64,000 bases of DNA from Planctomycetota bacterium. GTDB lineage: Bacteria; Planctomycetota; UBA11346. Under the pieces are notes generated by a model. That model was not told the origin of the DNA and did no database searches. It was given only the letters and a program-made list of their open reading frames with translations. How positions within the stretch are numbered: the stretch's first letter is position 1; every line of letters begins with the position of its first letter. Positions 1 through 64,000 of this stretch are shown piece by piece. The position numbers were made by a program, and so were the translations under genes. The DNA lies in assembly GCA_038231435.1 (NCBI GenBank), contig JBBRLJ010000011.1, positions 32,001 through 96,000 of the forward strand. The letters are read 5' to 3'.

Positions 1-582
1 GATGCCGGATTCGCTCAGTGGTTTCAGGTCGACCGCGCGCTGTTCGAACAGGCCAACGCCCTCGATCGCTTCGGCGATGATCGCATGCAGATAGCGTTTG
101 TTCTCTGTGACGCGGTGGTAATCGCGGTTCATCACCGAGCGCACCGGATCCCCGCCGAACTGCGGATCGACCGCGACCATGAGCGCCACCGCATCGCGCA
201 ATGCGCTCGGTAGCGGTTCCACGACATCATCGCCCCCGAGGGTGGCATTGGCGGGGGTACGAGCGGAGGCGGATCGCCAGACATCATAGACCAGGGTCTT
301 GCACGCCTCGATCTTGAGCAATGCGATCGGATCGGGCACCTGCCTGCCGGTAAAGTGCGCGTCCATCATGCGCACGGTCGTCCAGCAGGTGGCATCCTTG
401 CCGGATTCCTGGCTGATCGTCTCTGCCTGCAGCGTCTGCAGGGTGCGCTTCAGCCGATCGGCAGAGGGAGAGCGTACCGAGGAAGCATCCGGACCTGCCA
501 GGCGGGGGGGCGAGCGCGTCGCGACCGCCAACGCGATGGCGACCACGGCCAGCGCCACGACCGCCAGGATGACTCGACTCAT
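1..582 (-). CDS. Secreted or membrane-anchored hypothetical protein, partial (3' end runs off the window start)
   Basis: Manual translation from the ATG at 582 is open to position 1: MSRVILAVVALAVVAIALAVATRSPP...GKDATCWTTVRMMDAHF...; hydrophobic N-terminal signal. Absent from the ORF track because there is no stop in the window. Confidence 0.75.
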   Translation of the reverse strand, partial: MSRVILAVVALAVVAIALAVATRSPPRLAGPDASSVRSPSADRLKRTLQTLQAETISQESGKDATCWTTVRMMDAHFTGRQVPDPIALLKIEACKTLVYDVWRSASARTPANATLGGDDVVEPLPSALRDAVALMVAVDPQFGGDPVRSVMNRDYHRVTENKRYLHAIIAEAIEGVGLFEQRAVDLKPLSESGI

Positions 583-908
583 GGGATGCTCGAGCGCGGA
601 TAGTGCCTCGGTGCGTGCGTAGACTTCGACACGGCCCCACCGCCGTGGTGACCGACGACGGAGGAACGCGCGCGTCTGGTCACGAACCGCATCGCCGTCA
701 CTGTTGAACCGCTCGGTTCGCTGTCCATCGTGAGATGGGCATCGAGCCCGGTCCTGTCATGCCAACCTGCACGGCGTGTTTCACATCCTTCGTCGAGCCG
801 CGACGCGAGGGGATGCCGAGGTTGCGCGGGGCATGGATGATCGCTGGCGTCGGGCACCCCGGCTACGCCCGACCGCTGCTGATCGTCCGTACCTCGGGGA
901 AGGATCTC

Positions 909-1550
909 ATGAGACATGCCTGCTCGCTCGGAGCCATCGCACTCGGAGTGCTGCTGCTGTCGGTGACGGCCTGCGGCAGCAAGCCGGCCCCTGCGGTAGC
1001 GACGACGACATCCTCCACCGACCTGCCGGCTCGGGCCCCTTCGGCGCCACCGGCTCCAAACGGGCCCGAGGCCCAGAAGGCGGCGATCGAACATGCGATC
1101 GCCTTCGCGCAGAGCAAATACTCGGGAAAATTGAACTTTTCAGACCCCGTGGCGGTGTTCGAGCCTGCGCCTCCAGCCAGCACGGCCACCACCGCTCCGC
1201 CGCCGATGCCGCCACGCGGCTCCAGCAATCCCAGCCTCGCGCCCTCACCGCCTCCGACCGCGGCCGAACTCGAGGCGATGGGATTGAAACCTCCGACCGG
1301 ATACGATCCTGCCAAGGCGCCTCCACCCGTCGGCGGGCTCGCACCGCCAGTCCAGCCGGCACCGCGCACGGATCCGAAGAGCTATTGGCGGGTGATGTTC
1401 CGCCTGATCGCCCCGGCCAGCAGCGATTCCGGAACCCCTCCCATGACCACTCGCGTGTTCGCCGTCTATCCGAGCGGGAAGGTGGTCGAGCTGGAGCCGC
1501 TGTCGATCCCGGTGAACGTCCGGATCGGCGTGCATCCTCCGACCCCCTGA
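909..1550 (+). CDS. Proline-rich lipoprotein of unknown function
   Basis: GGAAGGA RBS-like sequence before ATG 909; signal peptide with lipobox-like LLLSVTA-C; Pro/Ala/Thr-rich body. Confidence 0.75.
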   Translation: MRHACSLGAIALGVLLLSVTACGSKPAPAVATTTSSTDLPARAPSAPPAPNGPEAQKAAIEHAIAFAQSKYSGKLNFSDPVAVFEPAPPASTATTAPPPMPPRGSSNPSLAPSPPPTAAELEAMGLKPPTGYDPAKAPPPVGGLAPPVQPAPRTDPKSYWRVMFRLIAPASSDSGTPPMTTRVFAVYPSGKVVELEPLSIPVNVRIGVHPPTP

Positions 1551-1695
1551 AGCCGTCCAGATCGCGCGCCGCCGCCTGCAACCCTGCGCTCCTGCGAATG
1601 CCATCCGAGCCCGCGGTCACCGCGCGACGAAAGGGGTGTGACGAACTGGCGTCGGCCACCCGCCGATCTCCTTGGCTGGCGCGAGACGCGGTATA

Positions 1696-1739
1696 TGATT
1701 GGAGCCGCTCATATCGCTTGATCGGAGCCGCTCATATCG
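1696..1739. repeat. 21-bp direct repeat x2 (TGAT[T/C]GGAGCCGCTCATATCG), 23-bp period, upstream of the pilin cassette
   Basis: Copies at 1696-1716 and 1719-1739, 20/21 identical. Confidence 0.85.
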
Positions 1740-1955
1740 ACGGGCCCCCTGCGCGGCGTGACGGAACATTCGCCGTTCGTTCATCGCCGTCAGAGGATGT
1801 TCCATCCCATGCACTTACGTGAACGCGTCCAGGGACGGGCAGGGACTGCCCCGAGTGCGGCGAGAGTCCGCTCGAGGCACCTGGGGAACTCAACGTTAAT
1901 ACGATTCAGCGCCGTCCGGTTGTCATTTGCTGAATCGTCTCAATCTGGGGCAAGC

Positions 1956-2687
1956 ATGCGGCAGCGAAGCGACGATCGGATCCCACCACCACCCCTCGCC
2001 CTCCCCGGGACGCATCGCCGGGGATTCACCGCCATCGAACTGCTCATCGTCATCGGCCTGATGCTCATCCTCATGGCCGTGGCGGTGCCTTCGGTGATCC
2101 CGGCCCTGCGCAAGGGAGCACTCAACAACGCGGCGACCGACATCACCTCGTGCTGGCGCCAGGCCCGCTACCTGGCGATGACGACCGCCATACCGAGCGG
2201 AATCAATCCCCCGCACTTCGGCATGATCATCCGCCAGGTCGCGGGCACCCGTCCTTACGTCGCCCTCATCTACGACAATGTCGACGCCTCGGGTCCGCCG
2301 AAACTCCTCACCACCGGAGAGGACCCCGACGATGTGACCACCTACGACTCGTCCAAGCCGCCGGTCGTGCAGTCCATCTTCAACCGCAATGTCATCGTCG
2401 CGAGCGCGGCACCCTCCGGTACCGTCGACACCAGCGACCGCACCATCGTCGTCTACGCGCAATACCAGACAGGCCTGCCGATCGCGCCGGCGGACGTGGT
2501 CGCGGGCCGCGGGATGGTCGCGGCGCCGACCAGTCTCGGCGTCTCGGCACCGTCGGCGAGCGCGTCCACGGTGTGCCCGGTCCTGAATCTGCAGACCCTG
2601 GATTATACCCAGGGCCTGCGAGGATACTGCCTCGGCCTCTCGTTGTATCATGCCGGCGCCATCGCGACCCGGTCCGTCCAGGAGTAG
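1956..2687 (+). CDS. Prepilin-type N-terminal cleavage/methylation protein, FimU/GspH-like
   Basis: HRRG|FTAIELLIVIGLMLILMAVAVP class III signal with Glu5, followed by a 'LNNAATDITSCWRQARYLA' helix typical of FimT/GspH-like proteins. Confidence 0.85.
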   Translation: MRQRSDDRIPPPPLALPGTHRRGFTAIELLIVIGLMLILMAVAVPSVIPALRKGALNNAATDITSCWRQARYLAMTTAIPSGINPPHFGMIIRQVAGTRPYVALIYDNVDASGPPKLLTTGEDPDDVTTYDSSKPPVVQSIFNRNVIVASAAPSGTVDTSDRTIVVYAQYQTGLPIAPADVVAGRGMVAAPTSLGVSAPSASASTVCPVLNLQTLDYTQGLRGYCLGLSLYHAGAIATRSVQE

Positions 2688-2691
2688 CGGC

Positions 2692-5600
2692 ATGCACGGC
2701 GCGAGGATACGGATGTCGCGTGGATTCACGCTCTTCGAGGTGATGATCAGTCTGCTGATCCTCACCGTCGCGATCCTGTCGACGCTGGCCCTGCTGCCGG
2801 TTGGGCTCAAGGCGCTGCAGCTGTCGCGCAGCCAGATGTTCGCGGCCGCGACCGCGATCAATCTGGGCAACAGCTTCCACAATGCCGTGCCCAAGCTCGG
2901 TCTCGGCCAGATCAGCCCCACCTACGTCATCCGCGCTGGCGCCCCGGCCAGCACCGTGGCGCCTCCCTCGACCGTCCCCGATTGCGGGTGGGCAGCGCAG
3001 ATGCGCAACAGCATGCTCCAGTCGTCGCCGTACCAGTACAACGCCGAGCAGGATCTCGGCGGCTGGTTCAAGGGCGTATTGCCGGTACCCATCCAGATCG
3101 CCCGTCGCCTCGACTCGACCAGCGACGAGATCCAGAACCTGCTCGATCAAGGCGGCATGCTCTGGTATCCGGATCCGAATTTCATGACCGGTCTCAATAG
3201 CGGCGCCGCCCTGGACAAGACCCTGCAGACCATGCCCAGCTCCGAGATCCAGAAGCTGGTGTTCGCCTTCGCCAGCCTGCCGCAGCAGAACCTGCTGACC
3301 TCGCATCCGGTCGAGAGCCTGCCGTGGTACGAGGTCTATCCATTTCCCCCGGCGTGGCTGTCCATGGAGGCGAAGGGCATCGAAGCGCGCAGGCTCGGCG
3401 ACTGCGCCGGACCCATCGGCGTCAAGACCGCGGTGACGGTACGCGGCCGTGGAACGGGCGATTGGACGTGGTGTGGAGGCATGGTGTCCTACGACGACGC
3501 CGGGCACTCGCGCTATGAACCGGTCTATTGGCGCGTGCCCACGCGCGAAGGCGCCGTTTCCGATCCGGTCGGCTGGGGCGCATGGTTCAACAAGGAGAAG
3601 CCGCTCGACGATCCCGCCGCATACAACGTCGGCAGCAACGGCGGCGCGAACGACTGGGACAAGGGCTGGTACCAGGGCTGCGCCTTCCACCACGGCAGGA
3701 ACTGGCGCTATTTCTCGATCAATCAAGGCGGCCTGTGGAAGGGCGGCAACGGCGTCGCCTCGGTCGATCCGTTCTATGCGGCGAACGCCGCGCAGTGGGC
3801 GTACATCTGCTTCCAGCGCCTGTCCGGTGGCGATGCGCAGTGGCTGGGCTGCCCGCGCGCCAACTATACCAGGACCATCAAGGATGATGCCGTGGGCACG
3901 CTCGAAGGAGTGCCGAACGCCTACACCACGATCATCGATCCGATCGACCCCCCACTCGCGGGCGGCGACATCGCTCCCGCCTGGAACAGCACGGTCGTCG
4001 CGGTCCCCCCCCAGAACGCATGGCCTGCGCACACGGCGGCGAAGTTCTGTAGGGCGGGCTGGCTGCCGATTCGTGGCCTGCAGGACAATCCCACCGAGGT
4101 GCGTTTCGACGACACCATGGGCAATTTCTATTTGGCGGATGGCAACCTGAACCAGGGAACCCTGGCGCGCACCATCCAGCCGCAGACCTGCAGACCGACC
4201 GCGACCTACGAGATGCGCGCGAATTACCGCGATCGCGCCATCGATCTCTGGCAGGCCGTGATGCCGTCGAACTCCGGCCTGACGACGCTCACCAAGAACG
4301 TCAACGCGCTCGTCGAGGTGGAAAAAGGCGGAACCATGGTCGATTGCGACAAGTACGAGTATCCGCCACTCGAGCTCAACAAGTTCAAGTTCATGCTGCC
4401 GTCACAGCTCGATGCGAGGGACTGGCCGATCCATCCCGCGCAGGTGATGGCGCTGAGCTACCTGGCGCACGCCGCCATGCTGGTGACCGGCTACAGCGCG
4501 CCGTTCGCGCAGGATCTCACCCAGTCGGCACAGGTGAACTCCATCAAGATCGCCTGGGAAGGGCTGAACTGGACGTACCGGAAGGGGCCGCAGGAGGCGG
4601 CCTTCACCGAAGTCGCGCCCGGGCAGGGCATCACCAAGGACGCCCTGATCGTGGCGGCCGACGCCGCGCCCGGCGCCACCACCATCACCATCAAGAACGA
4701 CACGTCCAATCCCTACGTCCTCTACCCAGGCGACGTCATCACCTTTGCCGAAAGCTACAAGCAATGGTGGTTCCGCTACGGCCTGCCGCAGCGCGGAAAC
4801 GGCGACATCTGGTCGTACCGTGAAGCTGCGACGATGGCCGGCGGCATCTACGACAATCCACCGGTGCTGTTCCCGAACATGAATTACCGGCTGCACACCT
4901 TCCGCGTGGTCTCGTTCAACGGCAATGTCGGCATGCCCAACGAGGTCGGGGGCAATTCCACGGTGAGCATCACCATCACGCCGCCGCTGCCCACTTATCC
5001 AGCGAATCTCAACGACGCGACCGCCAACCCGGTGCTGAACAACGGCGTGTCGGTGTTCGCCGGCAGCCAGATCCGTCGCTTGTGCAACGAGGCAGACCGC
5101 GCATTCGCCCGCAAAGCATACGAGATGTGCATGGCCTGGGCGCAAGCGTACTGCTCGGAAGAGCCCTACGATTGCGGCGCGCCGCGCATGGCCAACCATC
5201 AGACGATGATGGACAAGCCGATCGCCATGTTCGACCTCTTCTGGGATGCGGCCAATGGCGCTGCGAACAGCCCGAACGGCCGCGCCGTGCGCACGCCAAT
5301 GAACTACCAGCAATGGGCAAACAACCCGATGCGGTACAGCACCGAGTCGTTCTACCGATGGATGGTGCCCAACAACAATGTTCCGGATTCCTACTTTTGG
5401 AAGGGCATCGCACCGCTCCAGAATCGCCACGACATCTCGCATAGCGGCCCGACCACCTGGGGCGCTCCGGCCTGGGACATGATGACGCACAACGACCAGC
5501 TCAAGCCGCCCACTGATGGCAACGACCAGCAACGCTTCTGGGCAGTCAAGCCGTTCGCACCGTTTCACCGCTCGCGCCAACTCGCGTTCTGGTCGGTCGA

Positions 5601-6045
5601 TTGGAAGGCCTTCGAGGATGCTGAAGTGGTCCCCAGCGCGCCGGTCGACTACGCCAAGCAGAACATGCAGATCTACAATTACTGGTATCTGTTTCCCAAT
5701 GGGGGGCTGAACGCCGTGAACACCTTCTGCGGCATCCCTGAATCACTCTACGCATGGACGAATCCGCTACGCACCACGCGTTTCGTCGACGTGGCGAGCA
5801 GCGAGGAAGGCGGACAGTTGTGGCAGAACGCGCAGGGCATGGTCCCGAACGACAATCCGTGGGCCCCGCCCGGAGCGGACAAGGTCATCACCTTCGATAC
5901 GCGCATGGGCCACTGGGGCGCCGACCGCAACGGCAATGGCAAGCTCGACATCGGCCCCATCCCGAAATCTACCCGATTGAAGGCCGTCAAGGTGGCCGAC
6001 TTCAATTTCTACGATCCGATCATGCGCGTGAACGCGAGCAACTGA
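2692..6045 (+). CDS. Giant prepilin-type protein (~1,110 aa) with PilV/GspI-like N-terminus
   Basis: SRG|FTLFEVMISLLILTVAILSTLALLPVGLK; long N/W/G/P/Y-rich extracellular-type body; DRNGNGKLD Ca-binding-like loop near the C-terminus. Alternative start at ATG 2713. Confidence 0.85.
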   Translation: MHGARIRMSRGFTLFEVMISLLILTVAILSTLALLPVGLKALQLSRSQMFAAATAINLGNSFHNAVPKLGLGQISPTYVIRAGAPASTVAPPSTVPDCGWAAQMRNSMLQSSPYQYNAEQDLGGWFKGVLPVPIQIARRLDSTSDEIQNLLDQGGMLWYPDPNFMTGLNSGAALDKTLQTMPSSEIQKLVFAFASLPQQNLLTSHPVESLPWYEVYPFPPAWLSMEAKGIEARRLGDCAGPIGVKTAVTVRGRGTGDWTWCGGMVSYDDAGHSRYEPVYWRVPTREGAVSDPVGWGAWFNKEKPLDDPAAYNVGSNGGANDWDKGWYQGCAFHHGRNWRYFSINQGGLWKGGNGVASVDPFYAANAAQWAYICFQRLSGGDAQWLGCPRANYTRTIKDDAVGTLEGVPNAYTTIIDPIDPPLAGGDIAPAWNSTVVAVPPQNAWPAHTAAKFCRAGWLPIRGLQDNPTEVRFDDTMGNFYLADGNLNQGTLARTIQPQTCRPTATYEMRANYRDRAIDLWQAVMPSNSGLTTLTKNVNALVEVEKGGTMVDCDKYEYPPLELNKFKFMLPSQLDARDWPIHPAQVMALSYLAHAAMLVTGYSAPFAQDLTQSAQVNSIKIAWEGLNWTYRKGPQEAAFTEVAPGQGITKDALIVAADAAPGATTITIKNDTSNPYVLYPGDVITFAESYKQWWFRYGLPQRGNGDIWSYREAATMAGGIYDNPPVLFPNMNYRLHTFRVVSFNGNVGMPNEVGGNSTVSITITPPLPTYPANLNDATANPVLNNGVSVFAGSQIRRLCNEADRAFARKAYEMCMAWAQAYCSEEPYDCGAPRMANHQTMMDKPIAMFDLFWDAANGAANSPNGRAVRTPMNYQQWANNPMRYSTESFYRWMVPNNNVPDSYFWKGIAPLQNRHDISHSGPTTWGAPAWDMMTHNDQLKPPTDGNDQQRFWAVKPFAPFHRSRQLAFWSVDWKAFEDAEVVPSAPVDYAKQNMQIYNYWYLFPNGGLNAVNTFCGIPESLYAWTNPLRTTRFVDVASSEEGGQLWQNAQGMVPNDNPWAPPGADKVITFDTRMGHWGADRNGNGKLDIGPIPKSTRLKAVKVADFNFYDPIMRVNASN

Positions 6046-6049
6046 GCCC

Positions 6050-7876
6050 ATGGAATCCCACGCTCCCACGCGCCGGCTGCGCTCCCTGGTTCCGACCCTG
6101 GCACGACTTGGACGTGCTCGCAGGGCCTCCGGCGTTGAGGGCTTCACTCTGATCGAGATGATCGTCTCGATAGCCCTGGCTTCGATCCTCATCCTCTGCG
6201 CGGTGACCTGTTTCCGCATGATCTCGAAGGCAGTGTCCACCGCGAACGCCATCAACACCGAGAATACCATGCTGCGCACCGGCATGGAGCTGGCTCTCTT
6301 GGATGTCGACTACTGGCAGTCCTACGCGAACGATCGCCAGCCCTTCAACAAGGGCTGGACCCGGGTGCGGTCAGAACCGGACAATCCCGCGACGAATTTC
6401 ACCGACGAGTCGATGCGCAGACGCCCGTTCCAGCCGGTGCGCTATTCGCCGCGCACCGACTCCGCCGAACGCGACCCGTTTCCAGGAACGCACGGCAACT
6501 CGATTCCACGCCTCGACTACTCGATCTACAACTCACCGACCCCGACCCGACCGAAATGGAACGATCCCTGGGACGCGAGCGGCGACTACTGGAAAGACCC
6601 GTACAACCGCAACGACATGGTGCCGAACCCCAACGGCATGCTGGCACATGACCCGCGCTCGGTCTCACGTCAGACCCTGCGCCCGTTGCGCGTGCCCGAG
6701 TGGGAAGGCAATGACTGGGGAGCTTGCTGGCAGTTCGGATATCCGCGTCTCGCCGTCGGCGACTATACACTGGTGAACGCCTCCGACGCGCGTGACGTTG
6801 CCGGACAGCCGGATCCGCACTGGCCCGCCGGCAACAACGTCTCCATCCCGCTCGACCTCACCTCGACCGGCGCTGCCACCGACAGCTATCCCGATTCCGG
6901 CACGCTCGACATCCCGTTGGACAAGGGCTTGGCCACCTACCAGCCGCTGCTGTGGACCAGTCTCTACCACCGTCTGTGGTACCTGGGGCTGTACGAATAC
7001 ATGACGCCGGGAACGCCGATCTTCTTCAACGATGCGCGCGGCAATGCGCCCGACTGGTTCACCAGACCGATCGCGCCGATGAATCAGGCCACGTCGAACA
7101 CCTGGGGTTTCGATTACATCTGGGACCGCGACTGGCAGCTCGACAACAAGGGCTCGGGCGGCGGCAATGTCGACGTCGCGGTGCGCATGGGCGACACCTA
7201 CACGCCCACCAACGCCCTGTGGGGTGCCTCGCGCATCTCGGGCGGCTTGCCATTCCGACCGAATTGGCCCGAGACCAAGCTCTACTCCGCCAATGCCGAC
7301 GACAACCAGCACCAGTACCCGTTCAGCATCTTCTTCGGCAACAGTGGCTACTGGGGCGGCACCGAGGGCTACTCGACCGGCGTGTCGACCTGGGGCAACC
7401 TCCAGGGTTTCGAGCGTGGCGACCAGACGCGCAACGACTACGCGGTGCTCTCCAATACGGTATGGATGCCCTTCAATCCCACGGACGTGGAGCGCGCCGA
7501 TCCGGATACCGGCACAGCATTGAACCCCGGCAACAACATCCGTTCGACCCTGGGCAAGCTCGACTACGTCTCGAAGCCGCCCAACGCGCCGGTGCTGACC
7601 ACCACCATGTTTCGTTATCTGCGTGTCGCTGGGGCCGGCGATCTGACCGTGGCCCGCGTCAGCATCGACAACCCCGATGGTCACCGGGTGGAACTGACCC
7701 TGACGCCGTTCGGAACCACCTATCGCGGCGCGCGGCAGCACTGGCGCCTGTACAGCAAGGGCATTGGCGCGGACAATATCAATCCGCCGCTGCCGGCTTC
7801 ACGATTCAGCTTGGTCGACAAGACCTGCATCGGGGACTTCTACGATGAGACGAACGGGCCCTACTATGTTCCATAG
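6050..7876 (+). CDS. Prepilin-type protein, PilW/GspJ-like (608 aa)
   Basis: EG|FTLIEMIVSIALASILILCAVTCF class III signal; begins 4 bp after the upstream stop. Confidence 0.85.
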   Translation: MESHAPTRRLRSLVPTLARLGRARRASGVEGFTLIEMIVSIALASILILCAVTCFRMISKAVSTANAINTENTMLRTGMELALLDVDYWQSYANDRQPFNKGWTRVRSEPDNPATNFTDESMRRRPFQPVRYSPRTDSAERDPFPGTHGNSIPRLDYSIYNSPTPTRPKWNDPWDASGDYWKDPYNRNDMVPNPNGMLAHDPRSVSRQTLRPLRVPEWEGNDWGACWQFGYPRLAVGDYTLVNASDARDVAGQPDPHWPAGNNVSIPLDLTSTGAATDSYPDSGTLDIPLDKGLATYQPLLWTSLYHRLWYLGLYEYMTPGTPIFFNDARGNAPDWFTRPIAPMNQATSNTWGFDYIWDRDWQLDNKGSGGGNVDVAVRMGDTYTPTNALWGASRISGGLPFRPNWPETKLYSANADDNQHQYPFSIFFGNSGYWGGTEGYSTGVSTWGNLQGFERGDQTRNDYAVLSNTVWMPFNPTDVERADPDTGTALNPGNNIRSTLGKLDYVSKPPNAPVLTTTMFRYLRVAGAGDLTVARVSIDNPDGHRVELTLTPFGTTYRGARQHWRLYSKGIGADNINPPLPASRFSLVDKTCIGDFYDETNGPYYVP

Positions 7877-9344
7877 CGGGCCTCACGCCAGGAAACCGGC
7901 TCGCGCTCACGCCGGACCGAACCGCAGTGGCGCGGTGCTGATCATCGTGGTCGGCCTGTCGATGGTGCTGCTCGGCGTGGCCGTCAGCTTCATGGTGAAC
8001 ATGCGCTCCTCCGCCCAGGAGACGCGCTTCCTGCTCGGGGAAGCTCAGGCGCGACTGATGCTGCACGCGGCGATGATGTATCTCCAGGAATCCTCGCGCC
8101 TGGGCTGGGGCGAGGAGACCTACGGCTGGACGGACATCCGCGATGGCTCGCTCGGCCCCAGGCCGACCCGCAACTTCAAGTTCCGGACCGACTTCTCGGG
8201 TCTCGCCACCGGCACGCCCGTCGATGGCTCGCCAGACGGTAACTGGATCGGGGCCGCACCGACCGACTACAACATCCCGCCACCCAACTGGTGGAAGCGG
8301 ACGTGGCCTCGCTATCGCGCCTTCCCTGACGAGACGGACGTGCTGCAGTTTCCGCAATCGAGTTCGCGGTGCTGGCCGTGCCCGGGATCAGTCGGACGAT
8401 TCCCGATGGCCGTGCCGGTCCAGCCGCCGTACGCGACCCAGCTGCGTTACGCCTACAACCCGATCCGCCACGATCCGGCGATCCCGGAATACGGCAGCCC
8501 GGGCTGGGATCAGGTCTGGGATCCGACCTGGAACCCAGGTGACATCAATTGGTGGGCGGCCAAATCTCCCGGGTTGATCATCAATCCGACCTTCGATCCC
8601 GCGAACGGCTCGACCGGCATGCTCGATCCGCAGCCCCAGGCGGACTTGTGGCAGGATCCCGCATACGCGGGGTTGCCAGGCCAGAAGCCAGACTTCATCA
8701 CCGGCGCGATCCAGCCGGGCGTGACCCAGGGCGACTGGACGCACTTCGTCGACGATGGCTCGCCGCGTCCGCCGGTGAGCGTCCAGCTCGCGGTAAAGCC
8801 AGGCATGGAAAACACCTGCTGGTTCCGCATCTACCGTGAACTGCAGTTCGACCACGACAACGATGGCATACCCGCCTACGACCGCGTCGCTCTGTACGAC
8901 CCCAAGAATCCCGGGCTCAAGAACTACAACGTCTTCATCATCGCCTGCGGCTCCGGCGGGACGCGCGGCTACCGCTTCTGGGATGCCACCGACCTGGCGA
9001 ACTGGGAGACCAAGAACGGCCTGACGCCCGGAATAATCACGCGCGGGCAGGAATTCGCGAAGGACTCGCCACTGTTCGCCAGCAGCTTCGATGCCGAGTC
9101 GTTCCACGCGCTGCTCGCGAGCAGCCGCATCCTCTGGTACCGCGTCGAATGGACGGCCATGCAGGGCGGTGGCTGGGATTCGGCAAACTTCGGGTTCGTC
9201 GAGACCGTTGGCTGGAACGTCGCCTGGCAGAATCTCGAAGGAGCCTATCCATATGGCGGCAGCTTGCGCGGCTCGGCGCCAAAGACCTATGGTGGCAACT
9301 TCAAATGGGTGCAGCGACTCGACCACACGCCCCCGAACTGGTGA
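7866..9344 (+). CDS. PilX/GspK-like pseudopilin (no Glu5)
   Basis: NRSG|AVLIIVVGLSMVLLGVAVSF then 'QARLMLHAAM'; lack of Glu5 is characteristic of PilX/GspK; overlaps the upstream stop. Confidence 0.8.
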   Translation: MFHSGPHARKPARAHAGPNRSGAVLIIVVGLSMVLLGVAVSFMVNMRSSAQETRFLLGEAQARLMLHAAMMYLQESSRLGWGEETYGWTDIRDGSLGPRPTRNFKFRTDFSGLATGTPVDGSPDGNWIGAAPTDYNIPPPNWWKRTWPRYRAFPDETDVLQFPQSSSRCWPCPGSVGRFPMAVPVQPPYATQLRYAYNPIRHDPAIPEYGSPGWDQVWDPTWNPGDINWWAAKSPGLIINPTFDPANGSTGMLDPQPQADLWQDPAYAGLPGQKPDFITGAIQPGVTQGDWTHFVDDGSPRPPVSVQLAVKPGMENTCWFRIYRELQFDHDNDGIPAYDRVALYDPKNPGLKNYNVFIIACGSGGTRGYRFWDATDLANWETKNGLTPGIITRGQEFAKDSPLFASSFDAESFHALLASSRILWYRVEWTAMQGGGWDSANFGFVETVGWNVAWQNLEGAYPYGGSLRGSAPKTYGGNFKWVQRLDHTPPNW

Positions 9345-9381
9345 TCGCCCCCTCCCCGCTCCTCCGAACGGATACCTGACG

Positions 9382-10782
9382 ATGGCCCATACTCCCCAGG
9401 ATTCGGAACGCCGGTGTACCCGCCATCAGGCCGGCTTCACGCTGGTCGAGTTGCTGATCGTCATCACCATCATCACTGTCTTGGCGGGCTTGACGCTCTC
9501 GGTCGTCAACATGGTGCGCGAATCGGCGCGTGTGCTGCAGACTTCATCGCGCATGCAGGCGATCATCAATGCCCTGACCTCCTACGGCTCGCACGAAGGC
9601 GGCGCCGCGGCGGAACTGCAGAACGCCTGCGCGCTCGGCGGCAGCGGGCGGATGGCCACCATCGCGGCGATCGTCGATAGCATCATCCCAGGCTGCGCCG
9701 CGCCGCCGGATTTCCTCTCCATGCTCAGGGCCGGCGGCAGCACCGTGTTCACAAGCTACAACATCAACAACACCAACTACGCCAGCTCGCTCTACAATGG
9801 CAACAACACCCAGAGCTCTGAGGTCATCCACCTCTATCAGCGTCTGAGCAAGCAGCTCTTCGACGTCATGCCCCCGTCCGGCGCGATGTGGACCCCTGGC
9901 GACTACACCACCAACTGGGCTTTCCAGTGGCCCGAGACCGATTGGATTCTGCCCGCGCCCGGAGCCAATCCCCCCATCCTGCCGTTTCCGTGGGGCAAGG
10001 CGGGATTGCGCATCGATGGTACGCTCTGCGACGTCTCGGTTCCGGAAGGGCTCGGGTACCCGAACGTCAGCCAATTCAACGAGGAGATGAATTCGGGCGG
10101 CGCCATCACCATGGCGAAGGAGCCGACCGGCAACAGCTGGGCGACGCTCGGCAACCTCGACGGACGCATCTGGAAGTGGACCTCGGCCAACCCGGCCCAG
10201 ACCGATTGGGTGACCCTGAACCGCGCCACCCGGTCGGACGGCATAGATCTACCCCCTGCCGCGCTCGCGGCCAACAAGCCGATGCCGTTCGATCTCGGCT
10301 GGCTCTCACCGCTCAAGAGCATCCAGCTGATGCAGGCCGCCGGCATCATTCCTCCAGGGGCCGCGGGATTGGATGCGTATCGCAACGATCGCCGCGCCCA
10401 TCAGCCATGGAATGATGCCTGGGGCAGCCCGCTGATCGTCGTCTATGCGATTTTCCAACCGCAGCGCTACCAGCGGGCCTTTGATCTGCAGAACCGCCGC
10501 GACCTGTTCATCCATGGTTCGCTCAGTTCCTACCAGTATGCGCGCTCGCTCTACCTGGCGGTGGGCGCCGCAGGATACACCCGCAACCCTGGCGTACCCG
10601 CCACCTGGATCGCCGCCGACGACGCCACCGTGCAGCGCGACTACTGGCTCCAGATCCGCGACGTCTGCAAGGCGAGCGATTGGACCGAGAGCTCCTTCAC
10701 CTCGCCCCCCTGGAAGGATGTGCGCGTGAAGAAGAAGAACGGCAAGAAGTGCCTGCTATCGACCCCGAACGAACTCAAATGA
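9382..10782 (+). CDS. Prepilin-type protein, PilE/GspG-like N-terminus with large C-terminal body
   Basis: QAG|FTLVELLIVITIITVLAGLTLSVVNMVRESARVLQTSSRMQAI; 'DAWGSPL' resembles the GspG DPWGxPY motif. Confidence 0.85.
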   Translation: MAHTPQDSERRCTRHQAGFTLVELLIVITIITVLAGLTLSVVNMVRESARVLQTSSRMQAIINALTSYGSHEGGAAAELQNACALGGSGRMATIAAIVDSIIPGCAAPPDFLSMLRAGGSTVFTSYNINNTNYASSLYNGNNTQSSEVIHLYQRLSKQLFDVMPPSGAMWTPGDYTTNWAFQWPETDWILPAPGANPPILPFPWGKAGLRIDGTLCDVSVPEGLGYPNVSQFNEEMNSGGAITMAKEPTGNSWATLGNLDGRIWKWTSANPAQTDWVTLNRATRSDGIDLPPAALAANKPMPFDLGWLSPLKSIQLMQAAGIIPPGAAGLDAYRNDRRAHQPWNDAWGSPLIVVYAIFQPQRYQRAFDLQNRRDLFIHGSLSSYQYARSLYLAVGAAGYTRNPGVPATWIAADDATVQRDYWLQIRDVCKASDWTESSFTSPPWKDVRVKKKNGKKCLLSTPNELK

Positions 10783-10809
10783 CTTTTGGTTGGGGGGCTA
10801 CTTCTTTCA

Positions 10810-11043
10810 GTTGGGGGGCTACGGCCCCCCAACATCGCGCTCCGCGCTGCCCCCCAGGAAGAAACGGCCTGTAAGGTTTGGAAGCAGGCGCTGCGCGCTG
10901 CTCAATCGCCTTGCGAATACGTGAATCGGTAGGCTGACACGTACGGCAGCGAACAGCGCCTTGGCGCCTGTTCCCAACACTCGCTGTTCCCTGCCTCTTG
11001 GGGGCAGGCCGGAGGCCGATGTTGGGGGGCCGTAGCCCCCAAC
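10810..11043. repeat. REPIN/MITE-like element: two inverted copies of a GTTGGGGGGC-TACG-GCCCCCCAAC hairpin unit with ~90-bp imperfect arms
   Basis: Left arm 10810-10903 is approximately the reverse complement of 10951-11043; sits between convergent genes; partial tandem copy at 10789-10801. Confidence 0.8.
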
Positions 11044-11049
11044 CGAGAG

Positions 11050-13389
11050 TCAGCGCGGAGGCAGCTCTGGCATCAGCTGCTGCAGGCGCCAGCCCAGGTA
11101 CATCTCCTCGATCTCGCGCCGGTCGTGGCGGTTGAACGGCAGGTCCAGGCAGGCGCGGTAGGTGCTGATGATGGCCTCCGGATCGCCCGAGAGTTCGGCC
11201 TCGAGCGCTTTAGCCAGCAGCAGTCGATCGTCCGAATAGTTCCGGTACGGCTGGTTGAGGAACTGCTCGTCGGTGATCTTTCCGAGGGCGCGCTGGGCGA
11301 TATACCAGAACTGCTGGCGATAGGAGTAGCGGTTCGCTTCGACATCCTTCTCGAGGGCGCGGCGCGCGGCTTCGCGGCCGCCGTCGACGGAGGCCATCAT
11401 CACCGGGAGCACGTGCTGGGAGAAGATACGGTTATCGTCCATGCAGTCGGGCTCGGCCGTGGACAGCTTCTCGAACAGCTGCCGGCTGCGCTCGAGATCA
11501 CCCTCGACGCGGCTGTGGAGCGCGGCCATGTACACTCCTGGAATCCAGGCTGGTGCTAGCGTCAGGGCCTCGTCGAACCGGTTCATCGAGATCAACGCGG
11601 TGGCGCGCATCTGCGTGCTGGTCGATTCCTCGAGCACCATCTCGGGATGTCCGGTCGCCATCCACGCGTACATGCGATGGCTGCCGTCGAAGCTGCCCTC
11701 ACGCACGCTGGCGGGAATGTCGGCGAGCACCTGGTCGGCGTGACCAGTGGCGAGCATGACCGCATGCGCCCAATTGGATTTCGGGGCGCTTTCCAAGAGC
11801 TCGGGGAATTTCCCCTGCAGGAACATGCCCCACGAGGGATCCAGGTTCAACTTGCGGCCCGACTGCATGTCGGCGAACGAGATGCCGTCGTGGACCACGC
11901 GGCTCTGGAGGTTGAAGTTGTTGGGGAAATCGTTCTTGATCGCCTCATAGCGGCCCATGTCCGCCAAGGTCTCTCCATATTCACGGCTATGCGGAGGGAA
12001 GGTCTCGATGATGTAGTCGAAGCGGCCGAAGCGCTTGAGCAGCGCGCACATGTCCGGAATGAAGGGATTGTTGAGCCAGGGCGTCTGGTAGGCCTTCGAC
12101 CAGCGCATGATCTCGCGGTGCGCCGCGATGACGCGATCCACGATGTCGTCCGGGTATTGGTGATCGCCTGGGGCGGCGATCTTGCGCGGCCTGACCAGCG
12201 CCAGGCTGTCCTCACCGAGCTCGCGCAGCACGGTGCAGACGATCGGGCTGCCGGGATAGTGGGCGAGGGCCTGGCGCAGCTGCTCCTCGAGCGGCTTGTC
12301 GCCCGCCAACCGGGCGTGCTTGAGCCGCTCGTGCAGCGAGAACGGCACCAGCGCATGATCGGGGTTCTGCGCCTCGAAGTCGGTCAGCATGGCCAAGCCG
12401 CGCGGCGCGTCGCCAGTGCGGATGGCACACATCGCCAGCCAGAACCTCGCGGTGCGCGCGAGTTCGCCCTTGGGATAGGTGGCGAGGATCTCCTCGTACT
12501 GGCGTTGCGCGTCTACGTAGTTCTTGGTCTGGTAGAGCCGGTCCGCGACCACCAGTGGCGACACCTTCATGGGCAGCGGCTGGTGGTAGATGCGGATGTT
12601 GTCGATCGTCCACGGATTGCCGGCGAAGCAGTCGAAGCCGAAGGACTGCGGCAAGGCCTCCTCGAGATCCATGTAGTCGAGGACCTTGCGCTGGTCGATC
12701 GCGAGGCTCACGTGGCGGTCGCTGCGCTCCATCGCGAAATGGTAGGTACGCCCGGCCTCGATCGGCTTGTCGGCCACGAACATGTCGACCAGCAGGTACT
12801 GCCCGCCCTTGGTCATCACCATGTAGGTGGCGTCGCCCCAGGCGGCGATGTGGAAGGTGAAGCCCGATGTCCGATCGTCGCCGACGAAGCAATTCAGGTT
12901 CATGCCGACGGAGGAACGGTAGTCCCACTCGACCCGCACGTTGCCAGGGATCTTGGTGGACGACACCAGGTCGACGATCTCGGATTTGGGATCGATGTGC
13001 AGTCCGCCATCGGCGAACGAGAAGTTGGGGCCGTCGAGCCGCAGGGGCTCGAAGGAACCAGGGCCCCATGACGGCTTGGTGACCGCATGCCAGTCGGCGG
13101 CGAGTCCAGGCAGCGAGGCGTGCTCGAAATCCTCGTCGCTCACCAGCGTCCAGACTTTCTGCTCGCGCAGTTTCTCGCGCCACAGCAGCCCGCCGGCGAA
13201 CAGCAGCGCCAAGGCCGCGATCACGACCAGCGACCAGAAGACCAGGGAGTCGTTCGCGTACCAACGGCGCTTGGCGGCCGGGGCCTGACCCTTCCCGTCG
13301 GCCAGCAGCAGCCAGGGCAGCAACGGGGACGGGTGCGAGGACGGTCGTTCCGGGGACGGCTGGGCCGCCGATGGCTGTTCGCTGGTCAT
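11050..13389 (-). CDS. Membrane-anchored protein with ConA/LamG-like beta-sandwich and TPR-like helical region
   Basis: One TM helix (LVFWSLVVIAALALLFAGGLLW); beta-rich segment 'DEDF...GRTYHFAMERSDRHVSLAID...IDNIRIY'; then 'ADRLYQTKNYVDAQRQYEEILATYPKG' TPR-like repeats. Confidence 0.65.
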   Translation of the reverse strand: MTSEQPSAAQPSPERPSSHPSPLLPWLLLADGKGQAPAAKRRWYANDSLVFWSLVVIAALALLFAGGLLWREKLREQKVWTLVSDEDFEHASLPGLAADWHAVTKPSWGPGSFEPLRLDGPNFSFADGGLHIDPKSEIVDLVSSTKIPGNVRVEWDYRSSVGMNLNCFVGDDRTSGFTFHIAAWGDATYMVMTKGGQYLLVDMFVADKPIEAGRTYHFAMERSDRHVSLAIDQRKVLDYMDLEEALPQSFGFDCFAGNPWTIDNIRIYHQPLPMKVSPLVVADRLYQTKNYVDAQRQYEEILATYPKGELARTARFWLAMCAIRTGDAPRGLAMLTDFEAQNPDHALVPFSLHERLKHARLAGDKPLEEQLRQALAHYPGSPIVCTVLRELGEDSLALVRPRKIAAPGDHQYPDDIVDRVIAAHREIMRWSKAYQTPWLNNPFIPDMCALLKRFGRFDYIIETFPPHSREYGETLADMGRYEAIKNDFPNNFNLQSRVVHDGISFADMQSGRKLNLDPSWGMFLQGKFPELLESAPKSNWAHAVMLATGHADQVLADIPASVREGSFDGSHRMYAWMATGHPEMVLEESTSTQMRATALISMNRFDEALTLAPAWIPGVYMAALHSRVEGDLERSRQLFEKLSTAEPDCMDDNRIFSQHVLPVMMASVDGGREAARRALEKDVEANRYSYRQQFWYIAQRALGKITDEQFLNQPYRNYSDDRLLLAKALEAELSGDPEAIISTYRACLDLPFNRHDRREIEEMYLGWRLQQLMPELPPR

Positions 13390-13471
13390 CGTGGATCCAC
13401 CGGCTTCTTGGGCATGCCAGAGGATACCATGGGACCGCGCCCGTGCGCAATACGGCCCTGGCCGACCCGGA

Positions 13472-14917
13472 TCAGAGAGTGACGCCCAGCTGCCGGCCGA
13501 TCTCGGCCTTCACGCCATTCGGCTCGGCCTTGCCGCCAGCGAGCTTCATGGTGACGCCGACCAGCCTGCCGACGGCGGCGAGCTTGCCGCCCTTGACGTC
13601 CGCCACGACCTTGGGCTCCTGGGCCAGGGCCTGCGCGACCCAGGCCGACAGCTGCCCGGCATCCTGGACCTGGATCATGCCCTTGGCGGTGAAGTAGGCC
13701 TCTGGCTCCTGGCCCGAGGCGAACAGCTCGGTGCATTCGGCCTTGGCCACCACGCGGGCGACCTTGCCCTGGTCGATGAGGGTTACCAGCTTGGCCATGG
13801 TCGCCACGGGCGCCGCGGCCTCGAGCGGCCGGTGGAGCTCGTTGGACAACCGGATCGCCTCCTCTCGCGTCCAGTTGGCGGCGAGCTTGGGCTTGACGCC
13901 GGCCTTCACCAGGGCCTCGAAGTAGTCGGCGATCGGCATCTCGGCCGACAGTTCGTGCGCCACCGCGCGCTCGCAGGCGAACGCCGTGATGAAGCGCTCC
14001 TCGCGCGCGCGCGGCAGCTCGGGCATGGTCATCCTGATGGCATCGACGCGCTCGGGGACGATCACCAACGGCGGCAGGTCGGGGTCCGGGAAGTAGCGGT
14101 AGTCAGCCGCCTGCTCCTTGCTGCGCATCGGGCGGGTGACCTTCTGGTCGGGATCCCAGAGCTTGGTCTCCTGCACCACCTCTGCGATGCGACCCGCGCG
14201 GTGGAGCGCGCTCTGGCTCTTGATCTCGTACTCGATCGCGGCCTCGACGGCGCGGAACGAATTCAGGTTCTTGATCTCGACGCGGGTGCCGAACTTCTCC
14301 TGGCCCTTCGGCCGGATCGAGACGTTGGCGTCGCAACGCAGGCTACCCTCTTGCATCTCGCAATCGGACACGCCCACCCACTTGAGCGCGCGCTTGAGCT
14401 CGACCAGGTACAGGTAGGCCTCCTCGGCGCTGCGCAGCTCGGGATTGGAGACGATCTCGATCAACGGCACACCGGCGCGGTTGAGATCCACTTCCGACCA
14501 CGGGCCCGAATCCTGGTGGATGAGCTTTCCGGCGTCTTCCTCCATGTGGATGCGGGTCAGGCCGATGGTCTTGGTGGTGCCATCGGGCATGTCGATGTGG
14601 ATCGAGCCGCCGATGCAGTACGGCTCGTCATACTGGCTGATCTGGTAACCCTTGGGCAGGTCGGGGTAGAAGTAGTGTTTGCGGTCGAATTTGCTGTGGT
14701 GCCGGATGTCGCCGCCAACCGCCAGGGCCGCCTTGATGGCGAGTTCGACGGCATGGGCATTGATGACCGGCAGGGCGCCTGGCAGGCCAAGGGTCACGGT
14801 GTCGACTTGGCTGTTGGGCTCGCGCCCGAACACGGTGGTCGCCCCGCAGAACATCTTGGTGGCGGTCTTCAGCTGGCAGTGCACTTCCAGGCCGATGACC
14901 GGCTCGAACTCGCTCAT
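13472..14917 (-). CDS. gatB: Asp-tRNA(Asn)/Glu-tRNA(Gln) amidotransferase subunit B
   Basis: VIGLEVHCQL, FDRKHYFYPDLPKGYQISQ, IHMEEDAGK, DLNRAGVPLIEIV, RSKE..DYRYFPDPDLPP. Confidence 0.98.
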   Translation of the reverse strand: MSEFEPVIGLEVHCQLKTATKMFCGATTVFGREPNSQVDTVTLGLPGALPVINAHAVELAIKAALAVGGDIRHHSKFDRKHYFYPDLPKGYQISQYDEPYCIGGSIHIDMPDGTTKTIGLTRIHMEEDAGKLIHQDSGPWSEVDLNRAGVPLIEIVSNPELRSAEEAYLYLVELKRALKWVGVSDCEMQEGSLRCDANVSIRPKGQEKFGTRVEIKNLNSFRAVEAAIEYEIKSQSALHRAGRIAEVVQETKLWDPDQKVTRPMRSKEQAADYRYFPDPDLPPLVIVPERVDAIRMTMPELPRAREERFITAFACERAVAHELSAEMPIADYFEALVKAGVKPKLAANWTREEAIRLSNELHRPLEAAAPVATMAKLVTLIDQGKVARVVAKAECTELFASGQEPEAYFTAKGMIQVQDAGQLSAWVAQALAQEPKVVADVKGGKLAAVGRLVGVTMKLAGGKAEPNGVKAEIGRQLGVTL

Positions 14918-15129
14918 GATCGCATTCCTCTTTCGACGTCGGACGGGGGCGGGGCCTCGGGAAATCGGCGGTTACAGCCTAGGGCGTCGACCGGCGAGTC
15001 CACAGCGCCCCCGCCCTGGCTGTCCTCGCGGCTGCGTCTTGGCAGCGCGTCCTCGCATCTATGATCCGGCCGCGGGCCTCGACAGGCACCGCATCCGGAT
15101 CGATGATTTCGAGCCACGAGCCCCACCTC

Positions 15130-15522
15130 ATGCCCACTGACATCGTTCCCAGCCAGCGTCCCGCGGAGGTCTTCGACCTGTTGCGTTGGAACGATCACGG
15201 CCTGGTCACGGCCGTGGCCCAGGAGGCACGCACGGGAGAGGTGCTGATGGTGGCATGGGCCGACCGCGAGGCCCTCAAGCGCACGCTCGAGACCCGCGTC
15301 GCCACCTACTTCAGCCGCAGCCGCGGAAGCATCTGGGTGAAGGGCGAGACCAGCGGCTATACGCAGACGGTGCTCGAGGTCCGCGCCGACTGCGACGGCG
15401 ATTGCCTGCTCTACCTCGTCGACGCGCCGGGGCCCGCCTGTCACCAGCTTCGCCGTAGCTGCTTCTCCAACCGCGTCGATGCCGACGGCAGCGTGCACTG
15501 CGACAAGCCGGTGATCGCATGA
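15130..15522 (+). CDS. hisI: Phosphoribosyl-AMP cyclohydrolase
   Basis: [25 protein letters not shown]...SCF motifs; no HisE fusion. Confidence 0.95.
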
Positions 15523-15899
15523 ACTCGCTGCGCCCGTCCCCATCGGGAAGCTGGCTGATGCCGTGGGAGCCGCTGCTCTCGATCGAGGGCCTGGCACAGA
15601 AACTGTTCCCCGAGATCGGTCCGCGCCACCCCCTGCACGGCTCGATGGTGCGCCAGGTCGCGAAGCGCCTCGACTGCGACGACGTGCTCGTCGAAGTGGT
15701 GGGCAGCGAGCGGCGGCTGGCGGTGGTGCACCGCACCTACGGACTGGTGCCCGATCCTGACTCGCGCTTCCCCTGGGTGACCTGGTACGCCGATTTCGAG
15801 GCCTGGGCGGCGAACGGCATGCGCGGCGACCACAGCGAGTTCACCAGCGATGGCGACGACCCGGATGCCGGCGATCGCTTCGACGGTTCGGCGCGTTGA
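15519..15899 (+). CDS. Small hypothetical protein
   Basis: ATGA overlap with hisI; plausible globular sequence (HPLHG...[10 protein letters not shown]...AVVH). Confidence 0.6.
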
Positions 15900-15913
15900 T
15901 TCCGAGCCCGGAC

Positions 15914-17107
15914 GTGAGCCTGAAGAAACTGACCGTCTCGCGCACCACCGCGCGCTTCCTCGACCAGGGTCACCCGTGGGTGCGCCCCGACCGTTTCACG
16001 CGCGGCCTCGAAGCGCTGGAACCGGGCGAGGCGGTGACGTTGGTCGATCAGCAGGGCAAACCCCTGGGCTCGGCGCTCGCCGATCCGCGCGACGAGATCT
16101 GCGCGCGCGTCTTCCATCGCAAGGCCGACGCGGTCTTCGATCCCGCCGCGGCGGTGGCGCGGGCCTGGAAGCGCCGCGCGAAGCTCCACGCCGATCCCGA
16201 AACCGACTGTTACCGGGTGGTGCATGGCGAGGCCGATTTCCTGCCCGGCATCCGCGTCGAGCGCTACGGCCGCGTGCTGGTGGTGCTGGTGCTGGCGCGC
16301 TGCGCCGCCGTGCACGCCGAAGGCGTCTGCGCGGCGTTGCATGCCGCCATGCCCTCTGCCGAGATCGTGCTCCGCGACCATCGCGACGATCTGCGCCGCG
16401 AGGACGTCGCGAGCCGCGCCTGGCAAGGCGGCCCGCTCGATCCCACCGCCGTGGCCGAGGGCCGCGAGCTCGGGGTGCGCTATCCGCTGCGTCCCTTCGA
16501 TGGGCTCGCCACCGGCATCTACGTGGATCAGCGGGCGACGCGCGCCTGGCTACGCGACCAGGCTAGCGGAAAGCGCGTGCTGAACCTGTTCGCCTATACC
16601 GGCGCGTTCTCGGTGAGTCTGCTCATGGCCGGCGCCGAGGCCGCGATCGACGTCGACCTGTCGGCGCCCGCTCTGGCACGCGCCGTGGAAACCGCAGCCA
16701 TGAACGGCGTGGCTGATCGCCACCGCATCGCCCAGGCCGATTGCGGGAAATGGCTCGAGGCCTCTCGCGACGCCTATGACATCGTCATCTGCGATCCGCC
16801 GACCGCCGCGCAGGGCGGCGATGGCTGGATCCTACGCCGCGACTATCCACGCCTGCTGCGGCTCGCCTGCGCCCGCCTGACCCCCGGTGGGCTGCTGGTG
16901 GCCTGCTGCAACACCCTCGGCGGCAAACCCTTTCCCCTGCGCGAAGCGGTGGCCGAAGCAGCCCGCGAGGCGGGCATCACAGCCCACGAGGAGCCGGCGC
17001 CAGATCTCGGCCCCGACATCCCGCTGCTGACGGGCTTCCCGGAAGGACGCCCGTATCGCCTGGCTGCGCTGCGGTTGTCATCAGGGGCTCCGCCCCTACG
17101 GCCCTGA
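15914..17107 (+). CDS. RlmI-like class I SAM-dependent rRNA methyltransferase (PUA + MTase)
   Basis: GHPWV, YRVVHGEADFLPGIRVERYG, TGIYVDQR, RVLNLFAYTGAFS, ICDPPT. Start is GTG 15914 or TTG 15896. Confidence 0.88.
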   Translation: MSLKKLTVSRTTARFLDQGHPWVRPDRFTRGLEALEPGEAVTLVDQQGKPLGSALADPRDEICARVFHRKADAVFDPAAAVARAWKRRAKLHADPETDCYRVVHGEADFLPGIRVERYGRVLVVLVLARCAAVHAEGVCAALHAAMPSAEIVLRDHRDDLRREDVASRAWQGGPLDPTAVAEGRELGVRYPLRPFDGLATGIYVDQRATRAWLRDQASGKRVLNLFAYTGAFSVSLLMAGAEAAIDVDLSAPALARAVETAAMNGVADRHRIAQADCGKWLEASRDAYDIVICDPPTAAQGGDGWILRRDYPRLLRLACARLTPGGLLVACCNTLGGKPFPLREAVAEAAREAGITAHEEPAPDLGPDIPLLTGFPEGRPYRLAALRLSSGAPPLRP

Positions 17108-17177
17108 CGGGCCTACCCCACGGGCTGTTTTATCAGGGGCTCCGCCCCTAAGGCCCTGCGGGCCTACCCCACGGGCT
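17080..17177. repeat. Tandem ~46-bp direct repeat x2 (ATCAGGGGCTCCGCCCCT...CCTACCCCACGGGCT) containing hairpins
   Basis: Copies at 17080-17126 and 17132-17177, 52-bp period; the first copy overlaps the 3' end of the methyltransferase gene. Confidence 0.85.
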
Positions 17178-17316
17178 TTGTCGTGGCTCGATTTGTCCAG
17201 CGAACTGGCCAAATCGTGGGCGGATCGGCTACGCCGATTGTATCCGCCCACCGCCACTCGGCGCCCGGTCGCTACGCTCCGGTCTGTGCGGGGGCTCGCC
17301 CCCGTACAAAAATCCC

Positions 17317-18114
17317 TCATTTCAAGTCGGCGAGCGCCTGCGAGAAGCGGTGGATGCAGGCCTTTTGCAGGGCCACGCGCGCGTAACGCTTGTCGTTCGC
17401 GGCGATGATGTGCCACGGAGCGTGCGGGGTATGGGTGCGCAGCATCATCTCGTCGATCGCCTCTTCGTAGCGGTCCCACTTGCGGCGATTGCGGTAATCC
17501 TCGTCGGTCATCTTCCACGCCTTGAGCGGATTCGTGGAGCGTCGCTCGAAGCGCTGCTTCTGCTCCTGCTTGCTGATGTGCAGGAAGAACTTGATGATCA
17601 CGTGTCCGTCGACCGCGAGCTGGCGCTCGAATTCGTTGATCTCGTCGTAGGCGCGCTTCCATTCATCGTTGCTGGCGTAGCCCTCGACGCGCTCGACCAG
17701 GACGCGCCCGTACCAGCTGCGATCGAACACCGCGATGCGGCCGCGTGCCGGCAGCGCGTGCCAGAATCGCCACAGGTAATGGTGGTCCTTCTCTTCCTGG
17801 GTGGGAGCCGAGATCGGATGAACGAAGTAGCTGCGCGGATCGAACTTGTTCACCAGGCGATGGATCGCGCCGCCCTTGCCGGCCGCGTCCCAACCCTCGA
17901 CCACGATCACCGTCGGCACGCGCTTGGCGCGCATCTCGAGCTGGAGCGCGATCAGCTCCTTTTGGAAGGCTTTCTTGCGCTCCTTGTATTCGTGCTTGTC
18001 GAGCTTCGGCTGCAGGTCGACCTCGCGCATCGGCACGATCGACGGCGTGGACTCGGCCATGGCCTTGTCGGCGATGCGGGCGAGCTTCGAGGCCTTCATG
18101 CCGGCGTCCCTCAT
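17317..18114 (-). CDS. Polyphosphate kinase 2 family protein (single domain)
   Basis: EGWDAAGKGG Walker A, FDRSWYGRVLVERV, WK.T.ED, APWHII.ANDKRYAR. Exact start uncertain. Confidence 0.93.
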   Translation of the reverse strand: MRDAGMKASKLARIADKAMAESTPSIVPMREVDLQPKLDKHEYKERKKAFQKELIALQLEMRAKRVPTVIVVEGWDAAGKGGAIHRLVNKFDPRSYFVHPISAPTQEEKDHHYLWRFWHALPARGRIAVFDRSWYGRVLVERVEGYASNDEWKRAYDEINEFERQLAVDGHVIIKFFLHISKQEQKQRFERRSTNPLKAWKMTDEDYRNRRKWDRYEEAIDEMMLRTHTPHAPWHIIAANDKRYARVALQKACIHRFSQALADLK

Positions 18115-18263
18115 GTGGAGAGCTTCCCTGATGGAGACTCTTCCCAGGGAGCTATAGCACCGGACCGCCGCCAATGCCAGCCACTCGCCGTGCTCGCAGG
18201 TGCATCGCGGATCGACACCGCTTCCTCACGCGGTCTTCGCCCCATGGGCACCGCGCGGGAGGT

Positions 18264-19205
18264 TCAGCCCCGCGTCAGGCGCGCCGCCAGCAGGATCGCC
18301 TGGACCAGCGACCGGTGCTCCGCTTCGCCACGCCAGGCGATGTCGAAGGCGGTGCCATGGTCGACCGAGGTGCGTACGATCGGCAGGCCAAGCGTGACGT
18401 TGACGCCGTCATCGAAGGCCAATGCCTTGAACGGAATCAGGCCCTGATCGTGATAAAGGCATACCCAGCCGTCGAAGCGCTCGCGATTCTTGGGCGTGAA
18501 CGCGGTGTCTGGCGGTAGCGGCCCCTCGACATCGATGCCCAGCTGCAGGAGCTCGGCCACCGCCGGCACCACCGCCTCGTCCTCGTGGCCGAACAACCCG
18601 CCCTCGCCAGCGTGCGGATTGAAGCCGCAGATCGCCAGCCTCGCCGGCTTTCCGCGCAGACGCGACAGCGACGCATGGAACGAGCGCGCGGTGGCGACGA
18701 TGCGCGCCGGCGTGAGTTCAGCAGGAACGCTCGCGAGCGACTGATGGCAGGTGACCAGCGCCACCGCGATGCTGGGGTGGTACATCATCATGGTCTCGCC
18801 GCGCACGCCGCAGCGCGCCGCCAGCCATTCGGTATGCCCGGGAAACGGGATGCCCGCCGCAGCGATCGCGGCCTTGTTGATCGGACACGTGACCATCGCC
18901 GCGAAGCGCCCGTCGAGACAACCGGCGATCGCGGACTCGATGCACGCACCCGCCGCAGCACCGCAGCGCGCATCGATGCGGCCCGGCACGACCCCCTCGG
19001 CGGAGAATCCCGGCATCGCCGGTTCGACCACCTCGCGCGGCAGCCGCCGGCCGAGCTTATCCGCGACCCTGTCCAGGAGTCCGCGGTGGGCTATGAGGAT
19101 CGGCTGGCAGATGGCGAGCACCGCCGGATCAGCGCACGCGGCCAGCGCGACTTCGGGACCGATGCCGGCGGGGTCCCCCATGGTGATGGCGATGGCTGGG
19201 AGCAT
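18264..19205 (-). CDS. pdxA: 4-hydroxythreonine-4-phosphate dehydrogenase (PdxA family)
   Basis: ITMGDPAGIGPE, FPGHTE, NPHAGEGG, YHDQGLIP, NVTLGLPIVRTSVDHGTAFDIA. Confidence 0.93.
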   Translation of the reverse strand: MLPAIAITMGDPAGIGPEVALAACADPAVLAICQPILIAHRGLLDRVADKLGRRLPREVVEPAMPGFSAEGVVPGRIDARCGAAAGACIESAIAGCLDGRFAAMVTCPINKAAIAAAGIPFPGHTEWLAARCGVRGETMMMYHPSIAVALVTCHQSLASVPAELTPARIVATARSFHASLSRLRGKPARLAICGFNPHAGEGGLFGHEDEAVVPAVAELLQLGIDVEGPLPPDTAFTPKNRERFDGWVCLYHDQGLIPFKALAFDDGVNVTLGLPIVRTSVDHGTAFDIAWRGEAEHRSLVQAILLAARLTRG

Positions 19206-19385
19206 GGGCGCATGCTCCGCATCCTCCCTCCGTATCAACGACTTCACCTGGACGGAAGGCAATGCCCATGCTCACCCTGCTTCTTGCTTCCCGGGGGGCA
19301 GCGCGGAGCGCGATGATGGAGGGATCGCAAAGCGATCTCGAATGCCCTTCGGAGCATCCGCCGGCCAGAGGCAATAGCCCCCCAA

Positions 19386-20147
19386 CTAATACGTGGCGCG
19401 ACCGCCCGACAGATCAAACGTGAACCCGGTATTGAAGCTCGCCTCGGGCGAGACGATCCAGCACGACAACGCCGCGACCTCGTCGAGCGTTCCGGTGCGC
19501 TTCATGGGGATCTTGTCGGTCATGTAGGTGACCTGGCGCGGATCGAGGTTGTCGACCATGGCGGTGCGGATCACCGCCGGCGCGATGCCGTTCACAGTGA
19601 TACCACTCTCGGCGAATTCCTTGCCCACCGATTTGACCAGGCCGATCACTCCAGCCTTGCTGGCGGAGTACGGGCACATCCCGGCGTTCCCCTCCTTGCC
19701 GGCAATCGAGGCGAACAGCAGCACGCGGCCGTAATTGCGCGGGCGCATCAACGCGAGCGCGTGCTTGGTCACCAGGAAACTGCTGCGCAGGTTGATGCGG
19801 ATCACGCGGTCGAATTCCTCGACCGTCACGTCGGTTATGGTCTTGGCATTCGGTCCGGCGATCCCGGCGCAGTGGACCATGATGTCCAACCGCTGTCCGT
19901 GGCGCTCGGCAGCCTCGGCGATGCCAGCGCGCACCGCGGCATCGTCGCCAACGTCGACCACCGTGCCGCTCGCGCGCGCGCCCGACTTGACGAGCTCGGC
20001 GACGGCGGTGTCGATCGCAGCGCGGTCGACGTCCCACAGCACCACCGCCGCGCCCTCGCGCGCGAGGCGCGCCGCGACGTGGCGACCGATGCCGGCCGCG
20101 CCTCCGGTGATGATGGCGATCTGGCCGGTGAATCGCGTGTCGGTCAT
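19386..20147 (-). CDS. SDR oxidoreductase, 2-keto-3-deoxy-L-rhamnonate dehydrogenase (LRA5)-like
   Basis: TGGAAGIG, SIAGKEGN..M.PYSASKAGVIGL, C-terminal FDLSGGRATY; ATGA overlap with the FAH gene. Confidence 0.85.
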   Translation of the reverse strand: MTDTRFTGQIAIITGGAAGIGRHVAARLAREGAAVVLWDVDRAAIDTAVAELVKSGARASGTVVDVGDDAAVRAGIAEAAERHGQRLDIMVHCAGIAGPNAKTITDVTVEEFDRVIRINLRSSFLVTKHALALMRPRNYGRVLLFASIAGKEGNAGMCPYSASKAGVIGLVKSVGKEFAESGITVNGIAPAVIRTAMVDNLDPRQVTYMTDKIPMKRTGTLDEVAALSCWIVSPEASFNTGFTFDLSGGRATY

Positions 20148-20998
20148 GCGTCCTCGCAGGTCTGCTTCTGGGTTCCGAGGCCCTCGATGGAGAGTTCCAT
20201 CACGTCCCCCTTCTTCAAATAGCGCGGCACCGGCTTCATGCCCATGCCCACCCCCGGAGGCGTGCCGGTCGAGATCAGGTCGCCCGCCTCGAGTGTCATG
20301 AACTGCGACAGGTAGTGCACGATGGTGAAGACGTCGAAGACCATGGTGCTGGTGTTGCCGGTCTGGCGGCGCTCGCCGTTGACGTCCAGGCGCATGGGTA
20401 GCCTGGTCGGGTCGATGCCGTCCGCGGTGGCCAGCCAGGGACCGAGCGGATTGAAGGTGTCGCAGGACTTGCCCTTGGTCCATTGGCCGCCGCGCTCGAG
20501 CTGGAAGGCGCGCTCGGAGATGTCGTTGGACACGCAGTAGCCGGCGATGGCGCTACGCGCGTCATCCACCGTCGCGAGGTAGCGCGTATCCGCGCCGATG
20601 ACCACGCCAAGTTCGACTTCCCAATCGGTCTTCAGCCCGCCGCGCGGGATCTTCACCATGTCGTATGGGCCGACCACGGTGTTCGCCGCCTTCATGAACA
20701 CGATCGGCTCCGTCGGCACCGGCTGACCGGATTCCGCGGCATGGTCGCGATAATTCAGACCGATGCAGATGACCTTGCCCGGACGCGCCACGCAGCTGCC
20801 CCAGCGCGCGCCGGCCGGCACGCCCGGCAGCGCGGGCCCGTTCGAGCGCAGCAGGTCGCGCAGCTTGGACAGACCGCCCGTTTTGAAGAAAGCGCCGTTC
20901 CAGTCGGCGAAGTGGGCGGAGCAATCCTTGCGTTCGCCCCCATCGAGGATCACCCCGGGCTGCTCGCGGCCAGGGTCTCCGAAGCGGATCAGTTTCAC
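20144..20998 (-). CDS. Fumarylacetoacetate hydrolase family protein (LRA6-like diketo acid hydrolase)
   Basis: GAGGAG RBS then GTG start; MKLIRFG, CIGLNYRDHA, DWEVELGVVIG, NDISER, KGKSCDTFNPLGP, GDLISTGTPPGVG. Confidence 0.93.
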   Translation of the reverse strand: MKLIRFGDPGREQPGVILDGGERKDCSAHFADWNGAFFKTGGLSKLRDLLRSNGPALPGVPAGARWGSCVARPGKVICIGLNYRDHAAESGQPVPTEPIVFMKAANTVVGPYDMVKIPRGGLKTDWEVELGVVIGADTRYLATVDDARSAIAGYCVSNDISERAFQLERGGQWTKGKSCDTFNPLGPWLATADGIDPTRLPMRLDVNGERRQTGNTSTMVFDVFTIVHYLSQFMTLEAGDLISTGTPPGVGMGMKPVPRYLKKGDVMELSIEGLGTQKQTCEDA

Positions 20999-21049
20999 GG
21001 CAGCTCCTCGCGAAAGACGGCGTCCAGGCTTTGCGATTGCACCTTGGTA

Positions 21050-21063
21050 TTTTATTAATAAAA
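21050..21063. promoter_or_regulatory. Perfect 14-bp palindrome TTTTATTAATAAAA in a divergent promoter; candidate GntR operator
   Basis: Pure A/T palindrome within the 72-bp gap between the FAH and GntR genes, in otherwise GC-rich DNA. Confidence 0.65.
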
Positions 21064-21070
21064 AGCAATA

Positions 21071-22033
21071 GTGAGCCCACCGCGCCGCACCACCCCCCCC
21101 GCCGCGACGAGGTCCGTGAGCCCGCTGGTGAAGCAGACGGTCAATGGGATGCTGGCGTCGTTCGCCCACAGCCGACAGGTCCCCCGGCGCATTCCGGCGG
21201 AGGCCGAGCTCGCCGCAGCCCTCGGCGTCAGCCGCTCCACGGTGCGCGAGGCGGTGCGCATCCTGGTAGCGAGCGGGCTGCTGCGCCGCGAAGGCTCGGC
21301 CACGCTGCTCGCCCGCGCGCCCGCACGCCCCGATCGCCTCGAGGTCACGCGCGGTCCGGCGAGCAAGTCGGAGGCCTTCGACGCCTTCTTCCTGCGCAAG
21401 CTCCACCGCCGCGAGCTCGCTCCCGGAGTCCGTTTCAGCGAGCTCGAGCTCGCGCGCGCGGCGCGCTTGAACACCATCACGGTGCGCGAAGGCCTGCTGC
21501 GTTTCGCGCGTTCCGGCCTCATCCACAAGGAGCCGCGCCGGCAGTGGGCGGTAGTGGCCTTCGACGAGGCGATGATCGACGAGCTCTTCGATCTGCGCGT
21601 GCTGCTCGAGCAGGCGGCGCTGGCCAAGGCGCTCGCCCTGCCAGACGCGCATCCGCTGCGCGCCGAGTTCCAGCGCGTCCTCGACGACCATCGGCGCTTC
21701 GCGCGCTCGGCGTCCAGGCGGGTCGAGGACTTCCTGGTCCTCGACGAGCGCTTCCACGGCGCCTTGTTCAAGGCCGCCGCCAACCGCTATCTCGACGAGA
21801 TGTTCTCGACGGTATCGCTGCTCATCCATTTCCAGCTCCACCACGACGACGTCGGCAGGCGCGGCATGGATCTCGGCCTGGCCGGTCACCCGCCGGTGCT
21901 CGAGGCGATCCTGGCCCGCAACGCTGCACGCGCACGCGCGGCGCTCGACGCCCACCTCGCCAGCGCGCGCATGATCATGAAGCTCGCCGCCGGCGTGGCC
22001 CAGCTCCCCGGCGCCGCGACCGCCTCGACCTGA
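21071..22033 (+). CDS. GntR-family regulator with two tandem wHTH domains and FCD domain (LgoR/YjjM-like)
   Basis: HTH1 'PAEAELAAALGVSRSTVREAV', HTH2 'FSELELARAARLNTITVREGL', FCD 'DERFH...AANRYL...H..VLEAI'. Confidence 0.9.
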   Translation: MSPPRRTTPPAATRSVSPLVKQTVNGMLASFAHSRQVPRRIPAEAELAAALGVSRSTVREAVRILVASGLLRREGSATLLARAPARPDRLEVTRGPASKSEAFDAFFLRKLHRRELAPGVRFSELELARAARLNTITVREGLLRFARSGLIHKEPRRQWAVVAFDEAMIDELFDLRVLLEQAALAKALALPDAHPLRAEFQRVLDDHRRFARSASRRVEDFLVLDERFHGALFKAAANRYLDEMFSTVSLLIHFQLHHDDVGRRGMDLGLAGHPPVLEAILARNAARARAALDAHLASARMIMKLAAGVAQLPGAATAST

Positions 22034-22065
22034 CCTCCTCATCACCAATCCGCACAGGACACCCC

Positions 22066-23283
22066 ATGCCAAAAGCCATGAAGATCACCGAGATCGAGAC
22101 CTACATCGCCGGAAACCCGTGGAAGAACTGGATGTTCGTGCGTGTGTTGACCGACTCCGGCCTGCACGGCGTCGGCGAAGGCACCCTCAACGGCTTCGCG
22201 CGCACCACCGAGGCGGCGGTGCACGAGATGAAGCACCTGGTGATCGGGCGGAATCCGTTCGACATCGATCCGATCGTGCTGTCGCTGACGCGCGACCTGT
22301 ACTCCGACGGCGGCCAGATCCAGCGCTGCGCCACGGCGGCGATCGAGATGGCCTGCCTCGACATCAAGGGCAAGGCGCTCGACGTGCCGGTGCACCAGCT
22401 GCTCGGCGGCAAGGTGCGCGACCGTATCCGCGCCTACGCCAACGGTTGGTACCGCTGCGACCGCGTGCCCGCGGAATTCGCCGCGGCGGCGAAGAAGGTG
22501 GTGCGCGACGGCTTCACCGCGCTCAAGTTCGACCCGTTCGGCACCGCGCACCTGCACATGTCGAAGGAGGACGAGAACCTCTCGATCGCCATCATCGCCG
22601 CCGTGCGCGCTGCGGTCGGGCCCAAGGTCGAGCTGATGATCGAGGGCCACTGCCGCTTCACCGTCGGCCAGGCGATCTCGATCGGCACCAAGCTCGCTCC
22701 CTTCGACATCACGTGGTTCGAGGAGCCCTGCCCGCACCACCGCATCGCCGACACCATCGAAGTCGCGCGGCGGGTGCCGGTGCCAGTATCCAGCGGCGAA
22801 TCGCTTTCGAGCAAGCAGCACTTCGCCGAACTCATCGCGCATGGCGCGATCGCCGTCTACCAACCCGAGATCATGGTGCTCGGTGGCATCACCCAGGCCC
22901 GCCAGGTGTGCGCGATGGCCGAGGCCGCGAACGCGGTGGTGGCGCCGCACAACGCCCAGGGCCCGATCAGCACCATCGCCTGCCTGCACCTGGCGGCATC
23001 GTGCACCAACTACCTGATCCAGGAATACTTCGACATCTACAACGTCGAGTGGGAGAAGGAGCTGGTCACCTGGCAGCCGACGCTGGACCGCGATGGCTGC
23101 CTCGACATCCCCACCGCGCCGGGCCTCGGCTGCGATCTGGACCTGAAGGTGGTGAAGGCGCATCCATACCACGAAGGCAACTACCTGCCGCTGTTCAAGG
23201 ACGCCTGGAACCTGCGCGAGGGCGACACCCAGACCAAGACCCGCGCGGCAGCGGCGAGCGGCAAGCGGCGCGGAGCGCGTTGA
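22066..23283 (+). CDS. Mandelate racemase/enolase-superfamily sugar-acid dehydratase (galactonate dehydratase-like)
   Basis: MKITEIETY, DIKGKALDVPVHQLLGG, KFDPFG, IEGH.RF, WFEEP, GE, APHN. Confidence 0.9.
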   Translation: MPKAMKITEIETYIAGNPWKNWMFVRVLTDSGLHGVGEGTLNGFARTTEAAVHEMKHLVIGRNPFDIDPIVLSLTRDLYSDGGQIQRCATAAIEMACLDIKGKALDVPVHQLLGGKVRDRIRAYANGWYRCDRVPAEFAAAAKKVVRDGFTALKFDPFGTAHLHMSKEDENLSIAIIAAVRAAVGPKVELMIEGHCRFTVGQAISIGTKLAPFDITWFEEPCPHHRIADTIEVARRVPVPVSSGESLSSKQHFAELIAHGAIAVYQPEIMVLGGITQARQVCAMAEAANAVVAPHNAQGPISTIACLHLAASCTNYLIQEYFDIYNVEWEKELVTWQPTLDRDGCLDIPTAPGLGCDLDLKVVKAHPYHEGNYLPLFKDAWNLREGDTQTKTRAAAASGKRRGAR

Positions 23284-24026
23284 TGCGGCTCCCCGACCTC
23301 GAGGGCCGCCGTGCGCTCGTCACCGGCACCTCGGGTGGCATCGGCAAGGCGGTGGCGCGGGCTCTGCTCGCGCAGGGCTGCTCGGTCCATGGCTTGGACA
23401 TCGGTCCCGATCCATCGGATCTCGGCGCCGGCTACACCCACCACCGCTGCGATCTCAGCGACGCCGCGGCGTTGCGCGCGGCGGCCAGCGCCGCGTGCGG
23501 TGACAGCGCGCTCGACCATCTGGTGAACGTGGCCGGCATCGACCCCCTGCACAGTCTCGCCGAGGGCGGCGAGCGCGAATGGGACCGCGTGCTCGATCTC
23601 GATCTCAAGGCCTACTACCTGCTCATCCACCACTGCCTGGAGCCGCTGAAACGCGGCGCCGGCAAAAGCATCGTCAACGTCTCGTCGATCAACTACCGCC
23701 TCGGCGTGCCCAAGCGCTCGATCTACGCGGCTGCGAAAGCCGGCATCCTCGGCTTGACCCGCGGCCTCGCCCGCGAACTCGGCGCCGATGGCATCCGCAT
23801 CAACACCGTGTCTCCAGGCTGGGTGTTCACCGAGCGCCAACGCGACGAGCACTTCTCTGGCGCCGCCGGCGTCGAGAAGCTCGCCTACCTGCACCGCGTG
23901 CAATCGCTTGCGCTGCACATCGAGCCCGTCGACATCGCCACCCACATCCTCTTCTACCTGTCCTCAGCCAGCCGCGCCTCCACCGGACACAACTGCGTGG
24001 TGGATGCCGGCTGGCTGCTGGAGTGA
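23283..24026 (+). CDS. SDR oxidoreductase, probable aldose 1-dehydrogenase
   Basis: TGTSGGIG, YAAAK, INTVSPGWVFTERQ; TGATG coupling to the enolase-family gene. Confidence 0.85.
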   Translation: MRLPDLEGRRALVTGTSGGIGKAVARALLAQGCSVHGLDIGPDPSDLGAGYTHHRCDLSDAAALRAAASAACGDSALDHLVNVAGIDPLHSLAEGGEREWDRVLDLDLKAYYLLIHHCLEPLKRGAGKSIVNVSSINYRLGVPKRSIYAAAKAGILGLTRGLARELGADGIRINTVSPGWVFTERQRDEHFSGAAGVEKLAYLHRVQSLALHIEPVDIATHILFYLSSASRASTGHNCVVDAGWLLE

Positions 24027-24130
24027 CGTCCTATCATCGTCAACCTGGGCCTGAGCGCCCCGCGATGGGCGGTCGGCGGATGCGATGGACGAAGCCCCTC
24101 ACCCGACGATGACGCCAGCTTGGCCACATC

Positions 24131-24187
24131 GAGCCCCACAACGATGTGGGGGCTGATGGCCTCAGAGGCTTCGCCCCTGAGGCCATC
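24131..24187. terminator. Double GC-rich hairpin between convergent genes (probable bidirectional terminator)
   Basis: AGCCCCACA..TGTGGGGGCT and GATGGCCTCAG..CTGAGGCCATC stems. Confidence 0.5.
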
Positions 24188-24410
24188 AGCTCAAGGCGCG
24201 AACCAGGGCCAGATCGACGGTTCCGTGTAAGAAGCCGACCACCAGCAGGGCGATGGCGGCGAGCATGACGAGGCTCGCCGCGAGACCGGGGATGGGGCGG
24301 CCGTGGAGCTCGATGCCAGGCACCACGGCGGCGCTGCGCGTGGAAGGGATGGCCTGGCGTCGCGACGACGGCATGCGCTGGAAAGGATGGCTAGGGACGT
24401 ACACGTACAT
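24186..24410 (-). CDS. Small protein with C-terminal transmembrane helix
   Basis: GGAGG RBS upstream of ATG 24410; hydrophobic 'LAASLVMLAAIALLVVGFL'. Confidence 0.6.
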   Translation of the reverse strand: MYVYVPSHPFQRMPSSRRQAIPSTRSAAVVPGIELHGRPIPGLAASLVMLAAIALLVVGFLHGTVDLALVRALS

Positions 24411-24527
24411 GGCGATCGCCTCCATTCGGACCTGTTGAACCGTGTCGCTCATACTCGGCGACCATCCACCTACGATGTAGATGTTATGGAGGAAATACCG
24501 TTTTTCGCGTAATTTAGGACAAACTCG

Positions 24528-25037
24528 CTACAGCAGTGGTATTCGATCGATCGTGACCAAGCCGGCGAAGCGCGATTCGCACAGTGGCACGCGAGGTCGT
24601 CTGCGCCACGTTCCCAGATCCGTCGGGGTGAGGTCGTGGACCCAGATGTCGGCGACGCCATCCGCTCCCGGCTTCGCGGTCGCGACCAGGGCGCGCAGCG
24701 CGGCGCGGTCCATACAGCGCGTTCGCCCCCCGCTCTCGACCACCAACGGCGGAGCGTTGACCAGACGCAGCGAGTGGCGCTCCTCGAAAGCGAGCAGCAG
24801 ACGCGACAGCTTGTCGTGGCTGCACCCTGACAGGGTCTCGGCACCCTGCCAGGCGAGAGCGACGATCGAGCCGTCGGCGGCGAGTTCGCTGCCCCAACGG
24901 GTGACGCGTCCCTCGCGCTCGAACTGCGTGAAGAGCTTGGCTAGGGCATCGGCCAGCGTCGTCCATTCGTCGGTCCCCAGCGGGGGATCGCACGCGATCA
25001 GGCGCATGGCACAGGCATCGTCGAGACCATCGAACAT
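24528..25037 (-). CDS. Conserved-type hypothetical protein with SGCSxDK motif
   Basis: MFDGLDDACAMRLIAC...LSGCSHDKLSR; resembles, from memory, an uncharacterised family with an SGCSID motif. Confidence 0.65.
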   Translation of the reverse strand: MFDGLDDACAMRLIACDPPLGTDEWTTLADALAKLFTQFEREGRVTRWGSELAADGSIVALAWQGAETLSGCSHDKLSRLLLAFEERHSLRLVNAPPLVVESGGRTRCMDRAALRALVATAKPGADGVADIWVHDLTPTDLGTWRRRPRVPLCESRFAGLVTIDRIPLL

Positions 25038-25150
25038 GCGCGCATGGTAGCGTCGTCCCACGGGCGCGCAGCGGCCTTGCCAGGGAAACAGCAGTCCAGG
25101 GAAGCGGTCAGCGCGCTGGGAATCCTCGCTCGCGTCGAGAGACTGCCCCC

Positions 25151-25915
25151 ATGCGCGGAACCTTCTGGCCCATCCAGGGCCTCGGCACCTTCCTGAAGTA
25201 CCCGGCGCTGTGGCGGCGTCCGCTCGCCGCGCTGCTGGTCGGATGGGTGGCGCTGATCTGCGCCGGCGGCGGCGTGGCCTGGTGGTGGTGGCCGACCGGT
25301 CCGGCGAACTGGTGGCCCTGGCCGATGCACCTGTTCCTGGCCGTAGGGCTGGGCGTGGCCGCCACCTTGCTGGCGTGGATCCTGATCCTGCCCCTGGTGA
25401 TGAGCTTCGCGCTCGAGCACCTGGCGCGCGAGATCCAACGCCGTGCCGGTGCCCAGCCGGCAAAGGATGAATCAATGCTCTCGGCACTGGGCTCGAGCCT
25501 CGGTCTCACCATCCGCACCCTGCCCCTGCGGCTCGGTTGGACAGGAGTGGCGCTGCTGTCGTCGTTCTTCGGTCCGCTCGGACTGCTGGTGGGTGCGTTC
25601 GGCATGGCTCACCTCGCCTGCATCGACGCCTTCGACCTCGCGCTCGCGGTGCGCGGCCTGTCCGGGCCGCGCCGGCGTGAGGCGATGCGCGCGCACCGCG
25701 AGGAGATCATTCAGGGCGCGATGGCCGGGGCGGTGATGAACCTCGGGCTCGGGGTCACCGTCCTCGGCTGGATCCTGTGGCTGCCGGCCCTGGTCTCGGG
25801 CGCGGCGACGCGGGTGCTGTCGTGGCCCGAGACCGCCATGTCCGCGACGATCGAGGCCGGTCACCTGGATCCGTCCGTGGCCCCTCCCGCTCCGTCGTCG
25901 CTGCCAGCACCCTAG
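25151..25915 (+). CDS. EI24/CysZ-like multi-pass membrane protein
   Basis: Several TM segments; 'GLGTFLKYPALWR..L' N-terminus and 'LEHLAREIQRR' pattern typical of EI24/CysZ. Confidence 0.65.
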   Translation: MRGTFWPIQGLGTFLKYPALWRRPLAALLVGWVALICAGGGVAWWWWPTGPANWWPWPMHLFLAVGLGVAATLLAWILILPLVMSFALEHLAREIQRRAGAQPAKDESMLSALGSSLGLTIRTLPLRLGWTGVALLSSFFGPLGLLVGAFGMAHLACIDAFDLALAVRGLSGPRRREAMRAHREEIIQGAMAGAVMNLGLGVTVLGWILWLPALVSGAATRVLSWPETAMSATIEAGHLDPSVAPPAPSSLPAP

Positions 25916-26025
25916 CTCAGGTCTGCGCGGCGCTCGACCTGCGCATCCGAGCGATATCCTCCGTCCATGACTCACGGCGCGACTACCGCATCGATGTCCG
26001 CACGCCAGCCTGCGTGGTCGCCCGC

Positions 26026-28065
26026 ATGGAGCTGACCCCGACCGACGTGCTCGGACCGGGCGGACTCCTGGCGGCACGCATGAGCGCGTACGAGAGCCGA
26101 CCGCAACAGCTGGCCATGGCGGACACGGTCTCGCAGGCGATAGCTGACGGCGGCCACGCGATCGTCGAAGCGCCGACCGGCGTGGGCAAGAGCTTCGCCT
26201 ATCTGGTGCCGCTCGCCCTGCACGCCATGAAGACCAACGCGCGCGTGGTGGTCTCGACCGGAACCATCGCGCTGCAGGAGCAGCTGATCCGCAAGGACAT
26301 CCCGCTGCTGCAGGAAGTCTTCCCGCAGCTCAAGGCCGTGCTGGTCAAGGGCCGCCAGAACTACGTCTCGGTGCGGCGCATGCAGCACGCCGCTGACGGC
26401 TCGCTGTCGCAGCAGGCGATGTTCGACACCCGCGAAGACGTGCAGTCGCTGCGCGAGCTGCACGACTGGTCGAAGACGACCACAATCGGCGACCTCGCCG
26501 ATCTCGGCTTCGATCCGCCGCCCGCGGTATGGCGCCAGGTGGTGTCCGATCGCAACAACTGCCTCGGCCGCAAATGCCCGACCTACGAGAGCTGCTTCTT
26601 CTACAACGCGCGCCGCGAGATGGAGGGCGCCCACCTGCTGGTGGTCAACCACCACCTCTATTTCAGCGACCTCGGCCTGCGCGAAGAGCACGCCGGCATC
26701 CTGCCGCCGCACGACATCGTGGTGTTCGACGAGGCCCACACCCTCGAGGACATCGCCACCGACCATCTCGGTTCCTCGGTGAGCGAGTCGCAGATCCGCT
26801 TCTTCCTCGACGGCTTGTGGAACCGCCGCGAGAAGGGCCTGCTCGCCGACGAGCGCTTCGCCTTCGCGCGCGAAGCCTGCGAATACGCCCGCGCCCAGAA
26901 CGACGAATTCTGGAAGTCGGTGCTGCTGATCGGTGCCGATGCGCGCGACGATGCGGTGAAGATGCCGAATCCGCACGCGGTCGACAACATCCTCAGCCCC
27001 GCGCTCGACCTGCTCGCGCAGCGGCTCGAGGCCTGCGCCACCCGCGCTGGCGACGATAACCTGCTGCTCGAGGTCAAAGCGCAGCAGGCGCGCGCCATCG
27101 GCTTCGCGGGCGGCATCCGCGCGATCATCAGCCAGAACATGGACGGACACGTCTACTACGCGCACGTGCCGCAGGGACGCGCCCCCGGCCGCTCGTCGTC
27201 ACCCAGCTTGTCGGCGAGCCCGCTGTCGGTCGCGCAGCTGCTCAAGGAGCGCCTCTTCGACCAGACCCGCACGGTGGTGCTGACCTCGGCGACGCTCGCC
27301 GCCGACGATAGCGACCGCTTCCTGTTCCTGCGCCGCCGGCTCGGCCTCGAGGGCGGAGCGGCGCAGCGCCTGGACAGCCCCTTCGACTTCACCACCCAGG
27401 TGAAGCTGATCCTGAACCAATCCCAGATCGACCCGAACAGCCCGCGCTACGAGCAGGCGCTGGCCAACTGGCTCGGAGAGTACCTCGCTGACGAGGATCG
27501 CGGTCGTTCGGGCGGCAGTTTCGTGCTCTTCACCAGTTATCGCCAGCTCAAGGCGGTGCACGACCTGGTGCGTCCGACGCTCGACCGCATGAACCGCTTC
27601 GTGCTGCGCCACGGCGACGGCATGGGACGCGCGCAGATGCTCGACCTGTTCAAGCGCGTCGGCGACGCGGTGCTGTTCGGCACCAGCTCGTTCTGGGAGG
27701 GCGTCGACGTGCCCGGTGACGCGCTGCGCCACGTCATCATCACCAAGCTGCCGTTCGAGGTGCCGAGCCATCCGGTGGTCGAGGCGCGCCATAACGAGAT
27801 CACCCGCCGTGGCGGCAATGCCTTCATGGAGCGCACCGTGCCCGAGGCGATCATCCGCCTGAAGCAGGGATTCGGCCGCCTGATCCGCACCAAGACCGAC
27901 ACCGGATCGGTGATCATCTGCGATCACCGCATCCTCACCAAGGCCTATGGCCGCTATTTCCTCAAGGCGCTGCCGAGCTGCGGCATCGAGGTCATCGATC
28001 TGGCGCGCTATGCCGACGGCGGCGAGCCCTCGTCGATCCCGCGGACTCCCGAGTCCGGCTTCTAG
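26026..28065 (+). CDS. DinG/YoaA-family ATP-dependent DNA helicase
   Basis: YESRPQQLAMA Q motif, EAPTGVGKS, STGTIALQEQL, VVNHHL, DEAH, TSATL, SFWEGVDVPG, KQGFGRLIR. Confidence 0.96.
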   Translation: MELTPTDVLGPGGLLAARMSAYESRPQQLAMADTVSQAIADGGHAIVEAPTGVGKSFAYLVPLALHAMKTNARVVVSTGTIALQEQLIRKDIPLLQEVFPQLKAVLVKGRQNYVSVRRMQHAADGSLSQQAMFDTREDVQSLRELHDWSKTTTIGDLADLGFDPPPAVWRQVVSDRNNCLGRKCPTYESCFFYNARREMEGAHLLVVNHHLYFSDLGLREEHAGILPPHDIVVFDEAHTLEDIATDHLGSSVSESQIRFFLDGLWNRREKGLLADERFAFAREACEYARAQNDEFWKSVLLIGADARDDAVKMPNPHAVDNILSPALDLLAQRLEACATRAGDDNLLLEVKAQQARAIGFAGGIRAIISQNMDGHVYYAHVPQGRAPGRSSSPSLSASPLSVAQLLKERLFDQTRTVVLTSATLAADDSDRFLFLRRRLGLEGGAAQRLDSPFDFTTQVKLILNQSQIDPNSPRYEQALANWLGEYLADEDRGRSGGSFVLFTSYRQLKAVHDLVRPTLDRMNRFVLRHGDGMGRAQMLDLFKRVGDAVLFGTSSFWEGVDVPGDALRHVIITKLPFEVPSHPVVEARHNEITRRGGNAFMERTVPEAIIRLKQGFGRLIRTKTDTGSVIICDHRILTKAYGRYFLKALPSCGIEVIDLARYADGGEPSSIPRTPESGF

Positions 28066-28154
28066 CGTCCTGTCCGCCGACGGCGTACCGCGCGCCCGGA
28101 AAGCCCGCTCCATCGCCTCCTTGATCGCTGCCGGGGCCCAGCCAGCCTAGCGCC

Positions 28155-30647
28155 ATGCTCCGTGGCCTGCGCGTTTCCGATTCGACCGTCCTGCAACGCA
28201 TCTGCGGCGGCGACATGAAGCTGTTCCTGCGCGTCGGCGCGCTGCTCCAGGCCAAGCTGGCCTTCACCGAGCTCGGGCTCGAGGCGGCGGTCGCCAACGA
28301 GGAAGGCAAGAAGCTGGTCGGCGACCGGCGCCTGCGCGACGCGGTGCCCGACCAGTTCGAGAAGATCGCCGCCGACGCCGGCGCCGCCGAGCTGCGCCTG
28401 TCCATGGTCGACACCGCGGGCGGAGCCGAGGACGGCTGGCGCGTGATCGCGCTCGAGGACGAGCTGGGCAATCCGCTGCTCGACCAATCGCGCGCCAACG
28501 ATGCCGAGGCCCAGTCGCTGATCGACGCCGCGCCGACCTCGGCCCTGTCCACGATGGTGGCCGGCCTGACCCCCTCGCTGCGCGGGCCGGTCGAGGGCCT
28601 GCTCCAGGCGCGCGCCGACGACCAGCGCGCGGCGGCCCTCGAGCAGCTACGCTACGCGATGCCGCCGCTGCCGGTGGTGACCGAACTGATGCCGATGATC
28701 CTCTCCGACGGCGCCGAGCTGGTGCGCGAGCGCGCCATCGGCCTGCTGGTGGGCGCCGGCGCGAACGTCGCCGTGGTCGATCTCATCCGCGCGCTGCAGC
28801 GCAAGGACGACCACGCCCTGGCGCGCCTGGGCGAGCCGGTGTCGAAGCTGCCGGCGATGCAGCAGGATCTGGTGGTTTCAGCGGTGCTCGCGGCGATGTC
28901 GCGGGGCCATACCACCCAGGCCATCGTCACGCTCTGCGAGCATCTCGCCGCCCACCTGTCAGAGCACCGCGGCCTTGAGCGCCTGATGGAGCTGCTGCTG
29001 CCGGCGCGCCTGAGCCTCTTGGATCTGGTGCGCTCGCTGCAGGGCTTCGATCGCGGCCGCATCGATTCCATCCTCTCGCGCCAGCTCGGCATCAGCTCCG
29101 AGCGCGACGCGCACCTGGTGGTGCTGCTCGCCATGCCCGGCGCGGTCGATGCCGATGTTCCCGACCGCGACCATCTCGTGGAACGAGGCCTCGAGCTGCT
29201 GCTGACGCCCGCGGATTCGCCGCCCGAACGCATGGCGCTGGCCTCGGCGCTGCGCCGTCTCGAGCACGGCAGCAACCTCGCCCAGCGCATCGCCGACCGC
29301 GGCGCCGAGATCGCCAAGGCCTACGAGACCAGCGTCTACTGGCTGCTCGCCGAGCTCTGCCGCGACGGCTCGGTGCCCCCCGCGGCGGCCGAGGCGCTCG
29401 CCATCACCCTGCGCCGCCTGCTGCGCGAGGCCACGGGCCCGCACCTGGTGGCGATCCTCGAGCAGCAGCTGCCCGCGCTGCTGCCGGCGAGCGAGCCCGC
29501 GAAGGCGGGCCTGGTCGAGCCGATGGTCGAGACCATCGCGCGCTTCGTCGACGACCGCAGCCACGACCTGGTGGTGTCGTGCCTGACCGCCATCGGCCCC
29601 ACCGCGGTGCCGCCGCTGTGGTCGCTGCTCGAGGACCATCCGCACGAGAACGTGCGCTTGCTCAGCGCCGAGCTGCTGCCGCTGCTCCTGCGCGATGCCC
29701 CGGCCGCGGACGCCCGCGCCGCCGTCTCGCGCCTGCTCAAGGGCCTGGGGCGCGCCAGCCAGGCGCGCGAACGCGCCAGCCTGGTGACCGCGGCGGCGAT
29801 GATCTCGTGCCTGCCCGCGCTCGCCGCCGATCCTGAACCGAGCCGGCTCGTCGACGCCGCCGTCGACAGCCTCGGCACCTGGGGCATCGACGCCCTCGGC
29901 TACCTCGCCACCAGCGAGCACCTCGCCGCGCCGCGCCGCCAGCAGATCATCGAACGGCTGCTCGACGACCTGGTCGAGGACCTGCCCGACACGCCGGTCG
30001 AGAGCGTCACGGATTCGTCGAACGACGAGGTCACCTTCGTCCTCGACGAGCGCCTTGGCGCTCACACCGAGAACGTCCCCAAGCTGCTCGCCGCGCTCTA
30101 TCGCATCGGCTCGGCGCCGGCGCTCCCGGCCGAGCTGCAGCGGCGCGTGGTCAACCGCCTGTGCCTGCAATGGGGCCGCGTCTCGGGATGGAAGACCATC
30201 TGGGGCCCGGGCAACATCCAGGAGCTCGGCCGCACCCTCGGCCGCCTCGCCGAGCACCCCGAATTCCCCGGTCCGCTGCGGCTCCAGGTCTCAGAAGCGC
30301 TGCTGCCGCGCATCGCCCAGCTGACCGTGGCCCGCAGTCTGGCGCGGGTGTTCACCTCGGCCGAGGGCAGCTACCTCAGCCAGCTCGCGGGCAAGACCGC
30401 GTCCAAGCTCATCGAGCTCGCCGCCGAGAAGTACTACGCCGACGACGAATGGGAGGAACTCGCCGAGATCCTCGTCGACTACCTGGCGATCCCGCACCTC
30501 GGGCCCGACGGCCCGGCGGTGCGCCGCCGCCTGGTCAACGTCATCGGCGCCTACCGCTCGCACATGACCAGCCGCGCGCGCGCCAAGCTGCGCTACATCA
30601 TGCCGGAGCTGGACGCCGACCTGCGCACGAAGCTCGACTGGGCGTGA
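28155..30647 (+). CDS. Large Leu/Ala-rich alpha-helical (HEAT/ARM-like) hypothetical protein
   Basis: 830-aa ORF with strongly GC3-biased codons; HEAT-like segments 'ILSDGAELVRERAIGLL' and 'LLEDHPHENVRLLSAELL'. Confidence 0.75.
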   Translation: MLRGLRVSDSTVLQRICGGDMKLFLRVGALLQAKLAFTELGLEAAVANEEGKKLVGDRRLRDAVPDQFEKIAADAGAAELRLSMVDTAGGAEDGWRVIALEDELGNPLLDQSRANDAEAQSLIDAAPTSALSTMVAGLTPSLRGPVEGLLQARADDQRAAALEQLRYAMPPLPVVTELMPMILSDGAELVRERAIGLLVGAGANVAVVDLIRALQRKDDHALARLGEPVSKLPAMQQDLVVSAVLAAMSRGHTTQAIVTLCEHLAAHLSEHRGLERLMELLLPARLSLLDLVRSLQGFDRGRIDSILSRQLGISSERDAHLVVLLAMPGAVDADVPDRDHLVERGLELLLTPADSPPERMALASALRRLEHGSNLAQRIADRGAEIAKAYETSVYWLLAELCRDGSVPPAAAEALAITLRRLLREATGPHLVAILEQQLPALLPASEPAKAGLVEPMVETIARFVDDRSHDLVVSCLTAIGPTAVPPLWSLLEDHPHENVRLLSAELLPLLLRDAPAADARAAVSRLLKGLGRASQARERASLVTAAAMISCLPALAADPEPSRLVDAAVDSLGTWGIDALGYLATSEHLAAPRRQQIIERLLDDLVEDLPDTPVESVTDSSNDEVTFVLDERLGAHTENVPKLLAALYRIGSAPALPAELQRRVVNRLCLQWGRVSGWKTIWGPGNIQELGRTLGRLAEHPEFPGPLRLQVSEALLPRIAQLTVARSLARVFTSAEGSYLSQLAGKTASKLIELAAEKYYADDEWEELAEILVDYLAIPHLGPDGPAVRRRLVNVIGAYRSHMTSRARAKLRYIMPELDADLRTKLDWA

Positions 30648-30652
30648 TCAGG

Positions 30653-30900
30653 GCAGGCCATCGCGACGCGCAGCGTCGGTAGCCGCGAAGCGGCGAGCGG
30701 CAAAGCCGCCGATGGCCGTAGTGCTTGCACGAAACATCCAAGTCGCGGTGACCCGGGGGTGTCGGGGGCAGAGCCCCTGACGCGGGGGCGGTCCGGGGGT
30801 CGCGACCCCCGGATTTATCGCGAGCGCATGCGAGCAGGCCATCGCGACGCGCAGCGTCGGTAGCCGCGAAGCGGCGAGCGGCAAAGCCGCCGATGGCCGT
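30653..30900. repeat. Perfect 67-bp direct repeat x2 flanking a 114-bp hairpin-rich spacer
   Basis: 30653-30719 is identical to 30834-30900; the spacer includes GGGGCAGAGCCCCTGA and TCCGGGGGTCGCGACCCCCGGA. Confidence 0.9.
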
Positions 30901-31166
30901 CAAACAGCAGCAGGCTGATTCATCAGGCGTTCAACGAAGCCGTAGATGTCGCCCATTGTGCGCAGGGCGCGGGCTTCCTTCTCGGGGCACTTCACCTTGA
31001 AGGTCTTCTCCATCGCCGCGATCAGGTCGACGCTGTCGAGGCTGTCGAGCTCGAGGTCCTTCACCAGGTCGGCTTCGGGCACCAGACGGGCGGGATCGAG
31101 TTCGAACTCCTTGGCGAGGGCTGCATTCACGGCGCTGCGGACGGCTTCTGGTGACATCGTGGACAT
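30900..31166 (-). CDS. Acyl carrier protein
   Basis: DLELDSLDSVDL phosphopantetheine-site motif; 'RTMGDIYGFV' C-terminal helix. Confidence 0.93.
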   Translation of the reverse strand: MSTMSPEAVRSAVNAALAKEFELDPARLVPEADLVKDLELDSLDSVDLIAAMEKTFKVKCPEKEARALRTMGDIYGFVERLMNQPAAV

Positions 31167-31276
31167 CTGGGAATCCTTGCTGAGGCAGGCGTGAACAGGA
31201 GGCGAAGCGTTCCAGCTTCAAGGGTACATCAGGAATCGCGCGAGTGCGGAACTTACTGGCGGTCTTCAGTCTTCGG

Positions 31277-31326
31277 TGAACGAACCTTCAATGAACGGAC
31301 CAATGAACGAACCGATGAACGAACCA
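31277..31326. repeat. 12-bp tandem repeat (ATGAACG[A/G]ACC[A/G]) x3 plus one offset partial copy, in the ACP/GT2 divergent region
   Basis: Units at 31291, 31303 and 31315; TGAACGAACC at 31277. Confidence 0.8.
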
Positions 31327-31628
31327 AGAGGAGTGAGGTCTGAGCCCGGAGCAGCCACCCGGACATGGATGGGCTATCACTGTACCGCATGATCGTCGGG
31401 GACAAGTGTTTCGCCGGTAAAAACCCTCCACGGAGGCCGCGCTCGCACATTCGCTGCAATCGATTCAAATGCCGGGCACGGGCATTTTCAGCAGGAATCA
31501 CGCGGGGGTACGTCCTTCCGAGGACTCTCGGCGAGGTCTCCGAGGACAGATGTGCGGGGGAGATCGGCGCCCAGCTCGCCCCTGCCCGGTGGCCAGCTGC
31601 GAATCGCCGGCTACCCTGCGGCGCTCGC

Positions 31629-32855
31629 ATGCAGCTCATCGCTCCAGCATCCACGACCTGGCCGGCGGGCATGATCGCGCTGGTTCCGGTGTTCAACCAC
31701 CATGCCACGGTCGCCGAGGTGGTGCGTGGCCTGCGGTCACTCGGCGCACCGGTGCTGGTGGTCGACGACGGTTCGAGCGATGGCAGCGGCGAGACGGCTG
31801 CCGCCGCCGGCGCCGAAGTGCACCGGCTGCCGATCAACCAGGGCAAGGGCGCCGCGCTGCGCTGCGGCATGGAGATCGCCGCCGCCCGCGGCTACGCCCA
31901 GGCACTCTCCTGCGATGCGGACGGCCAGCACCCCTTAGTCGCGGTGGCATCGCTCGCCCGGGCGGCGAGCGATGCCACCGCGATCCACATTGGCCAACGC
32001 GACATGGCCGGAGCCCCGCGCTCGAGCCGCGTCGGGCGCTGGTGGTGCAACCTCTGGGTCTGGCTGTGCTGCGGCTGGTGGGTCGGAGACAGCCAATCGG
32101 GCCTGCGCGTCTATCCCCTGCCCGTGACGCCGAGACTGCCGGTGCGCGCGGGCCGCTACGCCTGGGAGGTCGAAGTCCTGGTGCGCGCGGCGTGGGCCGG
32201 TCTGCCGATGCGAATCGTGGACGTGCCGGTCATCTACCCCGAGAACCGCATCAGCCATTTCCACAAGCTGAAGGACAACGCCCGCGTCACCGTGCTCTTC
32301 CACCGCCTGGTCTGGCGGCGGCTGATCCCATGGCCGCACGAACGGCTGATACCGCGCCGCAAGCTGCGCTTCCGCGAGGTCCTCACCGCCAACCTGTCGT
32401 CGTGGCAAGTCGCCGGCGCCTGCGCGCTCGGGGCGGCGATGGGCGTGGCTCCCTTGCCCGGGCTGCAGATGGCGGCGGCGATCTGGTTGTCGTGGCTGCT
32501 GCGGCTGAACGTCGGGCTCACCCTGCTGGTGAGCAACCACAGCTTCGGCCCGCTGCTGGCCGCGTGGTACGCGCTGGGCACCGCGCTGGGCATGTACGTG
32601 CTCAACGGACTTCCACCCGACGAGAACTTCCACCTGCTGCACGAACGTCTCCATCAGGCCGCGAGCTGGCCGGCGCGCCTCGATGTGCTGAAGGACTGCA
32701 TCGGCAGCTGGCTGCTCGGGTGCGCGCTGTTGATGCCGGTGCTCGGGCTGATCGCCGGCTTCTTCGGCTATCTGGTGGCCGAGATCGTACGCGGGCGCCG
32801 GTCTCGCCGGTTGGAGGTCGCACCCGAGGCCGGACCCGAGCGACCGCAGCCGTGA
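31629..32855 (+). CDS. Glycosyltransferase family 2 fused to DUF2062-like membrane domain
   Basis: VPVFNH, VVDDGSSDGS, NQGKGAAL, DADGQH, DSQSGLRVYP, RISHF; C-terminal TM region 'ACALGAAMGVAPLPGLQ'. Confidence 0.9.
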   Translation: MQLIAPASTTWPAGMIALVPVFNHHATVAEVVRGLRSLGAPVLVVDDGSSDGSGETAAAAGAEVHRLPINQGKGAALRCGMEIAAARGYAQALSCDADGQHPLVAVASLARAASDATAIHIGQRDMAGAPRSSRVGRWWCNLWVWLCCGWWVGDSQSGLRVYPLPVTPRLPVRAGRYAWEVEVLVRAAWAGLPMRIVDVPVIYPENRISHFHKLKDNARVTVLFHRLVWRRLIPWPHERLIPRRKLRFREVLTANLSSWQVAGACALGAAMGVAPLPGLQMAAAIWLSWLLRLNVGLTLLVSNHSFGPLLAAWYALGTALGMYVLNGLPPDENFHLLHERLHQAASWPARLDVLKDCIGSWLLGCALLMPVLGLIAGFFGYLVAEIVRGRRSRRLEVAPEAGPERPQP

Positions 32856-33751
32856 CGCGCTCGTGGAGCGGCAAGAGCCATGGTGGAGGGCTCGGCCACG
32901 CCCTGGTGCACGCCTTCGCCCGGCATGGCGGTTTGCGCGCGTGCTACGCGCTGCTGATCCCGCCTACCACCTGGTTCTTCATCGCCGACGGAACCGCGCG
33001 GCGCCATGCGGTGCGGTACTGGATGCGCGTGCGGCCCTCGTTGGGGCGCTGGGGCGCCCACGTGATGGCCTGGCGCCATTTCTACAGCTTCGCGAGAAAC
33101 CTCGCCGACCGCTTCCTGGCCTCGGCCGCCCCGGGCAGCCTGCGCGTCCACAATCGCGGTGGCAGCCGCATGGATGCTGCCATGCGCCACCCGCAAGGCT
33201 GCATCCTGCTCTCGGCGCACCTGGGCAACTGGGAGCTGGCGGGCCGCTGGCTGACCACCCATCCCGGCGTGCGCATCAACATCGTCATGCTCCTCGACGA
33301 GGCTCCCGAGGTGCAGCGCGAGCTCGATCGCGCCATGGGCGGCCACCCCTTCGGGATCATCGATCTGCGCGATCCCTTCGGCGCGAGCCTCGAGATCGCC
33401 GCCGCGCTGCGCAGGGGCGAGACCTGCTGCATGCTCGGAGACCGCACCGCGGGCGCGGCGGGCAATTCCGTAGCGGTGCCGTTCTTCGGCGCGCCGGCGC
33501 GCTTCCCTACCGGCCCCTTCATCGCGGCCGCCGCGACGGGGGCCCTCATCGTTCCGACGTTCTCGTACAAGGAGAGCATCGACACCTACTGCCTGGTCGC
33601 CGACGAGCCGTGGACGGTGCGTTTCTCCAGCCGGGCGGCGCGCGGGCGCGAGCTCGAGGCGGCGGTGGCGCGATGGGCGGAACGCCTGGAACGGATGGTC
33701 CGCAGGCACCCGCTGCAGTGGCAGAATTTCTTCGATTTCTGGGCGAAATAA
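32852..33751 (+). CDS. LpxL/LpxP-like lipid acyltransferase (flexirubin/APE-cluster type)
   Basis: W.GKS.GG.LG N-terminus, LSAHLGNWE, MLGDR, FFG..ARFP.GPF, HPLQW.NFFDFW; GTGA overlap. Confidence 0.9.
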   Translation: MTRSWSGKSHGGGLGHALVHAFARHGGLRACYALLIPPTTWFFIADGTARRHAVRYWMRVRPSLGRWGAHVMAWRHFYSFARNLADRFLASAAPGSLRVHNRGGSRMDAAMRHPQGCILLSAHLGNWELAGRWLTTHPGVRINIVMLLDEAPEVQRELDRAMGGHPFGIIDLRDPFGASLEIAAALRRGETCCMLGDRTAGAAGNSVAVPFFGAPARFPTGPFIAAAATGALIVPTFSYKESIDTYCLVADEPWTVRFSSRAARGRELEAAVARWAERLERMVRRHPLQWQNFFDFWAK

Positions 33752-33848
33752 CCCGCCTGCAAGGTTGCACCCGCGCGTGCCGGCGCGACACTCCGCGCTC
33801 GCCATTCGCCTCCGTCTCGTGGCGGCGATGACACCGGAGTCCCGCACG

Positions 33849-35090
33849 ATGCTGCTGCCCGCCAATCGCCGTCGCGTCGTGATCACCGGCATGGACGCCT
33901 TGTCGTGCCTGGGCTCCACGCTCGACGACATCTCCTCGTCGCTGCGCCATGGCAAGCCCGGCATCGTGATCAGCGAGGAACGCGTCCAGCTCGGCTTCCG
34001 CTCGCCGCTCACCGGAATGATCGCGCCGGTGGACGCTGCCGCGCACTTCGCCCGCAAGGAGCGCAAGAGCATGGGCGAGACGGCGCTGTACGCGGCGGTC
34101 ACCGCCAAGCGCGCCATCGCCATGTCCGGCTGCGCTGCCGCTCTCGCCAGTGACCGCGCCGGCGTGATATACGGCAACGATTCCTGTGCCGACCCGATCG
34201 AGGAGGTGCTGACCACCGTGCGCCGCGAGAAGAGCACCGGCTCGCTCGGCTCGGACAAGGTGATCAAGGCGCTCAACTCGACCCCGACCATCAACCTCGG
34301 GCCGATGCTCGGCACGCGCGGCATCAGCATGACGGTGAGCGGCGCCTGCGCTTCGGGCGCCCACGCCATCGGCTGGTCGTGGATGCTCATCGCGAGCGGC
34401 ATGCAGGACGTGATCGTCACCGGAGGCTCGCAGGAGCTGTGCTGGCAGAGCATGGCCGCCTTCGACGGCCTGCGCGTGTTCTCGATGCGACTCGATGAGC
34501 CTGGCAAATCGGTGCGGCCGTTCGACCGCGACCGCGACGGCCTGGTGCCATCCGGCGGCGCGGCGAGCCTGGTGCTCGAGGACTACGAGCACGCCAAGCG
34601 CCGCGGGGCGCCGATCATCGCCGAGGTGCTGTCCTACGCCTTCAGCTCCGATGGCAGCCACATGACCTCGGGCGACGGGCTCGGCGCCGCCAGGGCGATG
34701 CGCGGCGCGCTCGATGCGGCTGGACTGAAGCCGGGCGACATCGACTACATCAATGCCCACGCCACCGCGACCGAGGCCGGCGACGCCGCCGAGGCCGAGG
34801 CCATCTACGCGGTGTTCGGCGCCGACGGCCCGCCGGTGTCCTCGACCAAGTCGCTCACCGGCCACGAATGCTGGATGGCTGGCGCGAGCGAGGCGCTGTA
34901 TTCGCTGCTGATGATGAAGGGCTCGTTCATCGCGCCCAACGCCAACTACGAGAACCAGGATCCCAAGCTGCCGCGCATCAACATCGCGCCCAAGCCGGTC
35001 GAAAACGTGAAGCTGCGTACCGTGCTGTCGAACAGCTTCGGTTTCGGCGGCACCAATGCGTGCCTCATCCTGAGGGCGGTGGAGGAGTGA
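33849..35090 (+). CDS. Beta-ketoacyl-ACP synthase (FabB/FabF-like)
   Basis: RRVVITG; catalytic triad in GACASGAHAIG, YINAHATAT and STKSLTGHECWMAGASE; SNSFGFGGTN. Confidence 0.95.
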   Translation: MLLPANRRRVVITGMDALSCLGSTLDDISSSLRHGKPGIVISEERVQLGFRSPLTGMIAPVDAAAHFARKERKSMGETALYAAVTAKRAIAMSGCAAALASDRAGVIYGNDSCADPIEEVLTTVRREKSTGSLGSDKVIKALNSTPTINLGPMLGTRGISMTVSGACASGAHAIGWSWMLIASGMQDVIVTGGSQELCWQSMAAFDGLRVFSMRLDEPGKSVRPFDRDRDGLVPSGGAASLVLEDYEHAKRRGAPIIAEVLSYAFSSDGSHMTSGDGLGAARAMRGALDAAGLKPGDIDYINAHATATEAGDAAEAEAIYAVFGADGPPVSSTKSLTGHECWMAGASEALYSLLMMKGSFIAPNANYENQDPKLPRINIAPKPVENVKLRTVLSNSFGFGGTNACLILRAVEE

Positions 35091-35232
35091 CGGACCGTCC
35101 GTCACCAGATCGTCCGTCATCGCGTCGACCGTCGTTCGTCGTCGATGACAGTCTCCGTTCTCGCGCCCACCGGATCGACGTCCCTGAGTCGTCCTGCGAC
35201 AGACGACGGACCACGCGACGACGGACTGCCTG

Positions 35233-36771
35233 ATGACCCCCGGCAAAGCCGTCATCATCGGCTCCGGCCTCAGCGGCTTGACCAGCGCCGTGCTGCTCGC
35301 CGAGCACGGCTGGCAGGTGACGGTGCTCGAGGCGCACGCGATCCCGGGTGGGCTGATGCAGCGCTTCCGGCGCGGGCCGTACTGGTTCGATACCGGCTTC
35401 CATTTCATCACCGGTTCCGATCCGGGCGGCATCTTCCGCCGCATCGCCAAGCGGCTCGGCATCCTCGAGGGTATGCGCTTCCTGCCGCTCGACGTCGATG
35501 CGCAGTACCGCATCCACATCCCCGGCGAGCCGGCATTCGATTTTCCGGTCGGTCTCGACGCCAGCGCGCACGCGCTCTGCGCGCGCTGGCCGGACCAGGC
35601 ATCAGCCATCCATCGTTTCTTCGCCCAGCTGATGGGCGCAATGGGCGCGACCCAATGGCTCGATATCATCGTGCCCGCAGGCACGCCCGCGCCCGAGGTC
35701 GACGCACACGGCTCGATCAGCGCGATCCTCGACCACTGCGGCGTCTCCGGCCGCGCCAAGCAGGTCATCGGCTGCCTGGCTTCGATCCTGGCGATGAAGC
35801 CCGAGCGCTGTCCCCTCGATCTCTACGCCGGTTTCGCCGGCACCGCGCTCGCCGGCTCATGGCGCGCCGAGGGCGGCGGCGAGGCCATCACCGCTCCGTT
35901 GGTCGGTCGCCTGCGCGCGCTCGGCGGGCGACTCGCGCTGCGCCGCGGCGCTACCCGCATCCATTGGAGCGACCGCGCTGTCACCGGTGTCGAGGACGAA
36001 CGCGGCGAGTTGCACGCCTGCGACCTGTGCATCGCCACCTGCCACCCGGCCGAGACCCTGCGCCTGACCGGCGCCGACGGTTTCCGGCCAGGCCTCGCCG
36101 AACGCATCCGCGACACCCCGGACTCCGACAGCGCGGTGCTGGTCTATGCCGCGCTCGACCGCGCGCCGCTGGCGCTCGGCCGCCGCCACCATTTCGCGCG
36201 CCTCGGCAACCGCGAAGCGGACCTCGGCGACGTGTATTACCTGGCGCCGAGCAACTTCCATGAGACCGAGGCCGAGCAGCGCGATCATCCCTACCTGGAA
36301 GCGATGCTGTGGGTGCCATGCGACAGCGTCGCCGCCTGGAGCGCTTCGCGACGCGGCGCGCGGCCAGCGGAATACGCAGCCTGGAAGGCCGAGCGCGAGC
36401 GCGAGATCCTCGAGACCGTGACCCGCATCCATCCCGAGATCGCCGGTACCATCACCCGCACCTGGTCGTCATCGCCGCTGACGGTGCGGTTCTACACCGG
36501 ATCGCGCAATGGCGCGGCGATGGGCCTATCGCACGACATCGGCCATCTCGGCACCGAGCCGATGCAGCGCCGCAACCGTCTCAAGAACCTGTGCTTCGCC
36601 GGGCAGTCGATCGGCCATCCGGGCGTGGTCGGCACCATGATCGGCGCGTTCATCCTGCTCGAGAACATCCTGGGCGAGGATCTGCGCGCACAGGTGATGG
36701 CCGGTACCGGACCGGCCGCCCGGCCCCCCGACTCACGGCCCGATCAGCACGCCAGCACCGCGACGCCGTAG
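35233..36771 (+). CDS. FAD-dependent oxidoreductase, phytoene desaturase/retinol saturase-like
   Basis: IIGSGLSGL..A, E....PGGLMQRF.R....FDTGFH, SSPLT..FYTGS.NGA.MG, NL.FAGQ. Confidence 0.88.
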   Translation: MTPGKAVIIGSGLSGLTSAVLLAEHGWQVTVLEAHAIPGGLMQRFRRGPYWFDTGFHFITGSDPGGIFRRIAKRLGILEGMRFLPLDVDAQYRIHIPGEPAFDFPVGLDASAHALCARWPDQASAIHRFFAQLMGAMGATQWLDIIVPAGTPAPEVDAHGSISAILDHCGVSGRAKQVIGCLASILAMKPERCPLDLYAGFAGTALAGSWRAEGGGEAITAPLVGRLRALGGRLALRRGATRIHWSDRAVTGVEDERGELHACDLCIATCHPAETLRLTGADGFRPGLAERIRDTPDSDSAVLVYAALDRAPLALGRRHHFARLGNREADLGDVYYLAPSNFHETEAEQRDHPYLEAMLWVPCDSVAAWSASRRGARPAEYAAWKAEREREILETVTRIHPEIAGTITRTWSSSPLTVRFYTGSRNGAAMGLSHDIGHLGTEPMQRRNRLKNLCFAGQSIGHPGVVGTMIGAFILLENILGEDLRAQVMAGTGPAARPPDSRPDQHASTATP

Positions 36772-38711
36772 GCGCCCAGCACCACGCGACCGCCCGATAG
36801 CTCGCCGAGCAGCGCCTTCGCGCCCGCTGGAGCCGCGACATCCTTGGTCTCCTCGGTGTGGTTCACCAGGAACAGCAGCCGTCGGCCCGCGCCTTCGCGC
36901 ACCGACGCCTCGACGCCCGCGGGCGGCTTCACCAGCGCCACGATGTCGGCCTTGCCCAGGGCATCGGCGACCACCGCGTCGTGGAACGCCTCCTCCTTGA
37001 TATTGGCGGCGATGTAATAACCCCAGCCCGAGCCATGGCGATTGCGCGTCGCGGCCGCGAACGCGCGCATGTGCCAGGGCTCGTAGCGCACCAGGGTCTC
37101 GGCGGTCACGGGCGTCGCCCAATCGGTGAAGCAGTCGGCCGTGAATGTGCCGGGCAGCGTCTCGGTGCCGACCAGGGCGTAGCTGATGCCGCCCGCGAGG
37201 CTCTCGTATTCCTCGATGCTGATGCCGAGCGCCTCGCTCAACAGGCCCGGCAAGGTGCGCTCGTGGCAGCGGTCGTGCTCATCCTTCACACCTGAGCGGA
37301 TGCCGGTGACGAGCGTGCCGCCGGCCTTCACGAATGCGCCGAGCTGACGCGCCAGCACATCGGGCATGACGTGCAGCTCGGAAGCGACCACCATACGGTA
37401 CCCTGAGAGGTCCTGGCCCGGGCGGATCATGTCGACATTGATGCCGGCGCGCAGCAGCGCCGCTTGCCACAGCTTCATCTGGCCATGCCAGTTGTTCTCG
37501 CTGAAGCTCTTCTGGAAGCGCGTCGCCCAGATGCTGTCGTAGTCGTAGACGATCGCGACCTGGGCCTTCACCGTGGTGCCCTCGAGCTGCGGCCACAGCG
37601 CGTGGAGATCCTTGGCGGTCTGTGCGGCCTCGCGATAGCGGCGGCCTGGCTTGCCGTCGTGCCCGATCAGCCCGTGCCAGTACTGCTCGCGGCCCACCGT
37701 GCAGGTGCGCCAACGGAACCACACCATGCCGTCGGCGCCGTGCGCCACCTGCTGCATCGCCACCTTGCGCAGCTCGCCCGGCCGGACATTGCGCCCGAAC
37801 TCGCCCCAGCCGCACGGGCCCGCGGTCTGCTCCATGATCCAGAAGTTCCTGCGCTTGAGGCCGCGCATCACGTCGGCGGCGCCAGCGGCGTCGTACGGGA
37901 TCTCGGGCTTGCCCCACACCGGATAGTTGTCCCAGCTGACGAAGTCGAGATCGCTGGCCAGGTCGTAGTAGTCGAGATCGCTGTGATAGCCCATGAAGTT
38001 GTGGGTGATGAAGTGCTTCGGGCAGGTCTTGCGCAGGATGCGCACCTGGTCGCGCTGGAAGCGCACATTCAGCCACGACCCGTATCGCTGCCAATCCAAG
38101 AGCAGGCCGGGATTGTGCGCGTTCGGATCGTCGGGGATCTGGATCTCGCTCCACTCGGCGTAGGTGTGGCCCCAGAAATGCGTGCCCCACGCCGCGTTCA
38201 GATTGGTGAGGGTCGTGTGTTTGGCGCGCAGCCAATCGTGGAAATCGGCGCGGCAGGTCGGGCACGAGCACGGATTGTTGCCGAACTCGTTGTCGGTCTG
38301 CCAGCCGATGACGTGGGGATTCGCGGCGTAGCGCTCGGCCATAGCCGCAGTCACGCGCTCAGAGAGCAGGCGGTGCGCGCCAGAGGTGAAGCACAGGTGC
38401 TTGCGCACGCCCCAGACCATGCGCTGGCCGGTGGGCTTCATCGCCATGGTCTCGGGATACTTGCGCGCCATCCACGCCGGCGTCACCGCCGTCGGGGTGC
38501 CCAGGATCACGCGCAGCCCCTGTTCGCCGAGCACCGCGATCGCCTCGTCGAGCCAGGCGAATTCGTAGCGCCCTTCCTCAGGCTCCATGGCCGCCCAGGC
38601 GAATTCCGCGAGCCGCACCACGTTGAACCCGGCCTGCTTCATCAGCAGCGCGGACGGCTTCCAGGTCTCGCGGGGCCAGTGTTCGGGATAGTAGTCGACG
38701 CCGATGTGCAT
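36744..38711 (-). CDS. Beta-galactosidase, glycoside hydrolase family 42
   Basis: GVDYYPEHWP, RLAEFAW..MEP, WQTDNE (acid/base), CSCPTC, SWDNYP, IMEQ (nucleophile), GREQYWHG; overlaps the convergent gene by 28 bp. Confidence 0.95.
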   Translation of the reverse strand: MHIGVDYYPEHWPRETWKPSALLMKQAGFNVVRLAEFAWAAMEPEEGRYEFAWLDEAIAVLGEQGLRVILGTPTAVTPAWMARKYPETMAMKPTGQRMVWGVRKHLCFTSGAHRLLSERVTAAMAERYAANPHVIGWQTDNEFGNNPCSCPTCRADFHDWLRAKHTTLTNLNAAWGTHFWGHTYAEWSEIQIPDDPNAHNPGLLLDWQRYGSWLNVRFQRDQVRILRKTCPKHFITHNFMGYHSDLDYYDLASDLDFVSWDNYPVWGKPEIPYDAAGAADVMRGLKRRNFWIMEQTAGPCGWGEFGRNVRPGELRKVAMQQVAHGADGMVWFRWRTCTVGREQYWHGLIGHDGKPGRRYREAAQTAKDLHALWPQLEGTTVKAQVAIVYDYDSIWATRFQKSFSENNWHGQMKLWQAALLRAGINVDMIRPGQDLSGYRMVVASELHVMPDVLARQLGAFVKAGGTLVTGIRSGVKDEHDRCHERTLPGLLSEALGISIEEYESLAGGISYALVGTETLPGTFTADCFTDWATPVTAETLVRYEPWHMRAFAAATRNRHGSGWGYYIAANIKEEAFHDAVVADALGKADIVALVKPPAGVEASVREGAGRRLLFLVNHTEETKDVAAPAGAKALLGELSGGRVVLGAYGVAVLAC

Positions 38712-38918
38712 GGAGCCTCCGTGCGCGCTCGCGCGCGAGGAGGCTGTGTATCAGCCGGCGGCGCCGCGCCAAATGGCGCGATGCATCGACGCGCGTCGCT
38801 GAGTGCGTGACCTCCCTCGCGGGTCGGCGCCGAACTTCCCGCCGATCTCTCGCCGATCTCCCACCGATAGTCCGCGTGCGCTTGCCGTAGAGAAACCACC
38901 GGCTCGGTCGGGAGTCGT

Positions 38919-40619
38919 CTACTTCGTCGTCTCGCGCGACAACTGTTCGAGCCGCTCGCGGTCCGAACGGTACGCCGGCTGCAGGGTCTTCGCGCGCTCG
39001 AGCAGCTCGCGTCGTCGCGCCGGATCAGCGTTCGCCTGCGCGGCCAGCGCATTGGCCTCGAAGCCGTTCGGGTTCAGCTCGAGCAGCCGCGTCGCGTCCG
39101 CGCCCGCCTGAGCGGCGTCGTGCCTGCGCAACGCGCCGAGACAGTCCTCCTTGATGCGCAGGTATTCGTCCGCGTGCGCCTCCTCGAAATCGAGCTCGGG
39201 ATCGGACGGCAGCGATAGATCCTCGCCCAACGGGCCATCGAGCCCGAAGGCGCGCGCGCGACCGAGCCCGTGCGACGGCTCACATACCCACACCACGCCG
39301 GCGCTGACATCGGCGATGACCAGGTGCGCGCCGATCCAGGCGTTGATGGTGCTGCGATTTCCGAATCCGACATCTGCGCCGCCAGCGCCGGTGTGGTCGC
39401 GGCAGATCGCCAGCAGGGATGCCGGATCGTGCGTCGGGCGGGCGAGAAGCAGTTCCTCTGCGCGCCGGTAGCGCGCCGCGGTGGTGCTCGAGGCGATGCG
39501 CTCGGCGTTGGCCTTGTCGGTGGCCCAGGTGGCAGTGAGGAAGTGGTTGGTCAGCACCAGGTGGTCGTCGGCCATCTCGCGCACGCCCATCCCGTGCGGC
39601 CCGCTCTCGGCGACCACCACGCGGTTCTCGAGCGCGCTGGCGAGCAACACGCCGTCGGAGACGAACACGTTCGCCGCCTTCACCACCGCCAGCGCCTCAT
39701 CGATGGTCGCGCAGCGTTCGAGGATCTGGCGCACCACCATGACGATCGGTCGGCCGCAGAAATGCTGGCCCTCGGTGGCCGCCGCATTCAGGCTGACCCA
39801 GATGCCCGCGTCGTTGAGCCCGGTGACCGCTCCGGCCATGCCGCCCCAGGCCACCGACAGGAAGCGGTGCGACACGCGGCCGTCCTTCTCGCCGTACGGG
39901 GAGACGGTGTAGACGATCTTGTCGAGGTCGAAGCAGCGCCCGCCCTCGAAGTCGAAGAGCCGGCCGACCAGCACGTGGCCGTCGACGCTGCGCGCGCCCT
40001 TCACCGCCACCGCGGTGCAGCCGACCTGCGGCGGATGCACCAGGGGATTGTCGATCAGGTACTGGCTGATGTCGTGCAACGCGTGGTACTGCAGGCCGCG
40101 CGCGTACGACGGGCTCACCGCCAGGAACGGATCGTGCCAGGCGCCATGGCCAGCGGTGATCGCGCTGATCTCGCGCAGCTCGTCGGCGGTGAAATTGTCG
40201 TCGAGATGGCGGTTGTTCCAGTTGACGAAGCCGAGCAGCAGGTGGCGCGCCGCGAACGACGGCACGCGCTCGGTGAACACGCCCATCATGTCGGTCTCGA
40301 TGCGCGCCACGCGATCGCCGACCAGCACGCCCTGTGCGTAGCCGAAATCCTCGTGGCGACCCTCGAGATGCACATGGATCAGCTCGCCGATCTGTTCGCG
40401 GTAGCACGCGCCGGCAACGGTGCGGCCCCCCTGCTCGACCGGTTCGACCAGCGCGTTGAGCGTGAAGCGCGGCGCCGAGCGCGCGGCGAGCACCATGCCG
40501 AGCGCCGGGAATCCCAGGCCGAGCCACGCCACCGACAGCAGCGAGAGCGCGCCGGTCCAGCGCCCGATCCTCGCCAGGATGCGCTGTCCGTGCATCGCCG
40601 TGCCGTCGTCCGTGGCCAT
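38919..40619 (-). CDS. Peptidase C45 family Ntn-hydrolase/acyltransferase with N-terminal TM and C-terminal TPR-like tail
   Basis: ALHDIS...VG|CTAVAV autoproteolysis site, LVGRLFDFEGG, G.N..GI..SLNA, TNHF. Confidence 0.85.
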   Translation of the reverse strand: MATDDGTAMHGQRILARIGRWTGALSLLSVAWLGLGFPALGMVLAARSAPRFTLNALVEPVEQGGRTVAGACYREQIGELIHVHLEGRHEDFGYAQGVLVGDRVARIETDMMGVFTERVPSFAARHLLLGFVNWNNRHLDDNFTADELREISAITAGHGAWHDPFLAVSPSYARGLQYHALHDISQYLIDNPLVHPPQVGCTAVAVKGARSVDGHVLVGRLFDFEGGRCFDLDKIVYTVSPYGEKDGRVSHRFLSVAWGGMAGAVTGLNDAGIWVSLNAAATEGQHFCGRPIVMVVRQILERCATIDEALAVVKAANVFVSDGVLLASALENRVVVAESGPHGMGVREMADDHLVLTNHFLTATWATDKANAERIASSTTAARYRRAEELLLARPTHDPASLLAICRDHTGAGGADVGFGNRSTINAWIGAHLVIADVSAGVVWVCEPSHGLGRARAFGLDGPLGEDLSLPSDPELDFEEAHADEYLRIKEDCLGALRRHDAAQAGADATRLLELNPNGFEANALAAQANADPARRRELLERAKTLQPAYRSDRERLEQLSRETTK

Positions 40620-40723
40620 GCGGACAGGGTGATCGCGCAGGCGCGCCAGCAAGCGGCGTCAGCACGCGCGCGCCACCGGCCGCACGCTCCTGGCCCGTTC
40701 GCGGCCTCGGGCTAGTCTGGGGC

Positions 40724-41536
40724 ATGCGCGGGCACCTGTTCGTAGACGTGCCCCTGGTCGCCGCCGCGATCAGCCTGTACCCCGCGTATGGCCTCGCTCC
40801 TGTGGCGGGCCTGGCTGGGGCCGCCGCCGCGATCCACGCCTGGGCGGTCACGGATCCGCGCTGCAGCCTCTACCTGCCGGTGTGGTGGCGCCTACCTGTC
40901 GACGCACCGGGCTGCGCCTTGACCTTCGACGACGGCCCCAATCCCGAGGTCACGCCGCGGCTGCTCGATGCGCTGGCCGCGATCGGGCAGCAGGCGACCT
41001 TCTTCGTGATCGGCAGCCACGTGCGACGGCACCCGGAGCTTATCCGGCGCATGGTGTCCGAAGGCCACGCCGTCGGCCTGCACTCGGATACCCACAGCCG
41101 CCTGTTCAACTGCTGGCCTCCTGGCCGCGTCCGGCGCGACCTCGAAGCTTGCGCCGCTGCGATCGCCGATGCCGCGGGCATTCCGCCGCCGCGCCTGTTC
41201 CGCCCGCCCGTCGGCCTGAAGAATCCGATCGTCGGATGGGTCGCGGGCTGCATGGACCTGGTCGCCGTCACCTGGACCGCCCGCGGCCGCGACACCGGCT
41301 CTGCCAGCGCCCAGACCGTACGCGCGCGCCTCGAACGCGGACTCGTCAGGCGTGGGATCATGGTCATGCACGACGGCCATGAACCAGGCCGCGCCGGCGC
41401 CCGCGCGACCTGCCTCGAGGTCGTCCGCCTGCTCGACGCACCGCTGCGCGAGCGCAACCTGCGCAGCCTGCCCCTTGTCGCCGTGACCAAGGGCCTGGCT
41501 CTACGCACTGATACGGTGGCACTCGCGGAGCCATGA
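40724..41536 (+). CDS. Polysaccharide deacetylase (CE4/NodB-like) with N-terminal membrane segment
   Basis: ALTFDDGP, ATFFVIG, GH.VGLHSDTH, FRPPVG, MHD. Confidence 0.92.
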   Translation: MRGHLFVDVPLVAAAISLYPAYGLAPVAGLAGAAAAIHAWAVTDPRCSLYLPVWWRLPVDAPGCALTFDDGPNPEVTPRLLDALAAIGQQATFFVIGSHVRRHPELIRRMVSEGHAVGLHSDTHSRLFNCWPPGRVRRDLEACAAAIADAAGIPPPRLFRPPVGLKNPIVGWVAGCMDLVAVTWTARGRDTGSASAQTVRARLERGLVRRGIMVMHDGHEPGRAGARATCLEVVRLLDAPLRERNLRSLPLVAVTKGLALRTDTVALAEP

Positions 41537-41539
41537 CCA

Positions 41540-41618
41540 CGCAGCGTCGGTGGCTGCGGTAGGCACAGCGGCGAAGCCGCTCATGGGCATGCACAGCGGC
41601 GAAGCCGCTCATGGCCGT
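41540..41618. repeat. Degenerate copy of the 30653/30834 repeat with an internal 24-bp duplication (GCACAGCGGCGAAGCCGCTCATGG x2)
   Basis: Shares CGCAGCGTCGGT, AGCGGC[A/G]AAGCCGC and the terminal ATGGCCGT; duplicated units at 41563-41586 and 41591-41614. Confidence 0.75.
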
Positions 41619-42380
41619 CTAGAACGTCAGCCACTCCTTGGGCAGCAGGAGCATCGTTCCACCGAGGCCCGTCAGCGTCAGCACGATCCACTCGAAGCCC
41701 TTCTGCGGGATGCGCGCGTAGATCCAGCGGCCGCTCAACGCCCCGGCGATCACCCCCGCGACCACGCACAGGTCGACGCGCAGCGTCGCCCAGGTGATGA
41801 TCGGCTCGTCGAGTGCGAGATACGCCGGGACCTTGGCGAGATTGACGATCAGGAAGTACCATGCGCCGGTGCCCATGAACTGGTCCTTCGGCAGCGCCAT
41901 GCTCAACAGGTACACGTTCATGACCGGGCCAGCGGCATTGGCGACGGTGGTGGCGAAGCCGGCCACCAGCCCGAACACCGCGGCGCGGCGCCAATCAGGG
42001 CCAATGGCGACGTCGGGCGTACGCTTGCGCACCAGGTGCATGGCGATCATGCCGAGCACGATCGTGCCGATCATGAAGCGGAAGGTGTCGTCCGACAGCC
42101 GGCCCATGATCAGCCAGCCCACCACGCCGCCAGCAAGCACCCATGGGAACAGCCGCCACAGTGCCCACACGCTGGCGTGGCGGCGGTAGTACCACACCGC
42201 GAACAGGTCGGCGGCGCAGAGCAGTGGCAGCAAGGTCCCCGAGGCCAAACGCCCCTGACCGACCACCAGCACCATCAGCGGCACCACCATGATGCCAAGG
42301 CCCGGCACACCGGTCTTGGCCATGCCGACCAGCACCGCGCAGAATGCGGCGAGCGCCCACTGCCAGGGTTCAAGGTGCAT
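41619..42380 (-). CDS. TauE/SafE family membrane protein
   Basis: GMAKTGVPGLG, LPLL..ADL, GF.TTVANAAGPVMNVYLL, NLAKVP; about 8 TM segments. Confidence 0.88.
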   Translation of the reverse strand: MHLEPWQWALAAFCAVLVGMAKTGVPGLGIMVVPLMVLVVGQGRLASGTLLPLLCAADLFAVWYYRRHASVWALWRLFPWVLAGGVVGWLIMGRLSDDTFRFMIGTIVLGMIAMHLVRKRTPDVAIGPDWRRAAVFGLVAGFATTVANAAGPVMNVYLLSMALPKDQFMGTGAWYFLIVNLAKVPAYLALDEPIITWATLRVDLCVVAGVIAGALSGRWIYARIPQKGFEWIVLTLTGLGGTMLLLPKEWLTF

Positions 42381-42477
42381 CAGCGGGATTGCATCAGCGT
42401 GATTGGCGACGCAGCGTCGTGCCGTGCGCGCCGTAGCGCGCCGACGGGATCCGCCGCTCGCCACGACCGGACATGGG

Positions 42478-43377
42478 CTACAGCTCCGGATCGCGGCCGG
42501 TGAGCAGCCGGAAGGCCTCGACGTATTTGGCTCGCGTGCGCTGGATGACGTCCTCGGGCAGCTCGATGCCGGCGCCGTTCTTGTCGAATTTCACCGACTC
42601 GAGGTAATCGCGGACGTATTGCTTGTCGAAGCTGTTCTGGACCTTGCCTGCGCTGTATTGCGCGGCGGGCCAGAAGCGGCTCGAGTCCGGAGTGAGCACC
42701 TCGTCAGCGAGGATCACCGAGCCTGATTTGTCGGTGCCGAACTCGAACTTGGTATCGGCGATGATGATGCCGCGCGTCGCGGCGTAGTCGCGCGCCTTGC
42801 TGTAGAGTTGGATCGACTTGTTGCGCATCTGGTCGGCGAAACCCTGGCCGATCAGGCTCGCGGCCTGATCGGGGTGGATGTTGACGTCGTGCTTGCCGAG
42901 CTCGGCCTTGGTCGACGGCGTGAACAGCGGCTCGGGCAGCTTCGAGCTCTCGGTCAGCCCCGGGGGCAGCTGAATGTCGCAAACCGTGCCCTTGACCTTG
43001 TACTCCTTCAGGCCCGAGCCGGTGAGGTAGCCGCGCACGATCGCCTCGACCGGCAGGATGGTGAGCCGCTGCACCATCATCGTCCGGCCCTGCAGCTGGT
43101 CGCGGTACTTCTGCACCACCGCCGGCATCTTCGCCAGGTCGGAGGTCACCAGGTGGTTGGGGCCGATGTCCTTGAGCAGGTCGAACCAGAACAGGCTCAG
43201 CTGGGTGAGGATCTTGCCCTTCCCCGGAATGCCGTTGGTCATGACCACGTCGAAGGCGCTGATGCGATCGCTGGCGACGAACAGCAGATGCTGCGCATCG
43301 AGCTCGTAGACGTCGCGCACCTTGCCGCGCGCGAGCAGTTTCAGATCGGGACAGTGGCTGGTGACGACGGCTTGCAT
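42478..43377 (-). CDS. purC: SAICAR synthetase (ADE1-like long form)
   Basis: GKVRDVY, SDRISAFDV, EAIVRGYL.GSG, FTPSTKA, IADTKFEFG, DEVLTPDSSRFW, SFDKQYVRDYL. Confidence 0.97.
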   Translation of the reverse strand: MQAVVTSHCPDLKLLARGKVRDVYELDAQHLLFVASDRISAFDVVMTNGIPGKGKILTQLSLFWFDLLKDIGPNHLVTSDLAKMPAVVQKYRDQLQGRTMMVQRLTILPVEAIVRGYLTGSGLKEYKVKGTVCDIQLPPGLTESSKLPEPLFTPSTKAELGKHDVNIHPDQAASLIGQGFADQMRNKSIQLYSKARDYAATRGIIIADTKFEFGTDKSGSVILADEVLTPDSSRFWPAAQYSAGKVQNSFDKQYVRDYLESVKFDKNGAGIELPEDVIQRTRAKYVEAFRLLTGRDPEL

Positions 43378-43422
43378 GCGGTCTCCGGATGTCTTTCTGA
43401 GTTTTCTACAGGATCGCGGACG

Positions 43423-45207
43423 TCATTTCTGATCCATGACGCGCTGCATCTCTGGCTCGAACAGCTTGCTGCGATAGCTCGCGAGCGCGCGATGATAAGC
43501 CTCGGCCTCTTGCGCGCGCGTGGCCAGGTCGGTGGTGGGCTTGCCGGCATCGTAGCCGCGCGCCTGGATCAACTTCGCCTTCGGGATGTCGGCATTCGCG
43601 CCTGAACCGTCGTCGACCAGCGCCACCGGCCGCTCGGGCATGGCAAGGCTGGCCGCGAGCCGCTGGTCGGTGGTCGGCTGGCCGGACTGCGCTGGAGGCG
43701 CTGCCAGCTCCTCGGTCGGCGACAGCGCTGTCTGCTTGGGCGTGGCCTTCCACATCGCGCCTTCAGGCGAAGCGAGGTACGCAGCCAGGCCGCCGGGCCC
43801 GAGCTTCTCGGCGGCGGCGCGCGCGGCCTCGGCCTGTTTCATGAATTCGGCGTAGCCGCGCTGGCCTTTGAGATACGCGATGATCTGCGGCCTCACCTCG
43901 GCGAGCGGCTTGAAGCCGGCTTCCTGGCGGCTCTCCAGGCGCATAACCAGCCAGGTGGACGGCGGGCCGTCGGCCGGCAGAGCGCGACTGATGAACCCGG
44001 GTTCCTTGTCGTGGGAGAACAGACCGACCTGATCACGCATGGTGCCGAGATCGCCGAGTTTGAGCATGCGCGGTGGCTTCTGATGGGTCATCTGCTCGTA
44101 CATGCTGTCGCGCTCTGACGACGGCTCCTCGATCGAGACCTGCTCCTTGATCACCATGCCGGCGTCGAGCGCCGCCTGCTTGAACGCCGCGCTGTCCTTC
44201 TGGCCTTCGAGGCCCTTGTCCTCGACGATCGCGTCGAGCGCATCGGCGGCCTTCTTGGCTGCGTCGAGCGCGCGTTCGCTGGTCAGCCGCTCGATGATCA
44301 CGGGTTTCATCTCGTCGAGGGTCTTCGCCTCCTGGGGCGCCTCGGGCTTGGCATCGGCGGGCTTGGGCTTGAGGAAGTCGGGGTCCTTGGCGTGCGCATC
44401 GTAGTAGGACTTCACCTCGTCGTCGCCGACCTGGATCTTGGAGCGGGCGGCGGCCATGTCGGCATATGCGATGGTGACCGTCGCCGATTGCGGGCGGGTG
44501 AAGCGTCCGCGCTGCTTGGCGTAGGTCGGCTCGATCTCGGCGTCGTCGTCGGCGACGGTGGGCAGCAGCGAGGAGCCGTCGAGCACGGCCTCGTCGACCT
44601 GGACCTTGTCGTCGCGCACCAGCGTCACGGCCTCGGTACCGATGGAGAGCGGGATGGCCGGAGCCACGATGTGGCGGATGCCATAGGCCTGCATGGCGGT
44701 GCGTTCGGCGAGGTGGCGGCGCAGCTCATCGCGGGTGACCTCGTTCTCGCCGCCCTTGTGCTCGTTGAGCGCCTCCTTGTAGGTGCTGCCGCTCGGGAGC
44801 TTGCGCGCGAGGAAGTCGTCGACCAGGCGATCGAGCGCCTTGCCCGACGGCATCAGACCTTCCTGGTCCGCGACGCGCGAGATCTTGATCAGCTGGATGT
44901 ATCCTTCCTCCTTGTCGTAGGCGGTGCGCATGCCCAGGGCCTTGTCCAATTTATGATCGACGTTCTGGCGGATGGTGACCTCGCGCCGGTCGACGCCCTT
45001 GATGGGTGCCTGTCCGCCCTGGAGGATGCCGAGCGAGCCGGACATGCCGAACAGCGCTCCGACGATGATGATCAGCGTCCAGATGCCCAGCTGTTGGGCG
45101 AAGGTGATCTCCTTGGCCTTCGGCATCTGGTCGCGCGCGCCATCCGCGGATGGCGTGGATGGCGTCGAGGACGTCGTGCTCGGCTGGTCGGGCTGCTTGT
45201 CGCTCAT
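43423..45207 (-). CDS. PpiD/SurA-like membrane-anchored periplasmic chaperone
   Basis: N-terminal TM 'IWTLIIIVGALFGMSG'; 'V.DDEVKSYYDAH', 'KTLDEMKPVI.ERL' and 'FKPLAEVRPQI' PpiD-like helices; no clear parvulin signature. Confidence 0.7.
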   Translation of the reverse strand: MSDKQPDQPSTTSSTPSTPSADGARDQMPKAKEITFAQQLGIWTLIIIVGALFGMSGSLGILQGGQAPIKGVDRREVTIRQNVDHKLDKALGMRTAYDKEEGYIQLIKISRVADQEGLMPSGKALDRLVDDFLARKLPSGSTYKEALNEHKGGENEVTRDELRRHLAERTAMQAYGIRHIVAPAIPLSIGTEAVTLVRDDKVQVDEAVLDGSSLLPTVADDDAEIEPTYAKQRGRFTRPQSATVTIAYADMAAARSKIQVGDDEVKSYYDAHAKDPDFLKPKPADAKPEAPQEAKTLDEMKPVIIERLTSERALDAAKKAADALDAIVEDKGLEGQKDSAAFKQAALDAGMVIKEQVSIEEPSSERDSMYEQMTHQKPPRMLKLGDLGTMRDQVGLFSHDKEPGFISRALPADGPPSTWLVMRLESRQEAGFKPLAEVRPQIIAYLKGQRGYAEFMKQAEAARAAAEKLGPGGLAAYLASPEGAMWKATPKQTALSPTEELAAPPAQSGQPTTDQRLAASLAMPERPVALVDDGSGANADIPKAKLIQARGYDAGKPTTDLATRAQEAEAYHRALASYRSKLFEPEMQRVMDQK

Positions 45208-45402
45208 GGGTCCTCGCGGCGAATGGCCGTGGAGACTAGGGCGCCCTCCCGACTAGGCAACCCAGGGAGCCAGGCCCCAAGCGACTGCCCGCCGAGGGTT
45301 TCGGCTTTGGGAAAAACCGCGTGGGCGAGCATCGGGCTGAAACGGGAAGCCCGCGAAAGACGCTGGCCGGAGCGTCGAGCCTGCCATGATCGCCGGCCCC
45401 CC

Positions 45403-46221
45403 ATGACGCTTCCCGATGCCACGCCCGCGGCCCTGCTCGACGCCTTCCTGACCGCCCACGCCCAGGGTCTGGCGGTGCCGGCGGCGCTGTACGCGCGCGG
45501 CGAGGAGCTGCATCGTCGGCTCTCGCCAGCTCCCCCGCGCATCCCGTCCTGGGGACGCTTCCTGGTGGCGTTGGGCCATCTCGCCGCCGAGGCCTGCGAC
45601 GACGCCGCCGCCGCCAGCCGCTACTTCTTGCAGGCCCTCACCCAGGTCGAGCTGCACGGCGACCACGAGGCCGCGGTGACCGCCGGCTACGACCAAGGGG
45701 TGCTGCAGGAACGGCGTGGCGCGCTGGTCCATGCGCGCGCCGCGTACCTCGCCGCCAGTCGCGAGGGCTTCCGTCTACGGGTGATCGCGCCGAGCACGCT
45801 GCGCGCTGGTCTCGGCGCGGTGCGCCTGCGATTCGCCGAGGACGGCGGCCTCGACGCGGAGACCGCGGCGCTCGCCAAGCGTGCGTGGCTCGGATGGCTG
45901 TGGTTGCGCCGCACCCTGCCCGAGAGCATCGATCGCGAGCTGGCGAGCGAACTCGGTCGGACCTTGGCCGCGCTCCTCCTGCCCGAGGACGATCCGACCG
46001 AGCTGGCGGCGCGCTGGCGCGCCTGGGCGCCGCCGGTGATCGCGGTGCCCGAGGGCTCATGGCGCGACGACGACCCGCGCTGCCTGGCCGAGCTCTTCGC
46101 CGCCGCCGCCGAAGCCGCCGACGAGCACCTCGCCGATGAATCGCCGCATGCCGCCGCGCCGTATCGGATGCTGCTGCAGGCCGCCGAACGGGCGACCCCG
46201 CCTCGCGACGCCCTGTCCTAG
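45403..46221 (+). CDS. Hypothetical helical (TPR-like) protein
   Basis: ATG 45403; 'ALGHLA...AASRYFLQAL' and 'YDQGVLQERRG...ARAAYL' TPR-like pairs. Confidence 0.6.
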   Translation: MTLPDATPAALLDAFLTAHAQGLAVPAALYARGEELHRRLSPAPPRIPSWGRFLVALGHLAAEACDDAAAASRYFLQALTQVELHGDHEAAVTAGYDQGVLQERRGALVHARAAYLAASREGFRLRVIAPSTLRAGLGAVRLRFAEDGGLDAETAALAKRAWLGWLWLRRTLPESIDRELASELGRTLAALLLPEDDPTELAARWRAWAPPVIAVPEGSWRDDDPRCLAELFAAAAEAADEHLADESPHAAAPYRMLLQAAERATPPRDALS

Positions 46222-46426
46222 TCGCACCACCTGAGACGCTCGAGCGTAGGCACCGACTCGCTCGTGGAGAGGCCTGGTAGACGCCCGCGGGTGTTTCCGT
46301 GGGCACGAATCCACACTGGCGATATCCCATCGCCCGTCCCCGCATGGGTTTCGCGTAGAGCATGATCCTTCGACCTTGCGCGTAGCAGTGGCGCTTACCA
46401 GACTCACCGACCAGTCTGGAGCCGAC

Positions 46427-49090
46427 ATGCCCCCATCGCCCAAATCGTCAGTCAGCAAGCGCGGTCAGGCCGCCAGTCCCGCGCTCGAGGCGCAGCACGT
46501 GGCGCGCGGCACCAGCAAGCGCACGCATGCGATCCCCGGCGCGGCGGGCGCGGCCGCCGATGCGCAGCCCGCGACCAGGTCGATCAGGCGGCCGCAATCC
46601 CAGGAGCTGCGCGAGAGCGCCGAGACCCAGCCGCTGTCTCCGGGACTGGGCATGGATGCGAAGCACTTGCGCGAGGACATCTTCAGGCACCTGAGCTACA
46701 CCCTCGGCCGCGACAGCCACTCCACCAGCCAACGCTACCGCTACAGCGCCACCGTGCTGGCGATCAGGGACCGCCTGATGGAACGCTGGAAGGCGACCCA
46801 CGCCGCGTACTACCACGCCGACTGCAAGCGCGGCTACTACATGTCGCTCGAATTCCTGATGGGCCGCGCGCTCGGCAACTCGCTGCTGAACCTCGGCATC
46901 ACCGGCCAGACCGATGAAGCGCTGAAGGGACTCGGCCAGCGCCTCGAGGATATCATCGAGGAGGAGGCCGACGCCGGTCTCGGGAATGGCGGCCTCGGCC
47001 GCCTCGCCGCCTGCTTTCTCGACAGCTGCGCCACGCTGTCGCTGCCGGTCTACGGCTACGGCATCCGCTACGACTACGGCATGTTCCGCCAGCGCATCGT
47101 CAACGGCGCGCAGACCGAGGAGCCCGACCACTGGCTCGCGTTCGGCACCTTCTGGGAGCTGCACCGCCCAGAATACACCCGTCGCGTGCACTTCGGAGGC
47201 CGAACCGAGTACTACAAGGACGCGAAGGGCGGCAGCCGCGTGCGTTGGGTGGAATGCGACGACGTGCTCGCGGTACCGTACGACATGCCCATCCCCGGCT
47301 ACAAGAACGGCACGGTGAACACCCTGCGCCTGTGGAGCGCCACCTCGACCGAGGATTTCAACCTGGCCGAGTTCAACGCGGGCGATTACGCCGGCGCCAT
47401 CGCCGAGCGCTCGCAGGCCGAGAACATCTCGCGCGTGCTGTACCCGAACGACAAGAGCGAGAACGGCAAGGAGCTGCGGCTGCGTCAGCAGTACTTCCTC
47501 GCCAGCGCCAGCCTGCAGGACATCCTGCGCCGCTGGGTCGGGGTCCATGGCGACGATTTCGCCGGCTTCGCCGACAAGAACGTCTGCCAGCTCAACGATA
47601 CCCACCCGACGGTGGCGGTCGCCGAACTCATGCGCCTGCTGATGGATGAGCACAGTCTCGGCTGGGATGAATCCTGGGCGATCGTCAGCCGCTGCATGGC
47701 CTACACCAACCATACGCTGCTGCCCGAGGCGCTCGAGAAGTGGTCGGTGCCGCTCTTCCGCTCGCTGCTGCCGCGCATCCTCGAGATCATCTACGAGATC
47801 AACGCGCGCTTCATGCGCGTGGTCGCCAACAAATGGCCCGGCGATACCGCCCGCCAGGCGCGCATGTCGATCATCGAGGACGGCCCGGTGCCGCACGTGC
47901 GCATGGCGTACCTGGCGATCGTCGGCTCGTTCTCGGTCAACGGCGTGGCCGCGCTGCATAGCCGTCTGCTGAAAGAGGACCTGTTCCGCGACTTCGACGA
48001 GCTGTGGCCCGAGCGCTTCAACAACAAGACCAATGGCGTCACCCAACGGCGCTGGCTGGCGATGTGCAATCCGCGACTCGCCGAATTGCTGACCAAGACC
48101 ATCGGCGATGGTTGGATCACCGATCTATCGACCCTCACCCGTATCGCCCCGCACGCCGGCGACGCCAAGTTCCGCAAGGCCTGGCGCGATATCAAGCAGG
48201 CCAACAAGCAGGATCTCGCCAACGTGATCCTGCGCGAGACCGGAGTCGACTTCCCGGTCGACGCCATGTTCGACGTCCAGGTGAAGCGCATCCACGAGTA
48301 CAAACGCCAGCTCCTGAACGCGCTGCACGTCATCCACCTCTACGACCGCATCAAGCGCGGCGACACCAAGAACTGGACCAAGCGCGCGGTGCTCTTCGGT
48401 GGCAAGGCCGCTCCTGGCTACGCCATGGCCAAGACCATCATCAAATTCATCAACAACATCGCCGACGTGGTCAATTCCGACCCCGACGTGAAGGATCTGC
48501 TGCGCGTCGCCTTCATCCCCGACTACCGCGTCAGCCTGATGGAGAAGATCTGCCCCGCGGCCGACCTCTCCGAGCAGGTGTCGACTGCCGGCAAGGAGGC
48601 CAGCGGCACCGGCAACATGAAGTTCATGATGAATGGCGCCCTTACCATCGGCACCCTCGACGGAGCCAACATCGAGATCCGCGAGGAGGTTGGCGACGAC
48701 CACTTCTTCCTCTTCGGCAAGACCACCGAGGAGATCGCCGATCTGCGCAGGAAGTACGATCCGGTCGCGATCATCGAGGCCGACCCCGACTTCAAGCGCG
48801 TGGTCGCGCTGATCCGCTCGGGGCATTTCAACCAGGTCGAGCCCGGCGCGTTCGATGACATCATCGGCACCCTGACCAGCTGGGGCGACTACTGGATGGT
48901 ATGCGCTGATTTCGCCGACTACGTCCGCGCCCAGAACGCCGCCGCCGCCGCATACCGCGATAGCGACGGCTGGACTACCTCGAGCATCCTCAATACCGCG
49001 CACAGCGGCAAGTTCTCGACCGATCGGACGATGCTCGAATACAACAACGAGATCTGGCGTCTGCGCCAGGTGCCATCGATTCCGGTCTGA
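46427..49090 (+). CDS. glgP: Glycogen/alpha-glucan phosphorylase
   Basis: YYMSLEFLMGR, DAGLGNGGLGRLAACFLDS, QLNDTHP, AYTNHT, QVKRIHEYKRQ, EASGTGNMKF (PLP lysine). Confidence 0.98.
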   Translation: MPPSPKSSVSKRGQAASPALEAQHVARGTSKRTHAIPGAAGAAADAQPATRSIRRPQSQELRESAETQPLSPGLGMDAKHLREDIFRHLSYTLGRDSHSTSQRYRYSATVLAIRDRLMERWKATHAAYYHADCKRGYYMSLEFLMGRALGNSLLNLGITGQTDEALKGLGQRLEDIIEEEADAGLGNGGLGRLAACFLDSCATLSLPVYGYGIRYDYGMFRQRIVNGAQTEEPDHWLAFGTFWELHRPEYTRRVHFGGRTEYYKDAKGGSRVRWVECDDVLAVPYDMPIPGYKNGTVNTLRLWSATSTEDFNLAEFNAGDYAGAIAERSQAENISRVLYPNDKSENGKELRLRQQYFLASASLQDILRRWVGVHGDDFAGFADKNVCQLNDTHPTVAVAELMRLLMDEHSLGWDESWAIVSRCMAYTNHTLLPEALEKWSVPLFRSLLPRILEIIYEINARFMRVVANKWPGDTARQARMSIIEDGPVPHVRMAYLAIVGSFSVNGVAALHSRLLKEDLFRDFDELWPERFNNKTNGVTQRRWLAMCNPRLAELLTKTIGDGWITDLSTLTRIAPHAGDAKFRKAWRDIKQANKQDLANVILRETGVDFPVDAMFDVQVKRIHEYKRQLLNALHVIHLYDRIKRGDTKNWTKRAVLFGGKAAPGYAMAKTIIKFINNIADVVNSDPDVKDLLRVAFIPDYRVSLMEKICPAADLSEQVSTAGKEASGTGNMKFMMNGALTIGTLDGANIEIREEVGDDHFFLFGKTTEEIADLRRKYDPVAIIEADPDFKRVVALIRSGHFNQVEPGAFDDIIGTLTSWGDYWMVCADFADYVRAQNAAAAAYRDSDGWTTSSILNTAHSGKFSTDRTMLEYNNEIWRLRQVPSIPV

Positions 49091-49212
49091 GGGACGGCTC
49101 GGGAGAAGACGGAAGATCGAAGAACGAAGGTCACAGCTCGCGCGCCCTCTTCGATGTCCCCGGCCGTTCTCCCGTCCCTTGCCCCGGGGTACATCCCTCC
49201 ACCATCTCCCCC

Positions 49213-49932
49213 ATGCTCGTCCTCCACGGCTACACCGAGACCGACATCTTCTGGAGCGACCTGCTCGGCGCCCAGCTTCCGGCCGAATGCGTCCTGCTGC
49301 CGGGGCATGGCTGGAAACCCTGTCCGGACGGGACCACGCTGAAGAGCGTCGCCGCCGACATCGCCAAGCGCCTGCCGGCCGATGGCTCGGGAGATCTGCT
49401 CGGCTACAGCCTCGGCGGCCGCATCGCGCTGCAGCTCGCCTTGGATCATCCGGGCCGCGTCCGACGCCTGGTGCTGGTCAGCTGCGTGGCTGGCCTGCGC
49501 GACTCCACGGAGCGCGCCAAGCGACGGGCCCGCGATGAAGGCCTGGCGATGATCCTCGAGGAGGACGGCATCGGCTCGTTCCTCGCGCTCTGGGAAGGCA
49601 ATCCAGCGCTCAAGCCGGTGAAGCCACTGCCGCATCGGGTCTGCGAGACCATCCGCAGCATGCGCATGAACCAGGATCCTCTCGGGCTCGCGGCGGCGGT
49701 GCGCTGCATGGGCGTCGGCACCATGGAAGACCTGTGGGATCGCCTGCCGACCCTGAAGACGCCAGTGCTGATGATCGTCGGCGACCACGATCAGCGCTAC
49801 GTCAAGGCAATGGGCGAGATGGCGAAGGTCATCCCCGGAGCGCGCTTCGAGATCGTCCACGATTCGGGCCACGCGGTGCATCGCGAGCAGCCGTATGCGT
49901 TGCGGCAGCTGGTGGCGGGGTTCTTGTCCTAG
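49213..49932 (+). CDS. Alpha/beta hydrolase, MenH (SHCHC synthase)-like
   Basis: LHG, LPGHG, GYSLGGRIAL, 'ER..RR.RDE.LA', G..D, GHAVH.EQP; no other men genes in the window. Confidence 0.8.
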   Translation: MLVLHGYTETDIFWSDLLGAQLPAECVLLPGHGWKPCPDGTTLKSVAADIAKRLPADGSGDLLGYSLGGRIALQLALDHPGRVRRLVLVSCVAGLRDSTERAKRRARDEGLAMILEEDGIGSFLALWEGNPALKPVKPLPHRVCETIRSMRMNQDPLGLAAAVRCMGVGTMEDLWDRLPTLKTPVLMIVGDHDQRYVKAMGEMAKVIPGARFEIVHDSGHAVHREQPYALRQLVAGFLS

Positions 49933-49938
49933 CTGTCA

Positions 49939-49990
49939 GTTGGGGGGCTACGGCCCCCCCCCCCAACATCGCGCTCCGCGCTGCCCCCCG
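49939..49990. repeat. Third copy of the GTTGGGGGGC-TACG-GCCCCCC..AACATCGCGCTCCGCGCTGCCCCC element
   Basis: Near-identical to 10810-10855 apart from a longer C run; lies just after the hydrolase stop. Confidence 0.85.
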
Positions 49991-50061
49991 GGAGACAGTG
50001 AGCTGGGTGGGAAGGCTGGCCGGTCTGGCGACCGCCTGATAGTGAGCGCGGACGGCGCGTC

Positions 50062-50490
50062 TCAATTCTCGTGCTGCTTCCTGGCCATGCGTTCGCGGAC
50101 GGGTTTGGCGAGTTCGGGGAGACCGCATTCCTCGAGGACGCCGGCGACCACCACGGCGTCGTCATCGTAGCCGGCCACGTCCACGAAGTCGTTGCTGCCG
50201 TCGTCGATGAGCACGAAGTGGACCGCCGCCACGCGCAGCCAGTCGCGCTGCTGCGGGGTCAGCGACGGAGCGCGGTCGAAGGCTGCAAGCACCTGCTGGG
50301 CGAGCAGGCGCGACAGGCTCACCGAATCGATCGTACCGCGCATCACGGTGCGCGTGGTGTCGGATACGTGCATCAGCACCAGGTCGCGGTAGCGCTGATC
50401 GTCGACCTCGCCGAGCGCGGCCATGGCCTGTCGACAGCGCGCGATCTGCGCCGCGGTCATGGAGCGGGGGTCCTTGATCGGCTTGGACAT
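50062..50490 (-). CDS. DUF1232/YkvA-like small protein
   Basis: 'AAVHFVLIDDGSNDFVDVAGYDDDAVVV' resembles the YkvA Y...P.D.IPD....G..DD motif. Confidence 0.6.
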   Translation of the reverse strand: MSKPIKDPRSMTAAQIARCRQAMAALGEVDDQRYRDLVLMHVSDTTRTVMRGTIDSVSLSRLLAQQVLAAFDRAPSLTPQQRDWLRVAAVHFVLIDDGSNDFVDVAGYDDDAVVVAGVLEECGLPELAKPVRERMARKQHEN

Positions 50491-50541
50491 GGCGGCGAGA
50501 GTTGACCATCCACCGCGAGTGCAAGCGGCGTCAGCGCCTAT

Positions 50542-51507
50542 ATGCTCGGACCCGTGGACCGCGACCGCATCCTCGAAGCGCGCGACCTCTCGAAGAGCTA
50601 TGGACCGTTCCAGGCCCTGCACGGGGTCAGTTTCAGCCTGGACCGCGGCGAGGTGGTGGGCTTCCTCGGCCCGAACGGCGCCGGCAAATCAACCACGATG
50701 AAGATCCTCACCGGCTACGTCGCGCCGTCCGGGGGCTCAGCCACGATCGCCGGCCACGATCTGCACAGCGATCCGCTCGCCTGCCGCCGCGCGATCGGCT
50801 ACCTGCCCGAAGAGCTGCCGCTCTATCTCGACATGACGGTGACGTCCTACCTCGATCACGTCGCGCGGCTGAAGGGCGTGCCCCGCGCCGAGCGCCGCCG
50901 CGAGGTGGTCGAGGCGATCGAGGCCGCCTGGCTGGGCGAGAATGCGAACCGCCACATCCGCAAGCTCTCCAAGGGCAACCGCCAACGCGTGGGCGTGGCC
51001 CAGGCGCTGCTCGGCAAGCCGCCGCTGCTGGTGCTCGACGAGCCGACCTCGGGACTCGATCCGTCGCAGGTGGCAAATTTCCGCGAACTGGTGCGCCGCC
51101 TCGCCGAACGCCACACCGTGCTGCTCTCGACGCACATCCTGGGCGAGGTCGAGGCCACCTGCTCGCGCGTGGTCGTCGTCCACCGCGGACGCACCATCGC
51201 CGATGAATCGATCGAGGCGTTGCGCGCGCGCGCAGCACGGGCGACGCGGTTGCGGCTGCGCGTGCGCACCGAGGACGCCTCAGGGCTCGCTCAGGCGATG
51301 ACGGATGCCGGAGCTGGAACCGTGGTGTCACACGATCGCGACACCCTGATCGTCGAGTCGCCCGCCGAGCGGCGAGCGGAGCTGGTGGCCCTGACCGAGA
51401 GCCATGGCGGGCTGCGCGAGCTGGTCGAGGAGCGGCTGAGTCTCGAGGAGGTATTCCGAGAGCTGACTGCGAGCACACCGCCTGACACGATATCGAAGCC
51501 GCGATAG
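50542..51507 (+). CDS. ABC-2/GldA-like exporter ATP-binding subunit
   Basis: GPNGAGKSTT, IGYLPE..PLY.DMTV, LSKG.RQRVG.AQAL, LDEPTSGLDP, STHIL. Confidence 0.93.
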   Translation: MLGPVDRDRILEARDLSKSYGPFQALHGVSFSLDRGEVVGFLGPNGAGKSTTMKILTGYVAPSGGSATIAGHDLHSDPLACRRAIGYLPEELPLYLDMTVTSYLDHVARLKGVPRAERRREVVEAIEAAWLGENANRHIRKLSKGNRQRVGVAQALLGKPPLLVLDEPTSGLDPSQVANFRELVRRLAERHTVLLSTHILGEVEATCSRVVVVHRGRTIADESIEALRARAARATRLRLRVRTEDASGLAQAMTDAGAGTVVSHDRDTLIVESPAERRAELVALTESHGGLRELVEERLSLEEVFRELTASTPPDTISKPR

Positions 51508-51535
51508 CCGCCGCCGCACGCGTGGCTAGTAGGGG

Positions 51536-52462
51536 CTAGCCGGGGTCTCTGCCTGCGCCCAGACCAGGCTTGGCCTGCCGGCGGAAATCGCGCGGGCTCA
51601 AGCCCGAGAAACGCTTGAAGGCGGTCGAGAACGCGAATTCATTGCGATATCCGATCCAATCGGCGATGCGCTTGAGTGGTTCGTCGGTCTCGCGCAGGAA
51701 CTGGCGCGCGCGCTCCATGCGCAGGCGCGTGACCATCGCCATCGGCTTGACGTCGAAATGGCGCGCGCACAGGCGGTACAGATTGATCTGCGATTCGTGC
51801 ACGTGTCCGGCCAGCGCGGCCACCGACCACGGATGGCGGAGATTGCGGTCGACCTCGTCCCACAGCTGCTGCAGGCGCCGGCGGATGGCGGCGGAGCGAG
51901 GATCGACATCGGCGGCGAGCTCACGCTCGAGGTAGCAGCCGATCAGCTCGGCGTTGAGCTCGACCGCGCGCCGCGCGCCGTCATCGCTGCCGCGCGCCTC
52001 GACGAGGAAGCCTTCCATCGCGGCCTGCAGGCGCGCGGTGAAGGCGGCGGCATGGATGACGGGGGCGCGACCACGCAGCGCCTGGCCGATGCCCGTCGAC
52101 AGCGCGAGGTGGAACCACAGCACCTGCCATCTGGCCGACCTGATGCCGTATGCGCATGGGGTGCCGGCGGGCACGATCAGCAGCTCGCCAGCGCCGATCT
52201 CGGCGGGACAGCCTGCTACATCGACCCAGCCGCTCCCGGCGACGGTGTACAGCGCGAGATGGAAGGTCGGCTGGGCGCGGCTGATCTCGTACGGCTTGAC
52301 CAGATCGCTGATGCCCGACCACATCACGCCGACATCGCGCAACGCCACCGCTGACTGGTGCTCGATCGCGAGGAAGCGCTCCTGGCAATCCGGCCCGATG
52401 ACGTGGAGCGTCTTCCGGGGAGACGGCGGAGAGTGCGGAGCGTCCACCATCGCTGATGGCAT
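51536..52462 (-). CDS. AraC-family transcriptional regulator
   Basis: N-terminal cupin-like domain; C-terminal 'RLRMERARQFL...IADWIGYRNEFAFSTAFKR.SGLSP..FR'. Confidence 0.93.
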   Translation of the reverse strand: MPSAMVDAPHSPPSPRKTLHVIGPDCQERFLAIEHQSAVALRDVGVMWSGISDLVKPYEISRAQPTFHLALYTVAGSGWVDVAGCPAEIGAGELLIVPAGTPCAYGIRSARWQVLWFHLALSTGIGQALRGRAPVIHAAAFTARLQAAMEGFLVEARGSDDGARRAVELNAELIGCYLERELAADVDPRSAAIRRRLQQLWDEVDRNLRHPWSVAALAGHVHESQINLYRLCARHFDVKPMAMVTRLRMERARQFLRETDEPLKRIADWIGYRNEFAFSTAFKRFSGLSPRDFRRQAKPGLGAGRDPG

Positions 52463-52557
52463 GGTGGAAGGATGGTGGCGGGTTCAACGGGGGAATGAGG
52501 GAAGCAGAGCGGAGAGCGGAGTGCCGAGAGCGCAGAAGAAAGCGCCAGGGAGCGATG

Positions 52558-54408
52558 TCAGCGCTTCACCTTGGCCCTCCGGCTCGAAGTCGCCTTGGTG
52601 GCGGCGGTGACGGATATCGGGGTGATGCCGGCCAGCTCGATCGCCGCTGGACGGGCCTGGGCCGCGCGCAGGCGCGCGAGATCGAGCTTGAGTGAGCGGT
52701 CGAAGCGGACCACGCCGTTCTGTTCCTGGAAGACGTCGGTGAGCTGGGTGTAGCAGTAACCGAACATCCGTGGGTCGTCGAGCAGCACCGCACAGAGCCC
52801 CGCGAAGCGTAGATGGAATTCCTCGACTGTCTGCGGCTTGTTGCCATAGCCCCAAGATGGTTCGCCCGGCTTGAGGTCGGGGTTCCACCAGATTCCGCCA
52901 AATTCGCTGACGAAATACGGCTGGCCGCGGTACGGGATGTTGTGCTGGCCGGGCGAATGATTGATGAACGGCTTGCCGATGCGCAGCCCGGCCTGGTTGA
53001 CCGCGAACGTAGCCGGATCCTGCTCGTAGTCGTGGCTGTCGTAGATGTCGCTCTCGGCAACGCGGTGCGAATACCCGGACACGTCGAGGACGGGCCGCGA
53101 GGTGTCCATCGCCTTGGTGGCCAGGTACAGCGCGCGCATCAGGTCGTCGTGGGCGTGGATGGTGTCCTCGATGCGGTACGAGGTCTCGTTCATCGGGCAC
53201 CAGCCGACGATCGACGGATGGGAATAATCCCGTTCCAGCGCCTCGAGCCATTGCGCCGCATACGTAGCGCCCCACTGCCGCTCATCGTGCAGGTGGCCGA
53301 GCGTGCTCCACGACCAGTCGCCGAATTCGCCCCAGCACAGGTAGCCCATGCGGTCGGCGTGGTACAAGAAGCGCTCCTCGAAGACTTTCTGGTGCAGTCG
53401 CGCGCCATTGAACCCAGCGGCAAGCGACAGCTCGATGTCCTTCACCAGCGCCTGGTCGGACGGCGCGGTCATGATGCCGTCGGGGTAGTAACCTTGGTCG
53501 AGCACCAGGCGCTGGAACACCGGCTTGCCATTGAGCACCACGGCCATGCCATCGATCGCCACCGAACGCAATCCGGCGTAGCTCTCGACGCGGTCGATGA
53601 TCACGCCAGACGAATTGCGCAGCTCGAGGCGCAGCGCGTACAGGTGCGGATCCCCGCACGACCACAAACGGCGGCGCGAGACCGGGATCGGCACCGTCAG
53701 GCGCGGCGACAGCTCGAGCCCGGTGGCGACCGTGGCCTTGGCGACCACGCCCTTCGCGTCCGAGAGCGTCGCGGTCACGGTCATGCCGCGCTCGACGCGC
53801 GTGAGCGGTTGCTCGAGATGGAAGCATCCGTTGGCGACGTCTGGCGTAATGCGCGTGCGCTCGAGCGCGCAAGCCGCGACCGGTTCCATCCATACCGTCT
53901 GCCAGATGCCGGTGGTGCGGGTGTAGTGGCATCCGCAGTTGCCGTGGATCGGCACCTGCTTGCCACGCGGCTGCGGCGGAGCCCAGTCGTCGCGTGCGCG
54001 CACCGTGACCACCGCCTTGGCGCCGGGCGCGACCGCGTCGGTGATGTCGCAGCGGAACGGCGTGAAGCCGCCGCGATGCCGGCCGACCTCGACGCCGTTC
54101 ACCCACACCGTGGCGTCGTAGTCCACCGCGCCGAAGTGCAGAACGATGCGCTTGCCCGCCCACGCCTCGGGCACCGGCACGCTGCGCCGGTACCACACCG
54201 CCAGCATGCGATCGGTGTACCCGATTCCCGACAGCGTCGATTCCGGGCAGAACGGCACGGTGATGGCGCGGTCGAACGGCCTCGACAGTCCGCGCTCGAA
54301 GCCGCTGTCGCCGTGATCGATCTCGAATTCCCATTGGCCATTCAGGCACAGCCACTCGTCGCGGCGGAACTGCGGACGGGGATATTCGCTACGCGGGATG
54401 GACGGCAT
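52558..54408 (-). CDS. Glycoside hydrolase family 2 (paralogue B)
   Basis: EYPRPQF, LNGQWEF, VPFCPES.LSG, HFGAVDY, TGIWQTVW.E, LDQGYYPDG, WCPMNE, SEFGG, GYCYTQLTDVFQE.NG. Confidence 0.93.
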   Translation of the reverse strand: MPSIPRSEYPRPQFRRDEWLCLNGQWEFEIDHGDSGFERGLSRPFDRAITVPFCPESTLSGIGYTDRMLAVWYRRSVPVPEAWAGKRIVLHFGAVDYDATVWVNGVEVGRHRGGFTPFRCDITDAVAPGAKAVVTVRARDDWAPPQPRGKQVPIHGNCGCHYTRTTGIWQTVWMEPVAACALERTRITPDVANGCFHLEQPLTRVERGMTVTATLSDAKGVVAKATVATGLELSPRLTVPIPVSRRRLWSCGDPHLYALRLELRNSSGVIIDRVESYAGLRSVAIDGMAVVLNGKPVFQRLVLDQGYYPDGIMTAPSDQALVKDIELSLAAGFNGARLHQKVFEERFLYHADRMGYLCWGEFGDWSWSTLGHLHDERQWGATYAAQWLEALERDYSHPSIVGWCPMNETSYRIEDTIHAHDDLMRALYLATKAMDTSRPVLDVSGYSHRVAESDIYDSHDYEQDPATFAVNQAGLRIGKPFINHSPGQHNIPYRGQPYFVSEFGGIWWNPDLKPGEPSWGYGNKPQTVEEFHLRFAGLCAVLLDDPRMFGYCYTQLTDVFQEQNGVVRFDRSLKLDLARLRAAQARPAAIELAGITPISVTAATKATSSRRAKVKR

Positions 54409-54458
54409 GGGGCTCCTCGATGCTTCACGGGTGCGGACGGATGCCGGGGCTCGCGCGG

Positions 54459-56327
54459 TCACGTTGATGCCTTCTTGAGTCGTGCGTTCAGTCGTGCGTT
54501 CAGTCGTGATGACTTCTTCGGCGCGCTGGCATCCGGCGAGACGCCGACCAGCTCGTACGCGGCGGGCCTGGCCTGCGCCGCGCGCAGGAGCGCGGGATCG
54601 AACTTCGTGCGGCGGTCGAAATGGAAGAGGCCGTTCTCCTCCTGGAAGACGTCGGTGAGCTGCGTGTAGCAGTAGCCAAATACCTCGGGCGCGTCGAGCA
54701 GCGCGCCGCACAGCGTCTCGAAGCGTTCGATGAACTCGGCGACCGACTTCGGCCGCTCACCGTACCCCCACGACGCATCCCCAGCCTTGGCCTCTGGATT
54801 CCACCATGCGCCGCCGAACTCGCTGATGAAGAACGGCTGTCCGCGGTACGGGATGTTCAGGTCCGGCCAGACGTTTGGCTTTCCCTCCGCGAGCCCGGCG
54901 ATGTTCTCGCGCAGCTTCGCGGGATCCTGGTCGTAATAGTGCATGTCGTAGACATCGCTGTCCGGGACGCGGTGCGAGAAGCCCGAGATGTCGAGCACGG
55001 GCCGCGAACGGTCTGCCGACTTGGTGGCGAGATACATCGCCCGCACCAGATCGTCGACCGCGGTGATGCGCTCATCGTTTTTCTGCTTCTGCTCGTTCAG
55101 CGGGCACCAGCCGATGATCGATGGATGCGAATAGTCGCGCTCGACCGCCTCGAGCCATTGCGCGACGAAGGTGGAACCCGAGCGGTGATGCTCGTTCTGC
55201 CAGCCGGGCAGGTGCGCGCCCCAATCCCCGAACTCCCCCCAGCACAGGTAGCCGAGGCGGTCGGCGTGGTGCAGGAAGCGCTCCTCGAAGACCTTTTGGT
55301 GCAGGCGGGCACCGTTGAAACCGGCGGATTTCGCCAGCTCGATGTCACGGATCAACGCCGCGTCGCTGGGTGCGGTCATGAGTCCGTCCGGCCACCATCC
55401 CTGGTCGAGCACCAGGCGTTGAAACACGCGTTCGCCGTTGATGACCATGGCCCGGCCCTCGATGCGCACCGAGCGGAGCCCGGCGTAGCTATCGACGCGG
55501 TCGACCACCACGCCCTGCGCGTCGACGAGTTCGATGATCAGGTCGTAGAGGTGCGGATCGGCGGGCGACCACAGGCGGACGCGGCTTTCTGGGATGTCGA
55601 GCTCGAGCGCCGGCGCGAAATCGCCATCGGCCCTCACCGTGGCGGTGGCGACCACGCCCTTGGAGTCGCGTGCGGTCGCCCGCGCGCGCAGGCCGGTGGC
55701 ATCGCCGTTGATCGGGAGCTCGAGCCTGAAGCGGCTGGCGCCGACATCCGGCGTGATGCGCGGCCGGCGCAGATGCGTGCGGTTGACCGCCTCGAGCCAG
55801 ACCGTCTGCCAGATGCCGGTGGTGCGGGCATACAGGCAGCCGGAATTGCCGAACGCCTGCGACTGCTTGCCGCGCGCCTGCGGGGGGCGCCAATCGTCGC
55901 GGGCCCGCACCACGATCTCGGCGACTCCGCCGGGCTCGACGACGCCGCGCAGATCGCAGCTGAAGGGCGTGAAGCCGCCGCGGTGGCGCGCGACCTCGAT
56001 CCCGTTCACCCACACCGTCGCATCGTGGTCGACGGCCTGGAAGTGCAGCACCACGTCGCGACCCGCCCAGGCGCGCGGCACCTCGACAGAGCGACGGTAC
56101 CACACCGCCAGCACGCGGTCGACATGGCCGATGCCGGAGAGCGCGGACTCCGGGCAGAACGGCACGGTGATGCGCTCGGCGAGCGAGCGCTTGTCCATCC
56201 CGCGGTCGAGCCCGGTGTCGCCCGGGTCCATCTCGAACTGCCATTCCCCATTGAGCGAGAGCCAGCGCGAGCGCACGAACTGCGGGCGCGGATGCTCGGG
56301 ACGTGGGATGCTCGGTGACTTTGGCAT
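54459..56327 (-). CDS. Glycoside hydrolase family 2 (paralogue A)
   Basis: EHPRPQF, VPFCPES.LSG, TGIWQTVWLE, LDQGWWPDG, WCPLNE, SEFGG, GYCYTQLTDVFQEENG. Confidence 0.93.
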   Translation of the reverse strand: MPKSPSIPRPEHPRPQFVRSRWLSLNGEWQFEMDPGDTGLDRGMDKRSLAERITVPFCPESALSGIGHVDRVLAVWYRRSVEVPRAWAGRDVVLHFQAVDHDATVWVNGIEVARHRGGFTPFSCDLRGVVEPGGVAEIVVRARDDWRPPQARGKQSQAFGNSGCLYARTTGIWQTVWLEAVNRTHLRRPRITPDVGASRFRLELPINGDATGLRARATARDSKGVVATATVRADGDFAPALELDIPESRVRLWSPADPHLYDLIIELVDAQGVVVDRVDSYAGLRSVRIEGRAMVINGERVFQRLVLDQGWWPDGLMTAPSDAALIRDIELAKSAGFNGARLHQKVFEERFLHHADRLGYLCWGEFGDWGAHLPGWQNEHHRSGSTFVAQWLEAVERDYSHPSIIGWCPLNEQKQKNDERITAVDDLVRAMYLATKSADRSRPVLDISGFSHRVPDSDVYDMHYYDQDPAKLRENIAGLAEGKPNVWPDLNIPYRGQPFFISEFGGAWWNPEAKAGDASWGYGERPKSVAEFIERFETLCGALLDAPEVFGYCYTQLTDVFQEENGLFHFDRRTKFDPALLRAAQARPAAYELVGVSPDASAPKKSSRLNARLNARLKKAST

Positions 56328-56574
56328 TGGCGATCCTTTCGCTCTTCTAGGGTCCGTGTGAGAGATACCCCCGATGAATGATCAAGGGAATCGCTCAAAG
56401 ATTCCGAAACATTCGTAAGACTATCACACGCCCATGCGTGATCATTTCAGGGGATGCGCATGGCGGTTCACCCGCCGTACCCCCTCGCATCCAGCAATCA
56501 TCTGCCCTCCGAGCCTCCTGAATGCGCTGCGGTTGCAGTGGACAGCCACCACTGCGCCTCTAATTTCAGCGGCC

Positions 56575-57399
56575 ATGGCGTCCTGGGCGTTCGCGATCCG
56601 TGGTGAAGTGCCGCGCTGGGCCACCATCGTGCTCGGCCTGGTGCCGATAGCCCTGCTGCTGGGGCTGTGGTGGGGCATCACCCACGGCGAACCCGAGGAG
56701 CGGCGCGTCAGCCCCACCATCCTGCCCAGCCCGGGCGAGGTGTTCAGCTACCTGCCCCAGTTGCTGACCCACAAGGGCGAGAACAACCAGGGCAACTTCC
56801 TGTTCCACAACGTGTGGGCGAGCGGCAAGCGCGTCATCAAGGGCTTCCTGCTGGCCCTGGTCATCGTCATGCCGATCGGCATCGGCATGGGCGCCTTCGC
56901 CAGCATCCGTGCCACCTTCGGCTCGTTGATGACCGCGAGCGGCTATATTCCCATCGCCACCCTGGTGCCATTGACCATGTCGTGGTTCGGCACCGACGAG
57001 AAGCAGAAGGTCATCTTCCTGGCCATGGCCTTCGGCATCTACCTGCTGCCGCTGGTGGTGAAGGCCATCGATGGCGTGCCAGATGTGTTCCTGCGCACCG
57101 CCCAGACCCTCGGCGCCACCCGTGCGCAGATCGTCACCCGCGTGCTGGTACCCATCGCCATGCCCGACCTGTGGCATGCCATGCGCCTGGCCTTCGGTGT
57201 CGGCTGGACCTACATCGTGCTCACCGAGGCGTTGGTGCAGACCGACGGCCTCGGCTACCTGATCGAGATCGCGCGCCGCCGCGGCCCGCGCGAGCAGATC
57301 TACCTGGTGATCATGATCATCACCATCATCGCATGGTTCGCCGACCAGCTGTGGATGCGGATCGGCCGCTGGCTCTTCCCGTACCGGCAGGCGCGCTGA
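56575..57399 (+). CDS. ABC transporter permease, SsuC/TauC/NtrB type
   Basis: ILPSPGEV, IP.A.LVPL...WFG.DE.QK, AQTLGA EAA-loop, GLGYLI. Confidence 0.92.
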   Translation: MASWAFAIRGEVPRWATIVLGLVPIALLLGLWWGITHGEPEERRVSPTILPSPGEVFSYLPQLLTHKGENNQGNFLFHNVWASGKRVIKGFLLALVIVMPIGIGMGAFASIRATFGSLMTASGYIPIATLVPLTMSWFGTDEKQKVIFLAMAFGIYLLPLVVKAIDGVPDVFLRTAQTLGATRAQIVTRVLVPIAMPDLWHAMRLAFGVGWTYIVLTEALVQTDGLGYLIEIARRRGPREQIYLVIMIITIIAWFADQLWMRIGRWLFPYRQAR

Positions 57400-58286
57400 T
57401 GGCCGCCGCGATACCACCGCTTCATCCCACGCAGAGCGCGGCGCCGGCCACGGCCCCGCCGCCGATCGTCGAGTTCCGTAACGTCACCATGCGCTTCGGC
57501 GACTTCGTCGCCCTGCACGACGTGTCCTTCCGCATCGAGGACGTGCCCGATCGCGGCGAGTTCGTGACCATGCTCGGGCCCTCGGGCTGCGGCAAGAGCA
57601 CGGTGCTGAACCTCATCACCGGTTTCCTGCAGCCGAGTTCGGGTGAAGTACTGGTGCATGGCAAGCCGGTGGACGGCCCCACCCGCGACCGCGGCATGAT
57701 CTTCCAGCAGTACAGCTCGTTCCCCCACCTCACGGTACTCGACAACGTGCGCTTCGGCTTGGATCTCAACCGCCATGAGCTCAAGCTCGATGGCAAGATG
57801 CGCCACGAGCGCGCCATGGATCTGATCGGCCAGGTCGGCTTGGCCGGGCACGAGTCAAAGTACCCGCACCAGCTCTCGGGAGGTCAGCAGCAGCGTGTCG
57901 CGATCGCGCGATCACTCGCGCTCGAACCGCGCATCCTGCTGATGGACGAGCCGTTCTCGGCGCTCGATGAACCGACGCGCATCGAGATGCAGGAGCTGGT
58001 GGTGGGGCTGTGGAACCGCATCAAGCCGACGGTGTTCTGCGTCACCCACAGCATCACCGAAGCGGTGTACCTCGGCGAGCGGGTGTGGATCTTCGCGGCC
58101 AATCCCGGGCAGATCGTCTACGACATCCGCGATCCGATCCCGCCCTCGCCTGGCATCTCGCCGATGACCGCGCAGGAGCTGCCCGCGTTCAAGCAGGCGG
58201 CGAAGGTGGTGGGCGAGGCCTTCCGGCATGTCGCCGACAACCGCCGTCCGGCTGGCGGGCAGCCTGCCTCCGGGGGCGGGGGCTGA
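57399..58286 (+). CDS. ABC transporter ATP-binding protein, SsuB/TauB type
   Basis: GPSGCGKST, YPHQLSGGQQQRVAIAR, LMDEPFSALD, VTHSITEAV; TGATG coupling. Confidence 0.95.
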   Translation: MAAAIPPLHPTQSAAPATAPPPIVEFRNVTMRFGDFVALHDVSFRIEDVPDRGEFVTMLGPSGCGKSTVLNLITGFLQPSSGEVLVHGKPVDGPTRDRGMIFQQYSSFPHLTVLDNVRFGLDLNRHELKLDGKMRHERAMDLIGQVGLAGHESKYPHQLSGGQQQRVAIARSLALEPRILLMDEPFSALDEPTRIEMQELVVGLWNRIKPTVFCVTHSITEAVYLGERVWIFAANPGQIVYDIRDPIPPSPGISPMTAQELPAFKQAAKVVGEAFRHVADNRRPAGGQPASGGGG

Positions 58287-59155
58287 TGGCCTCGGCTCCC
58301 GGGCTGATGGATTACGTCTCGGCGGCGTTCAACGCGCGGCCAGTCGGGATGTTCGTGCCGCCGAACTGGGTCGGTGTCGCCGCCTTCGGCATGCTCGGTT
58401 TGATCAATCCCGGGCTATGGGTGGTCGGCGCGGGGCTCGAACTCGGCTACCTGTTCTGGCTGGTCCACGAACCCCGCTTCCGCCACATTGTCGAGGGCAG
58501 GGTGGTGGACGCCACCCAGCAGGAATGGCAATTGAAGATCGCGTCGCAGGTGTCGCGGCTGAGTCAGAAGAACCGCGGCAAGTATCAGAATCTCGAATCG
58601 CGCTGCCTCGCGATCATCGACCAGCAAGGCCAGGCAAATGCCGGAGCGTCGGGGCTCGACACCCAGGCCGACGGCCTGAGCCGCCTGCTGTGGATCTACC
58701 TGAGGCTGCTGCAGACCCGCGAATCGATCGCGCGCATCGACGATGGCGCGCCCAGCGCCGATGGCGAGCGCGAGCGTCTCGAGGAGCGCGCCCAGGCGCT
58801 GGCCAAGCAGCTGAAGGATGCGTCGTTGGCCGACGATCTGCGCAAGAGCCTCTCCGGCCAGCTCGACATCGTGCAGCAGCGCCTCGCGAAGCGTAAGGAA
58901 GCCGCGTCCAAGGGCGCGTTCGTCGAAGCCGAAATCCAACGCATCGAGGAGCAGGTCGAGCTGATCCGCGAACAGGCGATGCTCGCTTCCGATCCGCAGA
59001 GCGTGTCGCAGCGTATCGACGAGGTGGCCGCCACCCTGGGCGGCACCAGCGATTGGATCCGCGACCAGCAGCAGGTGTTCGGCCAGGTCGAGGACCTGAT
59101 CAGCGCGCCGCCGCCGCTGGTGAGCGCGAAGGTCCGCGAACGGCAGGCGAATTGA
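58286..59155 (+). CDS. Uncharacterised protein: two N-terminal TM helices plus long coiled coil
   Basis: 'PPNWVGVAAFGMLGLINPGLWVVGAGLELGYLFWL', then heptad-rich 'ERLEERAQALAKQL...EAEIQRIEEQVELIREQA'; TGATG coupling. Confidence 0.85.
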   Translation: MASAPGLMDYVSAAFNARPVGMFVPPNWVGVAAFGMLGLINPGLWVVGAGLELGYLFWLVHEPRFRHIVEGRVVDATQQEWQLKIASQVSRLSQKNRGKYQNLESRCLAIIDQQGQANAGASGLDTQADGLSRLLWIYLRLLQTRESIARIDDGAPSADGERERLEERAQALAKQLKDASLADDLRKSLSGQLDIVQQRLAKRKEAASKGAFVEAEIQRIEEQVELIREQAMLASDPQSVSQRIDEVAATLGGTSDWIRDQQQVFGQVEDLISAPPPLVSAKVRERQAN

Positions 59156-59248
59156 GATATCATTGCGATCCCTCTCCAGTGCCCCTTTCATCAGCACTCT
59201 CTTATCAGTGCCTCTTCTCACCGTGCCCATAGTGAATGAGCGAGCGAC

Positions 59249-59908
59249 ATGAGCATCATCGATCAGCTGCGCGCCGTCGGTGGCCGCCTCGGCATCCTGC
59301 AGATCGAGCAGCCGAAGACCGCCAAGACGCTGACCAAGGTGGTCACGCGTGTCCTCACCCTGGCCGAGCTCGAGAGCGAGGTCGCAGTCGCCGGTGGCGC
59401 GCTGCAGGCGCGCGAGCGCGCTGAGCTGACCAATGATTTCATGGGTATCTGCACCGCTGCCGGCGTCCTCGAGCCGAAGCACGGCTGGACCATCGAACGC
59501 CTCGAACACGAACTTCGCCAACCGACCTTCGCCGGGCTCCAGCGCGCCGCCGCCCAGGCCGCCATCCTCGAGAGTCTGCGCGCCGCCGGCGTCCCGGTCG
59601 AGGACGTGGTTCGCGACGCGGTCGCCCGCGACCAGGCCGTCGACGCGTATGCCGCCGGCATCCGCGAGCAGCTCGCGAGACGTGGCCGGGCCCGCGGCGA
59701 ACGCCGCGCCGCCATTGCCCAGGAGATCGCCCGCCTCACCGCCGAACGCGATCAGCTCGAGACCGCCCATGCCGCCGAGCGCGAACGCTGGCGCGCCTGG
59801 TGGGCCCTCAAGCACGAGAACGAGGTCGCCATGGCCTGGGCCCTGAGCCACCTCCTCGATCAGCCGCTGGTGTCGGTCGACTCGACCCCGCCATCGATCG
59901 ACAGCTGA
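59249..59908 (+). CDS. Uncharacterised coiled-coil protein
   Basis: 'HGWTIERL', 'DVVRDAVARDQAVDAY', coiled coil 'IAQEIARLTAERDQLE', 'W.AW...K..E'. Confidence 0.8.
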   Translation: MSIIDQLRAVGGRLGILQIEQPKTAKTLTKVVTRVLTLAELESEVAVAGGALQARERAELTNDFMGICTAAGVLEPKHGWTIERLEHELRQPTFAGLQRAAAQAAILESLRAAGVPVEDVVRDAVARDQAVDAYAAGIREQLARRGRARGERRAAIAQEIARLTAERDQLETAHAAERERWRAWWALKHENEVAMAWALSHLLDQPLVSVDSTPPSIDS

Positions 59909-60172
59909 GTGTTCTGGCGCCGTTCCGACGGGACGGATGGCTGGAGATAGGGTTCGGCGAGCGGACCACCGCCGATGACGACCTGGAGTGTTGCCCAGCC
60001 ACGCATTCGCCACGCATCCGCGCCCCGCGCCGAAGGCCTCCACGGGCCCCGGGCGCCAACTAACAGTTTGCACACCCGCCTCGCAGGCGAATAACATCAC
60101 CTCCCGCGGGAAACCGCGTATCGCACGGCGCCTGGCAATTCGCCGGGCGCCGGATCCTTCGAGGAGCGCATC

Positions 60173-61993
60173 ATGGCCGATGACAAATCAGCGGGCCTCA
60201 CCGGGCTTGGCAAATTCCTCTCCTTCATCGTCATCATCGGGCTGATCGGCCTCGGCGTCTGGATCTTCCAGCGCCAGGAGGCTGCGCACGCGCAGGGTGC
60301 GGCGAATCCAGCCACCGGTACGGCTACGACCACCGCGGGCGCGGCCACCGGCGGCGGCACCACTGCGGCTGCCGCGGGCGGAACCGCCGCCGCTGTCGCC
60401 GCGGGAACCGCCGGAGCGACTCCTGCGGGGGCCGGGCTCGAGGCTCCCGACGCCGGCAGCGTCACCACGGTGAAGGAATACAAGTTCGTGCCCGCGGAGA
60501 AGCTGCCGCCGGTGAAGGGCGTCAGCCAATACAAGTGGAACGAGGCCGACAAGGTCCTGCGCTTCACCTATAACGTCTGGTCGGGCTGGCTGCCGGTGGT
60601 GGCAGCCAACCACGGCACCAAGGCCAACACCGACAGCCTCTTCTTCAAGAAGCACGGCTTCAAGGTCGAGATGGTGCTGATGGACGACCCGGTCGCGGCG
60701 CGCGACGCTTACGCCTCGGGCGACGTGCACACCCTGTGGGGCACCGTCGACATGATGGTGCTGTTCGCCCCCGAGCTGGCCCGCGATTCGCGCACCGCGC
60801 CGCGCATCGTCCAGCAGCTCGACTGGTCCAACGGCGGCGACGGCATCGTCGTGCGCAAGGCGATCCGCACGGTCAAGGACCTCAAGGGCAAGACCGTCGC
60901 TCTCGCGCAGAATTCGCCCAGCGAGTACTACCTCACTTCGCTGCTGCTGTCGGCTGGCATGAAGCCCGCAGACATCAAGACCAAGTACACCGCCACCGCC
61001 TTCGAGGCCGCCGCGGCGTTCGTCAGCGATCCTTCGATCGACGCCACCGTCTCGTGGTCGCCAGACATCTACAACATCGTCGACCGCGTCGCCGACACCA
61101 AGATCCTCTCATCCACCGCCGATGCCAACAAGCTGATCGCCGACGTCTACGCGGTGCGCGCTGATTTCACCCGCGACCATCCGGATGTCGTCCAGGGCCT
61201 GGTCGAGGGCATCCTCGAAGGCATGGACGAGGTGAAGAAGAATCCCGAACAGGCGTGCGCCTGGATGGCCGACGCATTCGGCATGAAGCCCTCCGACGTC
61301 ATGGCGATGCGCAACGATGCGCACCCGACCAACGCCGCCGAGAACGCCCAGTTCTTCCTGAATTCGTCGAATCCGACCAACTTCGAACGCACCTGGAAGA
61401 GCGCGAGCTACGTCTACCGCGAGCTCGGTCGCATCAACGCCCCGGCGCTGTTCGATCAGGTGATGGACTTCACCTACATCCAGAAGGCCCAGGCCTCGGG
61501 CACCTTCAGCTCGCAGAAGGACGAGAGCGTGGCCACCTTCACGCCCTCGACCCCGAAGAAGGTCAGCGCCGAGGCCCCGATCCTCACCCAGACCATCCGC
61601 ATCAACTTCTATCCGAACTCGTCGAATCCCTTCGAGCCGGCGCGCGACGACGTGGGCATGGTCCAATCCGGCAAACTCTACGATCCGAACGTCACCTCGA
61701 CGCTCGAGCAGGTCGGTCGCCTGGCCGGCCAGTTCGCGCGCGCCACCATCCTGATCCAGGGCTTCACCGACGATAGCATGCGCGGCAAGGTTCCCGAGAA
61801 GGAAGTGAAGCTGCTGAGCACCGAGCGCGCCGAGGCGATCAAGCGCTCGCTCATCGACAAGTTCAAGTTCGACCCGAACAAGTTCGTCATCGAGGGCAAG
61901 GGCTGGGAAACCCCAGCCGACGCCTCGGACCCGCACAACAACTCGCTCAACCGGCGCGTCGAGATCAGCGTCTACCCCCCGGAAGAGAAGTAA
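60173..61993 (+). CDS. Membrane-anchored NMT1/SsuA-like substrate-binding protein fused to a C-terminal OmpA-like domain
   Basis: GAGGAG RBS; TM anchor; Ala/Thr/Gly linker; SBP motifs 'WSGWLP', 'DWSNGGDGIV', 'DLKGKTVA'; OmpA-like 'INF..NS...QGFTD...LSTERAEAIK...GKG...NRRVEI'. Confidence 0.9.
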   Translation: MADDKSAGLTGLGKFLSFIVIIGLIGLGVWIFQRQEAAHAQGAANPATGTATTTAGAATGGGTTAAAAGGTAAAVAAGTAGATPAGAGLEAPDAGSVTTVKEYKFVPAEKLPPVKGVSQYKWNEADKVLRFTYNVWSGWLPVVAANHGTKANTDSLFFKKHGFKVEMVLMDDPVAARDAYASGDVHTLWGTVDMMVLFAPELARDSRTAPRIVQQLDWSNGGDGIVVRKAIRTVKDLKGKTVALAQNSPSEYYLTSLLLSAGMKPADIKTKYTATAFEAAAAFVSDPSIDATVSWSPDIYNIVDRVADTKILSSTADANKLIADVYAVRADFTRDHPDVVQGLVEGILEGMDEVKKNPEQACAWMADAFGMKPSDVMAMRNDAHPTNAAENAQFFLNSSNPTNFERTWKSASYVYRELGRINAPALFDQVMDFTYIQKAQASGTFSSQKDESVATFTPSTPKKVSAEAPILTQTIRINFYPNSSNPFEPARDDVGMVQSGKLYDPNVTSTLEQVGRLAGQFARATILIQGFTDDSMRGKVPEKEVKLLSTERAEAIKRSLIDKFKFDPNKFVIEGKGWETPADASDPHNNSLNRRVEISVYPPEEK

Positions 61994-62049
61994 GCCTTCA
62001 CCGCATTAACAACCGGTACCGGACCATTCGACCTTCGATCGGAGCCACC

Positions 62050-62811
62050 ATGTTCAGCCGCATCGCCAACCTCTTCCGGGGATTCCTGGGACTCTTCGTC
62101 TCGGGTCTCGAGCGCCGCAATCCAGAGGCGCTGCTCGAGGTCGAGCAGGAGAACCTGCGCAAGCAGATCGCCCAGTACAACCAGGGCCTGGCCTCGCACG
62201 CGGGCATGTGCGAGCGGCTGATGTCCCAGGTGAAGAAGCTCGAGATCGAGGAGCGCGATCTGCGCGCCAAGACCGCCGCCAACCTCAAGGTCGGCAATCG
62301 CGCCGCCGCGGGCCAGTACGCCTTGCGCCTGCAGACGGTCACCCGCGAGCTCGACGAGAACCGCGCGCAGCTCGAGCAGGCCGAGACCACCTACAAGGAC
62401 CTGACCAAGGCCCGCGACATCGCCATCTCCACCGCCAAGTCCAAGCTCGAGAGCCTCAAGGGCGCGATCCAGGACATGAAGATGAAGAAGGCCATGGCCG
62501 AGATGAACGAGATGGCCTCGGGCATGATCTCGAACATCGGCGGCGCCGGCGACACGCTCAACCGCCTGCAGACCATGGTCGAGGACGAGCGCACCAAGGC
62601 GGCCGGCCGCGCGCGCGTCGCCAAGGACTCGATCAACATGAACGACGTCAACCTCAAGGAATCCGAGCAGTCGGCGCTCGCCGACCAGGCGCTCGCCGAT
62701 TTCGCCGCCAAAGAAGGCATGGCCTTCGAGGGCGGGCCGGCGGTGGGGACAGCGGCGCCTGCGGCGCAGAAGAGCATGGGTCCGGCCACCGGCGAGAGCG
62801 CGTCCACCTGA
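62050..62811 (+). CDS. PspA/IM30 (Vipp1/ESCRT-III superfamily) protein
   Basis: GGAG RBS; amphipathic N-terminal helix MFSRIANLFRGFL, 'LERRNPEALLE', long coiled coil with 'A.A.LK.G.RAAA..YA', 'DTLNRLQTMVEDE..KA.GRA', 'ALADF'. Confidence 0.9.
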   Translation: MFSRIANLFRGFLGLFVSGLERRNPEALLEVEQENLRKQIAQYNQGLASHAGMCERLMSQVKKLEIEERDLRAKTAANLKVGNRAAAGQYALRLQTVTRELDENRAQLEQAETTYKDLTKARDIAISTAKSKLESLKGAIQDMKMKKAMAEMNEMASGMISNIGGAGDTLNRLQTMVEDERTKAAGRARVAKDSINMNDVNLKESEQSALADQALADFAAKEGMAFEGGPAVGTAAPAAQKSMGPATGESAST

Positions 62812-62812
62812 C

Positions 62813-64000
62813 ATGCCGACACCGGCGACGCCCATCAGCGCCCGTCAGCGCCTGCAGGCCATGGGCCTGCCACGCTGGGCCGAGGATCTGATCACCCAGT
62901 ACGAGAGCGGCGCCACCAGCCAGTTCCTGTGCTATGGCAACGTCAACGACCGGCTGCTGCTTCCGCTCTCGGGTAAGGCTCCAGCGCACGAGGAGCTCGG
63001 CGGCTTCACCGATTTCCTGGTCAAGGTATTGCTGCCACGCTTCGACGTGGTGCTGAGCTTCGATCTCGGCAACGGTCTGCGCCTCGAAAAAGGCGGCGAT
63101 GTCTTCAGCCAATGGCCGCGCCTGAAAGGCGTCGAGCTGCCGCCGCTGCCAAAGACCCCGCGCGAGGCCATCGACTACCTGACCCAGTACTTCCGCTACT
63201 GCGCCAACCTGGCGAAGCTCGGCACCTCGCGCCTGCAGATCGGCTGTCTGATCAAGGGTGCGGATCTGCTGGTACCGGCCTCGATGGGCGCGAACAGCTA
63301 CGACACCAGCGCGCTCGCCAGCCAGATGCGCGACTGGGCGGCCGATGGCACGCTCAGCGGCCATACCCTGGCGACCTTCCTGATCGCCGACAACCTCAAT
63401 GACCTGCATCCGCTGATCGTCAACAATCCGCGGGCCTCGCAGGCCAAGGTCCCTCTGCCGTCGGCCGACGATCTCGCGCGGGCCCTCGCGTTGATGGCTC
63501 CGAGCTACCCGGTCGCGCTCGGCGCTTTGGCTAAGGATCTGCCCGCGACCGCCGCAGGCCTCGCAGGCGCCACGCTCAGCTCGATCGAGGCCCTGCTCAA
63601 GACCAAGGAGCACCTCGGCGAGGCGCTGTCGACCGATGATCTGGTGGCCGTGAAGAAGGCCCTGGTCGAGAAGGACTGTGCCGGACTGATCGAATTCATC
63701 GATTCGAAGCGCACCCTCGATGACATCCATGGCCAAGAGAAGTTGAAGGCTTGGCTGCGCCAGGACATCGCGCTGTGGCGCGCGGGTGACGTGCAAGCGC
63801 TGCCAATGGGGTACCTGGTGTGCGGCCCTGTCGGCACCGGCAAGACCTACCTGGTCGAATGCCTCGCGGGAGAGGCCGGCGTTCCGGTGGTGAAGCTCAA
63901 GAATTTCCGCGACAAATGGGTTGGTTCGACCGAGGGCAACCTCGAGAAGATCTTTCGCCTGATCCACGCTCTCGGGCGCGCCTTCGTGTTCATCGACGAG
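62813..64000 (+). CDS. Classical-clade AAA+ ATPase with degenerate N-terminal domain (Ycf46-like architecture), partial
   Basis: Manual translation is open from ATG 62813 to the window end (396 codons): LPRWAEDLITQYESGATSQFLCYGNVND...; Walker A GPVGTGKT, pore loop RDKWVGSTEGN, Walker B FVFIDE at the very end. Missing from the ORF track. Confidence 0.92.
   Translation, partial: MPTPATPISARQRLQAMGLPRWAEDLITQYESGATSQFLCYGNVNDRLLLPLSGKAPAHEELGGFTDFLVKVLLPRFDVVLSFDLGNGLRLEKGGDVFSQWPRLKGVELPPLPKTPREAIDYLTQYFRYCANLAKLGTSRLQIGCLIKGADLLVPASMGANSYDTSALASQMRDWAADGTLSGHTLATFLIADNLNDLHPLIVNNPRASQAKVPLPSADDLARALALMAPSYPVALGALAKDLPATAAGLAGATLSSIEALLKTKEHLGEALSTDDLVAVKKALVEKDCAGLIEFIDSKRTLDDIHGQEKLKAWLRQDIALWRAGDVQALPMGYLVCGPVGTGKTYLVECLAGEAGVPVVKLKNFRDKWVGSTEGNLEKIFRLIHALGRAFVFIDE

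What the first reader, a model, noticed from the sequence alone, without database searches (positions are those of the whole stretch)
56575..64000. Candidate membrane-remodelling system: PspA/ESCRT-III + AAA+ ATPase + ABC importer + SBP-OmpA fusion + two coiled-coil proteins in one operon
Seen: seven co-oriented genes; the first three are TGATG-coupled and the last two are 1 bp apart. They encode an SsuC-type permease, an SsuB-type ATPase, a 2-TM coiled-coil protein, a soluble coiled-coil protein, an SBP-OmpA fusion, a PspA/IM30 protein and an AAA+ ATPase. No pspB, pspC, pspF or liaRS-like genes are in the window. Established: PspA/Vipp1 are ESCRT-III superfamily membrane-binding polymers, and eukaryotic/archaeal ESCRT-III is recycled by the AAA+ ATPase Vps4. 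Inference: this is not a simple sulfonate or nitrate importer but an envelope-stress or membrane-remodelling module in which a cell-wall-tethered SBP/ABC complex senses or imports a ligand, the TM coiled-coil protein recruits PspA, and the AAA+ disassembles it. I know of no functional characterisation of this combination, but comparative-genomic surveys may already list it.
Basis: partly seen in the sequence, partly recalled or inferred. Interest (0 to 1): 0.9.

Follow-up and report, generated by a model that had tools for sequence, protein, structure and literature searches.

The report
Mosaic PspA–ATPase envelope operon
This is a real seven-gene bacterial cluster that joins a membrane-repair protein (PspA) and its own protein-unfolding ATPase to a cell-wall-tethered receptor and importer; the cluster type was described from genome comparisons in 2024 and I found no experimental test of it, and this copy shows that PspA and the ATPase were swapped in together as a pair.

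Summary
All seven genes, their domains and couplings are real. The system is not new: Ravi et al. 2024 (PMC11237479) list PspA, PBPB+OmpA, permease, ABC ATPase, TM-'Snf7' and a tandem AAA+ ATPase in one operon and propose the same Vps4 analogy. This scan noted it before in at least 9 other genomes. My literature searches found no experiment.

What this copy adds: it is a mosaic. Genes 1-5 belong to one lineage; PspA and the ATPase come together from another (reciprocal AU tests, p about 1e-4). Trees suggest three such exchanges. In 301 genomes all 41 with this PspA type also had the ATPase. Binding proteins of two different families share one N-terminal anchor motif (55 of 56 and 22 of 22), and the ABC genes are often absent, which favours a receptor over a plain importer. 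A PspA-ATPase complex got weak support only (0.36, best control 0.00). The ATPase resembles VAT/Cdc48, not Vps4. Disassembly of PspA is inferred, not shown.

The parts
56575..57399 (+). g1: ABC permease, TauC/SsuC type, 274 aa
   Evidence: PF00528 46.8 bits; best NCBIfam SaoP/TauC about 108 bits, far under their cut-offs
57399..58286 (+). g2: ABC ATPase, TauB/SsuB type, 295 aa; Walker A, signature, Walker B and H-loop readable in the sequence
   Evidence: PF00005 111.7 bits; sequence
58286..59155 (+). g3: membrane-anchored helical protein, 289 aa (hydrophobic hairpin, then a helical bundle); most likely the 'SIG+TM+Snf7' gene of Ravi et al.; lead to PspM (Rv2743c)
   Evidence: Model pLDDT 88.5; no significant fold match; ESM Atlas nearest named cluster PF25587 at 0.87, family on 40% of members; 2,619 clusters at 50% identity with E up to 0.001
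59249..59908 (+). g4: soluble helical protein, 219 aa: N-terminal amphipathic helix, small helical domain, 87-residue helix; accessory, travels with the ABC-type receptor block
   Evidence: Model pLDDT 82.6; best Z 5.5; no Pfam on 15 homologues; hydrophobic moment 0.48, homologue median 0.56, background 95th percentile 0.51
60173..61993 (+). g5: N-terminal anchor motif + TM helix, Ala/Gly/Thr linker, NMT1/SsuA-type binding domain, OmpA-like wall-binding domain, 606 aa
   Evidence: PF09084 55.4 and PF00691 37.7 bits; D533 and R552 invariant in 26 rows; best PDB hit Omp38 OmpA domain, then SsuA and TauA; anchor motif
62050..62811 (+). g6: PspA/IM30 protein, 253 aa, amphipathic N-terminal helix and a conserved C-terminal K-x-[MI]-G-P tail; the only PF04012 match in the genome
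   Evidence: PF04012 over cut-off; tail motif in 94 of 101 homologues; G244 and P245 nearly invariant
62813..64000 (+). g7: classical AAA+ ATPase, 573 aa (runs on to G000:C11:96534); N-terminal half without Walker motifs, C-terminal domain intact
   Evidence: PF00004 82.1 bits; Walker A, Walker B DE, pore loop WVG and R452/R455 invariant in 46 rows; best PDB hits VAT, Cdc48, p97
59909..60172 (.). 264-base gap between g4 and g5, where the commonest relatives carry their own PspA; no remnant, RNA family or terminator found

Best explanation
A member of the PspA / tandem-AAA / TM-helical / binding-protein operons of Ravi et al. 2024, built from two exchangeable blocks. Receptor block: a membrane-anchored periplasmic binding protein (g5, tethered to the wall by its OmpA domain) works with the membrane protein g3, here with g4 and an ABC importer. 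Effector block: PspA and its own AAA+ unfoldase. Shown here: gene content, co-occurrence, intact ATPase motifs, the paired exchange of PspA and ATPase, the shared anchor motif. Inferred: the binding protein reports a ligand or wall state through its anchor to g3; PspA then polymerises on the inner membrane; the ATPase grips PspA, probably by its conserved C-terminal tail, and strips subunits off, doing the job Vps4 does for ESCRT-III although it descends from a VAT/Cdc48-like line. The ligand is unknown; the ABC pair probably imports or clears it. Odds: about 0.9 for membership of the described module, about 0.5 for the mechanism as a whole.
For: Same six components, and in L226 the same order as the published example. 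PspA is in 64 of the 80 loci nearest the ATPase. 14 of the 80 loci nearest g5 hold all seven genes in the order g1-g2-g3-AAA-g4-PspA-g5; only 18 of the 80 had 4.5 kb upstream. In 301 genomes of the phylum: ATPase 46, PspA 41 (all 41 with the ATPase; about 6 expected by chance, but kin are not independent), TM 37 (36 with it), close g5 homologues 26 (24 with it). Window PspA and ATPase group with lineage B (99/96 and 99), g3 and g5 with lineage A (100/100); AU tests reject each block's grouping on the other's data (p 7.3e-5; 9.4e-5). Anchor motif in 55 of 56 NMT1-OmpA proteins and 22 of 22 SBP_bac_11-type proteins of ABC-less loci, 0 of 21 SBP-vWA, 1 of 492 background ORFs (g5 itself). PspA-ATPase complex: weak support, 0.36 against a best control of 0.00, runs agree in at least 82% of contacts, partner pLDDT at least 59; the mark was reached by 116 of 157 solved complexes and 2 of 215 mismatches, but at 0.60 or under by only 18 of the 157 and by both mismatches.
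Against: No experiment found. A weak pass like one search is more often wrong than right unless likely beforehand, and gave no interface. In 13 of the 41 genomes PspA and the ATPase lie on different contigs, and 5 of 46 ATPase genomes had no PspA at E 1e-8. The dead N-terminal AAA domain was not confirmed: profile score 22.9, reached by 2 of 30 shuffles. The anchor motif is degenerate or missing in several distant binding proteins (L054, L181, L185, L187, L227, L228). The AU tests include long branches (L054, L179). Binding to an AAA+ protein need not mean disassembly: E. coli PspA binds PspF, which is a regulatory pairing (PMC7619361).
Confidence: 0.5

Rival explanations
1. PspA is the regulator and the ATPase the effector, as in PspA-PspF: PspA holds the ATPase in check until it is drawn to the membrane, and the freed ATPase remodels another client such as the g3-g5 complex or damaged membrane proteins.
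For: Explains the paired inheritance and the weak complex score equally well; PspA-PspF is an established pairing (PMC7619361); the closest solved relatives (VAT, Cdc48, p97) are general unfoldases.
Against: PspF is a transcription activator of another AAA+ clade, whereas g7 has an invariant substrate-threading pore loop. The PspA tail motif sits where ESCRT-III proteins carry their ATPase-recruiting elements (PMC7619361; motif).
Confidence: 0.22
2. The operon is centred on transport: an importer for an unknown small molecule, with PspA and the ATPase serving its assembly or limiting leaks.
For: Permease and ABC ATPase look intact and are 56-73% identical across lineage A; the binding domain is very conserved (mean column identity 74%); Ravi et al. 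suggest a link to solute transport.
Against: Only 3 of the 80 loci nearest the ATPase have a g1-like permease hit; anchored binding proteins sit beside the TM gene without ABC genes in L185, L218, L229 and L230; PspA-ATPase dyads stand alone in many loci.
Confidence: 0.14
3. A defence system against phage or membrane-attacking molecules, triggered by a periplasmic receptor.
For: Patchy spread (46 of 301 genomes), repeated exchange of receptor blocks, and more than one receptor block in some genomes such as G023.
Against: PADLOC gives only generic ATPase matches and none for g1 or g3-g6; no close plasmid copy (5 distant half-length hits). It need not exclude the best explanation, as it concerns the trigger.
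Confidence: 0.1
4. Chance neighbours: an importer operon next to an unrelated PspA-ATPase pair.
For: The two blocks have different ancestries here and lie apart in G218 and G271.
Against: The blocks are joined in several gene orders and lineages; 24 of 26 genomes with a close g5 homologue and 36 of 37 with the TM gene also have the ATPase; published independently.
Confidence: 0.03

Closest known systems
[quoted passage not shown] 2024, mSystems, PMC11237479; example OGG56892.1)
   Same: Six of the seven genes match by domain content; the same Vps4 analogy and transport link are proposed. L226 shows the published order with homologues of all window genes.
   Different: Other gene order; extra g4; PspA and ATPase from a different lineage than genes 1-5. 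The passages I read do not mention vWA-type receptor blocks (0 hits in the main text), the anchor motif or the exchange of blocks; their web app was not seen. The 'Snf7' label was not confirmed here.
Archaeal and eukaryotic ESCRT-III with Vps4 (CdvB/CdvC)
   Same: An ESCRT-III-superfamily polymer protein tied to a classical AAA+ ATPase with a threading pore loop; a conserved tail on the polymer protein.
   Different: No MIT domain; about 290 other residues precede the ATPase domain; CDC48 model 65.8 bits against CdvC 31.5; best PDB hits VAT/Cdc48/p97; disassembly untested.
Mycobacterial ClgR-PspA-PspM system
   Same: PspA with a two-helix membrane protein; PspM keeps one PspA form at the membrane (PMC13622631, preprint); g3's nearest named ESM Atlas cluster is PF25587 (0.87).
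   Different: The PF25587 model does not hit g3 or its 44 + 12 scanned homologues among the listed families; no ClgR-like gene among the seven; there is an ATPase and a periplasmic receptor.
TauABC / SsuABC importers
   Same: Permease, ATPase and binding-domain families.
   Different: All scores far under the equivalog cut-offs; binding protein is TM-anchored and fused to OmpA; no sulfonate-cleaving enzyme among the seven genes.
E. coli PspABC/PspF and B. subtilis Lia systems
   Same: PspA-family effector with a membrane partner.
   Different: No PspB or PspC in the genome; no sigma-54 activator or HisKA_3 kinase on this contig.

Membership tests
Ravi et al. 2024 PspA/AAA/ABC/PBPB-OmpA operon | PspA gene | tested here: met
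   PF04012 37.2 bits, cut-off 33.9
Ravi et al. 2024 PspA/AAA/ABC/PBPB-OmpA operon | Signal/TM + PBPB + OmpA fusion | tested here: met
   PF09084 and PF00691 over cut-off; N-terminal TM
Ravi et al. 2024 PspA/AAA/ABC/PBPB-OmpA operon | ABC permease and ABC ATPase | tested here: met
   PF00528, PF00005
Ravi et al. 2024 PspA/AAA/ABC/PBPB-OmpA operon | Membrane-anchored helical protein in the operon | tested here: met
   g3 model; a homologue holds the published position between ABC ATPase and AAA in L226
Ravi et al. 2024 PspA/AAA/ABC/PBPB-OmpA operon | That protein carries a divergent Snf7 domain | tested here: inconclusive
   PF03357 no match in the genome, but the model passed its cut-off in no control genome either; profile against PspA 2%; Foldseek CdvB2 at rank 19, E 1.1, TM 0.22
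Ravi et al. 2024 PspA/AAA/ABC/PBPB-OmpA operon | Classical AAA+ domain, active, C-terminal | tested here: met
   PF00004 at 335-461; catalytic motifs invariant
Ravi et al. 2024 PspA/AAA/ABC/PBPB-OmpA operon | Inactive N-terminal AAA+ domain | tested here: inconclusive
   Collinear alignment to the C-terminal half over 194 columns, score 22.9, reached by 2 of 30 shuffles; no model of it was fold-searched
Ravi et al. 2024 PspA/AAA/ABC/PBPB-OmpA operon | Direct sequence likeness to the published example OGG56892.1 | not tested
   The record was not fetched
Vps4/CdvC with ESCRT-III | N-terminal MIT domain on the ATPase | tested here: not met
   PF04212 has no hit at g7 and none over cut-off in the genome; it passes in 2 control genomes
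Vps4/CdvC with ESCRT-III | ATPase closest to Vps4 | tested here: not met
   The 60 best PDB rows are VAT, Cdc48/p97 and their two-ring relatives; CdvC 31.5 bits against cut-off 650
Vps4/CdvC with ESCRT-III | Threading pore loop and arginine fingers | tested here: met
   W369-V370-G371, R452, R455 invariant in 46 rows
Vps4/CdvC with ESCRT-III | ATP-driven disassembly of the polymer | not testable with these tools
   Only a weak complex prediction
PspM (Rv2743c, PF25587) | g3 homologous to PspM | tested here: inconclusive
   ESM Atlas 0.87 with 184 shared features, 8 of the ten best named hits in the same family; no HMM hit at g3
TauABC/SsuABC | Equivalog-level scores | tested here: not met
   TauC 108 of 342, TauB 207 of 357, SsuA 75 of 163.5 bits
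PspABC/PspF and Lia | PspB, PspC, PspF or LiaS nearby | tested here: not met
   (genome 88% complete)

The most novel reading that the evidence does not exclude
Bacteria have their own working counterpart of Vps4: a VAT/Cdc48-like ATPase that grips the conserved C-terminal tail of its cognate PspA and takes the polymer apart. It is the output of a new kind of trans-envelope signalling, in which interchangeable periplasmic receptors (NMT1-OmpA, with or without an ABC importer, or SBP_bac_11 with SBP-vWA) plug into one PspA-ATPase pair through a shared membrane anchor and a PspM-like membrane protein.
Probability: 0.35. Interest if true: 0.85.

Novelty: new member of a known kind. Interest (0 to 1): 0.48.

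Why it matters
A 2025 review states that a Vps4-like ATPase appears absent in bacteria (PMC7619361), so how PspA-type polymers are taken apart is open. This operon type is a direct candidate, though already named as such in 2024. This copy makes the test sharper: PspA and the ATPase were exchanged together, so lineage A and B pairs give cognate and non-cognate controls; the PspA tail and the receptor anchor are short motifs to mutate. If the ATPase proves not to act on PspA, it remains a widespread, uncharacterised envelope system with two protein families (g3, g4) that have no Pfam model.

Tried and rejected
Split at 59909-60172: no terminator or promoter match, no Rfam hit, no remnant of a lost PspA or ATPase in the four gaps. 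g3 as Snf7/ESCRT-III: no fold match at E 0.001; best wide-search Z 9.5 (rmsd 3.4, 125 aligned) to a designed helical bundle, no ESCRT-III among the 50 rows; this does not exclude it. g3 as PspM or XpaC by HMM: neither among the listed families; the XpaC idea was recalled and a paper search for it found 0 papers. g4: only generic long-helix matches, best Z 5.5; its small N-terminal domain was barely tested; ESM Atlas gave unnamed clusters only. Dead N-terminal AAA domain: not significant. Ligand of g5: SsuA and TauA are the nearest solved binding proteins (E 2e-10, 1.5e-9), too distant to name one. Known defence system: generic ATPase hits only. Expression: no RNA holder listed. Plasmid copy: none covering 80%. 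Rows left out: cuts that duplicated other loci, one locus with an identical ATPase (58 to 57 rows), 5 fragment ORFs of 48 in the motif count. The motif was sought in the first 30 residues (lineage A), first 90 (lineage B ORFs, starts unsure) and first 45 (background).
Full report
1. Observation. The seven ORFs, both TGATG overlaps and the 1-bp gap are as described. Pfam confirms permease, ABC ATPase, NMT1-type binding domain plus OmpA, PspA and AAA; g3 and g4 have no family. The ATPase is 573 aa and ends 534 bases past the window; the clear genes beyond it are on the other strand. g6 is the genome's only PF04012 match. PspB and PspC were not found in this 88% complete genome, and no sigma-54 activator or HisKA_3 match lies on this contig. 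Nothing splits the run at 59909-60172. The nearest ATPase relative (81%) is titled Planctomycetota, so the host is probably of that phylum (inference).

2. Already in print. Ravi et al. 2024 (PMC11237479; I read the abstract, passages, part 1 of section 16 and supplement passages) describe PspA with an ATPase of two AAA+ domains, the first inactive, a membrane-anchored 'Snf7' protein and, in longer operons, an ABC ATPase, a permease and a PBPB+OmpA protein. They propose ATP-dependent membrane remodelling like Snf7-Vps4, linked to solute transport. L226 has homologues of the window's genes in their published order, followed by a g4 homologue. Seven paper searches gave no experiment on it; the library lacks most subscription journals. 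A 2025 review (PMC7619361, passages) says a Vps4-like ATPase appears absent in bacteria. Passages of a 2026 review (PMC13051332) mention Vps4 only for eukaryotes and archaea. Earlier notes of this scan hold the same module in at least 9 genomes; I had found the paper before looking.

3. Neighbourhoods. Among the 80 loci nearest the ATPase: PspA 64, g3-like 41, SBP-OmpA 3, g4 1 (many contigs are short). 27 of them carry other binding proteins, an SBP_bac_11-type protein and an SBP-vWA fusion, and many have only the PspA-ATPase dyad. I call this lineage B. Among the 80 loci nearest g5, 14 hold all seven genes as g1-g2-g3-AAA-g4-PspA-g5; only 18 had 4.5 kb upstream, and metagenome loci may be near-copies. 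There g1, g2, g3 and the g5 binding domain are 56-68%, 66-73%, 49-54% and 75-80% identical to the window's, but PspA and ATPase only 35-39%. This is lineage A. In an even sample of 301 genomes of the phylum: ATPase 46, PspA 41, TM 37, close g5 homologues 26; all 41, 36 of 37 and 24 of 26 have the ATPase. PspA and ATPase are adjacent in 14, within 10 kb in 28, on different contigs in 13. Kin are not independent.

4. The window is a mosaic. Its PspA and ATPase sit in lineage B (99/96 and 99), its g3 with lineage A (100/100), its g5 nested in A behind two outgroups whose ATPases are A-type. On 18 loci, the receptor genes reject the PspA-ATPase grouping (p 7.3e-5) and PspA plus ATPase reject the receptor grouping (p 9.4e-5); long branches are present, but the raw identities say the same. 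The window's order recurs complete in L037 and G017. L054 and L185 look like two further, separate exchanges to B-type PspA-ATPase (quick trees). G218 and G271 carry an A-type receptor block and a B-type dyad at separate places, a plausible halfway state; G023 has two receptor blocks and one dyad. So PspA and the ATPase travel as a pair, and g3 travels with the binding protein.

5. Anatomy. ATPase: Walker A and B, a WVG pore loop and arginine fingers are invariant in 46 rows; the best solved relatives are VAT, Cdc48 and p97; no MIT domain. Its N-terminal half aligns collinearly with the C-terminal half but not significantly. PspA has an amphipathic N-terminal helix and a K-x-[MI]-G-P tail after a variable linker in 94 of 101 homologues. 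A PspA-ATPase complex got weak support: 0.36, best control 0.00, contacts agreeing at 82% or more, partner pLDDT at least 59; 116 of 157 solved and 2 of 215 mismatched pairs reach the mark, but at 0.60 or under only 18 of the 157 and both mismatches. g3 is a hydrophobic hairpin plus helical bundle; the Snf7 label was not confirmed. Its nearest named look-alike is PspM at 0.87, unsupported by HMM; PspM keeps one PspA form at the membrane (PMC13622631, preprint, passages). g4 has an N-terminal amphipathic helix and an 87-residue helix, with no fold match. g5 keeps the invariant Asp and Arg of its OmpA domain (that these bind the wall peptide is recalled). Its N-terminal [LVI]-T-x-x-G-[KR] motif before the TM helix is shared by 55 of 56 lineage A proteins and 22 of 22 SBP_bac_11-type proteins of lineage B, but 0 of 21 SBP-vWA and 1 of 492 background ORFs, g5 itself. 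It fades in several distant homologues.

6. Mechanism. Most likely (0.5): receptor block, then PspA polymer on the inner membrane, then ATPase-driven recycling. The constant anchor under changing ligand heads, and the frequent lack of ABC genes, point to signalling through the membrane rather than uptake as the core. Rivals: PspA restrains an ATPase that acts on other clients (0.22); transport is the purpose (0.14); defence (0.10); chance (0.03). Every step from ligand to disassembly is inferred.

7. Verdict. Real, conserved, already described in silico and untested as far as I could find; not a Vps4 orthologue. This copy is a new member whose mosaic make-up adds evidence that PspA and the ATPase are cognate partners and supplies controls for the experiment. 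I found the block exchange and the anchor motif neither in the passages read nor in this scan's notes; the authors' web tables were not seen. Interest 0.48.

Noticed in passing
L001:2640-2665 (just after g7, G000:C11 about 96640): A G/C-run hairpin between convergent genes; the pattern has 152 matches over both strands of the genome, like a REP-type repeat. A similar stretch seems to lie near window 49950 (from translations, not checked).
   Followed up: partly
window 51536-56327, - strand: Two tandem glycoside-hydrolase-like genes and an AraC-like regulator point away from the operon across a 247-base gap; named from reading the sequence only.
   Followed up: no
L001:2670-6409, - strand: A RuvX/YqgF-like gene and a 1069-aa Ser/Thr kinase-like gene follow the operon; named from reading the sequence only.
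   Followed up: no
L055:11747-12379 and similar Thermoanaerobaculia loci: A conserved 210-aa protein without a Pfam match follows PspA-TM-ATPase in these loci.
   Followed up: partly
L006:5465-8372, L222, L224, L225: ABC-less variant: SBP-vWA fusion plus anchored SBP_bac_11-type protein beside the TM gene, with or without PspA-ATPase next to it.
   Followed up: yes
L082, L135, L218: Receptor blocks without PspA or ATPase in the locus; L082 also lacks g3 and L218 lacks the ABC genes.
   Followed up: partly
G085:C3:32979-33497 and C3:1267987-1268229: PspA matches in two pieces (profile 77-249 and 1-81) 1.2 Mb apart: a rearrangement or an assembly fault.
   Followed up: no
G289:C130, G302:C6, G026:C222, L036, L005: ATPase or binding-protein matches with an internal stop, split or shortened.
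   Followed up: no
window about 61763 (g5 residue 531): The OmpA motif reads GFTD here where the other rows have GHxD.
   Followed up: no
L072:7995-8840, L078:3-629: Weak g4-like hits (about 25-30 bits) just upstream of lineage B PspA, so g4 may have distant relatives outside lineage A.
   Followed up: no

Follow-up and report, generated by a model that had tools for sequence, protein, structure and literature searches.

Gene content of the locus

The window analyzed here, by which we mean the whole stretch of 64,000 nucleotides, covers positions 32001-96000 of contig JBBRLJ010000011.1 from a Planctomycetota bacterium. It ends within an operon of seven genes on the same strand, encoding, in order, a permease, an ABC ATPase, a TM-coiled-coil protein, a helical protein, a solute-binding protein fused to an OmpA domain, PspA and an AAA+ ATPase. 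The features, in window coordinates, are:

56575..57399, + strand: ABC permease, NitT/TauT type (Pfam BPD_transp_1, E 1.3e-11)
57399..58286, + strand: ABC transporter ATPase, its start overlapping the permease stop (Pfam ABC_tran, E 5.3e-32)
58286..59155, + strand: TM-coiled-coil protein, with N-terminal hydrophobic helices and long coiled-coil helices (all-helical model, pLDDT 85)
59249..59908, + strand: helical protein of no known family (no Pfam match above cut-off)
60173..61993, + strand: membrane-anchored solute-binding protein with a C-terminal OmpA-like peptidoglycan-binding domain (Pfam NMT1, E 1e-14; OmpA, E 2.7e-9)
62050..62811, + strand: PspA/IM30, ESCRT-III superfamily, with a low-complexity tail after helix 5 (Pfam PF04012, over cut-off)
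62770..62784, + strand: PspA tail motif K-S-M-G-P, amino acids 241-245, pattern K/R-x-[MILV]-G (conservation among PspA tails)
62813..63682, + strand: ATPase N-terminal module, about amino acids 1-290, a degenerate AAA+ module lacking Walker A (model and structural alignments)
63683..64000, + strand: ATPase AAA+ module, apparently active, the part within the window (Pfam AAA, E 6.1e-23)

The pspA ORF (62050-62811) encodes 253 amino acids and ends in a TGA codon at 62809-62811. The ATPase ATG lies at 62813, leaving one base between the two genes, as the initial annotation had reported. The ATPase is 573 amino acids long in full (contig coordinates 94813-96534), and its gene extends 534 bases beyond the window, to the equivalent of position 64534. 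PspA scores 37.2 bits against Pfam PspA_IM30 (PF04012; cut-off 33.9), and the assembly, at 88% completeness, has no other PF04012 match. Planctomycetota are the nearest named relatives, and further named homologues, 62-67% identical, belong to Armatimonadota, Abditibacteriaceae, Acidobacteriota and Sumerlaeota.

Stop and start codons overlap among the first three genes of the operon. The start codon of the permease is inferred, the longest ORF opening at 56434, and the protein matches TauC/SaoP-like family models below their cut-off. The TM-coiled-coil protein has no Pfam match at E<0.05. A search for an ESCRT-III fold in it gave an hhalign probability of 1.2% against PspA and no Foldseek match at E<=0.001. 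Only some of the operons have a homologue of the helical protein (13 of 65 genome loci by the first-round profile; the iterated profile caught shadow ORFs, and its labels were ignored). A search for the PspA tail motif on the other operon proteins of the window returned only a KVVG inside the C-terminal region of the ABC ATPase. A sigma-54 promoter was discarded as a candidate: the window contains 44 matches to the consensus with at most one mismatch, where 40.2 are expected, and none is exact. Several genome and metagenome loci hold the binding protein with no permease nearby, which suggests a part in sensing or anchoring rather than in import alone. The role of the importer is the least clear part of the mechanism proposed below.

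Domain structure of the ATPase

The three motifs on which the initial annotation was based are all found in the translation. Walker A (GPVGTGKT) occupies amino acids 338-345 (63824-63847), the pore loop KWVG amino acids 368-371 (63914-63925), and Walker B (FVFIDE) amino acids 391-396 (63983-64000), its last base being exactly the end of the window. The second region of homology, read from the full translation, is RPDLIEVDLKRPGR. Pfam finds a single AAA domain, at amino acids 335-461, and, in agreement with the initial annotation, no MIT domain at E<=0.1. Vps4_C (PF09336) has no match in the ATPase or anywhere in its genome assembly. The Walker motifs, the aromatic-x-Gly pore loop and a second region of homology with an arginine finger bear out the suggestion that this is a classical-clade ATPase of the threading type.

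These features are widespread in the family. Among 145 members checked, every protein has exactly one Walker A (G-x4-GK[TS]), every Walker B reads DEAD, and 144 have an aromatic-x-Gly pore loop, most often KWVG (58) or RWVG (35), followed by QWQG and KWIG (11 each) and other variants. A KR-x-GR arginine finger is retained across the family and reads KRPGR in the protein of the window. The Asn of Sensor-1 gives way to Ser, Cys, Thr or Ala in all 133 of the 145 proteins where the pattern read this position (Ser in the window), and ATPase activity may accordingly be atypical. Because each protein has one Walker A, keeps DEAD and, in 144 of 145 cases, the pore loop, the first ring is degenerate, and the second looks active.

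An AlphaFold model of the ATPase (120 homologues, pLDDT 85.4, pTM 0.72) places a five-strand alpha/beta core with a helical lid, an AAA-type fold, in the N-terminal part, followed by the active module. In Foldseek the whole protein aligns to Drg1, p97, Rix7 and Cdc48 over about 600 columns with a TM score near 0.55, and whole-length structural alignment also covers NVL and VAT. A wide structural search placed Rix7 (Z 20.4, rmsd 5.4, 456 residues aligned) and NVL at the top; Vps4 (Z 19.4, rmsd 3.2, 261 aligned), spastin and FtsH match the second module only. The dead first AAA ring postulated in the initial annotation, which had proposed structure prediction for this region, thus finds support in an AAA-like model, in the structural alignments and in the single Walker A of all 145 proteins.

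Relationship to known AAA families

The initial annotation had read KWVG as a pointer to Vps4, and this reading is not supported. The loop varies within the family and is shared by many unrelated bacterial AAA proteins; it recurs in a Ycf46-like paralogue of the same genome (L114), in a Nocardia Cdc48-like protein and in most bacterial ATPases that match Vps4_C. Since the Ycf46-like paralogue and other classical AAA proteins share it, KWVG is a mark of the classical clade and not of Vps4. The paralogue is classed as Ycf46-like by a motif rather than by a library match.

Against NCBIfam the ATPase scores 65.8 bits with the CDC48 model (TIGR01243, cut-off 802.65), 60.1 with FtsH and 31.5 with CdvC, all far under cut-off. 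The bacterial Vps4_C-positive ATPases reach 155-250 bits on the CdvC model. In a careful tree of 40 rows, chosen from the 102 of a first tree run in quick mode only, the family forms one clade (support 100/99), and the nearest rows to it are ATPases from Paenibacillaceae plasmids. A branch supported at 99/97 parts the family and the Paenibacillaceae rows from the Ycf46-like, Cdc48, FtsH and Vps4_C-positive proteins; long branches meet in this tree, and two long-branched rows (L085 and the Nocardia protein) were left out. The phylogeny proposed in the initial annotation thus gives the family a clade of its own, but an AU test does not reject grouping it with the bacterial Vps4_C-positive ATPases (p 0.08), which are the Vps4 references here in place of archaeal or eukaryotic Vps4.

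A true Vps4/CdvC orthologue, obtained from archaea, would agree with that AU result and with the alignment of the active module to Vps4, about 1 Z from the top rows of the structural search. It would have to be an orthologue with two modules instead of one and with no match to MIT or Vps4_C, scoring lower with CdvC than with CDC48 and far below the 155-250 bits of the Vps4_C-positive ATPases, from which the 99/97 branch sets it apart. We consider such an origin very improbable. The architecture, a double ring with a dead first ring, is Cdc48/Rix7-like and not Vps4-like.

Linkage and co-occurrence of the ATPase and PspA

The pspA gene lies within the fetched stretch at 41 of 65 genome loci of the ATPase, the window included, and at 47 of 80 metagenome loci. 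At 25 of these 47 there is no labelled gene before the ATPase, and at the other 22 the TM-coiled-coil gene lies between the two, an arrangement found at many loci. The adjacency is therefore not due to chance. The initial annotation had allowed that orthologues of the ATPase might lie mostly away from pspA; these counts instead show a conserved link.

Where metagenome contigs extend at least 2 kb upstream, pspA is present at 30 of 41 loci and absent from 11. The 11 form a single clade nested among pspA-linked ones and lie beside a gene with a FecR domain; the tails of these FecR-domain neighbours lack the PspA tail motif. No pspA was found nearby at three genome loci of another subclade (L081, L084, L087) or in four relatives on Paenibacillaceae plasmids.

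Co-occurrence extends beyond linked genes. Among 301 genomes of the phylum, the ATPase (E<=1e-55) is present in 45, the PspA subfamily (E<1e-40) in 46 and both in 44, at thresholds chosen after the scores were visible; the genomes are related, so that these counts overstate independence and are not a statistical test. Thus 44 of the 45 ATPase genomes carry the PspA subfamily, even where the genes are unlinked, and the ATPase occurs in 1 of the 255 genomes that lack the subfamily. The PspA profile was built partly from 26 of the PspA-positive genomes, and in those outside the profile the ATPase is present in 18 of 20. There are three exceptions. G164 (79% complete) has a PspA of the subfamily, itself without the motif, and no ATPase match. 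G275 (82% complete) has a motif-bearing PspA and no ATPase match, and its operon is truncated where the contig stops. In G228 (90% complete) the ATPase and the TM protein are present with no PspA match; a divergent PspA was sought beside this ATPase, and the three ORFs upstream gave no Pfam match. This near-perfect co-occurrence of the ATPase with the PspA subfamily, unlinked genes included, is new here. The TM-coiled-coil gene is kept in 35 of the 301 genomes, and the ATPase is present in all 35.

A conserved motif in the PspA tail

The initial annotation had singled out the flexible PspA tail as a possible point of contact, and its importance is upheld by a conserved motif there that changes with the ATPase clade. 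Past helix 5 a low-complexity linker leads to K/R-x-[MILV]-G, often with P next. Gly244 is the only tail column at least 90% conserved among 28 aligned PspAs, which range down to 17% identity with that of the window. Of the 88 distinct tails, 84 have the motif at a distance of 12-27 residues from helix 5; the remaining four hold near variants, and in two PspAs the motif is duplicated in tandem. It occurs in 67 of 71 tails, where 1000 sets of shuffled tails average 2.2 and never exceed 8, although it was first noticed in the initial genome loci and so defined after the data had been seen. The metagenome PspAs, examined after the motif had been noticed, hold it in 43 of 47 cases.

In PspAs unlinked from the ATPase the motif lies in the last 30 residues in 16 of 17 and further upstream in the remaining one. 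Thirty canonical PspAs of the same phylum have no tail motif; in the four that match the pattern at all, the match is confined to the end of helix 5 itself. Six genomes (G214, G276, G198, G230, G181 and G126) encode two types of PspA, of which the canonical one lacks the motif and the operon-type one carries it. In a sister clade of the ATPase the PspAs end in [LI]PE at 12 of 12 loci, compared with 0 of 88 in the main clade, and in a third small clade (four proteins) they end in Q-K/R-I-A/S-E. This clade-matched, conserved tail motif is new here. Its distribution fits a short docking motif for the ATPase.

Prediction of a complex between the ATPase and PspA residues 195-253 scored 0.58 (best of three controls, 0.00), at a mark that 116 of 157 solved complexes reach, as do 2 of 215 mismatched pairs; just 18 of the 157 solved complexes, and both mismatches, reach the mark with scores no higher than 0.60. 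Between runs, at least 41% of contacts are shared, and the partner pLDDT is at least 44. The prediction lends weak support to contact between the ATPase and PspA, and it does not locate that contact at the motif, because the fragment includes helix 5 and the output named no interface.

Previous descriptions of the operon

According to Ravi et al. (2024, mSystems, PMC11237479), bacterial PspA sometimes occurs together with a protein that has an inactive AAA+ domain followed by a second AAA+ domain. The same paper gives a long operon, PspA > PBPB+OmpA > TM permease > ABC-ATPase > TM+Snf7 > inactive-AAA+AAA, with AEY64321.1 and OGG56892.1 as examples and AEY64320.1 likewise named, and likens the PspA/AAA pair to Snf7 and Vps4. 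Compared by description, six gene types are common to that operon and ours, including the two-module ATPase with an inactive first module and the linked ABC ATPase, permease and PBPB+OmpA genes (here Pfam ABC_tran, BPD_transp_1 and NMT1+OmpA); our TM-coiled-coil gene matches their "SIG+TM+Snf7" gene by position. The order is permuted in the window, which has one extra helical gene, and six relatives (L050, L052, L064, L066, L071 and L079) show the published order. The operon is thus genuine and conserved, and its type was known from earlier work. The ESCRT-III/Vps4-like pair put forward in the initial annotation is a reasonable analogy, but one already in print, and the pore loop is no pointer to Vps4.

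The passages of Ravi et al. (2024) and of its supplement that were consulted make no mention of a PspA tail motif, of its change from one ATPase clade to another, or of the two genes occurring together where they are not linked. A literature search confined largely to open-access papers returned no report of the tail motif and no experimental test of the ATPase-PspA pair. On how bacterial ESCRT-III polymers are disassembled, Liu et al. (2021, PMC8281802) raise whether an equivalent ATPase exists, a 2025 review describes a Vps4-like ATPase as one that "appears absent in bacteria" (PMC7619361), and according to a 2026 review the control of this step is unclear (PMC13051332). The gene pair was proposed as a candidate in 2024, and the tail motif makes that proposal of a disassembly motor directly testable with two soluble proteins.

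Proposed function and alternatives

Our main reading, to which we assign a probability of about 0.55, is that the ATPase is a dedicated motor for the disassembly of PspA polymers, and that its predicted docking site is the K-x-hydrophobic-G motif of the tail. It is best read as an analogue of Vps4, non-orthologous to it. From the established biology of ESCRT-III, Vps4 and Cdc48 we infer the following steps. When the inner membrane is under stress, PspA would polymerise on it and leave its tail accessible; in Vipp1 the C-terminal extensions are flexible and likely coat the outside of the ring (PMC8281802). The ATPase would assemble as a double-ring hexamer, whose dead first ring could serve as the binding platform for the motif, in place of an MIT or N domain. 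The aromatic pore loop (W369) of the active ring would then thread a PspA subunit out of the lattice, and the polymer would be recycled or remodelled. More loosely, the TM-coiled-coil protein might bring PspA to the membrane; the binding protein anchored by its OmpA domain, either alone or together with the ABC importer, might relay the state of the envelope. A wider claim, which we hold tentatively and at somewhat less than even odds, is that bacteria independently evolved the logic of ESCRT-III and Vps4, with a Cdc48-like motor that uses its dead ring, in place of an MIT domain, to read a clade-specific PspA tail code and that drives ATP-dependent turnover of PspA polymers. K-x-hydrophobic-G in the main clade and [LI]PE in the sister clade would then be the counterpart of MIM motifs.

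Some of the same observations would be expected if the main client were another protein, either the TM-coiled-coil protein or the ABC/solute-binding complex, which the ATPase would extract or remodel, with the PspA motif binding that membrane partner. The ATPase is present in all 35 genomes with the TM-coiled-coil gene, which at many loci lies between pspA and the ATPase; G228 keeps the ATPase and the TM protein without a PspA match, and one ATPase clade has exchanged its pspA neighbour for FecR. However, 10 of the 44 genomes with both PspA and the ATPase have no TM-coiled-coil match, and all 10 keep the main motif, a count taken from incomplete assemblies in which at most 8 candidates were scored. 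There is also no TM-coiled-coil gene at the 12 loci of the [LI]PE clade, and we regard a client other than PspA as unlikely.

The ATPase might instead bind the tail motif without unfolding PspA, as an assembly chaperone or a regulator that, for example, holds PspA soluble until stress in the manner of PspF or loads it onto the TM-coiled-coil protein. The co-occurrence and motif data fit this too, Sensor-1 departs from the classical Asn, and bound PspF is described as inhibiting PspA assembly (PMC7619361). We nevertheless think it rather unlikely, given that the pore loop, Walker A and B and the KR-x-GR finger are kept family-wide, in keeping with threading. Finally, a chaperone of the DnaK/Hsp70 type may handle the tail, the ATPase being merely a co-regulated unfoldase of envelope stress. 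Such a role has a precedent in cpHsc70-1, which binds the C-terminal tail of plant VIPP1 and promotes disassembly (PMC12798727), but a universal chaperone leaves the switch of motif with ATPase clade unexplained, as it does the canonical PspAs that lack the motif in the six genomes with both types. We give this explanation little credence.

Comparison with known systems

The PspA/PspF system of Proteobacteria likewise combines PspA with an AAA+ protein. PspF belongs to the NtrC-type sigma-54 activators and carries an HTH domain (PMC11237479), and neither a sigma-54 activator AAA domain nor an HTH is among the Pfam and NCBIfam matches of the ATPase described here. The Ycf46-like bacterial AAA proteins resemble it in length and in having one recognisable AAA module, at the C terminus, and the genome's own paralogue has the same KWVG; they form a separate clade (100/100) with an RKGRFDE signature. 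The tandem D1-D2 architecture is shared with Cdc48/p97, VAT, Rix7/NVL, Drg1 and Pex1/6, which are also the best PDB sequence matches. In contrast to that group, the ATPase has no N domain, has lost Walker A from the first ring and shows just 14-18% identity.

With ESCRT-III and Vps4 (CdvB and CdvC) the likeness is of another kind. Both systems have a polymer of the ESCRT-III superfamily with a short motif in a flexible C-terminal tail, and in both the partner is a classical-clade AAA+ ATPase with an aromatic pore loop. The PspA motif does not resemble the MIM1 or MIM2 consensus. Unlike Vps4, the ATPase of this operon has two AAA modules, an RPGR-type second region of homology and neither MIT nor Vps4_C, and where Vps4 has an N-terminal MIT domain it has an alpha/beta AAA fold.

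ATPases outside the pspA operon

One clade of the ATPase family has left the pspA operon. A gene encoding a FecR-domain, anti-sigma-like protein adjoins the ATPase gene in 12 of the 14 tree rows of this clade; for the other two rows the downstream sequence is absent. Its metagenome loci are:

L183, L186, L188, L193, L199, L204, L207, L212, L213, L214, L216, L220, L221

The orientation of the FecR-domain gene relative to the ATPase gene varies among the loci of the clade. These ATPases may have been repurposed for the unfolding of anti-sigma factors, or the adjacency may reflect lineage synteny.

The closest relatives outside the family (L143-L146) are carried by megaplasmids of 360-720 kb in Paenibacillus, Brevibacillus and Aneurinibacillus, often with DUF262 and oligoribonuclease-like genes near the ATPase; no pspA was found nearby on these megaplasmids.

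Other AAA proteins were also identified. The genome containing the window encodes a separate Ycf46-like AAA protein of 550 aa (L114, G000:C20:85348-85737), in which KWVG is also present. At loci L100 (G082:C354) and L103 (G126:C812), two differing single-module AAA genes, both Vps4_C-positive, lie side by side, and the second region of homology is RPGR-type in one neighbour and SRF-type in the other. These observations suggest that the adjoining genes encode a heteromeric pair.

Variation in operon content

At least two solute-binding-type genes surround pspA in operons L083, L088, L090, L092 and L095 of the sister ATPase clade, whose PspAs end in [LI]PE, and no TM-coiled-coil gene was found in these five operons. 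The operon-type pspA of genome G064 is in two pieces approximately 1.2 Mb apart (G064:C3:32979-33488 and G064:C3:1267987-1268229), reflecting either a rearrangement or an assembly artefact; the 3' piece retains the tail motif and still adjoins the ATPase gene. Upstream of the window operon, and divergent from it, are:

two similar ORFs in tandem on the minus strand (52558-56327), 717 and 622 aa long

Judged by eye, both look like putative glycoside hydrolases.

In many TM-coiled-coil proteins, among the window protein (58286-59155) and its homologues, the C-terminus consists of an acidic segment and then prolines (e.g. EDLISAPPP); one subgroup is without this ending. MIM2 motifs are proline-rich, and the acidic-proline ending loosely resembles them.
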